NCBI RefSeq assembly: GCF_013167455.1
Contig: NZ_CP038328.1
DNA length: 64,000 nucleotides
Direction: 5' to 3' (one strand)
Origin: Escherichia coli O157:H7
Lineage (GTDB): Bacteria > Pseudomonadota > Gammaproteobacteria > Enterobacterales > Enterobacteriaceae
Shown: piece by piece, positions 1 through 64,000 of the stretch
Position numbering within the stretch: position 1 is the first letter of the stretch
How the letters are laid out: each line of letters starts with the position of its first letter
Made by a program: the position numbers and the translations under genes
The notes under the pieces: generated by a model
Seen by the model: the letters and a program-made list of their open reading frames with translations, nothing else
The model's database searches: none
What the model was told of the DNA's origin: nothing

Positions 1-10144: not shown

Positions 10145-11640
10145 TATGCAGACTCCTCTGAATACTGAAGACGGAACTGATTAACCACGGCAAAGACACG
10201 CAGCTGGTTAACATAGTCAGGCGGGAACAGCGTGTTCAGGCGGTTCGGATCGCTGGCATCACGCTCCACAACCAGGTACTGCTTAAACAGTTCGTAGTTT
10301 TCCACGATCCCCGCACGCTCAAGCTGACGGTAGGTTGCCAGCAGTTCCCCTTTGATCACCGCCGGGGTGACAATCGCCTGACCGGGACCAAAGCGGGTAC
10401 CGTCACTGGCAAGCTTGTGACGCCCGTACTTACTGGTAATGACGGATTTCAGTTTGCGCAGTACATACGCGCTGGTATGCAGCGTCTCACTGTCGAGGTA
10501 ACTGTTATCCGCAACCCCGTAAGCGTTTTTCCTGTACGTGGTGACATCACGCTGAATGCGTAGTACCCCGCTTTCGACATACGCCGTTGCCACGCCATGA
10601 GACAGCAGGGTCTGTTGTTCGGTCATCGTGAACCGTTTCCCCTTCGGCGCAGGCAGCATACCCACCAGCTCACCGGTCTGCGTGGGACGTGCCGGATCGT
10701 TGCGGATAAACACCGCTGCGCGGGCGGTACGGCTTGCCGCCAGCTCGTCGGCAGGCGTCTGGGTCTCTTTTTCGTACCCCGCCAGGGTAATGTGCTGCTG
10801 GTTAAACTGGTCACCTGCGGTCACCAGTTCTGACAGCGTGCCGATCTTTGCCGTATGCACATGACCATACAGCTGACGCGCATAGCTCCAGCGACCGCTG
10901 GTATCGTTCATCTCGGTCACCAGCGTGTTAACGGAGGCCGTGTCGTTGAACGGCAGGCCGATATAATCAAACGGCTCATCCGCCATTGCAGCCACCGCGC
11001 CGGTGAGAACCGGAGCACCCGTTCCGGCGGTACCCGTCGCCACGGCAATCTGTACGCCCGCTGGCAGCACTTCGCCCCCACCAAAGCCGTAGTAATTGAG
11101 GCTGACAGGAATTTCATTCCCACAAAGCCCCTTATGACGCGCGGTCAGTGTGACCACGCCTGCCAAAGATGAAGCCGTAAACGGCAGGGTCGGAACGGCA
11201 TTGATGGCATCCTGGATACTGCTGGCAATCATCGTGACGTTATCGCCGTTAGTCACCGGTGCCTGCACGCGGGTACGTCCTACATACACATTCACCGTGC
11301 CGGTTTCGGTTGCCGCCCCGGTCACCGTCAGCGTAACTGTTGCCGCCGCACCTGTGGATTCAGGAACGGCAATCACATACAGCTCGCCAAACGGGTCAGT
11401 CTGGCGATAAGCCTCGACCATACGCGCCAGCTGACTTCCCGCACCACAAATCTGGCGTGCATAGTCTGCCGACGACATCAGTACCAGACTGTTGGCAACA
11501 ATCTCTGCACCGTTATTGGCATGACCAATCAGCAGCGATGCTCCGCTGTCCTGTGCAGTATTCGCCGCCTGGTTATCCATTTCCGCATAAAACAACGGAA
11601 CCAGCGTATTCGACGGAATGGTGTTAAAGCTTATCGTCAT
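10144..11640 (-). CDS. Contractile tail sheath protein
   Basis: 498 aa, family-level recognition. Confidence 0.9.
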   Translation of the reverse strand: MTISFNTIPSNTLVPLFYAEMDNQAANTAQDSGASLLIGHANNGAEIVANSLVLMSSADYARQICGAGSQLARMVEAYRQTDPFGELYVIAVPESTGAAATVTLTVTGAATETGTVNVYVGRTRVQAPVTNGDNVTMIASSIQDAINAVPTLPFTASSLAGVVTLTARHKGLCGNEIPVSLNYYGFGGGEVLPAGVQIAVATGTAGTGAPVLTGAVAAMADEPFDYIGLPFNDTASVNTLVTEMNDTSGRWSYARQLYGHVHTAKIGTLSELVTAGDQFNQQHITLAGYEKETQTPADELAASRTARAAVFIRNDPARPTQTGELVGMLPAPKGKRFTMTEQQTLLSHGVATAYVESGVLRIQRDVTTYRKNAYGVADNSYLDSETLHTSAYVLRKLKSVITSKYGRHKLASDGTRFGPGQAIVTPAVIKGELLATYRQLERAGIVENYELFKQYLVVERDASDPNRLNTLFPPDYVNQLRVFAVVNQFRLQYSEESA

Positions 11641-11802
11641 CGGTGTTCACCTTTTTATTCACGCGCCGGATATCACCCGCTGCTTCACGGCGCAGCCAGT
11701 AGTTGTTCTCGTCAACATTTCGCCCTTCGGCGGGCAAAAGGTCGCCGCGGGCAGGGTCAGGCACTGACCGCCCTTTAACAGGTTTGACAAACATGAGGAT
11801 CC

Positions 11803-12363
11803 TCAGGAAGGAAGGGTTATTTCGGTGTGATGTTCGATATCGCCGTCAGGCCCGTTACCGGGCTCGAGATAATCAACATCAATCGCCAGCGTTTGCAGTT
11901 CATCCAGACTGTTCAGATCATCCTGCTGGCGGGTATCGTCTTCAGTCAGCTCGCTGATGACCGAAAAATCGAACTGATAAATCAGCTCATGACGATTCAG
12001 ATCCAGCAGCGTGCCGCCGTCATAGGTAATCGGGTTACCGCACGCTTCCGGGTTCCAGCCCAGCAAGGCCTTAAAGAGCATCTGCCGGACATCGTCCACC
12101 ACATCATACGAAGCAAACTGACCGAGCTCATCACGCCCGTTACTCAGTATGACAACCACGGAGAAGCCCTCTTTCAGCTCCTGCCAGTAGTCGGTCTGGC
12201 TTTTGTTTTCTCCCGGAGAGTCATCACCCGGTACCACATACGCCGCCGGGAGTCTCAGCTTTCCGACCTCCGGCAGATTTTTGAACTGTGCCGCGCCTGC
12301 CACCCGGTTTTCAAAATACGGGCAGCGGGCACGCAGCGCAGCAATAACAGGCGTCAGTTTCAT
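11803..12363 (-). CDS. Phage virion / tail-completion protein (family uncertain)
   Basis: 186 aa ORF between head-tail joining genes and the sheath. Confidence 0.45.
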   Translation of the reverse strand: MKLTPVIAALRARCPYFENRVAGAAQFKNLPEVGKLRLPAAYVVPGDDSPGENKSQTDYWQELKEGFSVVVILSNGRDELGQFASYDVVDDVRQMLFKALLGWNPEACGNPITYDGGTLLDLNRHELIYQFDFSVISELTEDDTRQQDDLNSLDELQTLAIDVDYLEPGNGPDGDIEHHTEITLPS

Positions 12364-12866
12364 CTGCGTCGTCGCTCAGGCTTCAGTGATTTACGTAATT
12401 CTCGCGCCAGAAAATAGCGTGTCCAGCTGCGGTTCTTTTCAAGCGTTTCCACCATAAAGTTATTACGTGGAGCCAGCCGCCAGCCGCTGCCACCGGATGC
12501 ACCACGATGATGACTACGACGACGTTTTGCTCCTCCCCGGACACCAAAAAACAGAAACGCCGGATAGAAGTCACCAGAGATCATCCGGTTCCCCTTCCCG
12601 TTGCGCTGGTTAGGGGCAATGCGTGTCATAAAACCGGCTCGCTTTTTACTGGCTCTCGGCACCATGTAACCAATCGAACGAGCCAGGCGTCCGGTCTGAT
12701 AACCGGGGTTTTCACCCGGTGCCGACCGCGCACGGCGCATCACCAGCCGACGGGCATCACGCATATGACGCTGCCCAATCGTGACAAACGCCCGCCGGAC
12801 ACGGGCGCGGTTAAAGCGCATCTCGGCGGGCTGCTGAACATCAACGTGAAAAAAGGGAGTCGCCAT
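12360..12866 (-). CDS. Virion morphogenesis protein (Mu gpG-like, uncertain)
   Basis: 168 aa basic protein, 4-nt overlap with neighbours. Confidence 0.45.
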   Translation of the reverse strand: MATPFFHVDVQQPAEMRFNRARVRRAFVTIGQRHMRDARRLVMRRARSAPGENPGYQTGRLARSIGYMVPRASKKRAGFMTRIAPNQRNGKGNRMISGDFYPAFLFFGVRGGAKRRRSHHRGASGGSGWRLAPRNNFMVETLEKNRSWTRYFLARELRKSLKPERRRR

Positions 12867-13251
12867 TGCTGCCTCCGTGACTCTGCGTAAATTCGCCCAG
12901 TTCCGTACACTCCAGCAGCAGAAAGCGCCGCGCCCCGTTCAGATCGCGCTGACGTTTCACCCGGTACACACTGTCATCACAGACCACCTCATAATCAGCA
13001 GTGATCCCGCGGCGGTAGCGAATGGTGATGTAATGGGTGATGGCGTCCCCGGTCTGCGCGGTTTCCTGCCAGGTGGTGGCACTGGTCTGGATAACCTTCG
13101 CCCATGCCCGGAACGCAACCGGGTATTGAGGCTCCACGCCAAAGTTATCCGCGGGCATATCCACCCGCTGGCGGATCAGGACGCGTTTATTCAGTTCGCC
13201 GGGGTCCGGCAGTATGTAGGTTGCGCTGGTCTGCGCCTGACGAATTTTCAT
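12841..13251 (-). CDS. Head-tail joining / head closure protein
   Basis: 136 aa ORF in head-tail connector position. Confidence 0.5.
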   Translation of the reverse strand: MKIRQAQTSATYILPDPGELNKRVLIRQRVDMPADNFGVEPQYPVAFRAWAKVIQTSATTWQETAQTGDAITHYITIRYRRGITADYEVVCDDSVYRVKRQRDLNGARRFLLLECTELGEFTQSHGGSNGDSLFSR

Positions 13252-13571
13252 AGTGGTATAAGGCGATAAGGAGCAACCAACCAGTTAAAACTCATTGGCA
13301 ACTCCATTTTCTCAACGTCTGTAACCGTTGAGCGGTTTTCGTAGAAATGGCTGACAAGTAGCAGAAGTGCCAGCTTCACATCATCAGATATCACAAGCCC
13401 ATCAGGATCATCCGCAGGCCTGTCATCTGCGGTTGCATACAACTTACGGTTAAGGAAGTTTTCCGTACGACTCTGAGCGGCCTTACCAAGCAGTTCAAGC
13501 AACTCATCTTCATCAGAGAAATCATCATCCAGACGGAGCTGAAGCTTAATCTCTTCCATTTTTAACAGCAT
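13248..13571 (-). CDS. Head-tail connector protein (gp6-like)
   Basis: Likely start MLLKMEEIKL... at 13571, preceded by AGGAGG; acidic 107 aa protein. Confidence 0.5.
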   Translation of the reverse strand: MLLKMEEIKLQLRLDDDFSDEDELLELLGKAAQSRTENFLNRKLYATADDRPADDPDGLVISDDVKLALLLLVSHFYENRSTVTDVEKMELPMSFNWLVAPYRLIPL

Positions 13572-13649
13572 AAAACCTCCTGTGCCCGCCAGAACGCGGG
13601 CACAAAAAAACCGCATTACGCGGCGTGCTGTATTACGTAAAAAGACTAA

Positions 13650-14879
13650 TCAACCACCAACGCTACCTTTCCCCACCAGCGCTTTAATGGCAGAGGTGTC
13701 TTCCAGGATACAGTCAAAACGATGGAAGGCCAGAAAACCGGTCTGATCATATTCCGCGTAACGCTCAACCAGACGTTTAAGAATCATGTATCGCACACGA
13801 CGGATAATGAAGCGATCAAAGTCACCACAGAACATGAATTTTTTACCCGCCCCGATATCATCAATTTCCTGATCAATGACATACGGTACATTCAACACTG
13901 AAGCAGGTGCCACACCAACAATATCCGGCAACCATAAAGGGCGTCCCTGACCGTCTTCCATCTCACTGATCAGTTTCAGCGTATTATCGTTAAACGCCAG
14001 GCGGAATTTCGGTCCGCGACGATATGCAGGATCAATGCTGTGTTTCAGAGCCAGAATTTCCTGCCACTTCACCGTATTTGCCGCGGCAGTCTGTGTTGTG
14101 CCGGTCACAGATGCGACCAGCCCTTTGGGTTGTTTAGGCGTACCAGCACCAGTTCCCTGAATCAGATAACGGGCTTCACCACGACCAATACGTTCAGCAA
14201 TGCGACGGGCAAGATAAGCTTCCATATCGATCGCACTGTCCTGCAGCAACTCATTAGACACACGAATTATTTTCGATGTCATTTTGAGCGCCCCAAGGCT
14301 TCCCATACCGAAATCGGTGTCTTCTTCACCGGCTTCTTCATTTTCGCCCAGCAGAACACCAACTTCGGAAGTACCATCAGCTGTTGCCCACTCCATAGTG
14401 CGACCGTCAGAAGTGGTAAGAATCTGCGCCACACTGGCGATGCCACCGTAGGATTTCATCTTCTCAACAACTTTCGCCAGGAATGTTTCTGGTACGGTAT
14501 ATCCGCCCTTTTCATCCTGAGCTACGCCCTGGGCACGAAGTTCACGCAACGCCTTTCGTTCTTCTGATGTCAGCTCACTGGCACCGTGACGCATCCACTT
14601 ATCAAAAACCTGAGCTCGTTTCTCATCCTGTTGTGGATTGTTTTCCGGATCAAGATTCTGACGCTGCTCTTCCTCATTGCTTTCAATGTACGCCTGATCC
14701 TGACGACGCAGTTCTTCTTCGCGTGCAATTCGTTCATCAAGCGCTTCCAGTTCGGATTTTGCTTTGTTCCACTCAGTGCGCTGCTCTTCCGTCCATGCGT
14801 TATCACCAATTTTTTCATTCAGGGCGCGCATGTCAGTTGCGATAGTATTACGTTTCTGTTTCAGTTCATGCAGTTTCAT
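13650..14879 (-). CDS. Major capsid protein (HK97 fold)
   Basis: 409 aa with coiled-coil N-terminal delta-like region followed by capsid domain; downstream of the prohead protease. Confidence 0.85.
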   Translation of the reverse strand: MKLHELKQKRNTIATDMRALNEKIGDNAWTEEQRTEWNKAKSELEALDERIAREEELRRQDQAYIESNEEEQRQNLDPENNPQQDEKRAQVFDKWMRHGASELTSEERKALRELRAQGVAQDEKGGYTVPETFLAKVVEKMKSYGGIASVAQILTTSDGRTMEWATADGTSEVGVLLGENEEAGEEDTDFGMGSLGALKMTSKIIRVSNELLQDSAIDMEAYLARRIAERIGRGEARYLIQGTGAGTPKQPKGLVASVTGTTQTAAANTVKWQEILALKHSIDPAYRRGPKFRLAFNDNTLKLISEMEDGQGRPLWLPDIVGVAPASVLNVPYVIDQEIDDIGAGKKFMFCGDFDRFIIRRVRYMILKRLVERYAEYDQTGFLAFHRFDCILEDTSAIKALVGKGSVGG

Positions 14880-14889
14880 GATGTTTCCT

Positions 14890-15492
14890 TTACGCGTTAA
14901 GAAGGGTCAGGACGCGTTCACGCGCCATACGTTGATTAATGGCTTTCTGTAGCGCGCCGCTGTTGCGCGCCTCCTGCCATGCTTTCATGGAGCGAACAGC
15001 CGAGTCAGCCTCCTGATAGGCAGGATATGTCACAGGACTGACATCCAGCAGACGGGAAAAGCGGGTTATCTCGCGAATAACAACCCCGTCCTCATCCTGA
15101 TACCACTCCTCGCCGTCACGGGCGACACGGAAAGCAAAAGATGACTGGTTAATATCTCCACGTTGCATCGGGGCCAGCACCAGATCACGAATGGTCTGTG
15201 TCTCCGGAGCCTGGATGTCATAGCGCAATCCGCGCTCATCAACTGAAAGATTCAGCGTGCCTGCTGCACTACGCCCAAGAATAAAATTAGGATCGTGGTT
15301 AAACAGTGCGCGTACATCATCACCAAGCACATCGTCAAAAGCGCCGGGCCGGATGATTTCGCGGAATGAACCAAATATCAGCTCAGAACGACAGTCAAAC
15401 ACCGATCCATAACCGATAATGTGCGCAGGGTTATCGTCATGCCGCTCAGCACGCACCTCACCGCTGTAACAACGGATTTCACGGTCATTCAT
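14890..15492 (-). CDS. Prohead protease (HK97 family)
   Basis: Likely start MNDREIRCY... at 15492; located between portal and capsid. Confidence 0.8.
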   Translation of the reverse strand: MNDREIRCYSGEVRAERHDDNPAHIIGYGSVFDCRSELIFGSFREIIRPGAFDDVLGDDVRALFNHDPNFILGRSAAGTLNLSVDERGLRYDIQAPETQTIRDLVLAPMQRGDINQSSFAFRVARDGEEWYQDEDGVVIREITRFSRLLDVSPVTYPAYQEADSAVRSMKAWQEARNSGALQKAINQRMARERVLTLLNA

Positions 15493-16711
15493 TGGTTTTT
15501 CCCTCATCATTTTTTGGGGGCTTAAAATCTCCTGCCGGGTTAGCAGCATTCACGCTTACCAGCATCTCATCCAGCCCTTCAACCGGATTCATATCCTCGA
15601 ATGCGCGGGCTTCATTACGGCTCATCCATCCATCGGTAATAGCGAAGTGATAGAATTGCGCGCGCTCCTGCGGAGTTCCGCGTAAAAGCCCCGTCAGATT
15701 GAACCTAACGTAATACCCGGCGGCTAACTCAGCGCGGGTAAACAAGCGACGGTTAAGCTCCTGCTCCCAGTTCGTTACCCACGGCATCATCGTGTAGCGG
15801 ACAAACTGAATCGCCTGCGCAGAAATATTGGAGAAGGTGGCTTTTTCGAGGTCATTAATCATGTGCGCAGGAATATTGAAAATACCGGCAATCATTGAAC
15901 GGTTCAGTTTCATCATGTCAATGATCTGAGCGTCAACTGGCGACACAGTCAGTGCCTTGTAATCCAGATCGGCTGGCAGCAGCATGGTTTTGTTTTCCTG
16001 GCTGCGTAACGCCTGCGATGCCTTCTGCCACTGATCTTTAAGCCAGCCCCAGCTGTCCTTATTGAGTCCGCTTTTAACGGATACTATCCCCGCCGGACGG
16101 GCATTACCGCTGAAGAAGCTTTCTGTGTATTTCTGACCGCTCATCCCCATGCCTATTGTTTCGGCATGTTGCATAATCGGACTCAGCCCCATCTTCTGAT
16201 TATTACCCAGCGCACGGATGTGGATCATATCGTCGGGGCTGATCGCAAACGCCCCATATTCGTTGTACAAACCGTAGGTATATCGGCCACCAGTATTCAT
16301 CAGCGTCGTTTCCCACGGCATACAGCAATCCAGGGATATGACTTCACCGCGACGATTACGTTTCACCCAGGTATACCCATTCCCCCAGCCAAGGATGTGA
16401 CGTTGCTTCAGTTCGCGCCATTTGTAACTGGTTTGCCAGGTATTGGGCTCATCATGAACCAGATAAAACGCCGGATGATCGCGTGCGGGCTCAACCTTCC
16501 CATTGTGCCTGCGCATAACATGCAACGGCATCTGGGCAAGGCTGGAAGACAGGACATAGATACAGGAATACACCGCAGCCAGTTTCATCGCAGTTTCAGG
16601 ACTGACATAAACGTCTGTCCGGAACAGCCCATCAGTATCAACGGCATCCCCGGTTATCGGGGTGGAAGGATTCTCCAGTGATTTACTTCTGAACAGAGCA
16701 TCAAGCAGCAC
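15485..16711 (-). CDS. Portal protein
   Basis: 408 aa, family-level recognition; GTG start. Confidence 0.85.
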   Translation of the reverse strand: MLLDALFRSKSLENPSTPITGDAVDTDGLFRTDVYVSPETAMKLAAVYSCIYVLSSSLAQMPLHVMRRHNGKVEPARDHPAFYLVHDEPNTWQTSYKWRELKQRHILGWGNGYTWVKRNRRGEVISLDCCMPWETTLMNTGGRYTYGLYNEYGAFAISPDDMIHIRALGNNQKMGLSPIMQHAETIGMGMSGQKYTESFFSGNARPAGIVSVKSGLNKDSWGWLKDQWQKASQALRSQENKTMLLPADLDYKALTVSPVDAQIIDMMKLNRSMIAGIFNIPAHMINDLEKATFSNISAQAIQFVRYTMMPWVTNWEQELNRRLFTRAELAAGYYVRFNLTGLLRGTPQERAQFYHFAITDGWMSRNEARAFEDMNPVEGLDEMLVSVNAANPAGDFKPPKNDEGKTNE

Positions 16712-16862
16712 GCGTCCCCCTTCTGGCCATAGCCAGTGCGCCCACCAGCAGTAAACCGCCGGACAGCATCAGAGCCGGAGCCATACCAAACTGCAGGTAA
16801 AACCCGCACGTAAGCAGGCCAAAACCAGCCAGCCCGATAACATCAGCAATTAGTGATTTCAT
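16701..16862 (-). CDS. Small hydrophobic protein (53 aa), hypothetical
   Basis: ATG overlaps the terminase stop in an ATGA arrangement; [53 protein letters not shown]; not in the ORF track (under 60 aa). Confidence 0.3.
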
Positions 16863-18592
16863 AGAATTAAGAGAGCATCGTCCGGATCAAGAGATGAGAG
16901 GAAATCGTCGGGTTCTTTGAGCATTGCCCGACCGATCGCCATAATCAGCGCAACCGCACCATCGATTTTGTTTTCCGCCTGCTCCTTGACAGGCTTCACC
17001 ACATCATCGTTACCCGGAATGGTTTTGCCGACCACGTTGCCGATACACCAGGTCATGATGGGATTGCCGTCATGATGAAAGCGCCCCGATTCAATCGCCG
17101 CTTCCAGCTCTTTCATCGGATCGGACATGTTGGTGTAGTTCTGAATGATGGTGATGGGGTTCAGGTCTTCATCAGCAAGGTCATGCGACAGCCCGGTCGC
17201 CCCGAAGGGGTCGATGGGTGACTCACTGACCGGGCTGATTTTGTTCGCCGCTTTGGCCTCCTCGAGGATGTACCGATAATCCACCTCCGCACCAGCGGTA
17301 ACAGTCAGAACGCCCATTTCCACCCATTTCTGAAAGCGTTCGGCTGTCCGGCGATCTTCATTTTTCTCGACGCTGTACACCGTGTCATACGGTACCCAGA
17401 AACGCGGGGCCACACTGTAGTAATGCGTTTTACCGTCAATCTCGCGGGTATAAAGTCGCGCCATGCTGTTCATATCCAGCTTACGCGCCAGGTCAAAGGC
17501 CAGAATGCACGGCTGCCCCTCGAACTGCTCAAGGGTCAGTGATTTATCCTCGCAGCTCTGCCAGCTCACCAGGTTGAAATACGCCGAACGCGCCGACACC
17601 CAGATATTGAGGTGTTTTGTTTTAAAGACGTTTGCCAGACGGGCGTTATTTTTCGCACGCTGCTGCTGACTTAACAAAAATTCGCGATAAACCGACACGC
17701 CAATATTTGGATTGGCTTTTTCCAGCACCTGCGGGTCGATCCAGTCGTCACCTTCATCAACGGTATAGATGATCCCGAACAGTTCATCGTTGGGTACCGA
17801 ACCGTTGAGCATCTCGATAACTTCCCGCCGCTTGTCGTAGCACGGCCCCTCAATGTTGTACCCGGCGGTGGTGATGGCCCACATCAGTGGCTGACGTCGC
17901 GCCCCCATCCCGGTAAGCATCGTGGTATAAAGCGCATCGGTGGCGTGCTCGTGATATTCATCCACCACCGCACAGTGGGGTGATGAACCATCACCAGGGT
18001 TACCGATCAGCGGTTCAAACCGCGCACCATCCTCCGGACGGTTCATGTTTGAGGCGTTAACCTCAATCCCGAACGCTTCCGTCAGCATGGGTGTGCGTTT
18101 ACACATCAGTCGTGCCGGACGAAAGACTTCCCATGCCTGTTTCTCCGTCGTGGCACCGGAATACACTTCCGCGCCGAACTCGTTATCACAGGCAAAACAA
18201 TACAGGGCGACACCGGCAGAGATTGCCGATTTGCCGTTCTTACGGGGGATTTCGGTATACACCTCCCGGAAGCGGCGCAGCCGGGAGCCTTTATTGACCC
18301 AGCCAAACGCGCAGCAGATCACAAAGAGCTGCCACGGCTCCAGCGTGATGGGCATCCGTTTGAATGCCCACTCACCCTTGGTGTGCGGCAACAGCTGAAT
18401 AAATTTCGCGGCCCGTTCAGCCAGGTCCTTGTCGAAGCGGTAACGAAACGACTTACTTTTTTCCGCCATCAGGTCATCAAGATGGCGCTGGCAGGCCTGA
18501 ATCACAAACTGGCAGGCCACAATCTTTCCGCGCACGACATCACGGGCATACTGATTTGCAGCATTTACGTTGGGGTAAGATTTCCGGCTCAT
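16859..18592 (-). CDS. Terminase large subunit
   Basis: 577 aa, family-level recognition. Confidence 0.9.
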
Positions 18593-19092
18593 GATTCGAT
18601 AATTTTCAGAAACGGGTTAGTGGCTTTCTTCTGCCCCGCCAGGCCAATCAGACGCTGGCGGCTGCTGGGGTCGAGTCCGAGCATTGCCCCCGTACTGCTC
18701 ATCTCGGACTCCTGTTCTTTTTTGGCGGTCAGCTCCGGATTTTTGACCATGCCGCCCATTGCACCGGTGATGGTGTTGCCCTGTCTGGCAATATTTTTCA
18801 CGGCACGTCGCCAGAACTCATAGGCCACGCACCACCGCTCAAGCACCGCGAGGTCAGTCACGCACAGCAGGCCCTGACCGCAGAGTTCTTTGGTTGTCAG
18901 TTGCCACATGATCGTGGCGAGAGGGAGATCTTCTTCAGCGAACCACTCCGGTGGCTCAACACCTTTGATGGGCGTAAAAACAGGTTCATCTTTGTTCAGG
19001 GCTCGCTTGCCGGGGTTTCCGGCCAGCGCCTTGCGCGCCGTTGGCTTGGGGCGACGCCCGGAACGCCCCGCCGTTCCAGCCATATGCGGCAC
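18589..19092 (-). CDS. Terminase small subunit (P27-like)
   Basis: 167 aa basic N-terminus, directly upstream of the large subunit. Confidence 0.75.
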
Positions 19093-19209
19093 TCCTGGTT
19101 AAATTTCATTTTTCGCGGGTATAAAAAAACGATGGGGCGGGCAGTCCGGAAGACGTCAGGTCACAGGGATTTGACCCGCCCCTCCCCTCTGGCAGTGGGA
19201 ACTGGTTCT
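19092..19209. other. Candidate cos region between HNH endonuclease and terminase small subunit
   Basis: GC-rich 117-bp gap containing ggggcggg ... cccgcccc inverted repeat; HNH-TerS-TerL arrangement is typical of HK97-type cos packaging. Confidence 0.3.
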
Positions 19210-19658
19210 TACTTCAGCCGTTCACGGGCCGTCTTCGCCTTATGACACGGCCAGCACAGGCTCTGCAGATTGCTGTCGGCATCAGTGCCGCCATGCGCTT
19301 TAGGGATGATGTGGTCAACGGTTTTCGCCTCGCGCACCACACCGGCACGCAAACACAACTGACACAGGCCTTTGTCACGCTTTAGTACACGCCCCCGGAT
19401 AACATCCCATTTCGAACCATAACCGCGCTGGTGTCGGGACTGGCCTGGCTTGTATTGCTTCCAGCCCTCGCTTTTGTGGCTTTCGCAATAACCTGACGGG
19501 TCAGTCGTGGTATGGCGGCAGCCGCGAACTCGGCAGGCTTTTGGGGTTCGTGGTGGCATATGTACTCCAATGAAGAAGCTACCGACATAGCCTCCTCCAT
19601 TCGTCGTGAAACTATTTTCATCTACCCAGTAATGAATTCTTTGAAGAGTTGTAATCAA
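19209..19658 (-). CDS. HNH endonuclease (packaging-associated)
   Basis: 149 aa with Cys-rich zinc motifs and DHIIPKAHGG...N...C HNH signature. Confidence 0.85.
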   Translation of the reverse strand: MITTLQRIHYWVDENSFTTNGGGYVGSFFIGVHMPPRTPKACRVRGCRHTTTDPSGYCESHKSEGWKQYKPGQSRHQRGYGSKWDVIRGRVLKRDKGLCQLCLRAGVVREAKTVDHIIPKAHGGTDADSNLQSLCWPCHKAKTARERLK

Positions 19659-19678
19659 TACAACTCGCTAATGGAGAG

Positions 19679-19702
19679 GCTTGTCTCACACGTGAGACAA
19701 GC
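19679..19702. promoter_or_regulatory. 11-bp inverted repeat with 2-bp spacer (gcttgtctcac ac gtgagacaagc)
   Basis: Near-perfect dyad 20 bp upstream of the HNH start in the divergent HNH/bor intergenic region; candidate protein-binding site. Confidence 0.4.
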
Positions 19703-20084
19703 TTCCTGTTTGATTTACTGGACACTATAGAAGGACAGAATGCCTTCCTCACTCGAATCACATCAATTAAGGAGGTTCAACATGTTTCATTCCACAAGTC
19801 ATCAGGCTGTAATTATGGCAGCATCAGTTTGTGCCACAGACCTTTTCCGCTTCACTTTGAGCCTGATTCATTTCTACCTGACCGGCTCGCCTCTATCTTT
19901 TTAATCCCCGCTTTATCCAAATTGCATTGCCAGAATGCCGACAACAGACTGACATTCAAATCCTGACTACCTCCAATAGTCTGACCGTACACCTATATAG
20001 TTTTAATTTTCATCAATCCATTTAACTATCGTTTAATTGTTGTCACATAGGATTCTGCCGTTTTTAACAATGCAGGATAATAAG

Positions 20085-20378
20085 ATGAAAAAAATGTTAT
20101 TTTCTGCCGCTCTGGCAATGCTTATTACAGGATGTGCTCAACAGACGTTTACTGTTGGAAACAAACCGACAGCAGTAACACCAAAGGAAACCATCACCCA
20201 TCATTTCTTCGTTTCGGGAATTGGACAGGAGAAAACTGTTGATGCAGCCAAAATTTGTGGCGGCGCAGAAAATGTGGTTAAAACAGAAACCCAGCAAACA
20301 TTCGTAAATGGATTGCTCGGTTTTATTACTTTAGGCATTTATACTCCGCTGGAAGCGCGGGTGTATTGCTCACAATAA
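20085..20378 (+). CDS. bor: Bor-family outer-membrane lipoprotein (serum-resistance moron)
   Basis: MKKMLFSAALAMLITGCAQQTFTV... lipobox and near-identity to lambda Bor; opposite strand to the lysis genes. Confidence 0.85.
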   Translation: MKKMLFSAALAMLITGCAQQTFTVGNKPTAVTPKETITHHFFVSGIGQEKTVDAAKICGGAENVVKTETQQTFVNGLLGFITLGIYTPLEARVYCSQ

Positions 20379-20409
20379 TTGCATGAGTTGCCCATCGATA
20401 TGGGCAGCG

Positions 20410-20868
20410 CTATCTGCACTGCTCATTAATATACTTCTGGGTTCCTTCCAGTTGTTTTTGCATAGTGATCAGCCTCTCTCTGAGGGTGAAATAATCCCGT
20501 TCAGCGGTGTCTGCCAGTCGGGGGGAGGCTGCATTATCCACGCCGGAGGCGGTGGTGGCTTCACGCACTGACTGACAGACTGCTTTGATGTGCAACCGAC
20601 GACGACCAGCGGCAACATCATCACGCAGAGCATCATTTTCAGCTTTCGCATCAGCTAACTCCTTCGTGTATTTTGCATCGAGCGCAGCAACATCACGCTG
20701 ACGCATCTGCATGTCAGTAATTGTCGAGTTCGCCAGCTTCAGTTCTCTGGCATTTTTGTCGCGCTGGGCTTTGTAGGTAATGGCGTTATCGCGGTAATGA
20801 TTAGCCCATGACAAGCAAACGATGATGCAGATAACCAGAGCGGAAATAATCGCGGTTACTCTGCTCAT
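20410..20868 (-). CDS. Rz: Spanin inner-membrane subunit Rz
   Basis: 152 aa, lambda Rz-like. Confidence 0.85.
20469..20651 (-). CDS. Rz1: Spanin outer-membrane lipoprotein Rz1 (embedded in Rz in another frame)
   Basis: 60 aa [20 protein letters not shown]... lipobox followed by Pro-rich PPPPP tract, lambda Rz1-like. Confidence 0.8.
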
Positions 20869-21341
20869 ACCTCAATCTCTCTGACCGTTCCGCCTGCTTC
20901 TTTGAATTTTGCAATCAGGCTGTCAGCCTTATGCTCGAACTGACCGTAACCAGCGCCCGGCAACGAAGCCCAGATATTGCTGCAACGGTCGATAGCCTGA
21001 CGAATATCACCACGATCAATCATCGGTAAAGCGCCACGTTCTTTAATCTGCTGCAATGCCACAGCGTCCTGGCTTTTGGGGGAGAAGTCTTTCAAACCAA
21101 GCTGTTTACGGTAAGCATCCCACCAACGTGAAAGAAGCTGGTAACGTCCGGCGGCTGTTGATTTGAGTTTGGGGTTTAGCGTGACAAGTTTGCGAGGGTG
21201 ATCGGAGTAATCAGTGAAGAGTTCACCACCGACAATAACGTCATAACCGTGGTTACGTGTCGGTTGTCGTCCGTTATCCGTTCCTTCTGACCAAGCCACC
21301 ATATCAAGGAAAGCTTTACGCTGGGAATTTAGTACCTGCAT
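20865..21341 (-). CDS. R: Endolysin (lambda R-type lytic transglycosylase)
   Basis: 158 aa with near-identity to lambda R over most of its length. Confidence 0.9.
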
Positions 21342-21344
21342 AAA

Positions 21345-21680
21345 TTACTCCTTAGAGCCACCAAATTTGTTACCGATTACTCGCATTGCAGCCCCACGAA
21401 TAGCATCGACACCGATCAGCCCCACCCCACCACCAATGGCAACAGAAAGTGATTTAGGCCATCCGACATACTCAAGAGCGGATGCAAAGGTCAGCGTCAG
21501 AGCGCCACATAGCAAAATCTCGAGCGTTTTTCGCTTCCAGCCACCACCACCGCCAAAATAGGCGATGCGCAAACCAGCCATAACGATCGACATAATCACT
21601 GCACCCAGCGGTGTGTCTCCACGCCACCAGCTCTGAAACAACTCCAGCCAGTCCGGCCAGGTATTTGGGTTATGAGGCAT
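21345..21680 (-). CDS. Holin (putative)
   Basis: ORF 21345..21776; likely start MPHNPNTW... at 21680 after a GAGGTG Shine-Dalgarno; hydrophobic helices and Gly-rich segments; immediately upstream of the endolysin. Confidence 0.55.
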   Translation of the reverse strand: MPHNPNTWPDWLELFQSWWRGDTPLGAVIMSIVMAGLRIAYFGGGGGWKRKTLEILLCGALTLTFASALEYVGWPKSLSVAIGGGVGLIGVDAIRGAAMRVIGNKFGGSKE

Positions 21681-21723
21681 TTCGTCATCTCTCACCTCGC
21701 GATATTTGCGGGTGCTGTGTTGG

Positions 21724-21747
21724 AAATAAAAAGGCCACGCAACGTGG
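21724..21747 (-). terminator. Intrinsic terminator-like hairpin upstream of the holin
   Basis: ggccacg ttgc gtggcc followed by TTTTTATTT on the minus strand. Confidence 0.5.
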
Positions 21748-21816
21748 CCACCAGAATTATTTCCCCACCAGTTCACTTACCTCTTTCACCGTCTGATTAA
21801 ACCGCTCTGACTCAAG

Positions 21817-22131
21817 TTAAACACCTAACGCCCGACGCCCCAGCGCCATTGCTGCTTTTATTGTGGAACCGAATCCCATAAAGAAATCAGCAACCAGATC
21901 ACCAGGTCGACTACTGGCATTGATTATTTGCCTGAGCATATCCGCCGGTTTCTCGCACGGATGTTTACCCGGGTAGAACTGAACGGGCTTATGCGTCCTG
22001 ACATCGGTATAAGGCACGGAGACTGATACGGAGAAATAGCGCCGGTGAGATTTAAACTCATCCAGCAATTCAGAAGATTTGCAATTCAGTGAATCATGAG
22101 ATACCACCAACTGGTGGTAGGATTGTCTCAA
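21817..22131 (-). pseudogene. Remnant of a beta-class N6/N4 DNA methyltransferase (C-terminal part only)
   Basis: 104 aa ORF with ..FYPGKHPCEKPADMLRQIINASSRPGDLVADFFMGFGSTIKAAMALGRRALGV*, matching the HPxxKP and DPFxGSGTT-type AdoMet motifs, but lacking the upstream DPPY catalytic region; AT-rich foreign DNA begins right at its 5' end. Confidence 0.6.
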
Positions 22132-22301
22132 CTAGTGAGCTTTATACATTTAAGTGCGATGCACAGATAATAACCACGCCAATGGAATATCACACACAAA
22201 ATTGATAGAACACTAACAATAAGCCACAAAATAATTCACAATTTATTTTTACAGTGGATAAGTAGCAAAGTAGTGAATGTGAATAACGGCTAACTAAGAT
22301 G

Positions 22302-22330
22302 AAACAAAAAGCCCCACAATATGTGGGGCT
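22302..22330 (-). terminator. Rho-independent terminator ending the cargo cassette
   Basis: Minus strand agccccaca tatt gtggggct followed by TTTTTGTTT. Confidence 0.65.
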
Positions 22331-22388
22331 CCTTCGCGATTTATAGTAAAATAATCGATTCTCTAGCTGAAAAAATCTTTAAAAATTA

Positions 22389-22622
22389 TCAGCAATACGC
22401 AAGTTTTTTACCGTCATCCGGTACTAGTTTGATCACTACACCAGGATTCTTACGCTCTAACATCTGAGTTTGACTCCATGTAATACCAAAGGTTTCCATT
22501 GGAGATGCATTGCCAGCAAAGAGTTCGGCGACGACTTTAGCTGCCTCAATCTCTATCTGCTCATGATGTTTCATAAAAATCCCCTTGTTCAGCACTAAGC
22601 TGTAGTTGCTTCTTTGAAGCAT
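22389..22622 (-). CDS. Small hypothetical protein (cargo cassette gene 2)
   Basis: 77 aa ORF; more likely 61 aa from ATG at 22574 (MKHHEQIEIEAAKVV...) preceded by AAGGGGA Shine-Dalgarno; low GC. Confidence 0.4.
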   Translation of the reverse strand: MLQRSNYSLVLNKGIFMKHHEQIEIEAAKVVAELFAGNASPMETFGITWSQTQMLERKNPGVVIKLVPDDGKKLAYC

Positions 22623-22765
22623 AAAGGCAACAAAGTTTGTTACCTGAAGATGTATAAAGTAAAGCGTAGTACATTTTGTGTGTGCTTTGTGTGGATCCAG
22701 ATTGCATCAACTAAAAGAGGTTTTCAATACTTTTGTAATGATTCTGGAGAAATTAAGAATCTAAC

Positions 22766-23308
22766 TCACACTGATTGGTTAGGTAAAACGCTCCTAAGCA
22801 CCATTGCGCAACCACCTCGTTCGTAATCAGCAATGTACTCAAAACCACTTTCAGTATAGTATCTTATTGCCCCATCAACTGGACTAACTAAAGCTATCGA
22901 ATCAATAGATTCACCCTGAAGGTTCAGAAATCGTGCATATGCAGAGAAGCAATCCAAAACGATACCAAGCATCTGATGGTCTAGGTCTTCATGTGCATCA
23001 TTACGTTTTTCCATCCAGCAAATATGCACCGCATTTTTCGGCTTACAGTAACACCCAAATGCAAATCCAATAGGCTCCCCACGATAATAAACAACTAGTT
23101 TTATCGGGTGTTCTTCCATCATATCCATAAACACTCGCGACTTTAGTCCGGGATCCCACCGCAGTTTATTGTTAGCCTTGAGGAACTCCATATCTTTTAG
23201 TACCAGCTCGTCGGCATATACGAGCCCTAACGACTTATGAGGGAAGCGCCCTTTTAAATACTCTGCAACATTTTTAAATACTGCTGTTTGGAAGGCTTGA
23301 AACATCAT
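22766..23308 (-). CDS. Hypothetical protein with GNAT-like C-terminal signature (cargo cassette gene 1)
   Basis: 180 aa; C-terminus ..SIALVSPVDGAIRYYTESGFEYIADY.. resembles GNAT motif B, but no canonical Q/RxxGxG acetyl-CoA loop; roughly 40 percent GC against about 52 percent in flanking phage DNA. Confidence 0.55.
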   Translation of the reverse strand: MMFQAFQTAVFKNVAEYLKGRFPHKSLGLVYADELVLKDMEFLKANNKLRWDPGLKSRVFMDMMEEHPIKLVVYYRGEPIGFAFGCYCKPKNAVHICWMEKRNDAHEDLDHQMLGIVLDCFSAYARFLNLQGESIDSIALVSPVDGAIRYYTESGFEYIADYERGGCAMVLRSVLPNQSV

Positions 23309-23337
23309 GTCGATCCAGACGAGACGAAAGTTTAAAT

Positions 23338-23367
23338 TCTACCTACTCGCCGAATACCATTTCAATG
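23338..23367 (-). promoter_or_regulatory. Candidate sigma70 promoter for the cargo cassette
   Basis: Minus strand TTGAAA, 18-bp spacer, TAGAAT, about 25 nt upstream of the 23308 start codon. Confidence 0.35.
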
Positions 23368-23386
23368 CCACACATCTAAAATTCCG

Positions 23387-23414
23387 AAAAAAAACCCGCA
23401 CATCAGCGGGTTTT
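23387..23414 (-). terminator. tR'-like intrinsic terminator downstream of the late promoter
   Basis: Minus strand aaaacccgc tgatgt gcggg followed by eight T; about 50 nt downstream of the predicted late promoter. Confidence 0.75.
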
Positions 23415-23459
23415 CTACTTTTTATTAAAGCCGGACACACAATGCCTATCATTGAGAAA

Positions 23460-23488
23460 ATATTATCCATTTTTTTTGAAAAATGCAA
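23460..23488 (-). promoter_or_regulatory. Late promoter pR'-like (Q-dependent antitermination site)
   Basis: Minus strand TTGCAT, 17-bp spacer, TAATAT located 30-60 bp downstream of the Q stop codon. Confidence 0.6.
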
Positions 23489-23519
23489 GCATCATGTCGC
23501 CATTTTCGTCGAAAATCAT

Positions 23520-24272
23520 TCATCTCGTCACTTTCCTCAATTGTGTCTCAGCATACGCTTCTTCCTGCCAGCACTTTGTAACCAGTTTATCAATGACATC
23601 TGCATATCCTTTGTACCACTGATAATCCGTCAGGTCTGGTACCAGCTTCTGGACATGAAGCCGCGCCAGTGTGGTTGGTAAACGGCTAAACCGGTTTCCA
23701 TTGCAACGCCCACAAACCTTATAAACAGGCGTGCCATGAAGCCTGGTTCTTTTTTCATCCAGGACAATACCTTTACCCTTACACCCTCTGCACGCTGTGC
23801 TGACTTCTCCCTTACCATGACAATGCTGACACAGTTCCTTCACCCACTCTTCCTTGATAACAGATTCCCCGCTTCTGGAGTGTTTCACCACCTCGCGCAA
23901 TACATCATGAAATCCAGTACCAGCACAATGCTCACAGCGAGCCTTACTTGCCGCAGACCTGGAATAATCAGCAAAGGCAAAATTCACAAGGTAAGGAATG
24001 ATCTGTAGCCGGGTTTCTTCACTCAATTTGTTCAATGTCGGGTTATCCAGTGCCATCGCGTAATTGAGCAGACCTTCAATCGCAAACTGAGGATCCTGAA
24101 CACCAACTTTTGCCAGGAATAAGGCAAACCCAAGCGGTGCTTTCGACTGCACCATCCCCTGCGCAGCCATTACATCCGTAATTGTTAAACCACCAGAGCC
24201 TGTCGCCGGTGCGTCATCGCTCAATTTTGGAGATTTTGGGGAGTAATATTTCGGTAAGGCTTCAAAGTTCAT
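23520..24272 (-). CDS. Q: Late-gene antitermination protein Q
   Basis: 250 aa with CxxC...CxxC zinc-binding motifs (CEHCAGTG, CQHCHGKG, CRGCKGKG), followed by promoter and terminator. Confidence 0.85.
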   Translation of the reverse strand: MNFEALPKYYSPKSPKLSDDAPATGSGGLTITDVMAAQGMVQSKAPLGFALFLAKVGVQDPQFAIEGLLNYAMALDNPTLNKLSEETRLQIIPYLVNFAFADYSRSAASKARCEHCAGTGFHDVLREVVKHSRSGESVIKEEWVKELCQHCHGKGEVSTACRGCKGKGIVLDEKRTRLHGTPVYKVCGRCNGNRFSRLPTTLARLHVQKLVPDLTDYQWYKGYADVIDKLVTKCWQEEAYAETQLRKVTR

Positions 24273-24285
24273 GCTCGTTCTCCAC

Positions 24286-25281
24286 TTACGCCAGTACGCC
24301 TATTGCCAGCGCACGATCGATAAAACGAAATATCAGCTCCAGCTGGGAGCCATACTTCTCTTCAAATGCCACGGTATCCGCATGCAGCTCGTCGTGATGC
24401 TTTCTGCACAAAGGCAACACAAAGAGGTCATGCGCTTTTGTACCCATTCCTCCCTGACCGTGACCTATCAGGTGGTGGGGATCATCAGCAGGCTTTCCAC
24501 AACATGCACACGGCTGTGTCTTAACCCAGCGCGTGTACTTTTCATTAACCCAGCGGCGACGTTTTGGGCGTAACATAAAAGACTCCGGCGACTCAGGATC
24601 CACTTTCAGCGCCAGCACCTTTTTCGCTTTATCCTGGATGATGCTGGTGGCAGGAACCGAAGGCACAAGGTCACTTTCCCGGGTAACAGACGGCACAACA
24701 GGCTTCGGTAATCTAAGTGCCTTACGGGCTGCACTTTCCGGTAAGGCATCCGCCAGGTCATTACGAATCAGCCACCAGCACAGTTCCGGCATTGTCACAA
24801 CGTGACTGTCATCAAAACCGAGATCCCGACGCACAACAGACAACACCCAGCGGGCACAGTTATCCGTTGCCATTGATTCCAGCCGTTCCGTGAACTGATC
24901 GCGCAGCTGGTTATCGCAGTGCCAGCACAGACGGATTGCGCCCGGAGCGTGTCGCATTGTGGTCATGTTCTCGCTGTGCCAGTCGGAATGAGGCCACTGG
25001 CAGCCTTTTTCACGAAGTAACCAGCTTTCAAGACATTCCACGCCACCAGCACGACGGATCACTGCCTCATTGCGGAACACGGCCCGAACGGCAGGATCAT
25101 CCGCCAGCGGTTGTGATGCCGCCGGAACGGCACCACTGGCGAAAGATGAATAACGTTCCGGCTCAGGCTCCAGCAGGACACGCCCCTGCATAAACAGGGG
25201 CATCAGCTCTGAACCTGGCCTGAACAATACGATCCCCATACGCGGGGCAATTTCAGGAGTCAGTAGTGCTCTCACGGTCAC
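24286..25281 (-). CDS. DUF968-family prophage protein (YdfU-like) with HNH-like C-terminus
   Basis: 331 aa; C-terminal ..QPCACCGKPADDPHHLIGHGQGG...CRKHHDELH; typical gene upstream of Q in lambdoid prophages. Confidence 0.7.
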   Translation of the reverse strand: MTVRALLTPEIAPRMGIVLFRPGSELMPLFMQGRVLLEPEPERYSSFASGAVPAASQPLADDPAVRAVFRNEAVIRRAGGVECLESWLLREKGCQWPHSDWHSENMTTMRHAPGAIRLCWHCDNQLRDQFTERLESMATDNCARWVLSVVRRDLGFDDSHVVTMPELCWWLIRNDLADALPESAARKALRLPKPVVPSVTRESDLVPSVPATSIIQDKAKKVLALKVDPESPESFMLRPKRRRWVNEKYTRWVKTQPCACCGKPADDPHHLIGHGQGGMGTKAHDLFVLPLCRKHHDELHADTVAFEEKYGSQLELIFRFIDRALAIGVLA

Positions 25282-25282
25282 C

Positions 25283-26092
25283 TCAATGAACGGTATCGAG
25301 CAGCTTTAACAGCTCAGGGAATCGGGATTCGAAGAAATGCGGCTGCGTCTCGCGCGGATTTGCGGGACTGGTGATGTTCTTGCCGAACATGCAGCCTTTC
25401 GCTGTCAGCGACCAGAATTTTTTGATGTTGTTAATCGCAGTGCGGCTGTATCGTTCACGTTGTTCAACGATCCCCAGCTTCGCCATCTGGTGATATGCCT
25501 GATTAGCTGTCAGGCGGATACCATACTGCTTCAGCAGTGCACTCAATGATAGCGTGGGGCGGCTTGAGCCATCAGGCGCGTCAGCAGGAGCATCAATGGC
25601 ATAGCGCGGTGCCAGATTCGGTAAGCCAACAGCCTCCTGGAGTTTCTGACAGGCACCAAGCACTGAAGAGTTAGACAGGTTTAACTCCCGGCGCATAAAG
25701 TCCAGCAGGATCACGCCAGCCTGCATCTTGTCAGCAGCCTGTCCGGATAATTTTTCCGGTGCGCTGGTTACCATATCGAAAGTACGGATCACCTTCAGAT
25801 GGAATGACGGGCTGATCCACATTGCATAGGCATACACCAGTTCCTTGCAGACATACGTTCCCCGTTCATTTCCCCCATGAATCACACTCACCGGGTCAAC
25901 ACCCAAATTCTGGGTGTTGGTCAATTCATGAACAAGCTCAACAGTTTGTTGGCTGGAAAGAAACTTTCCCGGCTCCTTGGTTCTGGCATTTGCACCAGAT
26001 GCTACTGCTGCGCGATGCAGATCGTTCAGGCTGTAACGCCCATAAGCATCACGACGAACTTCAATACCATCAATGACCATCAGATTATTCAT
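25283..26092 (-). CDS. KilA-N domain protein (antirepressor-like)
   Basis: 269 aa; N-terminal KilA-N-like region. Confidence 0.7.
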   Translation of the reverse strand: MNNLMVIDGIEVRRDAYGRYSLNDLHRAAVASGANARTKEPGKFLSSQQTVELVHELTNTQNLGVDPVSVIHGGNERGTYVCKELVYAYAMWISPSFHLKVIRTFDMVTSAPEKLSGQAADKMQAGVILLDFMRRELNLSNSSVLGACQKLQEAVGLPNLAPRYAIDAPADAPDGSSRPTLSLSALLKQYGIRLTANQAYHQMAKLGIVEQRERYSRTAINNIKKFWSLTAKGCMFGKNITSPANPRETQPHFFESRFPELLKLLDTVH

Positions 26093-26111
26093 ACTTCGTT
26101 TCTCCTCTTAA

Positions 26112-26501
26112 TCAGGCGGCTGCACCCGCCGTTTTCTCGTACTTACTGATAGTGATCTCGACCTTCCCTTCCGGGATAACCGGTCCCCACTCCACCAGCA
26201 TTCTTTTCACCTGACTGTCGTCTTCCCACACACCCGCGTGGGTCAGGGCGTCAAACAGCGCCTTGTTATAGTTGTCCAGATCGCGGATCCGGTTATCCGG
26301 AGGAAACAACACGATCTCCACTGAAGCAGGTGCCGACGTTGGTTTCGGCAGACGACGTAACTGCTCAACTATTGCTGCGCACGCCGCGCTCTGGAATTTT
26401 CGCCCCGCCGCGCTTATCAGGCTCTTACCAGCAAACGCCCCTTTGTTGGGGTGTCGCCAGTACGTGTTCACGCTGGGCGGAAAAGGCAGGATCAGCTTCA
26501 T
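26112..26501 (-). CDS. rusA: Holliday junction resolvase RusA
   Basis: 129 aa MKLILPFPPSVNTYWR... with ...RDLDNYNKALFDALTHAGVWEDDSQV core. Confidence 0.9.
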   Translation of the reverse strand: MKLILPFPPSVNTYWRHPNKGAFAGKSLISAAGRKFQSAACAAIVEQLRRLPKPTSAPASVEIVLFPPDNRIRDLDNYNKALFDALTHAGVWEDDSQVKRMLVEWGPVIPEGKVEITISKYEKTAGAAA

Positions 26502-26824
26502 ACTTTCAGGTCCCTCTCATGTAACCAGTGGGTTGCACGCAGCCTTGCGTTTTCCTCACCGGCAAGCAGTGCGCGGATAATCCCGACCGCCTCGCTGTCG
26601 TCGTCCTTCACCGCGGTATGAAGCGTTATCCCCCGGGCCACGCCACGCTTTATCGTGATGACGCCTTTTTTCTCCAGTGCGCGAAGATGCTCCACCGCTG
26701 CATTCACTGAACGGTATCCCAGCATGGTTGCCACCTCCTGATTGGTTGGCGGGAAGCCACGTTCTTTCTGATAAGAAATCAGCATATCCAGCACCTGCTG
26801 CTGGCATTGAGTTAACGTCGTCAT
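26498..26824 (-). CDS. LexA DNA-binding-domain-like protein lacking the S24 peptidase domain
   Basis: 108 aa; ..QQQVLDMLISYQKERGFPPTNQEVATMLGYRSVNAAVEHLRALEKKGVITIKRGVARGITL.. aligns along the LexA N-terminal winged-helix domain; no Ser/Lys peptidase region. Confidence 0.65.
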   Translation of the reverse strand: MTTLTQCQQQVLDMLISYQKERGFPPTNQEVATMLGYRSVNAAVEHLRALEKKGVITIKRGVARGITLHTAVKDDDSEAVGIIRALLAGEENARLRATHWLHERDLKV

Positions 26825-27474
26825 GCCGCCATCTCCCTGACCAGTTTTTCTGCCTGCTGGCGAACCTGCGCCAGAAAGGCCTCACCACATGCCTCAAGTT
26901 CATAGCGCCCGATGTAGCTGATTGCCGGTCCCTTCCAGGTCTTGTCGAAAACAGCAATAGCACCAGCGAAGAAAGCGCCTGTCGGCACCTGCTTCTCATC
27001 CTTCGGGATAAACCAGGCAGGCAGTTCAAAACCAATACGCCCGCGAATAAAAGCAATATGATCTGCATCTTCCGGCCACCACACTTCGCTGGTGGCAGCT
27101 TTGATCAGGAAAACATAGCGCCCGCCTTTATCACGCATGGCACTGGCATGCTTCATGATGTAACGCATGCCGGTGATGTATTGCCCCTCATGCTGACTGG
27201 CGCGGCTGTATGGGGGATTACCAAAGGCAGCACCTTTAAGCTCCGCAAGACGTTCTGACCAGTCATGCGCCAGCGCGTTGTCTTCCGCAGTGTAATAAGC
27301 GGCACATTTGGCGTTATCACCGTCAGTGAACAGATCCAGAACAAACGGGCCAAACAGGGTGTTAATTCCCCAGAAAATGTTGTCCGGCGTGCGCCACTGA
27401 TCGCCCACTTCCTTCAGTTCATGGGCTGGTTTGTTCCGCAGCTCCACCAGCGCCTGGCAATATTTATTACTCAT
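26821..27474 (-). CDS. Phage N6-adenine DNA methyltransferase (Dam-like)
   Basis: Start MSNKYCQ... at 27474 (TAATG overlap with upstream gene); contains NPPY catalytic motif (AAFGNPPYS). Confidence 0.8.
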   Translation of the reverse strand: MSNKYCQALVELRNKPAHELKEVGDQWRTPDNIFWGINTLFGPFVLDLFTDGDNAKCAAYYTAEDNALAHDWSERLAELKGAAFGNPPYSRASQHEGQYITGMRYIMKHASAMRDKGGRYVFLIKAATSEVWWPEDADHIAFIRGRIGFELPAWFIPKDEKQVPTGAFFAGAIAVFDKTWKGPAISYIGRYELEACGEAFLAQVRQQAEKLVREMAA

Positions 27475-27968
27475 TAAGCCCCCACGTAATTCCCTGACAG
27501 ATACCACTCTTCACCCGATACAGCGCGCTTGCTGCTTTTCCGTAAGCACCGCTCACGACGCGCCAGAAAATTGTTTCGTTCTGGCTGGGAGTGGCTTTCA
27601 CGGAATGCCGCCATCCACACCGTTGCAGCACGACGGTATAAGCCCCTGGACTCCAGTTCTTCAGCCTGGCGGGTCAGGCACAAAATCACCCGGGGATCGT
27701 TAGTGCCGACATAGAAATTGCGCACAGGTCTGGTTTCACGAACTGGTTGTGGTTCCGGCTCCTGCGCTCTCTCAGTCAGGCGCGGGAAATGTCTGCGTGT
27801 ATCCCCTTCACAACGGTGAGCCACACGCCCACTCTGACGTAACTTGCTTGCAGACTGCAGAACGCGCTGCCGTGAGTAACCTGCAAAAGCATCCGCAATG
27901 TCTCCGGAAGTACAGCCCGGATGGGCTTCAATGAATTTCTGAACGTCATTCAAAAGACTCATGCTCAC
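27474..27968 (-). CDS. Hypothetical regulator, PerC/Pch-like C-terminal region (tentative)
   Basis: 164 aa; ..ELESRGLYRRAATVWMAAF.. resembles the PerC family signature; assignment from memory only. Confidence 0.4.
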   Translation of the reverse strand: MSMSLLNDVQKFIEAHPGCTSGDIADAFAGYSRQRVLQSASKLRQSGRVAHRCEGDTRRHFPRLTERAQEPEPQPVRETRPVRNFYVGTNDPRVILCLTRQAEELESRGLYRRAATVWMAAFRESHSQPERNNFLARRERCLRKSSKRAVSGEEWYLSGNYVGA

Positions 27969-28906
27969 CCCCTGAATCCTGCCGGGATCTGGCTGTAGTC
28001 CACGTTGTCGTAACTGGCTTTGAAGTACGGGTCCTCGCGTTTTTCGGTGTACGTGCTGACGGACGGCGATAAGCGCAGGGAAAGCTCATCCCATTTTTCC
28101 CGCAGCTTCGACGGGCTGAGCACGTTACGGCACCAGAACGGATCGCGACTGACGCGGCTGTACATCTCGCAGATTTGTTTATGAGTACGACCATCCTGCA
28201 CACACATCAGGCGAATTTCGTTTGCCCAGGCTGTCCAGTTCGGTTCTTTGGGACGAACCACCTCGCCGTCACATTCGGCGGCATGCTCGTACAGGGCGAT
28301 GATTTTTTTCCAGAGCCACTGTGCACAGGTCAAATCATCCTGCGTCCCCCACTGGCGCTTTTTAGGGCTGAATACAACCGCATCAGGATGGCGAGTTAAA
28401 AAATCCTGTTCATCCGTCTGCGTGTCCGGTTGCGAAGCGTCCGGACGAGAAGGTTTTTTATCTGACGGATCATGTTTTGATTTTACTGACGGATCCCCGC
28501 CAGATTCTGACGGGTGAAAACCCGCTTTTTTGCCAGATTTCGACGCATCAAATTTTGACGGGTCAGATTTTGATGCGTCAGATTTTGACGGGTCAGAATC
28601 TGACAGTTGAGAAAATGCCGCTGCCTGAAGCTTCGCAACGTTAAGCTGATAAACATTCGACGCATTGCGGTTACCCTGGCGACGCGCCTTACGCGTTAAC
28701 CAGCCTTCTGCTTCCAGCCGTGCGATAGCCGTTCTGACGGTGCTCATCCCCGCGCCAATCTGGCGGGCAATGGTTTCAATTGATGGCCAGCACACACCTT
28801 CGTCATTACTGAAATCAGCCAGGCGGGCCATAATTGCCACGCTGGATAACTTCATGCCTGACGCAGCGCAACCATCCCATACATAGCCGGTTAATTTAGT
28901 GCTCAT
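27965..28906 (-). CDS. Replication initiator (lambda O-like) with internal iterons
   Basis: 313 aa; N-terminal winged-helix region, central repetitive SDSDPSKSDASKSDPSKFDASKS linker encoded by the iteron array. Confidence 0.7.
   Translation of the reverse strand: MSTKLTGYVWDGCAASGMKLSSVAIMARLADFSNDEGVCWPSIETIARQIGAGMSTVRTAIARLEAEGWLTRKARRQGNRNASNVYQLNVAKLQAAAFSQLSDSDPSKSDASKSDPSKFDASKSGKKAGFHPSESGGDPSVKSKHDPSDKKPSRPDASQPDTQTDEQDFLTRHPDAVVFSPKKRQWGTQDDLTCAQWLWKKIIALYEHAAECDGEVVRPKEPNWTAWANEIRLMCVQDGRTHKQICEMYSRVSRDPFWCRNVLSPSKLREKWDELSLRLSPSVSTYTEKREDPYFKASYDNVDYSQIPAGFRG
28450..28610. repeat. Iteron array / phage origin of replication inside the initiator gene
   Basis: About eight imperfect direct repeats of the tttTGACGGGTCA type at roughly 18-19 bp spacing. 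Confidence 0.7.
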
Positions 28907-28915
28907 GACCGACCT

Positions 28916-29254
28916 CTATTTCCCTGAATTTACGACGAAACTGTTCGAGCGGGCTGAAGCACTCATGCTCATAGCCTTCGCGGAGGTAGATAACCCGTTG
29001 TGTTTCCGGTTCCCAACGAATGACTCTGACGGGCACTCCGTAGTGATCTTTGAACCAGCGGTTAACTTGTCGCAAAGGACTGTCTCCTTTTGCCTGTTGA
29101 AATCACCCACAGCCCACTCTGCAAAGCTGTGGGTTACAATTTCCCTGTCACCTGGTACATTCACTGCATAGCAATACTCCACCTTCGCTTTTCCACCCGG
29201 TACAGGAAGTGCAATCAGTTGCGAGCGACGGTAGTGTGTTGTTAAACTGTTCAT
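28916..29254 (-). CDS. Hypothetical early protein (e14 YmfM-like position)
   Basis: 112 aa ORF between the CII-like gene and the replication initiator. Confidence 0.4.
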
Positions 29255-29802
29255 GCGTTAGTTTCTCCACAGTCACGACACGCCACGGCGCCCGGAGCTG
29301 CACACTCGCGGGCGTCATTACTTTCTGAAATGCAAAAAATTTTGTAGACCAGTGCTGCATGCTCCTGCAGCTTCGAAATTGAGAGGTACAGCTCGTCGTT
29401 AATTGCTGTCTTCTCATGCGGTTCCACTACACCGTCTTCAATTGCTGAACGAATCTGTTTTGAATAACTGCCGATCTGTTCAATGACCTCCAGCAGGCGT
29501 TGGTTGATATCGGCGTTGTCCACATCCTCGACATCAGGAAGAGACACAAAGACGCCATTTGCAGACTGCGCCACAGCGTCAGCAATGAAGTGAGTTCCAC
29601 CAGCACGTTGCAAAATCATTGCCCATCCCAGCGGGAAAATCTGATCGCCATCGGCACGAAGGCGGTTAAATAATGCGTTCTCTGTTACATCCAGCCAGTC
29701 AGCAGCTTCAGCGTACCCCCCCGGCAACGCTGCGATAGTTTTTCTGACAGCTTTCACGTACCACTCAGGCTGTTTTTCTACTTTCCAGTGATGCTTACCC
29801 AC
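29251..29802 (-). CDS. Phage regulatory protein, CII-like (e14 YmfL-like position)
   Basis: 183 aa, GTG start preceded by AGGAGG, immediately downstream of cro. Confidence 0.45.
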
Positions 29803-30055
29803 GGTTCACCTCCTGTTCCTGTGGTTTAAACCCATTCTGGTTTTGGCTAGATTGAAAACGTGCCGGATAAAGAATCTGCATTTCGCTGACTTCACCCTTA
29901 AAAAAATTGGCTAAACGTTCTGCAAGCTCGATAGATGGAATCTGCTCCAGCCTCTCAATACGACTCAACGTCGCTGGATTGACTTGAACACCCGCAGCAA
30001 CATGCTGCAAAGTGAAACCATGCGCCTTACGCACATTTCGTAATGGTGATTGCAT
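29795..30055 (-). CDS. cro: Cro-like HTH repressor
   Basis: 86 aa; XRE-type HTH (..VRKAHGFTLQHVAAGVQVNPATLSRIERLEQIPSIELAERLANFF..); divergent from cI. Confidence 0.8.
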   Translation of the reverse strand: MQSPLRNVRKAHGFTLQHVAAGVQVNPATLSRIERLEQIPSIELAERLANFFKGEVSEMQILYPARFQSSQNQNGFKPQEQEVNRG

Positions 30056-30152
30056 ACGCCCTCCAAATATTGCGCGTTATGCATGTTATTTCACGCAATT
30101 ATTTTGCGCAAGTTGATTTGCTTATCACGCAATAAAGAAATGTAATAAACGC
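30056..30152. promoter_or_regulatory. Right operator / divergent promoter region between cro and cI
   Basis: 97-bp intergenic region containing TTGC-N7-GCAA type sites (TTGCTTATCACGCAA at 30118-30132; TTGCGCGTTATGCAT at 30070-30084). Confidence 0.65.
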
Positions 30153-30845
30153 ATGAACATAGGAAACCGAGTCAGACAACTTCGCCAAGCGAAGAACATG
30201 AAAATCGCCGATCTCGCTGAAGCGATAGGAGTAGATGCGGCGAACATCTCGCGCTTAGAAACGGGTAAGCAAAAACAATTTACCGAACAAACACTGAGTA
30301 ATATTGCCAAGAGCTTAGGTGTTGATATTGCTGATCTCTTTACCTCTGCCCACAAAAGTAATACTGTATATAAAAACAGTAATAATGAGGATGTTGCGCA
30401 GGTGAAGGATGTGTTCCGTATTGAAATGCTGGATATCAGTGCCAGTGCGGGAAATGGCCTTATCCAGGGCGGTGATGTCATTGATGTGATTCATGCCATC
30501 GAATACAGAACTGATAATGCTGTATCAATGTTCGGCGGACGACCAGCCAATCACATCAAAGTTATCAACGTTCGTGGGGACAGTATGTGTCCAACCATTG
30601 AGCCAGGAGATCTCATCTTCGTTGATGTCAGCATCAATCAGTTTGATGGTGATGGTATATATGTCTTTGGTTTTGATGACAAAATATACGTTAAAAGACT
30701 TCAAATGATTCCTGACAAACTGCTGGTGATTTCTGATAACCAGATTTACCGTGAATGGGGAATTACTAGCGAAAACGAACACCGATTCATGGTCTTTGGA
30801 AAGGTCTTAATCAGTCAGTCGCAAACCCTTAAGAGACATAATTAA
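30153..30845 (+). CDS. cI: CI-type prophage repressor (HTH plus S24 LexA-like peptidase domain)
   Basis: 230 aa; N-terminal HTH (..IADLAEAIGVDAANISRLETGK..), C-terminal ..GDSMCPTIEPGDLIFVD...KRL.. autocleavage domain. Confidence 0.9.
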   Translation: MNIGNRVRQLRQAKNMKIADLAEAIGVDAANISRLETGKQKQFTEQTLSNIAKSLGVDIADLFTSAHKSNTVYKNSNNEDVAQVKDVFRIEMLDISASAGNGLIQGGDVIDVIHAIEYRTDNAVSMFGGRPANHIKVINVRGDSMCPTIEPGDLIFVDVSINQFDGDGIYVFGFDDKIYVKRLQMIPDKLLVISDNQIYREWGITSENEHRFMVFGKVLISQSQTLKRHN

Positions 30846-30862
30846 CCTCAATATCCCATCCA

Positions 30863-30888
30863 TCGGCCACCGAAAGGTGGCTTTTTAT
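30863..30888 (+). terminator. Rho-independent terminator after cI
   Basis: cggccacc gaaa ggtggc followed by TTTTTATT. Confidence 0.8.
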
Positions 30889-30898
30889 TACCTATAAA

Positions 30899-30949
30899 TT
30901 TGCATATCTCGCAAATACCACTTGCATATCTCGCAATTTAATTTTATCT
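30899..30949 (+). promoter_or_regulatory. Left operator / pL-like promoter: two 15-bp direct repeats TTGCATATCTCGCAA
   Basis: Repeats at 30899-30913 and 30921-30935 (22 bp centre to centre), same TTGC-N7-GCAA pattern as the right operator; TTGCAT -35 at 30921-30926, 17-bp spacer, TATCTT -10 at 30944-30949. Confidence 0.5.
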
Positions 30950-31140
30950 TTTATTCCAGACCAACTACAGGATTACAACAAAATCTGGTTGCAACACGGT
31001 GCATGTGTCGTAAGCAGTCAGTAAATGTCAAAAACGAACAGGCAGGACGCCCACGAAGTAGCCGCCTGGGGCATATGAAGTCCAGGATGATTCGTTGAGT
31101 CATGTTGTGCCACTAGGCACTCATGTTAAAGCAGGTGTAT

Positions 31141-31419
31141 GAAATGAAAGTCCAGATTTTAAACAATAACTGTGAAGTCGTTTGGTCATACGACATAGCC
31201 GCCCCTGTAGATCAGAGCGGCGATAGCTGGACCAATGGGAAACATCAGATTATGGCTGGAGTTGTGTTCTCTTTACGCCGTGCTTTAGAACAGGCTGAAG
31301 TCTTTCCATCAGACCCTGAATGGAAATGGCCTTTTTCTATTTGTCCAAATTCGGAGAGTACATTTCAGAAAATTGGTCAGAAAGTCGCACTCGAAGAGCA
31401 TCAGCCAACTGTTTCCTGA
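31141..31419 (+). CDS. Hypothetical small protein (early-left operon)
   Basis: ORF 31123..31419; ATG at 31141 with AGGTG upstream; no family recognised; 3' end overlaps a convergent ORF. Confidence 0.35.
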   Translation, partial: EMKVQILNNNCEVVWSYDIAAPVDQSGDSWTNGKHQIMAGVVFSLRRALEQAEVFPSDPEWKWPFSICPNSESTFQKIGQKVALEEHQPTVS

Positions 31420-31582
31420 TTTTTTCAGGTAACTCGTCGGCATCGCAGAAACAACAACGCTCGATCATGTTGAAAGCCGATTCGTAGAACTGTTTTTGCT
31501 GAGTGTCGCTGAGACAGGAAAAGAGCGACGTTACGATGATTTTATTAATTGCATTATCAAGTTCTTTTTCATCAAAAGTCAT
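31337..31582 (-). CDS. Hypothetical small protein, convergent to the early-left operon
   Basis: 81 aa; strong AAGGAAAA Shine-Dalgarno 7 nt before ATG at 31582; contains CCFC motif; no family recognised. Confidence 0.4.
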   Translation of the reverse strand: MTFDEKELDNAINKIIVTSLFSCLSDTQQKQFYESAFNMIERCCFCDADELPEKIRKQLADALRVRLSDQFSEMYSPNLDK

Positions 31583-31837
31583 TTGATTTTCCTTTTATGT
31601 ATACGGGCTTAAAAGGATACCACCGAGCCTGAAGTGGTGAAAAGACAGGCACATAACAGCTAAGTATTTTCAACCAGAGAGAATCCTTAGCGTTGTGGTG
31701 AATGCGGCTCAGCGCACGCGGGTTAAGGTTGAGGCTGACAGTCGACCTTCTGTGGATACCCACCCGCCTGGTGTGCAACCTTCGCCAGGCACCGGGAGGC
31801 ACCCGGCACCACAACTTTATGCTGTGTGTAGTCTTAG

Positions 31838-31882
31838 CGGTACCAGCTTGTACCCTTGCTTCCGGCTGGTACCGTCCTTTTT
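31838..31882 (+). terminator. Terminator-like hairpin (10-bp perfect GC-rich stem plus U-run)
   Basis: cggtaccagc (31838-31847), 17-nt loop, gctggtaccg (31865-31874), then TCCTTTTT. Confidence 0.5.
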
Positions 31883-31971
31883 ACAAAACAGAGAAGAGCA
31901 TCACCGGACGACGGGCTCATAACCCAATCCATCCGGGCGGCTGCCACCGCAGGTGTTCTTCTCTGTTTTGT
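31883..31971. other. Long-range 15-bp inverted repeat enclosing a GC-rich loop (structured non-coding element)
   Basis: acaaaacagagaaga at 31883-31897 pairs perfectly with tcttctctgttttgt at 31957-31971; further GC hairpin gcccc tac ggggc at about 31984-31996. Confidence 0.4.
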
Positions 31972-32095
31972 GGAGAAACTAACCGCCCCTACGGGGGCAT
32001 TTATGGAAATGTAATTGACTCAATAATCGCCGGACGGTGAGGGCTTCCTTTTACCCGAATTCAGCGCGGTGCAGCGCATATACGTGGAGAACAAA

Positions 32096-32632
32096 ATGTC
32101 ATTTATTAAAACTTTTTCCGGGAAGCATTTTTATTATGACAGGATAAATAAAGACGACATCGTTATTTACGATATCGCGGTTTCCCTTTCAAATATCTGT
32201 CGCTTTGCAGGACATCTTTCACACTTCTACAGTGTCGCCCAACATGCGGTGCTTTGCAGCCAGCTGGTGCCACAGGAATTTGCTTTTGAAGCTTTAATGC
32301 ATGATGCAACAGAAGCATATTGCCAGGACATCCCCGCACCACTGAAACGACTTCTTCCTGACTATAAACGGATGGAAGAAAAAATAGACGCCGTAATACG
32401 TGAGAAATACGGGTTACCTCCTGTTATGAGCACGCCAGTGAAATATGCCGATCTCATTATGCTGGCAACCGAACGCCGCGATCTCGGGCTTGATGATGGC
32501 TCTTTCTGGCCTGTACTGGAAGGTATCCCGGCAACAGAGATGTTCAAAGTGATTCCACAGGCACCGGGCCATGCCTACGGGATGTTTATGGAACGTTTTA
32601 ACGAGTTATCGGAGTTACGCAAATGCGCATGA
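32096..32632 (+). CDS. HD-domain phosphohydrolase (YfdR-like 5'-nucleotidase family)
   Basis: Start MSFIKTF... after GGAGAA; H..HD motif in ..SVAQHAVLCSQLV...ALMHDATEAYCQDIP.. Confidence 0.8.
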   Translation: MSFIKTFSGKHFYYDRINKDDIVIYDIAVSLSNICRFAGHLSHFYSVAQHAVLCSQLVPQEFAFEALMHDATEAYCQDIPAPLKRLLPDYKRMEEKIDAVIREKYGLPPVMSTPVKYADLIMLATERRDLGLDDGSFWPVLEGIPATEMFKVIPQAPGHAYGMFMERFNELSELRKCA

Positions 32633-32985
32633 ATGTTTTCGAAATGGAAGGGTTTCTTCGTGGGAGATGTGTACCGCGAGATCTGAAAGTGAATGAAACA
32701 GATGCTGAATACCTGGTGCGTAAATTCGATGCGCTTGAAGCTAAATGTGCAGCACAGGAAAACAAAGTAATACCAGTGTCAACTGAACTGCCACCAGCAA
32801 ATGAAAGTGTTTTGTTATTCGATGCTAACGGAGAAGGCTGGCTAATTGGCTGGCGTTCTCTCTGGTACACCTGGGGACAAAAAGAAACCGGAGAATGGCA
32901 GTGGACATTTCAGGTCGGGGACCTTGAAAACGTCAATATCACTCACTGGGCAGTAATGCCAAAAGCACCGGAGGCTGGAGCATAA
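32623..32985 (+). CDS. DUF551-like prophage protein
   Basis: 120 aa ending ..ITHWAVMPKAPEAGA, the characteristic C-terminus of this family. Confidence 0.65.
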   Translation: MRMNVFEMEGFLRGRCVPRDLKVNETDAEYLVRKFDALEAKCAAQENKVIPVSTELPPANESVLLFDANGEGWLIGWRSLWYTWGQKETGEWQWTFQVGDLENVNITHWAVMPKAPEAGA

Positions 32986-33290
32986 TGACCACTTTTACCG
33001 ACAAAGAACTGATTAAAGAAATTAAAGAGCGTATCAGCAGCCTTGACGTGCGAGACGATATTGAGCGCCGTGCTTATGAAATCGCACTCCTATCTCTGGA
33101 AGTAGAACCAGATGAACGCGAAGCTTATGAATTATTCATGGAAAAGCGTTTCGGTGACTTAGTAGATCGTCGGAGAGCAAAAAACGGCGATAACGAATAC
33201 ATGGCATGGGATATGACTCTCGGTTGGATCGTCTGGCAGCAACGAGCAGGTATCCATTTTTCAACAATGTCACAACAAGAGGTGAAATAA
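32985..33290 (+). CDS. Hypothetical prophage early protein
   Basis: 101 aa acidic ORF between DUF551 gene and xis. Confidence 0.5.
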   Translation: MTTFTDKELIKEIKERISSLDVRDDIERRAYEIALLSLEVEPDEREAYELFMEKRFGDLVDRRRAKNGDNEYMAWDMTLGWIVWQQRAGIHFSTMSQQEVK

Positions 33291-33640
33291 TGGAGCCATA
33301 CAGCCTCACACTCGATGAGGCCTGTCATTTTCTCAAGATATCCAGACCGACTGCCATTAACTGGATACGCACAGGGCGTCTTCAGGCAACACGCAAAGAT
33401 CCCACTAAGAATAAATCTCCTTACCTCACAACACGACAAGCCTGCATTGCGGCTCTTCAGTCTCCGCTGCATACTGTCCAGGTGAGCGCGGGTGATGGCA
33501 TAACAGAGGAAAGAAAATGTCACTCTTCCGCAGAGGTGAAATATGGTACGCCAGTTTCACATTGCCGAACGGTAAAAGATTTAAACAGTCTCTTGGAACA
33601 AAGGACAAAAGGCAGGCGACAGAACTCCATGACAAGCTAA
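33290..33640 (+). CDS. xis: Excisionase (P22 Xis-like)
   Basis: 116 aa from [37 protein letters not shown]..; HTH DNA-binding region; overlaps int start by about 124 nt. Confidence 0.8.
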
Positions 33641-34680
33641 AGGCTGAAGCATGGCGGGTCAGCAAACTTGGTGAAATACCTGATATAACGTTCGAGGAAG
33701 CGTGTGTCAGGTGGCTTGAAGAGAAAGCACATAAAAAATCGCTGGACGATGACAAAAGCCGGATCGGATTCTGGCTTCAACATTTCGCAGGAATGCAACT
33801 AAGAGACATTACTGAATCAAAAATTTATTCAGCAATGCAGAAAATGACGAACCGGCGTCATGAGGAAAACTGGAAACTCAGGGCAGAAGCATGCAGAAAA
33901 AAAGGGAAACCTGTTCCAGAATACACGCCAAAACCAGCGTCCGTTGCAACGAAGGCTACGCATCTTTCATTTATAAAGGCCCTACTAAGAGCCGCAGAGC
34001 GTGAATGGAAAATGCTGGATAAGGCACCAATTATTAAAGTGCCTCAACCAAAGAATAAACGGATCCGCTGGCTGGAGCCCCATGAAGCACAAAGGCTGAT
34101 TGATGAATGTCCGGAGCCATTAAAGTCTGTTGTTGAATTTGCACTGGCAACAGGCTTAAGACGCTCGAACATCATCAACCTTGAATGGCAACAAATAGAT
34201 ATGCAGCGCCGGGTGGCATGGATAAACCCGGAAGAGAGTAAATCAAACCGCGCAATTGGCGTTGCGCTGAATGATACTGCATGTCGCGTATTGAAAAAAC
34301 AAATCGGGAATCATCACCGTTGGGTATTTGTGTACAAGGAAAGCTGTACCAAACCAGACGGAACGAAAGCGCCAACAGTAAGGAAGATGCGGTATGACGC
34401 AAACACAGCCTGGAAAGCGGCGCTGAGACGGGCTGGTATTGATGATTTCAGATTTCACGACTTGAGACACACCTGGGCAAGTTGGCTGGTTCAAGCCGGA
34501 GTCCCGTTGTCAGTGTTACAGGAAATGGGAGGCTGGGAGTCTATCGAAATGGTTCGTCGATATGCTCACCTTGCACCTAATCACCTTACCGAACACGCAC
34601 GGCAAATAGACTCGATCCTGAACCCATCGGTCCCAAATTTGTCCCAGTCAAAAAATAAGGAAGGTACTAATGATGTGTAA
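33517..34680 (+). CDS. int: Tyrosine integrase (P22 Int-type, thrW-specific)
   Basis: 387 aa [22 protein letters not shown]...; C-terminal [16 protein letters not shown]...VRRYAHL catalytic motifs; stop 15 nt from the tRNA 3' end. Confidence 0.95.
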
Positions 34681-34694
34681 CTTATTGATTTTAA

Positions 34695-34770
34695 TGGTGC
34701 CGATAATAGGAGTCGAACCTACGACCTTCGCATTACGAATGCGCTGCTCTACCAACTGAGCTATATCGGC
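34695..34770 (-). tRNA. thrW: tRNA-Thr (anticodon CGU)
   Basis: Minus-strand gccgatatagctcagttggtagagcagcgcattcgtaatgcgaaggtcgtaggttcgactcctattatcggcacca; cloverleaf with GGTTCGA T-loop, anticodon loop uuCGUaa, encoded CCA. Confidence 0.95.
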
Positions 34771-34884
34771 CCTGAAAGGACATGTTCACGAACGTGAATC
34801 ACGGTGGACAAGGTTAAAACTAACCGGGCGATGCGTCAATGGCCTTGTGAATCAAACGGCTACTTTTGCATCACCCGGTTTTAT

Positions 34885-36138
34885 TTACGCACGAATGGTG
34901 TAATCACCAATGCCGATCCACTTGTAAGTGGTCAGTGCTTCCAGCCCCATTGGGCCACGCGCGTGGAGTTTTTGTGTGCTTACCGCCACTTCCGCACCCA
35001 GTCCAAACTGGCCGCCGTCGGTAAAACGCGTAGAGGCGTTAACGTAAACAGCGGACGAATCCACTTCGTTAACAAAACGCTGGGCGTTGCGCATATCGCG
35101 GGTCAGGATCGCATCGGAGTGTTGCGTGCCGTGTTCACGAATATGGGCGATGGCATCGTCAAGATCGCTGACGATTTTGACGTTCAAATCTAATGACAGA
35201 AACTCATCGTCATACTCTTCGGCTTTAACCGCCACCACCTTCGCAGGGCCTGTCTGCAACTGCGCCAGCGCAGATGCATCTGCGTGTAACGTCACGCCGC
35301 TTTCCGCCATTTGTTTGCTTAATGCGGGCAGGAAGCTATAGGCGATGTTTTTATTCACCAGCAACGTTTCTACCGTATTACATGTGCTCGGACGCTGAGT
35401 TTTCGCATTGACGATTACTTTCAGGGCTTCAGCAATCTCTGCACTTTCATCAACATAAATATGGCATACGCCTATACCACCTGTGATCACCGGGATCGTC
35501 GACTGCTCGCGGCACAGTTTATGCAAACCAGCCCCGCCGCGCGGGATCAGCATGTCGATGTATTTATCCATACGCAGCATTTCACTGACCAGCGCACGGT
35601 CAGGATTATCAATCGCCTGCACGGCACCCGCCGGTAAGCCACAGGATTTCAGGGCGTCCTGAATCACCACCACCGTTGCCGCGTTAGTGCGACAGGTTTC
35701 TTTGCCACCACGCAGGATCACCGCGTTACCGGTTTTCAGGCACAGCGAAGCGACATCAACCGTCACGTTCGGGCGCGCTTCATAAATCACGCCAATAACC
35801 CCCAGCGGTACGCGACGACGCTCAAGACGCAGGCCGCTGTCCAGTACGCCGCCATCGATTACCTGCCCCACTGGATCGGCGAGGTTGCACACCTGACGTA
35901 CATCGTCGGCAATGCCTTTCAGCCGTGCGGGCGTCAGTGCCAGACGGTCAAGCATCGCTTCGCTAAGGCCATTGGCTCGCGCGTCAGCAACATCCTGGGC
36001 GTTAGCGTTGAGGATGATTTCGCTTTGTGCTTCCAGTTCATCGGCGATTTTTTCCAGCACGCGATTTTTTTCGCGGCTGGAGAGTTGCGCTAATTTATAC
36101 GAGGCTTGCTTCGCGGCAATGCCCATTTGTTCCAGCAT
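34885..36138 (-). CDS. proA: Gamma-glutamyl phosphate reductase
   Basis: 417 aa, full-length recognisable ProA sequence. Confidence 0.97.
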
Positions 36139-36149
36139 CAGCCTGCTCC

Positions 36150-37253
36150 TTAACGGGTGATCATGTCATCACGGTGAACGGCAACCGGGCCGTATTCATA
36201 TCCCAGTATTGCATCAATTTCTTGCGAGTGGTGTCCGGCAATACGGCGTAATGCATCGCTGTTGTAACGACTGACGCCGTGGGCGATATCGCGACCTTCG
36301 AGGTTACAAATGCGGATGACTTCACCACGCGAGAAGTTGCCAGTCACGCTTTTAATGCCTTTCGGCAACAGGGAGCTGCCGCGTTCAAGAATGGCGGCGG
36401 TTGCCCCTTCATCTACCGTGATTTCACCCGCAGGCGGCGCACCGAAAATCCAGCGTTTACGGTTTTCAAGCGGAGTCGCCTGGGCATGGAACAGCGTACC
36501 GACGGAAATGCCTTCCATCACATCACCAATAACGCCCGGCTTGCTGCCCGCGGCAATAATGGTGTCGATACCCGCACGGCAAGCCACGTCAGCGGCCTGC
36601 AATTTGGTACTCATGCCGCCAGTTCCGAGGCCTGAAACGCTGTCACCAGCAATCGCGCGCAGTGCGTCATCAATGCCGTAAACATCTTTAATCAGTTCTG
36701 CCTGCGGATTGCTGCGCGGGTCAGCGGTATACAAACCTTTTTGATCGGTCAGTAACAACAGTTTATCGGCACCCGCCAGAATCGCCGCCAGTGCAGAAAG
36801 GTTGTCGTTATCGCCGACTTTAATCTCTGCCGTAGCGACAGCATCGTTCTCATTGATTACCGGAACGATATTGTTATCGAGCAACGCACGCAGGGTGTCG
36901 CGGGCGTTCAGGAAGCGTTCACGGTCTTCCATATCAGCACGAGTCAGCAGCATTTGCCCGACGTGAATGCCATAAATCGAAAACAGCTGTTCCCACAGTT
37001 GAATCAGTCGACTCTGCCCTACCGCCGCCAGCAGTTGTTTCGAGGCGATAGTCGCTGGCAGTTCCGGGTAACCCAGGTGCTCACGTCCGGCGGCGATCGC
37101 GCCCGACGTCACAATAACAATCCGATGCCCGGCGGCATGTAACTGCGCGCACTGGCGAACAAGTTCAACGATATGGGCACGGTTCAGGCGGCGCGATCCG
37201 CCTGTTAGCACACTGGTGCCGAGTTTTACCACCAGCGTCTGGCTGTCACTCAT
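36150..37253 (-). CDS. proB: Glutamate 5-kinase
   Basis: ORF 36150..37340; true start [15 protein letters not shown]... giving 367 aa. Confidence 0.97.
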
Positions 37254-37540
37254 GATTCTCTGCCATTCAATTTTAGGAAAAATGATATCAAACGAACGTT
37301 TTAGCAGGACTGTCGTCGGTTGCCAACCATCTGCGAGCAAAGCATGGCGTTTTGTTGCGCGGGATCAGCAAGCCTAGCGGCAGTTGTTTACGCTTTTATT
37401 ACAGATTTAATAAATTACCACATTTTAAGAATATCATTAATCTGTAATATATCTTTAACAATCTCAGGTTAAAAACTTTCCTGTTTTCAACGGGGCTCTC
37501 CCGCAGAATATTCGCGCGTTAATTAAAATCAGGAATGAAA

Positions 37541-38596
37541 ATGAAAAAGAGCACTCTGGCATTAGTGGTGATGGGCATTGTGGCATCTGCATCCGTACAG
37601 GCCGCAGAAATATATAACAAAGACGGTAATAAACTGGATGTCTATGGCAAAGTTAAAGCCATGCATTATATGAGTGATAACGACAGTAAAGATGGCGACC
37701 AGAGTTATATCCGTTTTGGTTTTAAAGGCGAAACACAAATTAACGATCAACTGACTGGTTATGGTCGTTGGGAAGCGGAGTTTGCCGGAAATAAAGCGGA
37801 GAGTGATACTGCACAGCAAAAAACGCGTCTCGCTTTTGCCGGATTGAAGTATAAAGATTTGGGTTCTTTCGACTATGGCCGTAACCTGGGCGCGTTGTAT
37901 GACGTGGAAGCCTGGACCGATATGTTCCCGGAATTTGGTGGCGACTCCTCGGCGCAGACCGACAACTTTATGACCAAACGCGCCAGCGGTCTGGCGACGT
38001 ATCGGAACACCGACTTCTTCGGCGTTATCGATGGCCTGAACTTAACCCTGCAATATCAAGGGAAAAACGAAAACCGCGACGTTAAAAAGCAAAACGGCGA
38101 TGGCTTCGGCACGTCATTGACATATGACTTTGGCGGCAGCGATTTCGCCATTAGTGGGGCCTATACCAACTCAGATCGCACCAACGAGCAGAACCTGCAA
38201 AGCCGTGGCACAGGCAAGCGTGCAGAAGCTTGGGCTACAGGTCTGAAATACGATGCCAATAATATTTATCTGGCAACTTTTTATTCTGAAACACGCAAAA
38301 TGACGCCAATAACTGGCGGCTTTGCCAATAAGACACAGAACTTTGAAGCGGTCGCTCAATACCAGTTTGACTTTGGTCTGCGTCCATCGCTGGGTTATGT
38401 CTTATCGAAAGGGAAAGATATTGAAGGTATCGGTGATGAAGATCTGGTCAATTATATCGATGTCGGGGCTACATATTATTTCAACAAAAATATGTCAGCG
38501 TTTGTTGATTATAAAATCAACCAACTGGATAGCGATAACAAATTGAATATTAATAATGATGATATTGTCGCGGTTGGCATGACCTATCAGTTTTAA
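37541..38596 (+). CDS. phoE: Outer membrane phosphoporin PhoE
   Basis: [21 protein letters not shown] signal peptide followed by porin sequence; 351 aa. Confidence 0.97.
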
Positions 38597-38601
38597 TGAT
38601 T

Positions 38602-38628
38602 ATTGCCGGATGTGATGCATCCGGCACA
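38602..38628. terminator. Bidirectional terminator hairpin between phoE and crl
   Basis: tgccggatg tgatg catccggca between convergent genes. Confidence 0.6.
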
Positions 38629-38634
38629 TTTCAC

Positions 38635-39093
<459 letters not shown>

Positions 39094-40338
39094 TTAACAC
39101 AAGCGTTTTTCGATCCAGTCGGTGATTTCCTGAAGACCTTTGTCAAAATTCCGATACACCGGGTTAAATGGGATCTCTAATAATTTACCGTCAGCAGATG
39201 ATGAGGTGATTAAGCGTGAGTCCTCTTCCGGGCTGAACGGATCGTTCTTCCAGTAGCCTGATAACATTGGCGTTGGGCATCGACGTCCCAGCAATCCTTG
39301 CACTTTTAATGAATAGCGATTCAGCTCCACGCGCAACGCTTCGTCGGAAGCATCATGCATCCCCAAACGACTCGCCAGAACGTCAAGATACATTTCCGGC
39401 ACCTGTTGCTGGCACTTAAAATCACTCAACAGGGTATGAACTACCGGACCAAGACAGGCAACCGCTTTCAGACGCGGCGATTCAAGATATGCCAGACGCA
39501 CGGCAACGTTAGCGCCGAAACGGAAACCAAAGGCCGCGACGCGAGTGTGATCCACCCACGGTACGTTAGGCAGAGCCTTTAAGACGCGCTGATGCAACAG
39601 GCAGGAGTCCTGGGTGAGCTTCCATTTTGAAGAAAAGCCCACCGACGGCATATCAATAGTCAGCATCGCAATGCCGCGCGGCGCAAAATAACGTTCATAC
39701 AGGCTGTAATAGTCCGTCTGCATCGCATCCAGACCACCACACATTAATACCGTCGGGAACGGGCCATCGCCTTTCGGCATATGCAAAAAGCCGGTGATGG
39801 GCGCACCGCCGGGTACGGTAAACTCCATCTGTCGCATCGTGCCCGGTAGACGCTGAGCGGCCTCTTCATAGGCGCGGTTTGACAAAGCCTGCGCTTGCTC
39901 GGCCAGGTCATCTCCTTTCAGATGAGGATAGGCGGCAATGTTGTACAACGTAGCCGCATGCAGCCAGTGACGACCACTGAGTTGCGGATCTTCTTCCGCA
40001 CAGGCTTTTTGTTGCCACACCATCGCCTGGGTGGCCCACTCATAAATCCAGTTGCCGCCACGGTAGCCAATCACCGTATCGTATAAATCATCGTCGGTAC
40101 GTTCGGCATCGCTCATCACAATACGTGCCTGGACGTCGAGGATTTCGCGTGGGTCAATGCCGCGCCAGATCCACATCAGACGGTTAATCATGCGATACCA
40201 GTGAGGGATGGTTTTACCATCAAGGGCCGACTGCACAGGCGGTTGTGCGCCGTGATTAAAGCGGCGGACTAGCGTCGAGGTTTCAGGATGTTTAAAGCGG
40301 GGTTTGAACAGGGTTTCGCTCAGGTTTGCCTGTGTCAT
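39094..40338 (-). CDS. frsA: Fermentation/respiration switch protein (esterase) FrsA
   Basis: 414 aa, full-length recognisable. Confidence 0.95.
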
Positions 40339-40429
40339 GGATGCAGCCTCCAGAATACTTACTGGAAACTATTGTAACTCGCCTGAAGTTAAAAAGAACA
40401 ACGCCCGGCAGTGCCAGGCGTTGAAAAGA

Positions 40430-50979: not shown

Positions 50980-51720
50980 ATGCGTAAAATCGCATTAATT
51001 CTTGCGATGTTGTTGATCCCGTGCGTTTCGTTTGCCGGTTTGCTGGGCAGCAGTAGCTCGACCACGCCAGTGAGCAAAGAGTATAAGCAGCAGTTGATGG
51101 GATCCCCTGTCTACATCCAGATCTTCAAGGAAGAACGTACGCTCGATCTCTACGTCAAAATGGGCGAGCAATATCAACTGCTCGACAGCTATAAAATCTG
51201 TAAATATTCCGGCGGCTTAGGGCCAAAACAGCGTCAGGGCGATTTCAAAAGCCCGGAAGGGTTTTATAGCGTCCAGCGTAATCAGTTAAAACCAGACAGC
51301 CGTTACTACAAAGCGATTAATATTGGTTTCCCCAATGCCTATGACCGTGCGCATGGTTATGAAGGGAAATACCTGATGATCCACGGCGATTGTGTTTCCA
51401 TCGGCTGCTACGCGATGACCAATCAGGGCATTGACGAGATTTTCCAGTTCGTTACTGGCGCACTGGTATTTGGTCAGCCGAGCGTGCAAGTGAGCATTTA
51501 CCCGTTCCGCATGACCGACGCCAATATGAAGCGCCATAAATATTCCAACTTTAAGGACTTCTGGGAGCAACTGAAGCCAGGCTACGACTACTTTGAGCAA
51601 ACCCGTAAGCCACCGACCGTTTCTGTGGTCAATGGCCGTTACGTGGTCAGCAAGCCGTTAAGCCACGAAGTTGTGCAACCACAACTGGCATCAAACTACA
51701 CGCTCCCCGAGGCAAAATAA
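50980..51720 (+). CDS. yafK: L,D-transpeptidase family protein YafK
   Basis: 246 aa with signal peptide [19 protein letters not shown]. Confidence 0.95.
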
Positions 51721-52458
51721 GCGCCATTCGCCTGGCATAATCTTTTGCCAGGTTTCATTGCCCGTCAGCGGCTGTGTCGCAATCACCGTGACCACATCAT
51801 TCGGTGTGGTCTGCGAGCTGAAGTCGATTTCCACATCCTGATCCAGCAACGTTGCCACGCCAAACGGCGCGCGGCGGGTGATCCAGTGCAGATTGGTCGA
51901 GCAATACGCCATTACATAGCGCCCATCCGAAAGCAGCATGTTGAAAACGCCCTTCTGCCGCAGTTCATCCGCCAGTGAGGCGATATATTTAAATACCGCC
52001 GCCATATTGCCCGGCGTACGCGGATAACGCTGCGTTAATTTATACAGCAGCCAGCAAAAGGCTTTTTCGCTGTCGGTTTTACCTACCGGGCGGAAGTTGC
52101 CGGTTTCCAGTGATTTATAGCCCGTCAGTTGTCCGTTATGGGCATAAGTCCAGTTACGTCCCCATAACTCGCGGGTAAACGGGTGAGTATTTTCCAACGC
52201 CACCTCGCCCCGATTTGCCTGGCGAATATGAGCCACAACCGAACAGGATTTTATCGGGTAGTCCTGAACAAGTTTGGCAATGGGGGAATTAAAGCTGGGT
52301 TGTGGATCTTTAAATGTGCGACAGCCTTTACCTTCGTAAAAGGTAATGCCCCAGCCATCTTTATGTGGCCCGGTTCCACCACCACGCTGCACCAGCCCGG
52401 TGAAACTAAAGCAAATATCGGTAGGGACGTTGGCGCTCATCCCGAGCAATTCGCACAT
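51691..52458 (-). CDS. yafJ: Class II glutamine amidotransferase YafJ
   Basis: Start [19 protein letters not shown]..., 255 aa; N-terminal Cys nucleophile. Confidence 0.95.
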
Positions 52459-52499
52459 CGGTAACCCCCACAACAGCGGGAGCGCATGGCCCCCGGCGA

Positions 52500-52560
52500 A
52501 GATTGACTTAAGAATTTTCAGGCCGGATGCGGCGTAAACGCATTATTCGGCCTACGCCAG
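52500..52560. repeat. REP element
   Basis: ggccggatgcggcgtaaacgcattattcggcctacgcc between yafJ and gmhA. Confidence 0.7.
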
Positions 52561-52562
52561 AC

Positions 52563-53141
52563 TTACTTAACCATCTCTTTTTCAATTAACTGGATCAGGA
52601 TATGGATCACTTTAATGTGAATTTCCTGAATGCGGTCGGCATAACCAAAATGTGGAACGCGAATTTCAATATCCGCCGTACCAGCCATTTTGCCGCCATC
52701 TTTGCCGGTCAGGGTAATCACTTTCATTCCCTTCTCACGCGCCGCCGCGATCGCTTTGATCACGTTTGCAGAGTTACCAGACGTGGAGATCCCCAGCAGT
52801 ACATCGCCTTCGCGGCCTACCGCTTCAACATAGCGGGAGAAAATATCATTGAAACCAAAATCGTTACCGACGCAGGAAATATGGCTGACGTCAGAGATGG
52901 CAATCGCCGGGTAGCCCGGACGGTTTTCACGGTAGCGACCGGTCAGCTCTTCGGCAAAGTGCATGGCGTCGCAATGGGAGCCGCCGTTGCCGCAGGAAAG
53001 CACCTTGCCACCGGCTTTAAAGCTGTCTGCTAACAGGACCGCCGCTCGCTGAATGGCGTGAATATTGGCGTCATCTTTTAAAAAGTTAGCCAGCGTTTCC
53101 GCCGCTTCGTTCAGTTCGTTACGAATAAGATCCTGGTACAT
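52563..53141 (-). CDS. gmhA: Phosphoheptose isomerase
   Basis: Start [20 protein letters not shown]..., 192 aa. Confidence 0.95.
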
Positions 53142-53380
53142 GAGGATATCCTTCAGCATAAATGTAATAGACAAAATGCAGTGTACCGGATACCGCCAAA
53201 AGCGAGAAGTACGGGCAGGTGCTATGACCAGGACTTTTTGCCCTGAAGTGTAGATAAAAACAGCAACAATGTGAGCTTCGTTGTAATTATATTGTAAACA
53301 CATTGCTAAATGTTTTTACATCCACTACAACCATATCATCACAAGTGGTCAGACCTCCTACAAGTAAGGGGCTTTTCGTT

Positions 53381-55825
53381 ATGATGATTTTGAGTATTCT
53401 CGCTACAGTTGTCCTGCTCGGCGCGTTGTTCTATCACCGCGTGAGCTTATTTATCAGCAGTCTGATTTTGCTCGCCTGGACAGCTGCCCTCGGCGTCGCT
53501 GGTCTGTGGTCGGCGTGGGTACTGGTGCCTCTGGCCATTATCCTCGTGCCGTTTAACTTTGCACCTATGCGTAAGTCGATGATTTCCGCGCCGGTATTTC
53601 GCGGTTTCCGTAAGGTGATGCCGCCGATGTCGCGCACTGAGAAAGAAGCGATTGATGCGGGTACCACCTGGTGGGAAGGCGACTTGTTCCAGGGCAAGCC
53701 GGACTGGAAAAAGCTGCATAACTATCCGCAGCCGCGCCTGACCGCAGAAGAGCAAGCGTTTCTCGACGGCCCGGTAGAAGAAGCCTGCCGGATGGCGAAT
53801 GATTTCCAGATCACCCATGAACTGGCGGATCTGCCGCCGGAGTTGTGGGCGTATCTGAAAGAGCATCGCTTCTTCGCGATGATCATCAAAAAAGAGTACG
53901 GCGGCCTGGAGTTTTCAGCTTATGCCCAGTCTCGTGTGCTGCAAAAACTCTCCGGCGTCAGCGGGATCCTGGCGATTACCGTCGGCGTGCCGAACTCATT
54001 AGGCCCCGGCGAGCTGCTGCAACATTACGGCACTGACGAGCAGAAAGATCACTATCTGCCGCGTCTGGCGCGTGGTCAGGAGATCCCTTGCTTTGCACTG
54101 ACCAGCCCGGAAGCGGGTTCCGATGCGGGCGCGATTCCGGACACCGGGATTGTCTGCATGGGCGAATGGCAGGGCCAGCAGGTGCTGGGGATGCGTCTGA
54201 CCTGGAACAAACGCTACATTACGCTGGCACCGATTGCGACTGTGCTTGGGCTGGCGTTTAAACTCTCCGACCCGGAGAAATTACTCGGCGGTGCAGAAGA
54301 TTTAGGTATTACCTGTGCGCTGATCCCGACCACCACGCCGGGCGTGGAAATTGGTCGTCGCCACTTCCCGCTGAATGTGCCGTTCCAGAACGGACCGACG
54401 CTCGGTAAAGATGTCTTCGTACCGATCGACTACATTATCGGCGGGCCGAAAATGGCCGGGCAAGGCTGGCGGATGCTGGTGGAGTGCCTCTCGGTAGGCC
54501 GCGGCATCACCCTGCCTTCCAACTCAACCGGCGGCGTGAAATCGGTAGCGCTGGCAACGGGCGCGTATGCTCACATTCGCCGTCAGTTCAAAATCTCTAT
54601 CGGTAAGATGGAAGGGATTGAAGAGCCGCTGGCGCGTATTGCCGGGAACGCTTATGTAATGGACGCTGCGGCATCGCTGATTACCTACGGCATTATGCTC
54701 GGCGAAAAACCTGCCGTGCTGTCGGCTATCGTTAAGTATCACTGTACCCACCGCGGGCAGCAGTCGATTATTGATGCGATGGATATTACCGGCGGTAAAG
54801 GCATTATGCTCGGGCAAAGCAACTTCCTGGCGCGTGCTTACCAGGGCGCACCGATTGCCATCACCGTTGAAGGGGCTAACATTCTGACCCGCAGCATGAT
54901 GATCTTCGGACAAGGAGCGATTCGTTGCCATCCGTACGTGCTGGAAGAGATGGAAGCGGCGAAGAACAATGACGTCAACGTGTTCGATAAACTGTTGTTC
55001 AAACATATCGGTCACGTCGGTAGCAACAAAGTTCGCAGCTTCTGGCTGGGCCTGACGCGCGGTTTAACCAGCAGCACGCCAACCGGCGATGCCACTAAAC
55101 GCTACTATCAGCACCTGAACCGCCTGAGCGCCAACCTCGCCCTGCTTTCTGATGTCTCGATGGCAGTGCTGGGCGGCAGCCTGAAACGTCGTGAGCGTAT
55201 CTCGGCACGTCTGGGTGATATTTTAAGCCAGCTTTACCTCGCCTCTGCCGTTCTGAAGCGTTATGACGACGAAGGCCGTAATGAAGCCGATCTGCCGCTG
55301 GTGCACTGGGGCGTACAGGATGCGCTGTATCAGGCAGAACAGGCGATGGACGATTTACTGCAAAACTTCCCGAACCGCGTGGTTGCCGGGCTGCTGAATG
55401 TGGTGATCTTCCCGACCGGACGTCATTATCTGGCACCGTCTGACAAGCTGGATCATAAAGTGGCGAAGATTTTACAAGTGCCGAACGCCACTCGCTCACG
55501 TATTGGTCGCGGTCAGTACCTGACGCCAAGCGAGCATAACCCGGTTGGTTTACTGGAAGAGGCGTTGGTGGATGTGATTGCCGCCGACCCGATTCATCAG
55601 CGGATCTGTAAAGAGCTCGGTAAAAATCTGCCATTTACCCGTCTGGATGAACTGGCGCACAACGCGCTGGCGAAGGGGCTGATTGATAAAGATGAAGCCG
55701 CTATTCTGGTGAAAGCGGAAGAAAGCCGTCTGCGCAGTATTAACGTTGATGACTTTGATCCGGAAGAGCTGGCGACGAAGCCGGTAAAGTTGCCGGAGAA
55801 AGTGCGGAAAGTTGAAGCCGCGTAA
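53381..55825 (+). CDS. fadE: Acyl-CoA dehydrogenase FadE
   Basis: Start [20 protein letters not shown]..., 814 aa. Confidence 0.97.
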
Positions 55826-55832
55826 TTGAATA

Positions 55833-55858
55833 ACGGAGCCGAAAGGCTCCGTTTCTTT
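55833..55858. terminator. Bidirectional terminator between fadE and ivy
   Basis: acggagcc gaaa ggctccgt followed by TTCTTT. Confidence 0.7.
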
Positions 55859-55867
55859 ATCCGCTAA

Positions 55868-56341
55868 TTATTTAAAATTAAAGCCATCCGGATGGTTTTC
55901 CAGGCTGCCGGTCAACGCCGCGAACAGCACCGTTTTACCATCAATCGAAAGCGCATCGTTCACATTCAACCAGGTCAGTTTCTCTTGCGACGTTTTCTCA
56001 TCAATAGTCGAGAACAGCCCCGTCATCTGATTAGATTTCTCGGACCACATCACAGCGATACGTTGCGAGCCACAGTCATGCGGTTTGCACGCGCTCATCA
56101 CCTGATACGTCTCATCTCCCAACGTTACGGTTTGTGCAGGGGTATAAGTACCGCCTTTCATCACCCAGGCAGGCAGCTTATGCCCTTGCACCATCTGATT
56201 AAATGCAGCTTTGGTGGTTTCGCCCTTTGCAAGGCTGCTAATGGTTAAATCATCCTGCGCCATTGCACTGGTGGCGATGACCAGTGCGGCGACTGTCGTT
56301 ATTGCCTTAAACATCATTCCTCCCGAGCTTATCCTGCCCAT
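55868..56341 (-). CDS. ivy: Inhibitor of vertebrate lysozyme
   Basis: 157 aa with signal peptide and ..CKPHDC.. loop. Confidence 0.95.
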   Translation of the reverse strand: MGRISSGGMMFKAITTVAALVIATSAMAQDDLTISSLAKGETTKAAFNQMVQGHKLPAWVMKGGTYTPAQTVTLGDETYQVMSACKPHDCGSQRIAVMWSEKSNQMTGLFSTIDEKTSQEKLTWLNVNDALSIDGKTVLFAALTGSLENHPDGFNFK

Positions 56342-56494
56342 GTTATTAACCTCCTAAAGCCTGGCGATAACACGATAATTTGCAAATCAGATATTTCCAA
56401 TATCAGCATTTGTTATCAATTTATTCTGCGCTAAGGCAACTGCCTGATAAGGTGTTAAAGTTATAAAACCCTTCGCATAAAGGAGTTGTACACC

Positions 56495-57265
56495 GTGCCT
56501 GGTTTGAAGATTACGCTTTTGCAGCAACCACTGGTGTGGATGGATGGTCCTGCCAACCTGCGTCATTTTGATCGTCAACTGGAAGGTATTACCGGGCGCG
56601 ATGTGATCGTTCTACCGGAGATGTTTACCAGCGGCTTTGCCATGGAAGCGGCTGCTTCGTCGCTAGCACAAGATGACGTAGTGAACTGGATGACAGCCAA
56701 AGCGCAGCAGTGCAATGCGCTGATTGCAGGCAGTGTTGCATTACAAACGGAGTCTGGTTCGGTTAACCGCTTTTTGCTGGTTGAGCCGGGCGGCACGGTA
56801 CATTTTTATGATAAGCGTCATCTGTTCCGCATGGCAGATGAGCATCTGCATTATAAAGCGGGCAATGCGCGAGTGATTGTGGAATGGCGCGGCTGGCGTA
56901 TTTTGCCGTTGGTGTGCTACGACTTACGTTTTCCGGTGTGGTCGCGCAATCTCAACGATTATGACCTCGCCATCTACGTTGCCAACTGGCCTGCTCCGCG
57001 CTCTCTGCACTGGCAGGCATTGCTGACGGCCCGCGCGATTGAGAATCAGGCGTATGTGGCGGGATGCAATCGCGTCGGCAGCGATGGCAACGGCTGCCAT
57101 TATCGCGGTGACAGCCGGGTGATTAATCCACAAGGCGAGATTATCGCTACTGCCGACGCGCATCAGGCAACGCGCATTGATGCGGAGCTGTCGATGGTGG
57201 CATTGCGGGAATATAGAGAAAAGTTTCCGGCATGGCGGGATGCGGATGAGTTTAGGTTGCGGTGA
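56495..57265 (+). CDS. yafV: Omega-amidase / nitrilase-family hydrolase YafV
   Basis: GTG start, PGLKITLLQQPLVWMDG...; 256 aa. Confidence 0.95.
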   Translation: MPGLKITLLQQPLVWMDGPANLRHFDRQLEGITGRDVIVLPEMFTSGFAMEAAASSLAQDDVVNWMTAKAQQCNALIAGSVALQTESGSVNRFLLVEPGGTVHFYDKRHLFRMADEHLHYKAGNARVIVEWRGWRILPLVCYDLRFPVWSRNLNDYDLAIYVANWPAPRSLHWQALLTARAIENQAYVAGCNRVGSDGNGCHYRGDSRVINPQGEIIATADAHQATRIDAELSMVALREYREKFPAWRDADEFRLR

Positions 57266-57329
57266 GTGGGGGCTGTATTTAGGGCGGGGAATTCAGAAAG
57301 GGATGTTTAGTGTGCTGAGCGAGAGTTAA

Positions 57330-58620
57330 ATAATAAAAAACTGGGAAGATTTAATAATCCCCCCGCAGGGCAAGAGCATGAATTAAATCTGTGTTAAATT
57401 TTTCATTTTGTCAGTTCGAAACCCAAGCTCTGAGCAGGATGCAAGCACTTCTTCTATATAACATGTGTTTAACGCAACCTTCTTTCTTTTCCTCTTCACC
57501 CCACCCTTAATGTCTTTGCAATCTCTTAATAAATTCAGTGCCATCTTCTTTATTCCAGATATTATTTCGGCTGCGTTTCCTCTTCTTATCCGGCTGGCAT
57601 CTTCATTCATTTTTACATCTAACACCCAATGAAGACTGTGCTCGATCAGCCAGTGCGCTCTGATAGCATGTGCAAATTCTTTAGCATCCATATCCTTTGA
57701 TGAAATATAATATCGGATGCTTACACCTTCTGCTGATTTATCTTCTTTCTTCTGCCTGAATGACAATGCTACACAAAGCTTTTTTAATCCCTTCCATTCG
57801 AATTCAAAATCACAAAATTCAGGCGTTACGTTACTGACAATATGCAAACGTGTTTCTTTTCTTCCATGACTTATCTCCTGCGTACTAAACGAATCGCCTT
57901 TATAATTAGAAAACACATTTACAGGAAATTTTTCCTCGAATGCATGATGTAATTTCCCCTGATTGCCTTTTACTGCCAGAAGATAATCTGCTTTTTTATC
58001 TTTGATCTTCGAAGCGATATCTTTCTGACAGCCCATAGCATCAATGGTTATCAAATTTTTCTTTAAATTCAGTAGGTTAAGCAACTCTGGAATGGCTGTA
58101 ATCTCATTACTTTTGGCTTCCGTTTTTACCTGCCCCAGTACAACACCATTTTCGTTCGAGAATGCACTCACCATATGGATTGCTCCTTTTCTTTTTCCCT
58201 TATCAAAGGAGCCTCTTATGGTCTTTCCATCTATTGCTATAATTTCACCATCAGTGATTTCATGGCACTCCTGCATCCATTCAATAAATATCTTTTCAAA
58301 GGCCAAACTGTCAATGTTACTCACAACGCGTGCAATGGTGTCATCGACCGGAATGCCATTATCAAAATCACCATATTTCTTTAGCCATTCAAGTCTTTCA
58401 TGTCCAAAATCTTCAATTTCCTGCCACTCATCGGCACCTGCAATTACTGCACATACGGTGAGAAACAAAATATCAGATAATTTATGTTTAACCTTTCCTT
58501 GTTGTCGTATATCAGGGATCACTGAAATATAATCAAGCAAACTTTGAATACTCACCTGGCGTCCTTTTTATCTTTTTAGTTATTCCAAAGGTTAAATTTT
58601 GATCACCTGTAGGCGTTAAA
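57330..58620 (-). mobile_element. ISAs1-family insertion sequence (H-repeat element), boundaries approximate
   Basis: Single transposase ORF 57383..58555; ends not delimited. Confidence 0.6.
57383..58555 (-). CDS. ISAs1-family (H-repeat-associated) transposase
   Basis: 390 aa MSIQSLLDYISVIPDIRQQGKVKHKLSDILFLTVCAVIAGADEWQEIEDFG... Confidence 0.9.
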   Translation of the reverse strand: MSIQSLLDYISVIPDIRQQGKVKHKLSDILFLTVCAVIAGADEWQEIEDFGHERLEWLKKYGDFDNGIPVDDTIARVVSNIDSLAFEKIFIEWMQECHEITDGEIIAIDGKTIRGSFDKGKRKGAIHMVSAFSNENGVVLGQVKTEAKSNEITAIPELLNLLNLKKNLITIDAMGCQKDIASKIKDKKADYLLAVKGNQGKLHHAFEEKFPVNVFSNYKGDSFSTQEISHGRKETRLHIVSNVTPEFCDFEFEWKGLKKLCVALSFRQKKEDKSAEGVSIRYYISSKDMDAKEFAHAIRAHWLIEHSLHWVLDVKMNEDASRIRRGNAAEIISGIKKMALNLLRDCKDIKGGVKRKRKKVALNTCYIEEVLASCSELGFRTDKMKNLTQI

Positions 58621-58735
58621 GCCAGGATGAAAATCGTGATTTACATCACGATTTTCATGATCTTGCCCTGCCCCGTCCCTTGCTCTCATGTCTTTCTGTA
58701 TGTATTTTATATTTTTCTCTTTCTGGTGTTGTTCA

Positions 58736-58999
58736 TTATGACCATTTACCAATCCAGTCAAAAACTTCATTTTTCAAATTGTTATCATAATAATCAACAT
58801 CATAATAGTCTCCATAATTAATTATTTTATAACTAGCCTTCTTGTTTTTATCACTAAAATACACCCGTTGTTTTGTAGCGCAGAACTCCATATTCTCCAG
58901 TTTACTAATGTTTTTTAATCGCACGCTATAAAGAATATCATTGAAAAAATTAAGATTTATATCAACCACTCCACAGTGCGTCTTGTAATTATTAACCAT
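58736..58999 (-). CDS. Hypothetical small protein, candidate orphan immunity protein
   Basis: 87 aa, very AT-rich, downstream of the orphan Rhs toxin tip. Confidence 0.35.
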   Translation of the reverse strand: MVNNYKTHCGVVDINLNFFNDILYSVRLKNISKLENMEFCATKQRVYFSDKNKKASYKIINYGDYYDVDYYDNNLKNEVFDWIGKWS

Positions 59000-59049
59000 T
59001 ATACTTATAAAATGACCATTCCCTCTACTAATTTTTTGGTCATTAATTA

Positions 59050-59217
59050 TTTTATAAATAATATTTTTTCAGAAAGATATATCTCAACGCTCTTTGGTGT
59101 TTTATGTCCATAAAATACGATGTCAGAATTTGAATTGTTATCAAACCCAAGGTAAACAACAAATAAACAAAGGGTAATTAAAAAAATGACAAGTTTGCCT
59201 CTAATAATTTGAAGCAT
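59050..59217 (-). CDS. Hypothetical small membrane protein (55 aa), candidate immunity protein
   Basis: ATG at 59217 overlaps the last codons of the Rhs fragment; [56 protein letters not shown]; not in the ORF track. Confidence 0.35.
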
Positions 59218-60961
59218 CTGAACTCCCTTGCTTTGCTTTTATTGGATTATCTGCTTTTATACCATCTAACCCGAAGAGTTGCCCAATGTTATATTTTTCA
59301 ATACATGCATCGCTACATTTGGCAGAAAAATCGCCACAAGCAATACCGACAGTGTTATTTTTAAGATCCATGATTCTTTCTTTAGCTGGCTGACCTTGTC
59401 TATCCCCAGCCGCCTCATGATTTTTACCTATCACGTCAGCTATTGTTGATCCAAATGTCTTAGTCATTCGACACATCAAGTAACAATATCTCATTGCATC
59501 GGCGGCCCCATTATGAGCTCCGCCAACAATAGCATCCATATCATAACCGAACTGGTAAGCACTGTTAGTAATGCTGTTTGCAACAATCAATCCAGGTACA
59601 CCAGATACGGCATAAATTAGTCCACCTGATGTCATATTCTCAATCGCATCTAACCCCATTGGGTCTATCACTTGTATGGGATTCAACGGATACTGATACA
59701 TATTCCATCCACCTCTCAACCCAATCGGGTCCGGGGTGATATACCGCCCCTGCAACGGATCGTAGTACCGGTGACGGTTATAGTACAGCCCCGACTCCTC
59801 ATCATGCTGCTGGCCCGGCAGACGGTACGGCTGGTGCAGGTGATGCGGGTTCTCCTCATTAAGCTGGTTGCCCCATTCATCATATTCCGCGCTCCACGCC
59901 GTATTGCCGTCTTCGCTGATAAGCGCCAGCGGCAGTCCCCGGTGGTCACAGTGGTACAGATGCAGCGTGCGCGCCGGCGTGTATTCCGGCTCCACCTGTT
60001 TTTCCAGTTGCTCCACCGTCAGTCCGCACTGCGCAAGCCACGCCCGGCTTTCACTGCTCACGCGGTCTGCCCGGATTTCTTCCTCCAGCCTGTCCAGCAT
60101 CCTCACCAGTTCTGCCGGGAACACCACACCGTGACCGTCCTCACTCCCTTCCTGCTGGAGTTTCTCCGCCAGGCTGCGGCGCTGCGCTTTCTCCCGCTCG
60201 CCGTTCTCCGTTTCGATGCGGATGAGCGGTGTGAAGCTCCCCGGCCGGTATACCGTCTGGATACGTGTGGTGCCGGTCTGTACCGTCGTCAGCCTGTCGC
60301 CGTCCCACCCGTACCAGGTCACCTCCGGTTTACGCGACAGCGACATCCACCCCGTCAGGTCACGCTCCCGCCGCCACACCCGTTTCCCCGTCCGGCGGCC
60401 CAGCGGGTCATAGAGGTAGCGGCTCTCGACCAGCGGCTCGCCGTATTGTATCCGCGTGTAGAACACCAGGCGGTGCTGGTTGTCGTAATGGTAGTGGTGG
60501 GTCCGCTCGTCGTGCATCCGGATAACCCCTTCCGGAATGCGGTCCGTCTTCTCCGTCAGCCTGCCGTATTCATCATAGCGGTAGACATAGTGCGCATCTT
60601 CCGCGATGCGGTTATCCGGCCACGCCGTGAGCGTGCTGTCCGGATGCAGTTCCGGGTCCGGCAGCCGGTTTCCTGCCGGGTCCGTTGCATACGGGATATC
60701 GATATCCAGGTTCGCTGCCGTGGTGTGGACGCCCGTCAGCCTTCCCGTGTCGCTGTAACGGTACTCCCGGCTCTCCTGCGGGCCGCTGATGCGGATTAGC
60801 TGTCCGTTGTCGTTCCAGTCGTAGTCACAGTCAAGCTGCGGGAGGTTCAGGTGCCTGCTCTGTAGCTGCCCTGTGAGGGTGTACGCCGTGACCTGTTCGT
60901 ACCCCGCTGTACTGCCCGCCCCGCCGAAGCTGCGGGCCGTCTCACGGTGCAGCCAGGGCAA
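59201..60961 (-). CDS. Orphan Rhs core fragment with C-terminal toxin tip (N-terminally truncated, likely silent cassette)
   Basis: 586 aa with YD repeats, core end ..[29 protein letters not shown].., then about 150 aa unassigned tip; abuts the ISAs1 transposase gene at 60964 with no upstream rhs sequence. Confidence 0.8.
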
Positions 60962-62160
60962 GATTACGAAAGCCCGCTCCCCGCAAGGACTGACGCCAGA
61001 TAGTTTCTGTCCATGGCTGCTTTTCGCATCTTACGTCTTAACCCTGCCTTGAATACCTTATCATTCGTCAAAATATTAATAGCAATGTGCCGTATCCCTG
61101 AAAATAATTCTGCTGCATTTCCTCTTCTTATTTTGCAGTCGTCTTCATTCATTACCACGTCCAGACGCCAGTGCAGCTTATTCTCCACGTGCCAGTGGTT
61201 TCGGATTGCTGTGGCGAACTTCCCTGCGGTTAAATCAGCAGAACTGATATAATATCTGACCGTCATTTTTGGCTCTTTCTTTTGTTCTGCTATTATGGAC
61301 CGAAAGGAGACTGCCACGCATAATTTCTTCAGCCCTTTCCATTCAAACGTGAAATCAATAAGTTCATCAGGGACTTCGCAAACAATATGAAGACGGATTT
61401 CTTCTCTGCCGTGACTCTTTTCACTAATTGCGTAACTGTCATGCTCTGGATTATTTAATTCTTTCAGCGGAAATTTTTCCTCAAAGGCTTTATTTAGCCG
61501 CCCCTGGTTTCCTTTTACCGCGAATAAATAATCACCTCCCTGTTTTTGTATCTTCTCTGCAATATCTTTCTGGCACCCCATCGCATCAGTTGTGATGATT
61601 TTTCCTTTAATATCCAGTATGTTAAGAAGTTCAGGGGGAGCTGTAATCTCATTAGATTTCTCATCCGTCTTGATCTGTCCGATGACCAGACTGTGCATTG
61701 TTGAGAACGCACTAATGACATGAATCGCTCCCCTGCGGCGACTCTTGTCATAAGAGTGCCGGAGCGTTTTTCCATCAATTGCAATGACGTCTTTATCATC
61801 TGAAGAATGGCAGTCACGCATCCAGTTAATAAAGCACTCATGAAATTTTGCAGGACTGATACAGGATACAACTCTGGCAATGGTATCGTGGACAGGAATA
61901 GCATTTTCAAAATCACCATATTGCCTCAAAAAATCGAGATGCGTTTCACCAAAATCCTCTATATCTTCCCAACCTTCTGCACCAGAAATGACGGCACAAA
62001 TAGTCAACAGTAGAATATCTGACAATTTATGTTCTACTTTCCAGGCTTGTCTGTAATCGGGGATAATAGAAATATGTTCCATCAATTTTTTAAGTTCCAT
62101 TTTGTTCTCCTTATTTATGCAAGGAGTATTTGATCATATGTAAGCTGTGAAAAACAGTTT
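60950..62160 (-). mobile_element. ISAs1-family insertion sequence (H-repeat element), boundaries approximate
   Basis: Transposase ORF 60964..62100; ends not delimited. Confidence 0.6.
60964..62100 (-). CDS. ISAs1-family (H-repeat-associated) transposase
   Basis: 378 aa [51 protein letters not shown]...; diverged from the 57383..58555 copy. Confidence 0.9.
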
Positions 62161-62207
62161 TAGATAATAAGGAACATCTCAATTATTGAACATTTAGTGC
62201 GAATTAT

Positions 62208-62507
62208 TTAGTACAAAAAAGCGGCGTTAGGTGATCTTTCCCTGAGGTGAGGAGATATTAACATGGACAAAAACAAGAAACTTATGACAGAAGAAATATA
62301 AGGAATTATTATACAAGCTATTAAATCAACAATAAAAGATCTTTTAAAAAATAACAAAAAACAGAACACTATCAAAACATAAAAAGCAAACAAAAAACAA
62401 TAAGCATGTTGATTGAATATTTTAAATACATGTTCTTTTACAATAAAAAAATGAATGGTTATCGAACAAGCCAGCAATAATAACCTTATTATTTTCATAA
62501 GCTCCAT
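62208..62507 (-). CDS. Hypothetical hydrophobic small protein (possible vestigial immunity gene)
   Basis: 99 aa ORF in a very AT-rich tract; could be a chance ORF. Confidence 0.25.
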   Translation of the reverse strand: MELMKIIRLLLLACSITIHFFIVKEHVFKIFNQHAYCFLFAFYVLIVFCFLLFFKRSFIVDLIACIIIPYISSVISFLFLSMLISPHLRERSPNAAFLY

Positions 62508-62845
62508 CCACTAAAATGCTGGAGATATAAAAAATGAACCAAACGGCTTCTTTGGCCCATACTTAGGTTTGGGGTGTAGAATCTTAGTCATAAGATCTAT
62601 GCCGAGTCATGTGCTGGCCACATACTTAATGATACAAAAAGCTATATTTTCATCTTTTCTCTTGCGACTTTTGATGCATCTGCCAAGTACATCGTAATGA
62701 TAACCGGCGACGAAGATGCCAGTTTTGGTTTCAACTTGCGCTTTGATGAGCTTGTTGCAGTCGTCGTAAACGTAATTTTGTGTGTAGGTGTTGTAGCGAC
62801 TGGTAAAGTTTTTCTACTCTCCATTTTTCTGTTACCTGTTTAAAG

Positions 62846-64000: not shown

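Follow-up and report, generated by a model that had tools for sequence, protein, structure and literature searches.

The stretch of DNA analyzed in this study (the window) comprises 64,000 nucleotides of Escherichia coli O157:H7, and its positions 29251-30950 constitute the immunity region of a lambdoid prophage (Table 1). This region is 99.3% identical to that of Shigella phage SfII (KC736978), whose GenBank record annotates cI, cro, and cII, and positions 30000-30960 are 100% identical to the prophage residing beside tRNA-Thr and proA (thrW) in several E. coli O157:H7 genomes. The early-left operon encodes a phrog_3195 protein of unassigned function, a dNMP phosphatase (yfdR), other unassigned genes, xis, and int. 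The stem of the intrinsic terminator behind cI is kept in relatives, with compensated changes.

Table 1. Genes, promoters, and candidate regulatory sites in the immunity region
Feature	Coordinates	Strand	Description
CII-like gene	29251-29802	-	CP76 family (Pfam); PR operon, next after cro
cro-like gene	29795-30055	-	86 aa; first gene in PR operon; HTH_3 (Pfam); annotated as Cro in SfII
Weak operator-like site ATGCGCCTTACGCAC	30020-30034		In cro codons 8-12; 10.0 bits, sixth-best matrix score in the window
OR-a, candidate operator TTGCGCGTTATGCAT (OR1-like)	30070-30084		17.3 bits; TTGCG and GCAT invariant, center variable in relatives
Inferred PR (cro)	30083-30111	-	-35 TTGCGC 30111-30106, 17-nt spacer, -10 TAACAT 30088-30083
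Half-operator AATTATTTTGCGCAA (OR2-like), candidate	30097-30111		Right half GCGCAA invariant in 170 loci; left half degenerate
OR-d, candidate operator TTGCTTATCACGCAA (OR3-like)	30118-30132		19.4 bits, top matrix score in the window
Inferred PRM-like promoter (cI)	30118-30146	+	-35 TTGCTT 30118-30123, 17-nt spacer, -10 TGTAAT 30141-30146
cI repressor gene	30153-30845	+	230 aa; N-terminal HTH_3, C-terminal Peptidase_S24
Intrinsic terminator of cI	30865-30886	+	Hairpin 30865-30882 plus T-run; terminator scan; annotated in SfII
OL-a, candidate operator TTGCATATCTCGCAA	30900-30914		Upstream partner of OL-b; 18.6 bits; 22 natural variants
OL-b, candidate operator TTGCATATCTCGCAA	30922-30936		Over PL -35 and spacer; 18.6 bits; 23 natural variants
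Inferred PL	30922-30950	+	-35 TTGCAT 30922-30927, 17-nt spacer, -10 TATCTT 30945-30950

The CI protein contains an HTH_3 domain at residues 7-62 (Pfam, E 1.2e-11) and a Peptidase_S24 domain at residues 104-218 (Pfam, E 6e-19), and falls into phrog_4, annotated as transcriptional repressor. Residues Ala99-Gly100, Ser144, and Lys181 are invariant in the alignment, even with CI of phage SfV, which has only 23% identity; an Ala-Gly site and a Ser/Lys dyad are the hallmarks of RecA-stimulated self-cleavage in the LexA and lambda CI family. With its HTH domain, cleavage site, and dyad, CI is by sequence a lambdoid repressor of the XRE type with a LexA-like S24 peptidase domain. A search of solved structures with CI returned UmuD and a weak match to the 434 repressor (1per, E 0.008), that is, weak generic XRE and UmuD matches alone and no close characterized repressor. 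CI proteins of mEp460, Stx2a_1447, S.Typ Adana, ST147-VIM1phi7.2, and Eeyore are 96-67% identical to that of the window, and the recognition-helix sequence DAANISRLETGKQ is unchanged or nearly so in these five relatives.

Two perfect 15-bp repeats just past the cI terminator and a related site in the cI/cro intergenic region had been noted in a sequence-only reading of this DNA; they are indeed present and correspond to OL-a, OL-b, and OR-d of Table 1. A fourth site, OR-a, is recovered once three mismatches are allowed. The operator consensus can be refined from TTGC-N7-GCAA to the 15-bp pseudo-palindrome TTGCR-N5-CGCAA. A weight matrix was constructed from the corresponding sites in mEp460, Stx2a_1447, Salmonella phage S.Typ Adana, Klebsiella phage ST147-VIM1phi7.2, and Escherichia phage Eeyore, with the window excluded. 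When the whole window was scanned with this matrix, the four best 15-mers were those starting at 30118, 30922, 30900, and 30070 (17.3-19.4 bits), followed by a score of 11.2 bits. Leave-one-out scans identified sites at -133, -83, and -35 relative to the cI start and at about +55 and +78 past the cI stop in every relative, and these positions are kept even where CI identity is only 67-83%.

Further, 170 related loci were drawn from GenBank and IMG/VR. Among them, operator positions 1-4 (TTGC) and 11-14 (CGCA) are essentially invariant, whereas positions 5-10 vary freely. Two OL sites are found in 167 of the 170 loci, at a spacing of 22-24 bp (22 bp from start to start in the window, where OL-a begins 14 nt past the terminator T-run). 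Each OL site comes in 22-23 distinct versions in these 167 loci, which differ at positions 5-10 and keep TTGC and CGCA. This indicates that the functional unit is the inverted repeat inside each 15-mer rather than the direct repeat; a pair of perfectly identical OL copies, as in the window, is just one of many haplotypes. The final T of OR-a, which is conserved as GCAT rather than GCAA, is explained by the overlap of this site with the -10 box of PR, whose last two bases it shares; the center of OR-a coincides with the inferred PR start. Phage SfV, which has the flanking genes in common but unrelated cI and cro, served as a control: TTGC-N7-GCAA does not occur anywhere in 5.4 kb of this phage, and SfV has its own repeats at the equivalent places.

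Based on these observations, we predict with considerable confidence that the repeated sites are operators of the prophage CI repressor and form a lambda-style switch. The operator model of the sequence-only reading is thus supported by the placement of the sites around divergent genes for an S24-type repressor and an HTH_3 Cro, the blind matrix recovery, the fixed positions, the invariant outer bases, and the absence from SfV, and is refined in three respects, namely the consensus, an OR that differs from the lambda-like triplet, and a fifth, weak site within cro. By analogy, Cro almost certainly uses the same operators. The recognition helices of CI and Cro can be matched by eye as xxAxxSRxE, and BLASTP gave no alignment between the N-terminal domain of CI and Cro.

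The right operator region consists of two strong sites 48 bp apart and one half-site. Candidates for a middle operator at 30084, 30094, and 30104 score -0.6, -33.8, and -1.3 bits, respectively, with the weight matrix, and the palindrome CGCAA-TTATT-TTGCG at 30094-30108 was dropped as a possible operator, since it is not conserved in distant relatives. Since there is no clear middle operator, positive autoregulation of the lambda style cannot be inferred; the nearest candidate for the PRM-activating position is the half-site alone, centered at about -49. Its right half GCGCAA is at the same time the -35 box of PR on the other strand. The counterpart of the half-site in Klebsiella phage ST147-VIM1phi7.2, TGGCGAATTGCGCAA, is more complete and scores 14.9 bits. 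Counted from the predicted PR start, the intragenic site in cro is at about +50; position -133 relative to the cI start holds a site in every relative, including a perfect palindrome TTGCGATTTTCGCAA of 18.2 bits in phage Eeyore.

A narrower version of the model, in which only the strong sites (two in OL and two in OR) are real and the intragenic site and the half-site are by-products of other constraints, is a substantial possibility, though we consider it short of an even chance. The intragenic site scores just 10 bits in the window, and the half-site, if scored as a complete operator, falls below zero; the N-terminus of Cro (xRKxH/Q) is conserved, so the conservation of the intragenic site might stem partly from the protein sequence; and GCGCAA is required as the -35 box of PR. 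On the other hand, in Adana, the Klebsiella phage, and Eeyore, which are the more distant of the relatives, the intragenic site is written in TTG, CGA/CGG, and TCG codons, being the perfect palindrome in Eeyore, and the 21 bp separating the half-site from OR-d downstream of it mirror the spacing of the OL-a and OL-b pair.

The candidate promoters overlap these sites. OL-b begins on the first base of the PL -35 box, and the first base of OR-d, which is located at -35 relative to the cI start in all relatives, is the first base of the cI promoter -35 box. The -10 box TATCTT of PL and its spacing are invariant in the close set of sequences described below, and the Klebsiella phage and Eeyore have them as well. 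The arrangement TGTAAT-N6-ATG with the 17-nt spacer is kept in all relatives, including those with 67-83% CI identity, and PR has TAACAT or TAATAT as its -10 box in relatives, where TTGCGCAAGTTG is invariant. A scan of positions 29700-31300 for consensus promoters yielded none of PL, PR, and PRM above the threshold, in the case of PL because TTGCAT fits TTGACA at only three of six positions; all three promoters are therefore called from position and conservation. Thus, of the promoter TTGCAT-17-TATCTT proposed in the sequence-only reading, the elements are in place and overlapped by OL-b, whereas the promoter scan score stays below the threshold. PL presumably drives the early-left operon through xis and int. 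Transcription is predicted to start at about 30957 from PL, at about 30076 on the minus strand from PR, and at about 30153 for cI. The half-site TTGCnn appears to double as the -35 hexamer of all three promoters, which would be a neat economy of the switch.

This coincidence of TTGCnn with the -35 boxes of PL, PRM, and PR could also mean that the repeats are promoter elements only, TTGC being kept as the -35 box of several packed promoters and the 15-mers not being bound by the repressor. We regard this as very improbable, since the right half CGCAA, which a -35 box does not need, is conserved as strictly as TTGC; OL-a and OR-a are off the -35 positions and yet equally conserved; and the motif is gone where the repressor type changes, as in SfV.

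It is scarcely credible that the sites are bound by another regulator, either the CII-like protein acting as an activator by analogy with lambda CII, or a host factor. Lambda CII sites have the form TTGC-N6-TTGC, sharing TTGC with the sites found here, and a CII-like gene adjoins cro. However, the halves are inverted with a 7-bp gap here and direct with a 6-bp gap in lambda, the adjoining protein is of the CP76 family rather than the lambda CII family, and one of the sites is positioned on the PR start, as expected for a repressor. In addition, the sites track the cI/cro allele, whereas the CII-like gene is common to phages of the SfV type without the motif.

Finally, the cluster as a product of chance can be practically dismissed: three exact matches to TTGC-N7-GCAA are present in the window (30118, 30900, and 30922), a count that by itself is unremarkable given an average of 2.64 in shuffled sequences, but every one of them lies, to one side of cI or the other as the sequence-only reading had stated, within approximately 200 nt of non-coding DNA around this gene (Poisson expectation about 0.008, P about 1e-7 by our own calculation from the shuffle-based expectation), and the independent matrix ranking these sites at the top, the leave-one-out scans, and the positions conserved across 170 loci refute it.

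If the repeated sites are CI operators, the switch could work as follows. Each site would accommodate one CI dimer, whose contacts would be confined to the outer 4-5 bp of either half, with the 5 bp in the center free of contact. Since OL-b starts at the -35 box of PL and covers the promoter to about -21, CI bound there would exclude RNA polymerase, and OL-a, about two helical turns upstream, might stabilize this binding through dimer-dimer cooperativity. OR-a spans the predicted PR start together with the 3' end of the PR -10 box; its occupation would repress cro, the CII-like gene, and the replication genes. The register of OR-d on the cI promoter equals that of OL-b on PL, which suggests negative autoregulation of cI, and OR-d is likely the target by which Cro turns cI off. 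The half-site 21 bp upstream of OR-d could be filled cooperatively, and the weak intragenic site in cro may aid repression. The top score of OR-d is awkward if this site serves to shut off cI; a matrix score is not an affinity, and work on phage 933W warns that the two need not be equal (PMC3317979). With only 6 nt between the -10 box TGTAAT and the ATG at 30153 and no Shine-Dalgarno sequence upstream of this ATG, the cI mRNA is predicted to be leaderless, starting at or beside the AUG as from lambda PRM. Upon the SOS response, activated RecA would induce self-cleavage of CI, and both PL and PR would be freed.

A separate observation concerns the PL leader, where a 64-nt element at 31033-31096 recurs in 45 phage records with the hosts Escherichia, Shigella, Salmonella, Yersinia, Klebsiella, Citrobacter, Pantoea, and Pectobacterium. 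In six further phages that were retrieved, it is located approximately 100-170 nt past a cI- or LexA-like repressor gene (in mEp237 this gene is cut at the edge of the retrieved locus), and the immunity types of these phages differ. The element has a 27-nt invariant core and two helices, with compensatory changes at 10 of 16 predicted pairs among eight sequences, and its G·U pairs favor the plus strand. No match to this covarying leader RNA was found in Rfam at E up to 1. We considered its identity with the put RNA of phage HK022 and rejected it, as BLAST revealed no similarity to the HK022 immunity region; neither HK022 nor the rest of the window yielded a hit with a covariance model of the element (R1). 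The layouts also differ: put lies immediately downstream of PL as an RNA with two stems and recurs after PR, putL starting at the 5' end of the transcript (PMC9378689), whereas the element described here starts about 75 nt past the predicted PL start and occurs once in the window. Further downstream, a sub-threshold match to the Rfam family STnc100 was observed at 31662-31884.

The pattern of natural variation around the operators was analyzed in a close set of 67 distinct sequences with cI at least 99% identical. The coding regions of cI and cro and the OR region are near-invariant in this set, the mean minor-allele frequency at 125 four-fold degenerate sites being 0.0047. By comparison, the non-core positions of the segment 30888-30936 average 0.106, approximately 20 times the synonymous level, and 23 of these 30 positions are polymorphic versus 3 of the 125 four-fold sites (Fisher p 3e-18). 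Within the segment, the cores of the half-sites are spared (non-core versus core, Fisher p 9e-4). Equally variable are positions 30057-30059, three bases between the Shine-Dalgarno sequence and the ATG of cro. The variation is thus concentrated in the centers of both OL sites, the stretch that separates them, the 12 nt preceding OL-a, and the cro spacer. Natural variants include ATATCT, ATACCT, ATATTT, and ACATCT in the OL centers and GCGT, GCAT, GTAT, and ATAT in the cro spacer. On backgrounds that are identical over 1,048 nt (cro, OR, and cI), nine OL haplotypes occur among 14 sequences, along with up to five haplotypes of the cro spacer. In the set with mEp460-type cI (just 19 distinct sequences), the OL flank, the spacer, and the OL-b center are variable, whereas the cro spacer is invariant.

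Block recombination was rejected as the origin of the OL variability, since OL haplotypes that share an identical background are distinguished by dispersed single substitutions, mainly transitions, rather than by blocks. Some alleles of the upstream flank match sequences of the mEp460 or Stx2a type, and short gene conversion from related co-resident prophages is a possible explanation of the excess. We also put forward, tentatively and with more doubt than conviction, that the bases beside and between the contacts are hotspots of recurrent substitution. This could reflect selection repeatedly retuning OL affinity and Cro translation, and so the set-point of the switch, while the immunity specificity stays unchanged; or long-term occupancy by the repressor in lysogens could be locally mutagenic. 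If true, either version would make a very common prophage a natural experiment on the evolution of genetic switches. Two things add to the value of the region, namely the variation footprint, which would separate contacted from uncontacted bases without an experiment, and the local excess of polymorphism.

The immunity type is present in 1,039 of 5,426 complete E. coli genomes (19%). Phages of this type include SfII, which converts the serotype of Shigella, mEp460, and phages that convert for Stx2a and Stx2k. Besides the genes, the terminator is all that the SfII GenBank record annotates at this region. Searches of the openly available literature for the operators of SfII or mEp460 and for the literal site and leader sequences returned nothing relevant. 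The switch is ordinary lambdoid in kind and would not surprise a specialist, while its immunity type is widespread and its operators are undescribed in the literature searched. The map of operators and promoters predicts which prophages are homoimmune and which heteroimmune, with SfII, mEp460, and Stx2a_WGPS2-type phages expected to be homoimmune. It also provides targets for work on the induction of Shiga-toxin phages, and it offers synthetic biology a compact, well-defined switch in which OR and PL together span about 0.9 kb.

The region shares with phage lambda the divergent cI and cro genes, a repressor combining an HTH domain with a C-terminal domain of the S24 type (RecA-sensitive in lambda and predicted to be so here), palindromic sites flanking cI over PR, the cI promoter, and PL (candidate operators and promoters here), and a distance of 21-24 bp between neighboring sites. 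In lambda PRM, the -10 box is likewise followed by 6 nt and the ATG, and the cI mRNA is leaderless. Unlike in lambda, the site is 15 bp rather than 17 bp long, and OL has two sites instead of three. In OR, two strong sites at a distance of 48 bp and a half-site take the place of the even triplet of lambda (spacing about 23-24 bp). Further, the site at the cI promoter covers the -35 box and no full site is apparent at the activating position, so that positive autoregulation is not supported; rexAB genes are absent from the space between cI and OL, and the distance from OL to OR is only about 0.8 kb. The N gene of lambda is absent as well: the comparative paper on SfIV, which treats cI and cro of SfII in general terms only, reports N, cII, and cIII homologs to be absent (PMC3851460).

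The nearest described layout is that of the Stx2 phage 933W, studied in the Koudelka laboratory, which also has an S24-type lambdoid repressor of E. coli O157:H7 prophages. The proteins are not close, and CI of the Stx2a phages EH2246 and 14040, which we take to be 933W-like, is about 38% identical to CI of the window. Two of the 933W sites are in OL, as in the window, and three are in OR, where the window differs; the half-site sequence presumably differs too. In both cases the site is 15 bp long and symmetric, that of 933W being rotationally symmetric about the central base pair. Phage 933W has five natural sites in total, and its repressor reportedly binds non-cooperatively (PMC3317979).

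With the 434 and P22 systems, the window CI shares the HTH_3 (434-type) fold, including the weak sequence match to the 434 repressor. In the 434 operator, the central bases tune affinity; the operators described here likewise have conserved outer bases and variable central ones that are probably uncontacted. The 434 operator differs, however, in being 14 bp long with the form ACAA-N6-TTGT, and there is no close sequence relationship. Finally, phage SfV (GenBank U82619, which annotates a "putative operator region") has the same architecture and the same flanks, including the CII-like gene, the replication genes, and the PL leader, and it too carries two repeats past the cI terminator, over a TTGACA -35 box. 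These repeats are, however, of the GTACC type rather than TTGC-N7-GCAA, and its cI and cro are unrelated to those of the window. Thus SfV is predicted to be heteroimmune to the prophage described here.

The leader of the inferred early-left promoter PL contains a candidate for a conserved structured RNA. Its invariant core spans 27 nt (AGGCAGGACGCCCACGAAGTAGCCGCC), and its two helices show compensatory changes at 10 of 16 pairs among the eight sequences compared. It recurs among phages of Escherichia, Shigella, Salmonella (ST64B and SPN3UB included), Yersinia, Klebsiella, Citrobacter, Pantoea, and Pectobacterium, with 45 phage records carrying it. In the retrieved loci, a repressor gene is located shortly upstream of the candidate, with the immunity types differing. 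No Rfam family was matched by the candidate, and no second copy was found within the window. Its identification with HK022 put was considered and rejected on sequence. Our guess is that it could be a cis-acting antitermination or anti-Rho element.

Two ORFs in this part of the window are convergent and overlap each other (see the table below). The phrog_3195 member is orf33 of SfV and is unannotated in the SfII record; the phrog_3311 member corresponds by position to SfII_36, the annotated SfII gene being shorter (192 nt versus 246 nt). The early-left operon contains a full-length but sub-threshold Rfam match (31662-31884, plus strand; 43 bits versus the gathering score of 47, E-value 2.8e-7) to STnc100, a gammaproteobacterial sRNA family, overlapping a region annotated in O157:H7 as a frameshifted hypothetical gene.

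Features of the immunity region and the adjoining DNA. Bits are scores with the weight matrix built from operator sites of five related phages.
Feature	Position	Strand	Description
Operator-like palindrome	30020-30034		cro codons 8-12; weak in the window (ATGCGCCTTACGCAC, 10 bits)
Conserved structured RNA candidate	31033-31096	+	PL leader; sequence conservation and covarying helices
ORF	31123-31419	+	full-length match to phrog_3195
ORF	31337-31582	-	full-length match to phrog_3311

Of the 170 related loci, three have a single OL site in place of the two operator-like 15-mers downstream of cI. In one locus from IMG/VR (L050), exactly one 22 bp repeat unit is absent from the segment corresponding to 30900-30936, which is what recombination or slippage between the two identical 15-mers would be expected to produce. 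The operator-like palindrome within cro has a constant offset from cI in all relatives, and its version in phage Eeyore is perfect (TTGCGATTTTCGCAA).

Local hypervariability was observed at 30888-30936 (OL) and at 30057-30059, upstream of cro. Among near-identical prophages, the OL positions outside the half-site cores are approximately 22 times as polymorphic as four-fold degenerate sites in the cI and cro genes (Fisher p = 3e-18), and the 3-nt stretch that separates the cro ATG from its Shine-Dalgarno sequence occurs in eight haplotypes. The differences are scattered single substitutions in otherwise identical 1-kb backgrounds. This pattern recurs only in part in the mEp460-type group, a second set centred on cI of that type.

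Of 5,426 complete E. coli genomes, 1,039 carry the immunity region (30000-30960), with an identity of at least 99% in 303 of them and of 90-95% in 640; some genomes contain up to three copies. Copies matching at 100% belong to O157:H7 prophages, which are inserted at tRNA-Thr, adjoining proA.

Public records disagree on the start codon of cI (30153 or 30198 in the window). The 230-aa start at 30153 is annotated in SfII and phiSTEC1575-Stx2k, and the internal Met16 start (215 aa) in mEp460, Stx2a_1447, and 1720a-02. The HTH_3 match in CI covers residues 7-62, and the Met16 start would deprive the protein of the first residues of this match; with the 434 repressor as a guide, the lost part would roughly correspond to the first helix.

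Follow-up and report, generated by a model that had tools for sequence, protein, structure and literature searches.

Two small convergent open reading frames (ORFs) that overlap tail to tail next to the immunity region of an N-less, SfV/e14-like prophage of Escherichia coli O157:H7 are both genes, and the minus-strand member of the pair is placed and oriented as sieB is in lambda, P22 and Rac; immediately 5′ of its start codon lies sequence homologous to the 3′ domain of sas, an antisense RNA of P22. The arrangement points to a genuine two-gene early-left cassette in which the minus-strand gene would be expressed in the lysogen and the plus-strand gene upon induction, in the manner of an excludon, a reading to which we assign a probability of roughly 0.55. 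New in this analysis are the recognition of both overlapping ORFs as genes, one of them unannotated in RefSeq, of the cassette as a new occupant of the sieB slot, and of the sas 3′ domain as the mark of a hypervariable cargo site across lambdoid prophages. The pair may also link anonymous ORFs to the classical and little-studied sieB/esc/sas circuit.

The window, that is, the whole stretch of DNA that was analysed, is 64,000 nt long and identical to the sequence of E. coli O157:H7 strain FRIK2455, and the coordinates below are positions within it. The immunity-to-integrase end of the lambdoid prophage occupies approximately 26.5–34.7 kb, and its insertion site is tRNA-Thr, adjoining proA. The repressor gene, which PGAP names an XRE family regulator, lies on the plus strand and cro and the replication genes on the minus strand, so that the early-left operon runs rightwards on the plus strand, towards xis and int. 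The features of this segment are as follows.

30153–30845, plus strand: cI-like prophage repressor with helix-turn-helix and S24 peptidase domains (Pfam Peptidase_S24, 6e-19; HTH_3)
30865–30889, plus strand: intrinsic terminator 3′ of the repressor gene, GGCCACCGAAAGGTGGCT then TTTTTATT
30900–30914 and 30922–30936, no strand assigned: OL operators, two identical perfect copies of TTGCATATCTCGCAA
30922–30950, plus strand: inferred pL, read from the sequence, with −35 TTGCAT (30922–30927), a 17-nt spacer and −10 TATCTT (30945–30950)
31034–31095, plus strand: conserved structured RNA motif of the pL leader, with the core ACAGGCAGGACGCCCACG at 31038–31055
31144–31419, plus strand: gene of 91 aa (phrog_3195, WP_021563905.1), from pN/pS, homologues and PGAP annotation
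31337–31582, minus strand: gene of 81 aa (phrog_3311) in the position of sieB and running against pL, from pN/pS and homologues
31337–31419, no strand assigned: tail-to-tail coding overlap of 83 bp, from the ORF coordinates
31583–31653, plus strand: sas-like antisense element, a hairpin (31590–31617) over the anti-Shine-Dalgarno sequence and then a block (31619–31650)
31614–31641, minus strand: predicted promoter of the minus-strand gene, with −35 TTCACC (31641–31636), a 16-nt spacer and −10 TATCCT (31619–31614)
31662–31884, plus strand: STnc100/PasD-like sRNA element, context outside the cassette (Rfam RF02076)

A first-pass annotation had placed the pair downstream of a pL-like promoter, which is borne out by the two perfect operators at 30900–30936 and by related TTGC-N7-GCAA sites in the cro–cI intergenic region (30070–30084 and 30118–30132). 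Transcription from the inferred pL would start near 30957; the promoter scores 8/12, under the threshold of the promoter scan, and homologous loci have a promoter of the form TTGACA-18-AATACT or TACATT at this position. The pL leader motif was detected in 182 of 310 loci, as one copy per locus on the lytic strand wherever checked, and was not found in the lambda or P22 loci; RNAalifold predicts 15 pairs for it, with compensatory changes in five. The STnc100/PasD-like element scores 43 bits (E 7e-7), below the gathering score of 47, and is absent in cassette loci L004–L010. Two other Rfam matches, to mir-5880 (28531–28605) and to Plastid-ycf2 (34697–34770, antisense of tRNA-Thr), are weak and were taken as chance.

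The early-left operon opens, past the two OL operators and pL, with the plus-strand gene. The end proposed for this gene earlier, 31419, stands, the stop codon being TGA; the proposed start at 31141 is a GAA codon, and the real start is 31144. In-frame ATGs occur at 31123 and 31144, and the former, which had been put forward as the left limit of the pair, has to be given up, as it falls in a segment confined to the E. coli lineage and lacking in other loci, and both PGAP and every homologue start at the MKVQIL methionine (31144 in the window). The Shine-Dalgarno sequence is AGGTG at 31133–31137 (conserved as GAGG/AGGTG among homologues). Protein searches recovered homologues of 42–68% identity, and in pL-type loci the homologues, at 42–64% identity, always follow directly after pL. 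The product is acidic (pI 4.95), has no membrane or signal sequence and gives a low-confidence model (pLDDT 55) of a β-hairpin followed by two helices. With this pI and no Arg-rich motif, it does not have the characters of a lambda N-type antiterminator.

For the minus-strand gene, the 81-aa ORF at 31337–31582 was described correctly, and its Shine-Dalgarno sequence, AAGGA (31594–31590), lies 7 nt 5′ of the ATG; its stop codon is TAG (31337–31339), and no terminator is evident before a weak hairpin at 31054–31038. Only near-identical homologues were recovered by protein searches at first, and a profile search then identified distant relatives at 26–50% identity, in which the CCxC motif of the protein is gone. 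The protein is acidic (pI 4.6), has neither membrane segments nor a signal sequence, and is modelled by AF2 (pLDDT 82) as a three-helix bundle; both members of the pair are predicted to be cytoplasmic. Met39 is conserved among the closer homologues, has no Shine-Dalgarno sequence upstream and is replaced by Leu in the distant relatives, and no internal start of the Esc type is evident. The earlier description of both products as unrecognisable holds, as comparison with Pfam, PHROGs, NCBIfam, PADLOC and PDB sequences returned only the two PHROGs of unknown function, and neither protein has homology to RexA, RexB or SieB. Fold searches gave generic helical matches only, with no specific structural neighbour of the minus-strand protein.

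Both ORFs are under protein-coding selection. Nine distinct cassettes of approximately 67% nucleotide identity, with zero indels over 441 nt, were used for the coding test; both ORFs are open in all nine, with the minus-strand start always 438 nt from the plus-strand start, and contigs with diverged plus-strand homologues all have an open minus-strand ORF of 75–81 aa. Left of the overlap, substitutions per site amount to 1.25 at the third codon position of the plus frame versus 0.78 and 0.46 at the others, and right of it to 1.45–1.59 at the third codon position of the minus frame versus 0.32–0.91. The corresponding pN/pS values are:

Left of the overlap (plus-strand gene only): plus frame 0.32; minus frame 1.75
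Overlap: plus frame 1.04; minus frame 0.77; no clear codon-position peak
Right of the overlap (minus-strand gene only): plus frame 1.33–1.43; minus frame 0.25–0.32

Each ORF is thus under purifying selection where it does not overlap the other, and both are genes; the poor conservation of both frames in related prophages, which the first-pass annotation had named as a ground for refutation, was not observed in the nine lineages, where both frames are open. The values within the overlap fit a dual constraint on two C-terminal tails that are weakly conserved except for a core, and such conserved cores are found there in both proteins (VALEE in the plus-strand product and ALRxRL in the minus-strand product). 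The plus frame remains open up to 122 aa in seven of the nine lineages, an extension that represents tolerated read-through since it shows no selection in that frame. The overlap, estimated before at about 80 bp, measures 83 bp (31337–31419), and because it joins coding regions the two mRNAs must overlap if both are made. PGAP/RefSeq and the SfV record call the plus-strand ORF only and the SKA5 record the minus-strand ORF only, and one of the two cassette genes is systematically missing from RefSeq annotation.

The sas-like element is recognized by its block, in which 33 of 35 bases (31619–31653) match the 3′ portion of P22 sas as sequenced, where 0 matches are expected. The alignment takes in the antisense start codon and the homology is limited to the 3′ domain, which the match suggests may be conserved well beyond P22. 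The block contains interleaved stems (ACCAC/GTGGT, 31619–31623 with 31634–31638, and GCCTG/CAGGC, 31627–31631 with 31646–31650) and an A-rich third loop of 7 nt; in a 14-sequence alignment, 98.5% of the stem cells are paired and three pairs are double-changed, a covariation that 0 of 500 shuffles reached. A pseudoknot is proposed tentatively, since the compensatory changes come from two lineages only and the structure was derived from the same sequences. The stem of the adjoining hairpin (31590–31617) has seven different sequences across the cassettes. A role of the block as a terminator was rejected for both strands, there being no conserved U-run, and no positional signal was obtained for a dedicated sas promoter or for a shared −10 in the N-terminal codons of the cargo genes, nor was a start point of a discrete sas-like RNA found.

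In P22, sas is 127 nt long (PMC13397905), and the features of the GenBank record, compared with the sas sequence from that paper, place its start 2 nt beyond the complement of the sieB ATG, from where it extends across the region of the promoter, the block forming its end. The P22 RNA covers the SieB translation start, with the block as its 3′ part, and according to the summary in PMC12197685 it blocks SieB translation while that of Esc continues. The sieB promoter (29690–29720) and RNA start (29727) of the P22 record lie between block and gene, a layout for which the window has no room, the block and the ATG of the minus-strand gene being only 36 nt apart. Here the block appears to double as the promoter of that gene: the predicted −35 and −10 elements would give a start near 31608 and a 5′ UTR of 26 nt. 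When 51 distinct sequences were split at a block-to-ATG distance of 45 nt, TAnnnT was present at the block end in 36/38 of those with a distance of ≤45 nt, with TTnACC 16 nt upstream, and in 0/13 of those with a longer distance, a class that includes lambda and P22 (Fisher 2e-10, for sequences that are not independent). The predicted promoter is weak, matching at 8/12 positions and being missed by a simple scan. A riboswitch- or thermometer-like 5′ UTR was dropped from consideration for the minus-strand mRNA, because the −10 correlation puts the likely transcription start 3′ of the 5′ arm of the hairpin.

The flanks of the cassette are conserved in many prophages carrying different inserts. 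In e14 the insert at this site consists of ymfJ (plus strand) and ymfI (minus strand), a pair built like that of the window, in which a small ORF reading in the direction of pL meets an antisense ORF and overlaps it by 63 bp; the insert is likewise flanked by the pL leader motif and, at its other end, by the block and an STnc100-like element. Strain 2009C-3133 has a 68-aa plus-strand ORF with an ECs1072-family minus-strand ORF (29-bp overlap), and IHE3034 a single minus-strand gene whose product has a signal peptide. The three inserts, the e14 proteins included, show no sequence similarity to the window pair, and each of the three antisense genes is preceded, on the cargo strand, by GCCTGTCTTTTcACCAC-loop-GTGGT. 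A census in which a 26-base pattern of the block was scanned over IMG/VR yielded at least 120 loci; a cargo gene could be called in 75 of the 120 loci listed, and the cargos fall into at least 25 unrelated families. Among the matches listed they are mostly of 60–150 aa and start 35–40 nt past the block, and at least three are diverged members of the SieB family (PF14163, E 5e-27 to 6e-9). Since unrelated families of small proteins, at least 25 in number, follow the sas 3′ domain, the pattern finds candidate lysogen-expressed genes of lambdoid prophages, which may serve in exclusion or defence. Families of partners and of cargos reassort, a partner family starting with MEFKDLP being combined with four different cargos among the matches listed, so that coupling at the protein level is not a general rule of the slot. 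N-like partners with Arg-rich motifs were also observed among the matches listed, occupying the position of the plus-strand gene in other contigs.

In lambda and P22 the same block lies just upstream of the start of sieB, which likewise runs against pL and, lying immediately past the first gene of that operon (N in lambda, gene 24 in P22), converges on it. Because position, orientation and upstream block are all shared, the minus-strand gene is assigned to the sieB slot and not to the position of the rexAB exclusion genes, to which the pair had been compared earlier; the rexAB genes of lambda are found between cI and pL, the pair beyond pL. The content of the slot is distinctive: unlike SieB, the minus-strand protein has no PF14163 match, no membrane segments and no nested Esc start, and its convergent partner is a 91-aa protein in place of N or the product of gene 24. 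The coding overlap of 83 bp also differs from lambda, where sieB abuts N, and from P22, where 20 nt lie between the end of sieB and gene 24.

The cassette, of 439 bp, was detected in 424 of 5,426 complete E. coli genomes, and its carriers include O157:H7 and the Shigella phages SfV and SfII. It follows at least five unrelated repressor types and is always first after pL. Searches of phage records with tblastn returned only four near-identical records, a genome-contig scan revealed no relatives, and scans of viral contigs gave mostly near-identical E. coli copies; the diversity of homologues came from protein databases and the contigs encoding those proteins. Convergent overlapping homologue pairs were found in a late operon upstream of holins (L099) and at L103/L104, where L103 adjoins a CI repressor in a distant pL context and encodes proteins of approximately 26% (minus-strand) and 42% (plus-strand) identity to those of the window. 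A minus-strand homologue occurs alone, in antisense orientation between Q and holin, in two loci (L101 and L102), and no case of the plus-strand gene without the minus-strand gene was found in any database searched. In all locations the MKVQIL-type gene shares the direction of the lytic operon, which the MTFDE-type gene opposes.

A cassette with one gene for the dormant prophage and another for its awakening is considered most likely because the pair sits in the place of sieB beside a copy of the sas-type element, and we infer reciprocal expression of the two genes from the OL-controlled pL and the separate promoter predicted for the minus-strand gene. In the lysogen, repressor bound at the OL operators would keep pL and the plus-strand gene off, and the minus-strand gene would be transcribed from its own promoter embedded in the block; its mRNA, antisense across the plus-strand gene, could mop up leaky pL transcript. 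Upon induction or infection, transcription from pL would lead to synthesis of the plus-strand protein and would run head-on through the minus-strand gene and its promoter, at the same time producing a sas-like RNA complementary to the Shine-Dalgarno sequence and start codon of the minus-strand mRNA. The minus-strand gene would thereby be shut off when pL fires, and the outcome would be the mutually exclusive expression of a convergent excludon. This mechanism is supported by transcriptional interference, which occurs between convergent promoters, and by the known action of sas in P22, reportedly described by Ranade and Poteete in 1993. It is further supported by the strong induction of ymfJ of e14 late in the SOS response (PMC11002266) and by RNA-seq of K-12, in which ymfI–ymfJ and sieB–ydaF are convergent excludons (PMC12288877). 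The mutual antisense regulation raised as an alternative to exclusion in the first-pass annotation thus appears a sound idea, by analogy with the K-12 excludons and given a sas 3′ homologue over the minus-strand start, and the logic of the regulation is of a known kind.

Exclusion is a reasonable guess for the function of the cassette, because the slot also holds SieB. By this analogy the minus-strand protein may, tentatively, be a lysogen-expressed accessory or exclusion factor; that the plus-strand protein is the cognate antagonist of this factor, expressed early and conferring self-immunity in the manner of Esc, is a more speculative and rather unlikely proposition. Equally speculative, and if anything less probable, is a wider scheme in which the sas-type block would be the fixed handle of a hypervariable slot of lambdoid phages for many unrelated lysogen-expressed genes, all silenced in the lytic phase by one and the same antisense-RNA scaffold, and the pair a new two-protein exclusion system, the 81-aa three-helix protein blocking or aborting incoming phages and the 91-aa protein conferring self-immunity, like Esc or aba. 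Should the coupling be real, the cassette would constitute a compact defence whose built-in self-immunity is enforced on three levels, by promoter collision, by antisense RNA and by antagonism between the proteins. The asymmetry of the pair, in which the plus-strand gene is never alone and the minus-strand gene sometimes is, and the slot that the pair occupies fit such a model or one resembling toxin-antitoxin systems, and they fit mere physical linkage equally well since partners and cargos reassort in other cassettes.

The alternative that survives best, although unlikely, is that the two genes are neighbours without any functional relation, the plus-strand gene being the first early-left gene (with a role, e.g., in host takeover or anti-defence) and the minus-strand gene an independent moron, in which case the overlap would reflect compaction and the regulation a generic effect of convergent transcription. 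The reassortment of families at the site speaks for it, as do the solitary minus-strand homologues and the precedent of lambda and P22, where the gene convergent with sieB is N, functionally unrelated to it. Set against this are the invariable presence of the minus-strand gene beside the plus-strand gene in the databases searched, the relocation of the pair as a unit into a late-operon context, and a fixed geometry with no indels at 67% identity; the constant co-occurrence could, however, follow merely from the 83-bp physical overlap.

Considerably less probable is a safety catch resembling a toxin-antitoxin system, in which a toxic early plus-strand protein, when leaky, would be neutralised by the minus-strand protein made in the lysogen, and induction would remove the latter through transcriptional interference. 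A gene that is never alone and a partner that can be give the pattern of a toxin and an orphan antitoxin, both proteins are small and cytoplasmic, and the poor stand-alone model of the plus-strand protein is compatible with folding on its partner. The type II class does not apply, however, as the genes are convergent and not co-transcribed, and no match to a toxin-antitoxin family was obtained in Pfam, NCBIfam or PADLOC.

RexA and RexB of lambda are made together in the lysogen, and a two-component exclusion system of this type, with both window proteins acting jointly in the lysogen, is very improbable. Both genes are real and adjoin the immunity region, and rexAB likewise provides an accessory exclusion function of that region, as is proposed here. 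The rexAB genes, however, lie between cI and OL/pL and are co-oriented with cI, whereas the window pair lies beyond the terminator, operators and pL, on opposite strands, with the minus-strand gene opposite to cI, the plus-strand gene behind OL operators and pL, where repression is expected in the lysogen, and neither product homologous to RexA or RexB. Finally, the view implied by current annotations, that a single ORF is a gene and the other an open antisense frame of the kind often found in coding DNA, could draw on the single-ORF calls of the database records and on the unselected run of the plus frame to 122 aa, but is refuted by purifying selection confined, for each frame, to its own part, by the conserved Shine-Dalgarno sequences and start codons of both genes, and by relatives of the minus-strand family where the plus-strand gene is absent.

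For the proposed lysogen-expressed/induction-expressed cassette, further parallels come from unrelated systems. The thrW prophage Sp1 of O157 Sakai was considered as a source of published data on the cassette and set aside; Sp1 is a different element, so that the Sakai Ribo-seq data on it would not cover the cassette. BstA, a protein of 307 aa, has no homology to the window proteins. It is expressed in the lysogen by prophage BTP1 from a gene next to the cI locus and must spare the lytic growth of its own prophage (PMC8585504); like the window cassette, BstA-aba thus involves an accessory gene adjoining the repressor locus, and we infer that the cassette may follow the same logic of defence and self-immunity. 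The two differ in that BstA is described downstream of the cI repressor locus and that its self-immunity element, aba, is DNA and not RNA or protein. In Pseudomonas phage Fc02, a small lysogen-expressed gene (olg1) and an early lytic-operon gene (gene 10) overlap in antisense within the lysis–lysogeny region (PMC9936078), as do the genes of the window pair, for which the matching expression pattern is a prediction; Fc02, however, is Mu-like and related to the window prophage neither as a phage nor in these proteins, and there both products exclude phages.

The sequence block that precedes the start of the minus-strand gene of the convergent cassette (window 31583-31653) corresponds to the 3′ portion of sas RNA from P22, and has counterparts in both lambda and P22:

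Lambda locus, 598-631: block.
P22 locus, 1655-1686: block.

Among the IMG/VR matches listed (loci L189-L308), at least 25 unrelated small-protein families were found downstream of this block, including SieB, several zinc-ribbon proteins, and ymfI-like and ECs1072-like proteins. The block looks like the constant handle of a hypervariable cargo slot that lies antisense to the inferred early-left promoter, pL. The ribosome-binding region of the minus-strand gene itself (window 31580-31594; AAGGAAAATCAAATG) is identical over 15 bases to a segment of aba, the 63-bp self-immunity element of BTP1 bstA, the sequence of which is printed in PMC8585504; this identity probably reflects just a widespread strong ribosome-binding site.

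The minus-strand gene (window 31337-31582) is consistently left out of annotation. RefSeq/PGAP annotates only the plus-strand ORF under the cassette, which is carried by 424 E. coli genomes; the SfV record likewise has the plus-strand ORF only, and the SKA5 record the minus-strand ORF only. Downstream of the cassette a further element was detected:

Window 31662-31884: STnc100/PasD-like sRNA element (Rfam, 43 bits, slightly below the gathering score).

This element is spanned by a PGAP pseudogene described as a 'frameshifted hypothetical protein' (window 31695-32014), and its e14 counterpart is overlapped by K-12 ymfH; both coding sequence calls probably represent an RNA element mistaken for protein.

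On the pL side of the cassette, two features were located:

Window 31034-31095, lytic strand: structured RNA motif of ∼62 nt in the pL leader (core 31038-31055).
Window 31107-31120: small hairpin, GTGCC-ACTA-GGCAC.

The leader motif contains five covarying base pairs (RNAalifold) and is present as one copy per locus in 182 of 310 retrieved loci, on the lytic strand in all loci checked. It is mostly situated between pL and the first gene, but in L091-L094 its position is on the right-hand side of the cassette. The motif was not found in the lambda and P22 loci, both of which carry N and nutL, and may represent an N-independent (put-like) antitermination element or a processing element. The hairpin falls within a segment immediately 5′ of the plus-strand gene (31100-31143) that is specific to the E. 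coli lineage, is lacking from diverged cassettes and contains an extra ATG at 31123.

In seven of the nine cassette lineages compared (L006, L008, L009, L091, L094, L095, and L097), the plus-strand frame has no stop at residues 91-93 and continues to 122 aa through sequence homologous to window 31417-31512, ending at an identical position within the minus-strand gene in all seven. The extension has a pN/pS of 1.43 in the plus frame, indicating no selection, and may be merely tolerated; alternatively, it may hold ribosomes on the pL transcript.

In L091, the cassette and leader-like motif are immediately followed by a second convergent pair with a small overlap (3613-4103; 86 aa on the plus strand and 77 aa on the minus strand). 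Since this pair adjoins the first, convergent cassettes of this type may stack in tandem.

Elsewhere in the window, a weak Rfam match to 'mir-5880' was obtained at 28531-28605. The match lies in a repeat-rich part of the O-like replication gene (27965-28906), the product of which contains repeated DPSKSDASKS units; it is read as origin iterons rather than a microRNA.

What the first reader, a model, noticed from the sequence alone, without database searches (positions are those of the whole stretch)
31600..32060. Densely structured GC-rich non-coding block in the early-left operon
Between the repressor region and the HD hydrolase gene lies about 450 bp with no credible ORF but unusually strong secondary-structure potential: a perfect 10-bp GC-rich hairpin followed by a U-run (31838-31882), immediately followed by a perfect 15-bp long-range inverted repeat (31883-31897 with 31957-31971) enclosing a GC-rich loop, then a further gcccc/ggggc hairpin. 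This could be an antitermination-controlled terminator cluster, a structured small RNA, or a recombination site.
Basis: seen in the sequence. Interest (0 to 1): 0.55.

Follow-up and report, generated by a model that had tools for sequence, protein, structure and literature searches.

The report
Prophage small-RNA locus, DicF/STnc100 type
The block is a non-coding RNA locus in the early-left operon of an SfV/e14-like prophage: a pseudoknotted STnc100-family RNA domain joined to a DicF-like small RNA with its terminator, followed by a second conserved RNA fold with no Rfam match. The kinds are known, but this variant is unannotated or mis-annotated as a protein (YmfH in E. coli K-12).

Summary
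The plus strand folds far better than shuffles (z -7.5).

Positions 31692-31815 form a five-helix, pseudoknotted RNA domain of the STnc100/PasD/EcOnc27 prophage sRNA family:
- Rfam RF02076 gives 43 bits against a cut-off of 47, E 7e-7.
- My own model gives 84 bits.
- 20 of 25 nested pairs covary.
- The pseudoknot shows 32 distinct complementary strand pairs.

The conserved single strand plus the 10-bp hairpin and U-run (31820-31882) is a distant DicF homologue. A model trained without DicF finds K-12 DicF (27.4 bits, E 0.0017).

The 15-bp inverted repeat is the outer stem of a conserved three-way junction (31883-31971). It has no Rfam match, covaries and occurs in at least 120 viral contigs.

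[quoted passage not shown] This would give Hfq-type sRNAs of about 190 and 60 nt. Read-through RNA carries the junction as leader of the downstream genes.

No evidence supports a put-like antiterminator, a recombination site or a coding gene.

Verdict: new variant of known kinds; moderate interest.

The parts
30900..30950 (+). Putative OL operators (TTGCATATCTCGCAA at 30900 and 30923) and the PL promoter (TTGCAT, 17 nt, TATCTT) that would drive the block. Context only, not part of the finding.
   Evidence: Read from the sequence. The same arrangement occurs in mEp460. The cI-like repressor at 30153-30845 lies just upstream. The consensus scan did not list this promoter.
31619..31659 (+). Conserved 5' flank: a small hairpin (31619-31638) and the motif AAAAGACAGGCACAUAACAG.
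   Evidence: Conserved in SfV-type loci of E. coli and Cronobacter, partly in Salmonella. In the minimum-energy fold it pairs with 31820-31835. That helix is not supported by covariation.
31659..31691 (+). Hairpin P0, immediately 5' of the core.
   Evidence: 13-nt arms, 85% complementary. -11.8 kcal/mol, z -5.7. Relatives carry hairpins of different sequence at the same place.
31692..31815 (+). STnc100/PasD-family core domain. P1 is 31692-31700 with 31807-31815; P2 is 31704-31719; P3 is about 31720-31723 with 31762-31765; P4 is 31766-31773 with 31783-31790; P5 is 31792-31806. The pseudoknot pairs AAGGUUG (31725-31731) with CAACCUU (31776-31782) in the P4 loop.
   Evidence: Rfam RF02076: 43 bits, E 7e-7, cut-off 47. 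Model R1: 84.4 bits. 95.8% of cells paired against about 40% in slid controls, and 20 of 25 pairs have compensatory changes. Pseudoknot: 32 distinct strand pairs, native score 6.5 against 3.8 when swapped.
31820..31836 (+). Conserved single-stranded motif UGCUGUGUGUAGUCUU(A). It occupies the position of the DicF seed and is the candidate base-pairing region.
   Evidence: Conserved across E. coli, Salmonella and Cronobacter versions. It aligns with the 5' single strand of K-12 DicF. No complementary site exists elsewhere in the window.
31836..31882 (+). Intrinsic terminator T1: a 10-12 bp G+C-rich stem with a 17-nt loop, then UCCUUUUU. It is DicF-type (GGCGGUAYCAG...CUGGUACCGCC in relatives).
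   Evidence: Perfect arms. -20.9 kcal/mol, z -4.7. Stems covary among relatives. Model R2, trained without DicF, hits DicF at 27.4 bits, E 0.0017. Rfam DicF scores only 13.5 bits here.
31883..31971 (+). Element 2, a conserved three-way junction. The outer stem is 31883-31902 with 31952-31971. Hairpin A (31904-31936) carries the invariant GACGGGCUCAUAACCCAAUCCA, including GGG-CUCAUAA-CCC (31913-31925). Hairpin B (31937-31950) is variable.
   Evidence: -45.5 kcal/mol, z -7.3. No Rfam family matches and it is not called as a tRNA. 93.3% of cells paired against 37-53% in slid controls, with 6 pairs showing double changes. Hairpin B changes sequence and length freely. Found in at least 120 viral contigs.
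31972..31998 (+). GGAGAAAC (Shine-Dalgarno-like) followed by the small hairpin GCCCC-UACG-GGGGC (31985-31998).
   Evidence: -12 kcal/mol. GGAGAAA follows element 2 in nearly all E. coli and Salmonella versions. In SfV this spot is followed by orf32. The window's hairpin is a hybrid left by a deletion of two genes.
32096..32632 (+). First downstream gene, an HD-domain deoxyribonucleoside 5'-monophosphate phosphatase. Context only.
   Evidence: PHROG 318, E 2.5e-108.

Best explanation
The block is a non-coding RNA locus inside the early-left (PL) operon of an SfV/e14-type lambdoid prophage. Its layout is equivalent to the dicF locus of the Qin dicBF operon.

Three modules lie on the plus strand:
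1. A domain of about 125 nt closed by helix P1, with five helices and a pseudoknot. It belongs to the STnc100/PasD/EcOnc27 family of prophage Hfq-binding sRNAs.
2. Directly after it, a DicF-like unit: a conserved single-stranded 'seed' followed by an intrinsic terminator.
3. A conserved three-way-junction RNA that leads into the Shine-Dalgarno region of the next early gene.

Proposed working; this part is inferred, not shown. When the repressor is lost, PL transcripts run into the block and most end at the U-run near 31882. RNase III and RNase E trim the 5' side, as they do for DicF. This would leave a species of about 190 nt (core plus DicF-like unit; 31692-31882 is 191 nt) and a species of about 60 nt. 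These would act in trans with Hfq through 31820-31836, while the core serves as a stable scaffold or protein-binding domain. The transcripts that read through carry element 2 as a 5' leader. Its 20-23 bp outer stem is a plausible RNase III site for the downstream genes up to xis and int.

Shown here: the structures, their covariation, their family relationships and their genomic context. Inferred: the processing, Hfq dependence, trans action and targets.
For: Family relationship of the core:
- Rfam STnc100 E 7e-7; R1 84.4 bits.
- R1 also finds copies that were not in its training set: phage P1's ban operon (73.8 bits), K-12 e14 (67.9 bits), and K-12 Qin between dicF and dicB (72.8 bits).

Structure:
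- 95.8% paired against about 40% in slid controls, 20 of 25 pairs compensatory.
- Pseudoknot with 32 distinct strand pairs, Fisher p about 1e-23.

Family members are real Hfq-dependent sRNAs: PasD by northern blot and RIL-seq (PMC8550237), and EcOnc27/sRNA103 downstream of stx2B (PMC12711010).

DicF-likeness of 31820-31882:
- Alignment A4.
- Rfam DicF 29.6 bits in a close relative.
- R2, trained without DicF, finds K-12 DicF at E 0.0017 as the only foreign hit in 133 kb.

DicF biology: it is processed from the polycistronic dicBp transcript into 190-nt (RNase III) and 53-nt (RNase E) species (10.1101/2023.04.14.536235).

Context:
- Same position and orientation in SfV, ST64B, phiES15, e14 and mEp460: between cI and the early-left genes.
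- No sigma-70 promoter at the fixed position seen in stand-alone members.
- Plus strand favoured.
- In K-12, the e14 genes ymfJ (upstream of the block) and intE (downstream) are co-induced late in the SOS response (PMC11002266).
Against: - Both Rfam memberships fail the curated cut-offs (43 against 47 bits; 13.5 against 48 bits).
- No transcript ends, Hfq binding or targets are known for this variant.
- The U-run has only five U's.
- In the minimum-energy fold the proposed seed is paired with the 5' flank.
- P1 and several relatives carry the core without a terminator or a DicF-like unit. The conserved function may therefore reside in the core and not in base pairing.
- No function can be assigned to element 2.
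Confidence: 0.6

Rival explanations
1. Cis-acting processive antitermination RNA, working like HK022 put or Bacillus EAR. The folded core would modify RNA polymerase so that it reads through T1 and later terminators to reach xis and int in a phage that has no N protein.
For: - No N-like protein was found in the PL operon.
- At least one strong terminator lies between PL and int, yet e14 intE is induced together with ymfJ.
- The core is a complex conserved fold sitting just upstream of terminators.
Against: - No sequence or model similarity to HK022 put.
- No second copy in the PR operon.
- Stand-alone family members have their own promoter and terminator and are followed by convergent terminators, so there is nothing downstream to antiterminate.
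- In Qin the core lies after the DicF terminator, not before it.
- Canonical copies sit in late operons that the Q protein already antiterminates.
Confidence: 0.07
2. Purely cis-acting terminator and processing cluster (a tL-type attenuator or insulator). It would limit and shape expression of the early-left genes and int, and the released RNAs would have no trans function.
For: - T1 and the long outer stem of element 2 sit in tandem between upstream and downstream gene groups.
- Gene cassettes are swapped or deleted at these hairpins.
- No target complementarity was found in the window.
Against: - A simple attenuator does not need a 125-nt five-helix pseudoknotted domain with invariant loops.
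- The same domain exists as a free-standing gene with its own promoter in other phages.
- It belongs to families with demonstrated Hfq-dependent sRNAs.
- The single-stranded motif is conserved in sequence across genera.
Confidence: 0.15
3. tRNA-derived decoy or scaffold RNAs. The core (P1 like an acceptor stem, P5 like a T arm) and element 2 (a hairpin identical to the three-G-C anticodon stem and loop of initiator tRNA) would bind tRNA-recognising proteins, such as processing enzymes, anticodon nucleases or defence systems, and would not pair with mRNAs.
For: - In a related contig the same P1-closed slot holds a tRNA-like sequence that reaches the Rfam tRNA cut-off. Its T-arm stem CCGGG/CCCGG equals P5.
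- The core and element 2 flank real tRNA genes in Klebsiella phages, and the core lies in the tRNA-rich ban operon of P1.
- The interior of the slot is hypervariable between related phages.
- A ymfH clone triggered the retron-Sen2 toxin in a screen (10.1101/2020.06.22.160242).
Against: - Neither ARAGORN nor the Rfam tRNA model detects anything tRNA-like in the window block.
- The P5 loop has 5 nt, not a 7-nt T loop.
- The match to initiator tRNA is 13-14 nt recalled from memory and found post hoc, and the e14 copy has lost it.
- The retron result was attributed to a protein clone and was not followed up.
Confidence: 0.1
4. A protein-coding gene, a homologue of ymfH, as annotated in RefSeq.
For: A 112-codon ORF spans 31702-32040. 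It is annotated as a hypothetical protein or YmfH in many genomes.
Against: - Homologous cores differ in length by non-multiples of three.
- e14 has a 1-nt deletion relative to the window inside the ORF.
- Substitutions are compensatory in RNA helices.
- ST64B and SfV annotators called no gene here.
- The G+C-rich sequence gives long stop-free stretches in several frames.
Confidence: 0.02

Closest known systems
STnc100 (Rfam RF02076), which includes EcOnc27/sRNA103 downstream of stx2B, and the related PasD1/PasD2 sRNAs of EPEC
   Same: Same core architecture and invariant motifs: UGGUGAAU, the P2 loop, and ACCGGGAGGCACCCGGCACCA. Both are prophage-borne, are followed by a linker and an intrinsic terminator, and are found in enterobacterial lambdoid phages.
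   Different: This variant scores below the Rfam cut-off. P2 is GCG/CGC instead of CCCC/GGGG and P3 is longer. It has no promoter of its own and is embedded in the early-left operon, not in the late region near Q, stx and the lysis genes. Its linker and terminator are DicF-like. The pseudoknot shown here is not mentioned in the one comparative paper on the family that I could read.
DicF (Rfam RF00039) and the dicBF operon of the Qin prophage
   Same: Same operon position: downstream of the repressor-controlled early promoter and upstream of early-left genes. Both have a single-stranded 5' part followed by a GGCGGUAYCAG...CCGCC hairpin and U-run. Both are preceded by structured RNA, which for DicF gives a 190-nt precursor. 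Qin also carries an STnc100-family core next to dicF.
   Different: The seed sequence differs (UGCUGUGUGUAGUCUU against UUUCUGGUGACGUUU), so the targets are probably different. Rfam DicF scores only 13.5 bits here. The order of modules is core then DicF-like unit in the window, but DicF then core in Qin.
HK022 put RNAs
   Same: Both are structured RNAs in the early operon of a lambdoid phage that lacks N, lying upstream of terminators.
   Different: No sequence or structural similarity. There is a single copy only. Family members exist as autonomous terminated genes.
tRNA genes and tRNA-like phage RNAs processed from operons. P1 C4 and P4 CI are RNase P substrates; that point rests on my own knowledge and was not tested here.
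   Same: The domain is closed by a terminal helix with a 5-bp hairpin abutting its 3' strand. It co-locates with tRNA genes in P1 and in Klebsiella phages. A tRNA-like sequence occupies the same slot in one relative.
   Different: The tRNA models do not detect it. Rfam C4 gave no hit at E up to 1. Its interior is a five-way junction with a pseudoknot.

Membership tests
STnc100 (RF02076) | Covariance-model score at or above the curated gathering score (47 bits) | tested here: not met
   43.0 bits, E 7e-7, full-length match 31662-31884. The hit is not listed at the gathering threshold.
STnc100 (RF02076) | Shared core fold (P1, P2, P4, P5) with the invariant motifs UGGUGAAU and ACCGGGAGGCACCCGGCACCA | tested here: met
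   The motif occurs exactly once in the window. R1 scores 84.4 bits, although the window was in the training set. 95.8% of cells are paired across 63 sequences.
STnc100 (RF02076) | Linker and intrinsic terminator 3' of the core | tested here: met
   T1 at 31836-31882. 30 of 39 distinct canonical contexts have a terminator 29-78 nt after the core.
STnc100 (RF02076) | Expressed, Hfq-associated small RNA | not testable with these tools
   Shown for PasD and EcOnc27. No data exist for the SfV/e14 type.
STnc100 (RF02076) | Autonomous gene with its own promoter | tested here: not met
   Eight canonical contexts have a promoter matching at least 9 of 12 positions, with the -10 box ending exactly 7 nt before (U)GGUGAAU. 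No SfV-type context has one, the window included (scan).
DicF (RF00039) | Covariance-model score at or above the gathering score (48 bits) | tested here: not met
   13.5 bits, E 0.81 in the window. 29.6 bits, E 1.3e-4 in relative L217.
DicF (RF00039) | Detectable homology of the seed-plus-terminator unit to K-12 DicF | tested here: met
   R2, built only from SfV-type units, hits DicF over its full length (27.4 bits, E 0.0017, in 133 kb). Alignment A4 shows the shared positions.
DicF (RF00039) | Located in the repressor-controlled early operon and released by processing and termination | tested here: inconclusive
   The position is met. Processing could not be tested; it is known only for DicF.
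DicF (RF00039) | DicF seed sequence pairing with ftsZ, xylR, pykA and manX | tested here: not met
   The seed region differs at most positions. Pairing with those mRNAs was not computed.
HK022 put antiterminator RNA | Sequence or structure similarity to putL/putR | tested here: not met
   BLAST of the block against the HK022 genome gave chance matches only. R1 found nothing in HK022.
HK022 put antiterminator RNA | Paired copies downstream of both early promoters | tested here: not met
   A single copy in the 64-kb window.
tRNA | Cloverleaf detectable by ARAGORN or the Rfam tRNA model | tested here: not met
   The only tRNA in the window is tRNA-Thr at 34695-34770. Element 2 gives no tRNA hit at E up to 10.
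Intrinsic terminator | G+C-rich stem followed by a U-run on the transcribed strand | tested here: met
   T1: a 10-12 bp stem, -20.9 kcal/mol, then UCCUUUUU, on the plus strand only. Termination itself was not tested.
REP or transposon repeat | Multiple dispersed copies, terminal repeats, association with a transposase | tested here: not met
   Single copy in the window. All matches lie in phage or prophage immunity or late regions.

The most novel reading that the evidence does not exclude
The P1-closed slot and element 2 could be tRNA-derived RNA cassettes that act as protein-binding decoys or processing scaffolds, not as base-pairing sRNAs. Candidate partners are tRNA-processing enzymes, anticodon nucleases, or retron or other defence systems.

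Under this reading the slot would be a hypervariable RNA hot-spot in lambdoid early operons. Related phages fill it with a pseudoknotted STnc100 core, several unrelated folds, or a tRNA-like sequence. Element 2 displays an initiator-tRNA-like anticodon hairpin.
Probability: 0.12. Interest if true: 0.8.

Novelty: new variant of a known kind. Interest (0 to 1): 0.48.

Why it matters
- Prevalence. The block, or part of it, is present in 2787 of 5426 complete E. coli genomes. It is also in working phages (SfV, SfII, SfIV, ST64B, Stx2c phages).
- Annotation. It carries no RNA annotation and is often called a protein; in K-12 e14 it is ymfH.
- Link between families. STnc100/PasD/EcOnc27 and DicF are usually treated separately. 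Here they recur side by side: core then DicF-like unit in SfV-type phages, DicF then core then dicB in K-12 Qin, and both kinds of element in the P1 ban operon.
- Fold. The STnc100 core is a five-helix pseudoknotted fold with invariant loops. That is more elaborate than a plain Hfq sRNA needs, and it suggests a bound partner.
- Testability. K-12 carries copies in e14 and in Qin, so SOS induction can be used to test expression, processing and targets.
- Element 2 is a widespread conserved RNA fold that has no Rfam family.

Tried and rejected
- HK022 put. I recalled a resemblance, but BLAST and the model search found none.
- Second copy in the window (a putL/putR-like pair): none found.
- svsR, the sRNA of the SfV-like prophage NC-SV, lies at the 3' end of cI and not in this block. 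C0293 of e14 is also elsewhere.
- tRNA or pseudo-tRNA for element 2: not detected. The Klebsiella BLAST hits labelled tRNA-Arg/Asn abut the tRNA and do not overlap it.
- Rfam has no family for element 2 or for the mEp460-type domain.
- Column-wise counting of the pseudoknot failed. Loop lengths differ and the register shifts between subfamilies. I replaced it with a per-sequence test using shuffle and swap controls. The first swap control was contaminated by related classes.
- The first promoter heuristic used a wrong anchor and was redone. The terminator heuristic misses long-loop terminators such as that of ST64B.
- A long-range helix between 31640-31659 and 31820-31835 appears in the minimum-energy fold. 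Relatives show no consistent covariation for it, so I do not claim it.
- The stop-free-stretch test for coding potential was uninformative in this G+C-rich DNA.
- A search for a target complementary to the seed found only the seed's own locus in the window. A host-wide search was not possible with these tools.
- Literature searches for ymfH, e14 sRNAs and ST64B sRNAs found no description of this RNA.
Full report
**Setting**

The window holds an SfV/e14-like lambdoid prophage integrated at tRNA-Thr (34695-34770), next to proA. The immunity region reads as follows:
- cII-like gene, 29251-29802, minus strand
- cro-like gene, 29795-30055, minus strand
- cI-like repressor, 30153-30845, plus strand
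- two copies of TTGCATATCTCGCAA and a putative PL promoter at 30900-30950
- a YmfJ-like ORF, 31123-31419, plus strand, overlapped by a YmfI-like ORF on the minus strand
- the block under study
- an HD-domain dNMP phosphatase, 32096-32632
- two ORFs of unknown function, then xis and int (33517-34680)

The block therefore lies on the PL-transcribed strand, about 700 nt after the promoter. No N-like protein was found in this operon. A Q-like antiterminator is encoded at 23520-24272 for the late genes.

**Check of the observation**

Folding energies are far below those of dinucleotide shuffles:
- z -4.7 for the terminator hairpin and z -7.3 for the long hairpin
- z -7.5 for the whole plus strand of 31615-32005 (-172.4 kcal/mol)
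- z -3.3 for the minus strand (-155.4 kcal/mol)

The claim of 'no credible ORF' needs a qualification. A 112-codon ORF (31702-32040) exists and is annotated in RefSeq; in K-12 e14 it is ymfH. Homologous cores measure 110 to 117 nt, and the substitution pattern is that of RNA helices. I do not regard it as a gene.

Rfam matches 31662-31884 to STnc100 (RF02076) over the full model at 43 bits, E 7e-7, just under the 47-bit cut-off.

Published work on the family:
- STnc100 is the Hfq-bound sRNA EcOnc27/sRNA103 downstream of stx2B (PMC12711010).
- It has been proposed to share ancestry with PasD1/PasD2 of EPEC (10.64898/2026.05.13.724894).
- PasD1/PasD2 are Hfq-dependent on northern blots and in RIL-seq (PMC8550237).

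A pattern scan of viral contigs gave 120 loci and about 50 distinct cores. From 27 diverse cores I built model R1 with four nested helices.

R1 finds 65 copies in 52 sources:
- the window, 31690-31817, 84.4 bits (this sequence was in the training set)
- phage P1, between upl and tciA in the ban operon, 73.8 bits (not in the training set)
- RCS47, 77.7 bits (not in the training set)
- K-12 e14, 67.9 bits (not in the training set)

On that alignment 95.8% of cells are paired, against 38-43% when partners are slid. Twenty of 25 pairs show changes on both sides.

A further interaction is a pseudoknot. The strand starting 3-5 nt after P2 pairs with the loop of P4. In the window this is AAGGUUG (31725-31731) with CAACCUU (31776-31782). 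Across the family there are 32 different complementary strand pairs. Examples:
- CCAGUC with GACUGG
- AUCAGCA with UGCUGAU
- AAGGCUGG with UCAGCCUU
- AGACUGACA with UGUCAGUCU
- UGGUUAU with AUAACCA

The native score averages 6.5, against 3.8 when loops are swapped between classes. Combining the per-class shuffle tests gives p of about 1e-23. The classes are not fully independent.

The domain is thus a P1-closed five-helix junction with a tertiary pairing and invariant loops. The comparative preprint on the family does not mention a pseudoknot, e14 or SfV.

**Stand-alone or operon-embedded**

In eight distinct canonical contexts, a promoter matching at least 9 of 12 sigma-70 positions ends exactly 7 nt before (U)GGUGAAU. 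Thirty of 39 canonical contexts have a terminator 29-78 nt after the core. Many of these are followed by a convergent terminator. These copies are autonomous RNA genes.

The SfV-type copies, the window included, have no such promoter. Instead they carry an extra 5' hairpin (31659-31691) and a conserved upstream motif. This fits an RNA cut out of the PL transcript.

**The 10-bp hairpin is a DicF-type terminator**

Between the core and the hairpin lies UGCUGUGUGUAGUCUU (31820-31835). It is conserved in the E. coli, Salmonella and Cronobacter versions, while the hairpin stems covary.

Evidence that this unit is related to DicF:
- In a close relative (L217), Rfam matches the unit to DicF at 29.6 bits, E 1.3e-4.
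- In the window itself DicF scores only 13.5 bits.
- Alignment with K-12 DicF shows the shared GGCGGUAYCAG...CUG.UNCCGCCCUUUUU. The e14 copy is the closest.
- Model R2, built only from SfV-type units, hits K-12 DicF over its full length at 27.4 bits, E 0.0017. This is the only foreign hit in 133 kb apart from ST64B.

I conclude that 31820-31882 is a distant DicF homologue with a different seed.

The parallel goes further. In K-12 Qin, the 130 nt between dicF and dicB form an STnc100-family core. It lies at NC_000913 1649452-1649583, scores 72.8 bits, and is unannotated.

DicF is known to be processed from the polycistronic dicBp transcript. RNase III gives a 190-nt species, RNase E a 53-nt species, and the terminator sets the 3' end (10.1101/2023.04.14.536235). 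In the window, the distance from the start of P1 to the end of the U-run is 191 nt.

**The 15-bp inverted repeat is a conserved three-way junction (element 2)**

It has no Rfam match and is not called as a tRNA. A motif scan found it in at least 120 viral contigs, with about 79 distinct versions.

In an alignment of 18 variants:
- The outer stem and hairpin A are 93.3% paired, against 37-53% for slid controls.
- Six pairs change on both sides.
- A U-G pair is kept in 12 of 14 sequences, which marks the plus strand as RNA.

Hairpin B changes sequence and length freely. The 22-nt stretch GACGGGCUCAUAAYCCAAUCCA is almost invariant. Its tip, GGG-CUCAUAA-CCC, equals the anticodon stem and loop of E. 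coli initiator tRNA. That identity is from memory; it is a lead, not a result.

In E. coli and Salmonella versions the junction directly follows the T1 U-run. It is itself followed by GGAGAAA, a small hairpin and the next ORF.

In Klebsiella phages it sits in the late operon right after tRNA-Asn and tRNA-Arg. A canonical STnc100 core lies just upstream of those tRNAs. The two modules therefore travel together in two different architectures.

The U-richness of the 3' arm is not conserved, so this is not a generic terminator. Its function is unknown. My best guess is an RNase III-cleavable 5' leader of the downstream genes.

**The small hairpin and a deletion**

SfV carries two extra genes (orf32 and a DUF2303 gene) between element 2 and the phosphatase leader. 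The window, SKA5 and SfII lack them. The junction falls in the small hairpin, which is a hybrid of two similar intergenic hairpins.

**A variable slot**

Related contigs keep the flanks: P0, the helix GUUGUGG...CCACAAC, the DicF-like unit and element 2. The interior between the flanks differs:
- the STnc100 core
- a GGUAAU variant whose P5 is GGUGG/CCACC (36-40 bits with R1)
- the mEp460 and Stx2c-phage type (19-28 bits with R1; no Rfam hit)
- a short form
- in L217, a tRNA-like sequence that reaches the Rfam tRNA cut-off (29.5 bits, with a 57-nt insertion). Its T-arm stem CCGGG/CCCGG equals P5.

This suggests a tRNA-related origin or cassette exchange. It does not prove either.

**Mechanism and rivals**

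The best-supported reading is a DicF-type sRNA locus. PL transcripts terminate at T1 and are trimmed. The product acts through the conserved single strand with Hfq. The core provides stability or a protein-binding platform. Read-through transcripts continue to xis and int.

Read-through must occur: in K-12, e14 ymfJ and intE are induced together late in the SOS response (PMC11002266).

Assessment of the rivals:
- A pure attenuator does not explain the complex conserved fold.
- A coding gene is excluded in practice.
- A tRNA-mimic decoy remains an open, more novel possibility.

**Comparison with what is known, and novelty**

The components belong to known kinds (STnc100/PasD/EcOnc27, DicF). This variant differs in five ways:
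- It fails both curated Rfam cut-offs.
- It fuses the two modules into one terminated unit.
- It lacks its own promoter.
- It lies in the early-left operon.
- It is followed by an RNA fold that has no Rfam family.

It is present in about half of complete E. coli genomes. It is unannotated or annotated as a protein. I rate it a new variant of known kinds, of moderate interest.

Noticed in passing
L249 1953-2084 (NC_000913 1649452-1649583): K-12 Qin carries an unannotated STnc100-family core (R1 72.8 bits) that fills the gap between dicF and dicB. Its pseudoknot is CAGUUAA with UUAACUG.
   Followed up: partly
L003 2500-2627 (phage P1 AF234172 70076-70203); L010 2500-2628 and 1810-1948 (RCS47): Phage P1 has an unannotated STnc100-family core in the ban operon, between upl and tciA. 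Three tRNA genes and an annotated dicF-like region lie in the same stretch. RCS47 has this core and also a weak mEp460-type hit (24.5 bits).
   Followed up: partly
L007 5570-5886 (NC_000913 1201069-1201385, minus strand): The K-12 e14 gene ymfH overlaps the e14 copy of this RNA block (R1 67.9 bits, with a 1-nt deletion in the P5 loop). A ymfH clone was reported as a trigger of the retron-Sen2 toxin (10.1101/2020.06.22.160242).
   Followed up: partly
L217 about 1934-2058 (minus strand): In one viral contig, the slot that holds the core in the window contains a tRNA-like sequence. It scores 29.5 bits with the Rfam tRNA model (cut-off 29) and has a 57-nt insertion. ARAGORN does not call it.
   Followed up: partly
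L005 3308-3446; L006 3308-3446: mEp460 and Stx2a/Stx2c phages have a different 139-nt domain with the same closing helix GUUGUGGUGAAU...CACCACAAC. Its P2 loop (GGCUGAU) and last hairpin loop (AGAUCAGCA) are complementary and may form a kissing pair. It has no Rfam match.
   Followed up: partly
L023 2169-2283, 2429-2536, 3628-3744; also L020, L034, L035, L056, L057: Some viral contigs carry two or three STnc100-family genes within 0.3-1.5 kb. Each copy has a different pseudoknot sequence.
   Followed up: no
window 31123-31419 (+) and 31337-31582 (-): Two convergent ORFs overlap by 83 nt. Both match PHROG families over their full length (YmfJ-like and YmfI-like). YmfJ protein was detected in K-12 after SOS induction. 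The minus-strand ORF has a good ribosome-binding site, but no promoter for it was found.
   Followed up: partly
window 31985-31998, compared with L001 4396-4407 and 5700-5711: Relative to SfV, the window lacks two genes (orf32 and a DUF2303 gene). The deletion junction lies in a small G+C-rich hairpin that recurs at module boundaries.
   Followed up: partly
window 30900-30937: Two exact copies of TTGCATATCTCGCAA lie 23 bp apart, just after the cI terminator (30865-30882). They are probably OL operators overlapping PL.
   Followed up: no
window 28531-28605 (-): A long imperfect palindrome with repeats of CUGAC(C/G)CGUCAAAAU lies inside the O-like replication gene. It appeared as a chance miRNA hit in Rfam. 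It may be the origin iterons.
   Followed up: no
window 49249-49326 (-): Rfam naRNA4 (RF02564, a REP-derived nucleoid-associated RNA) scores above its gathering score in the host DNA flanking the prophage.
   Followed up: no
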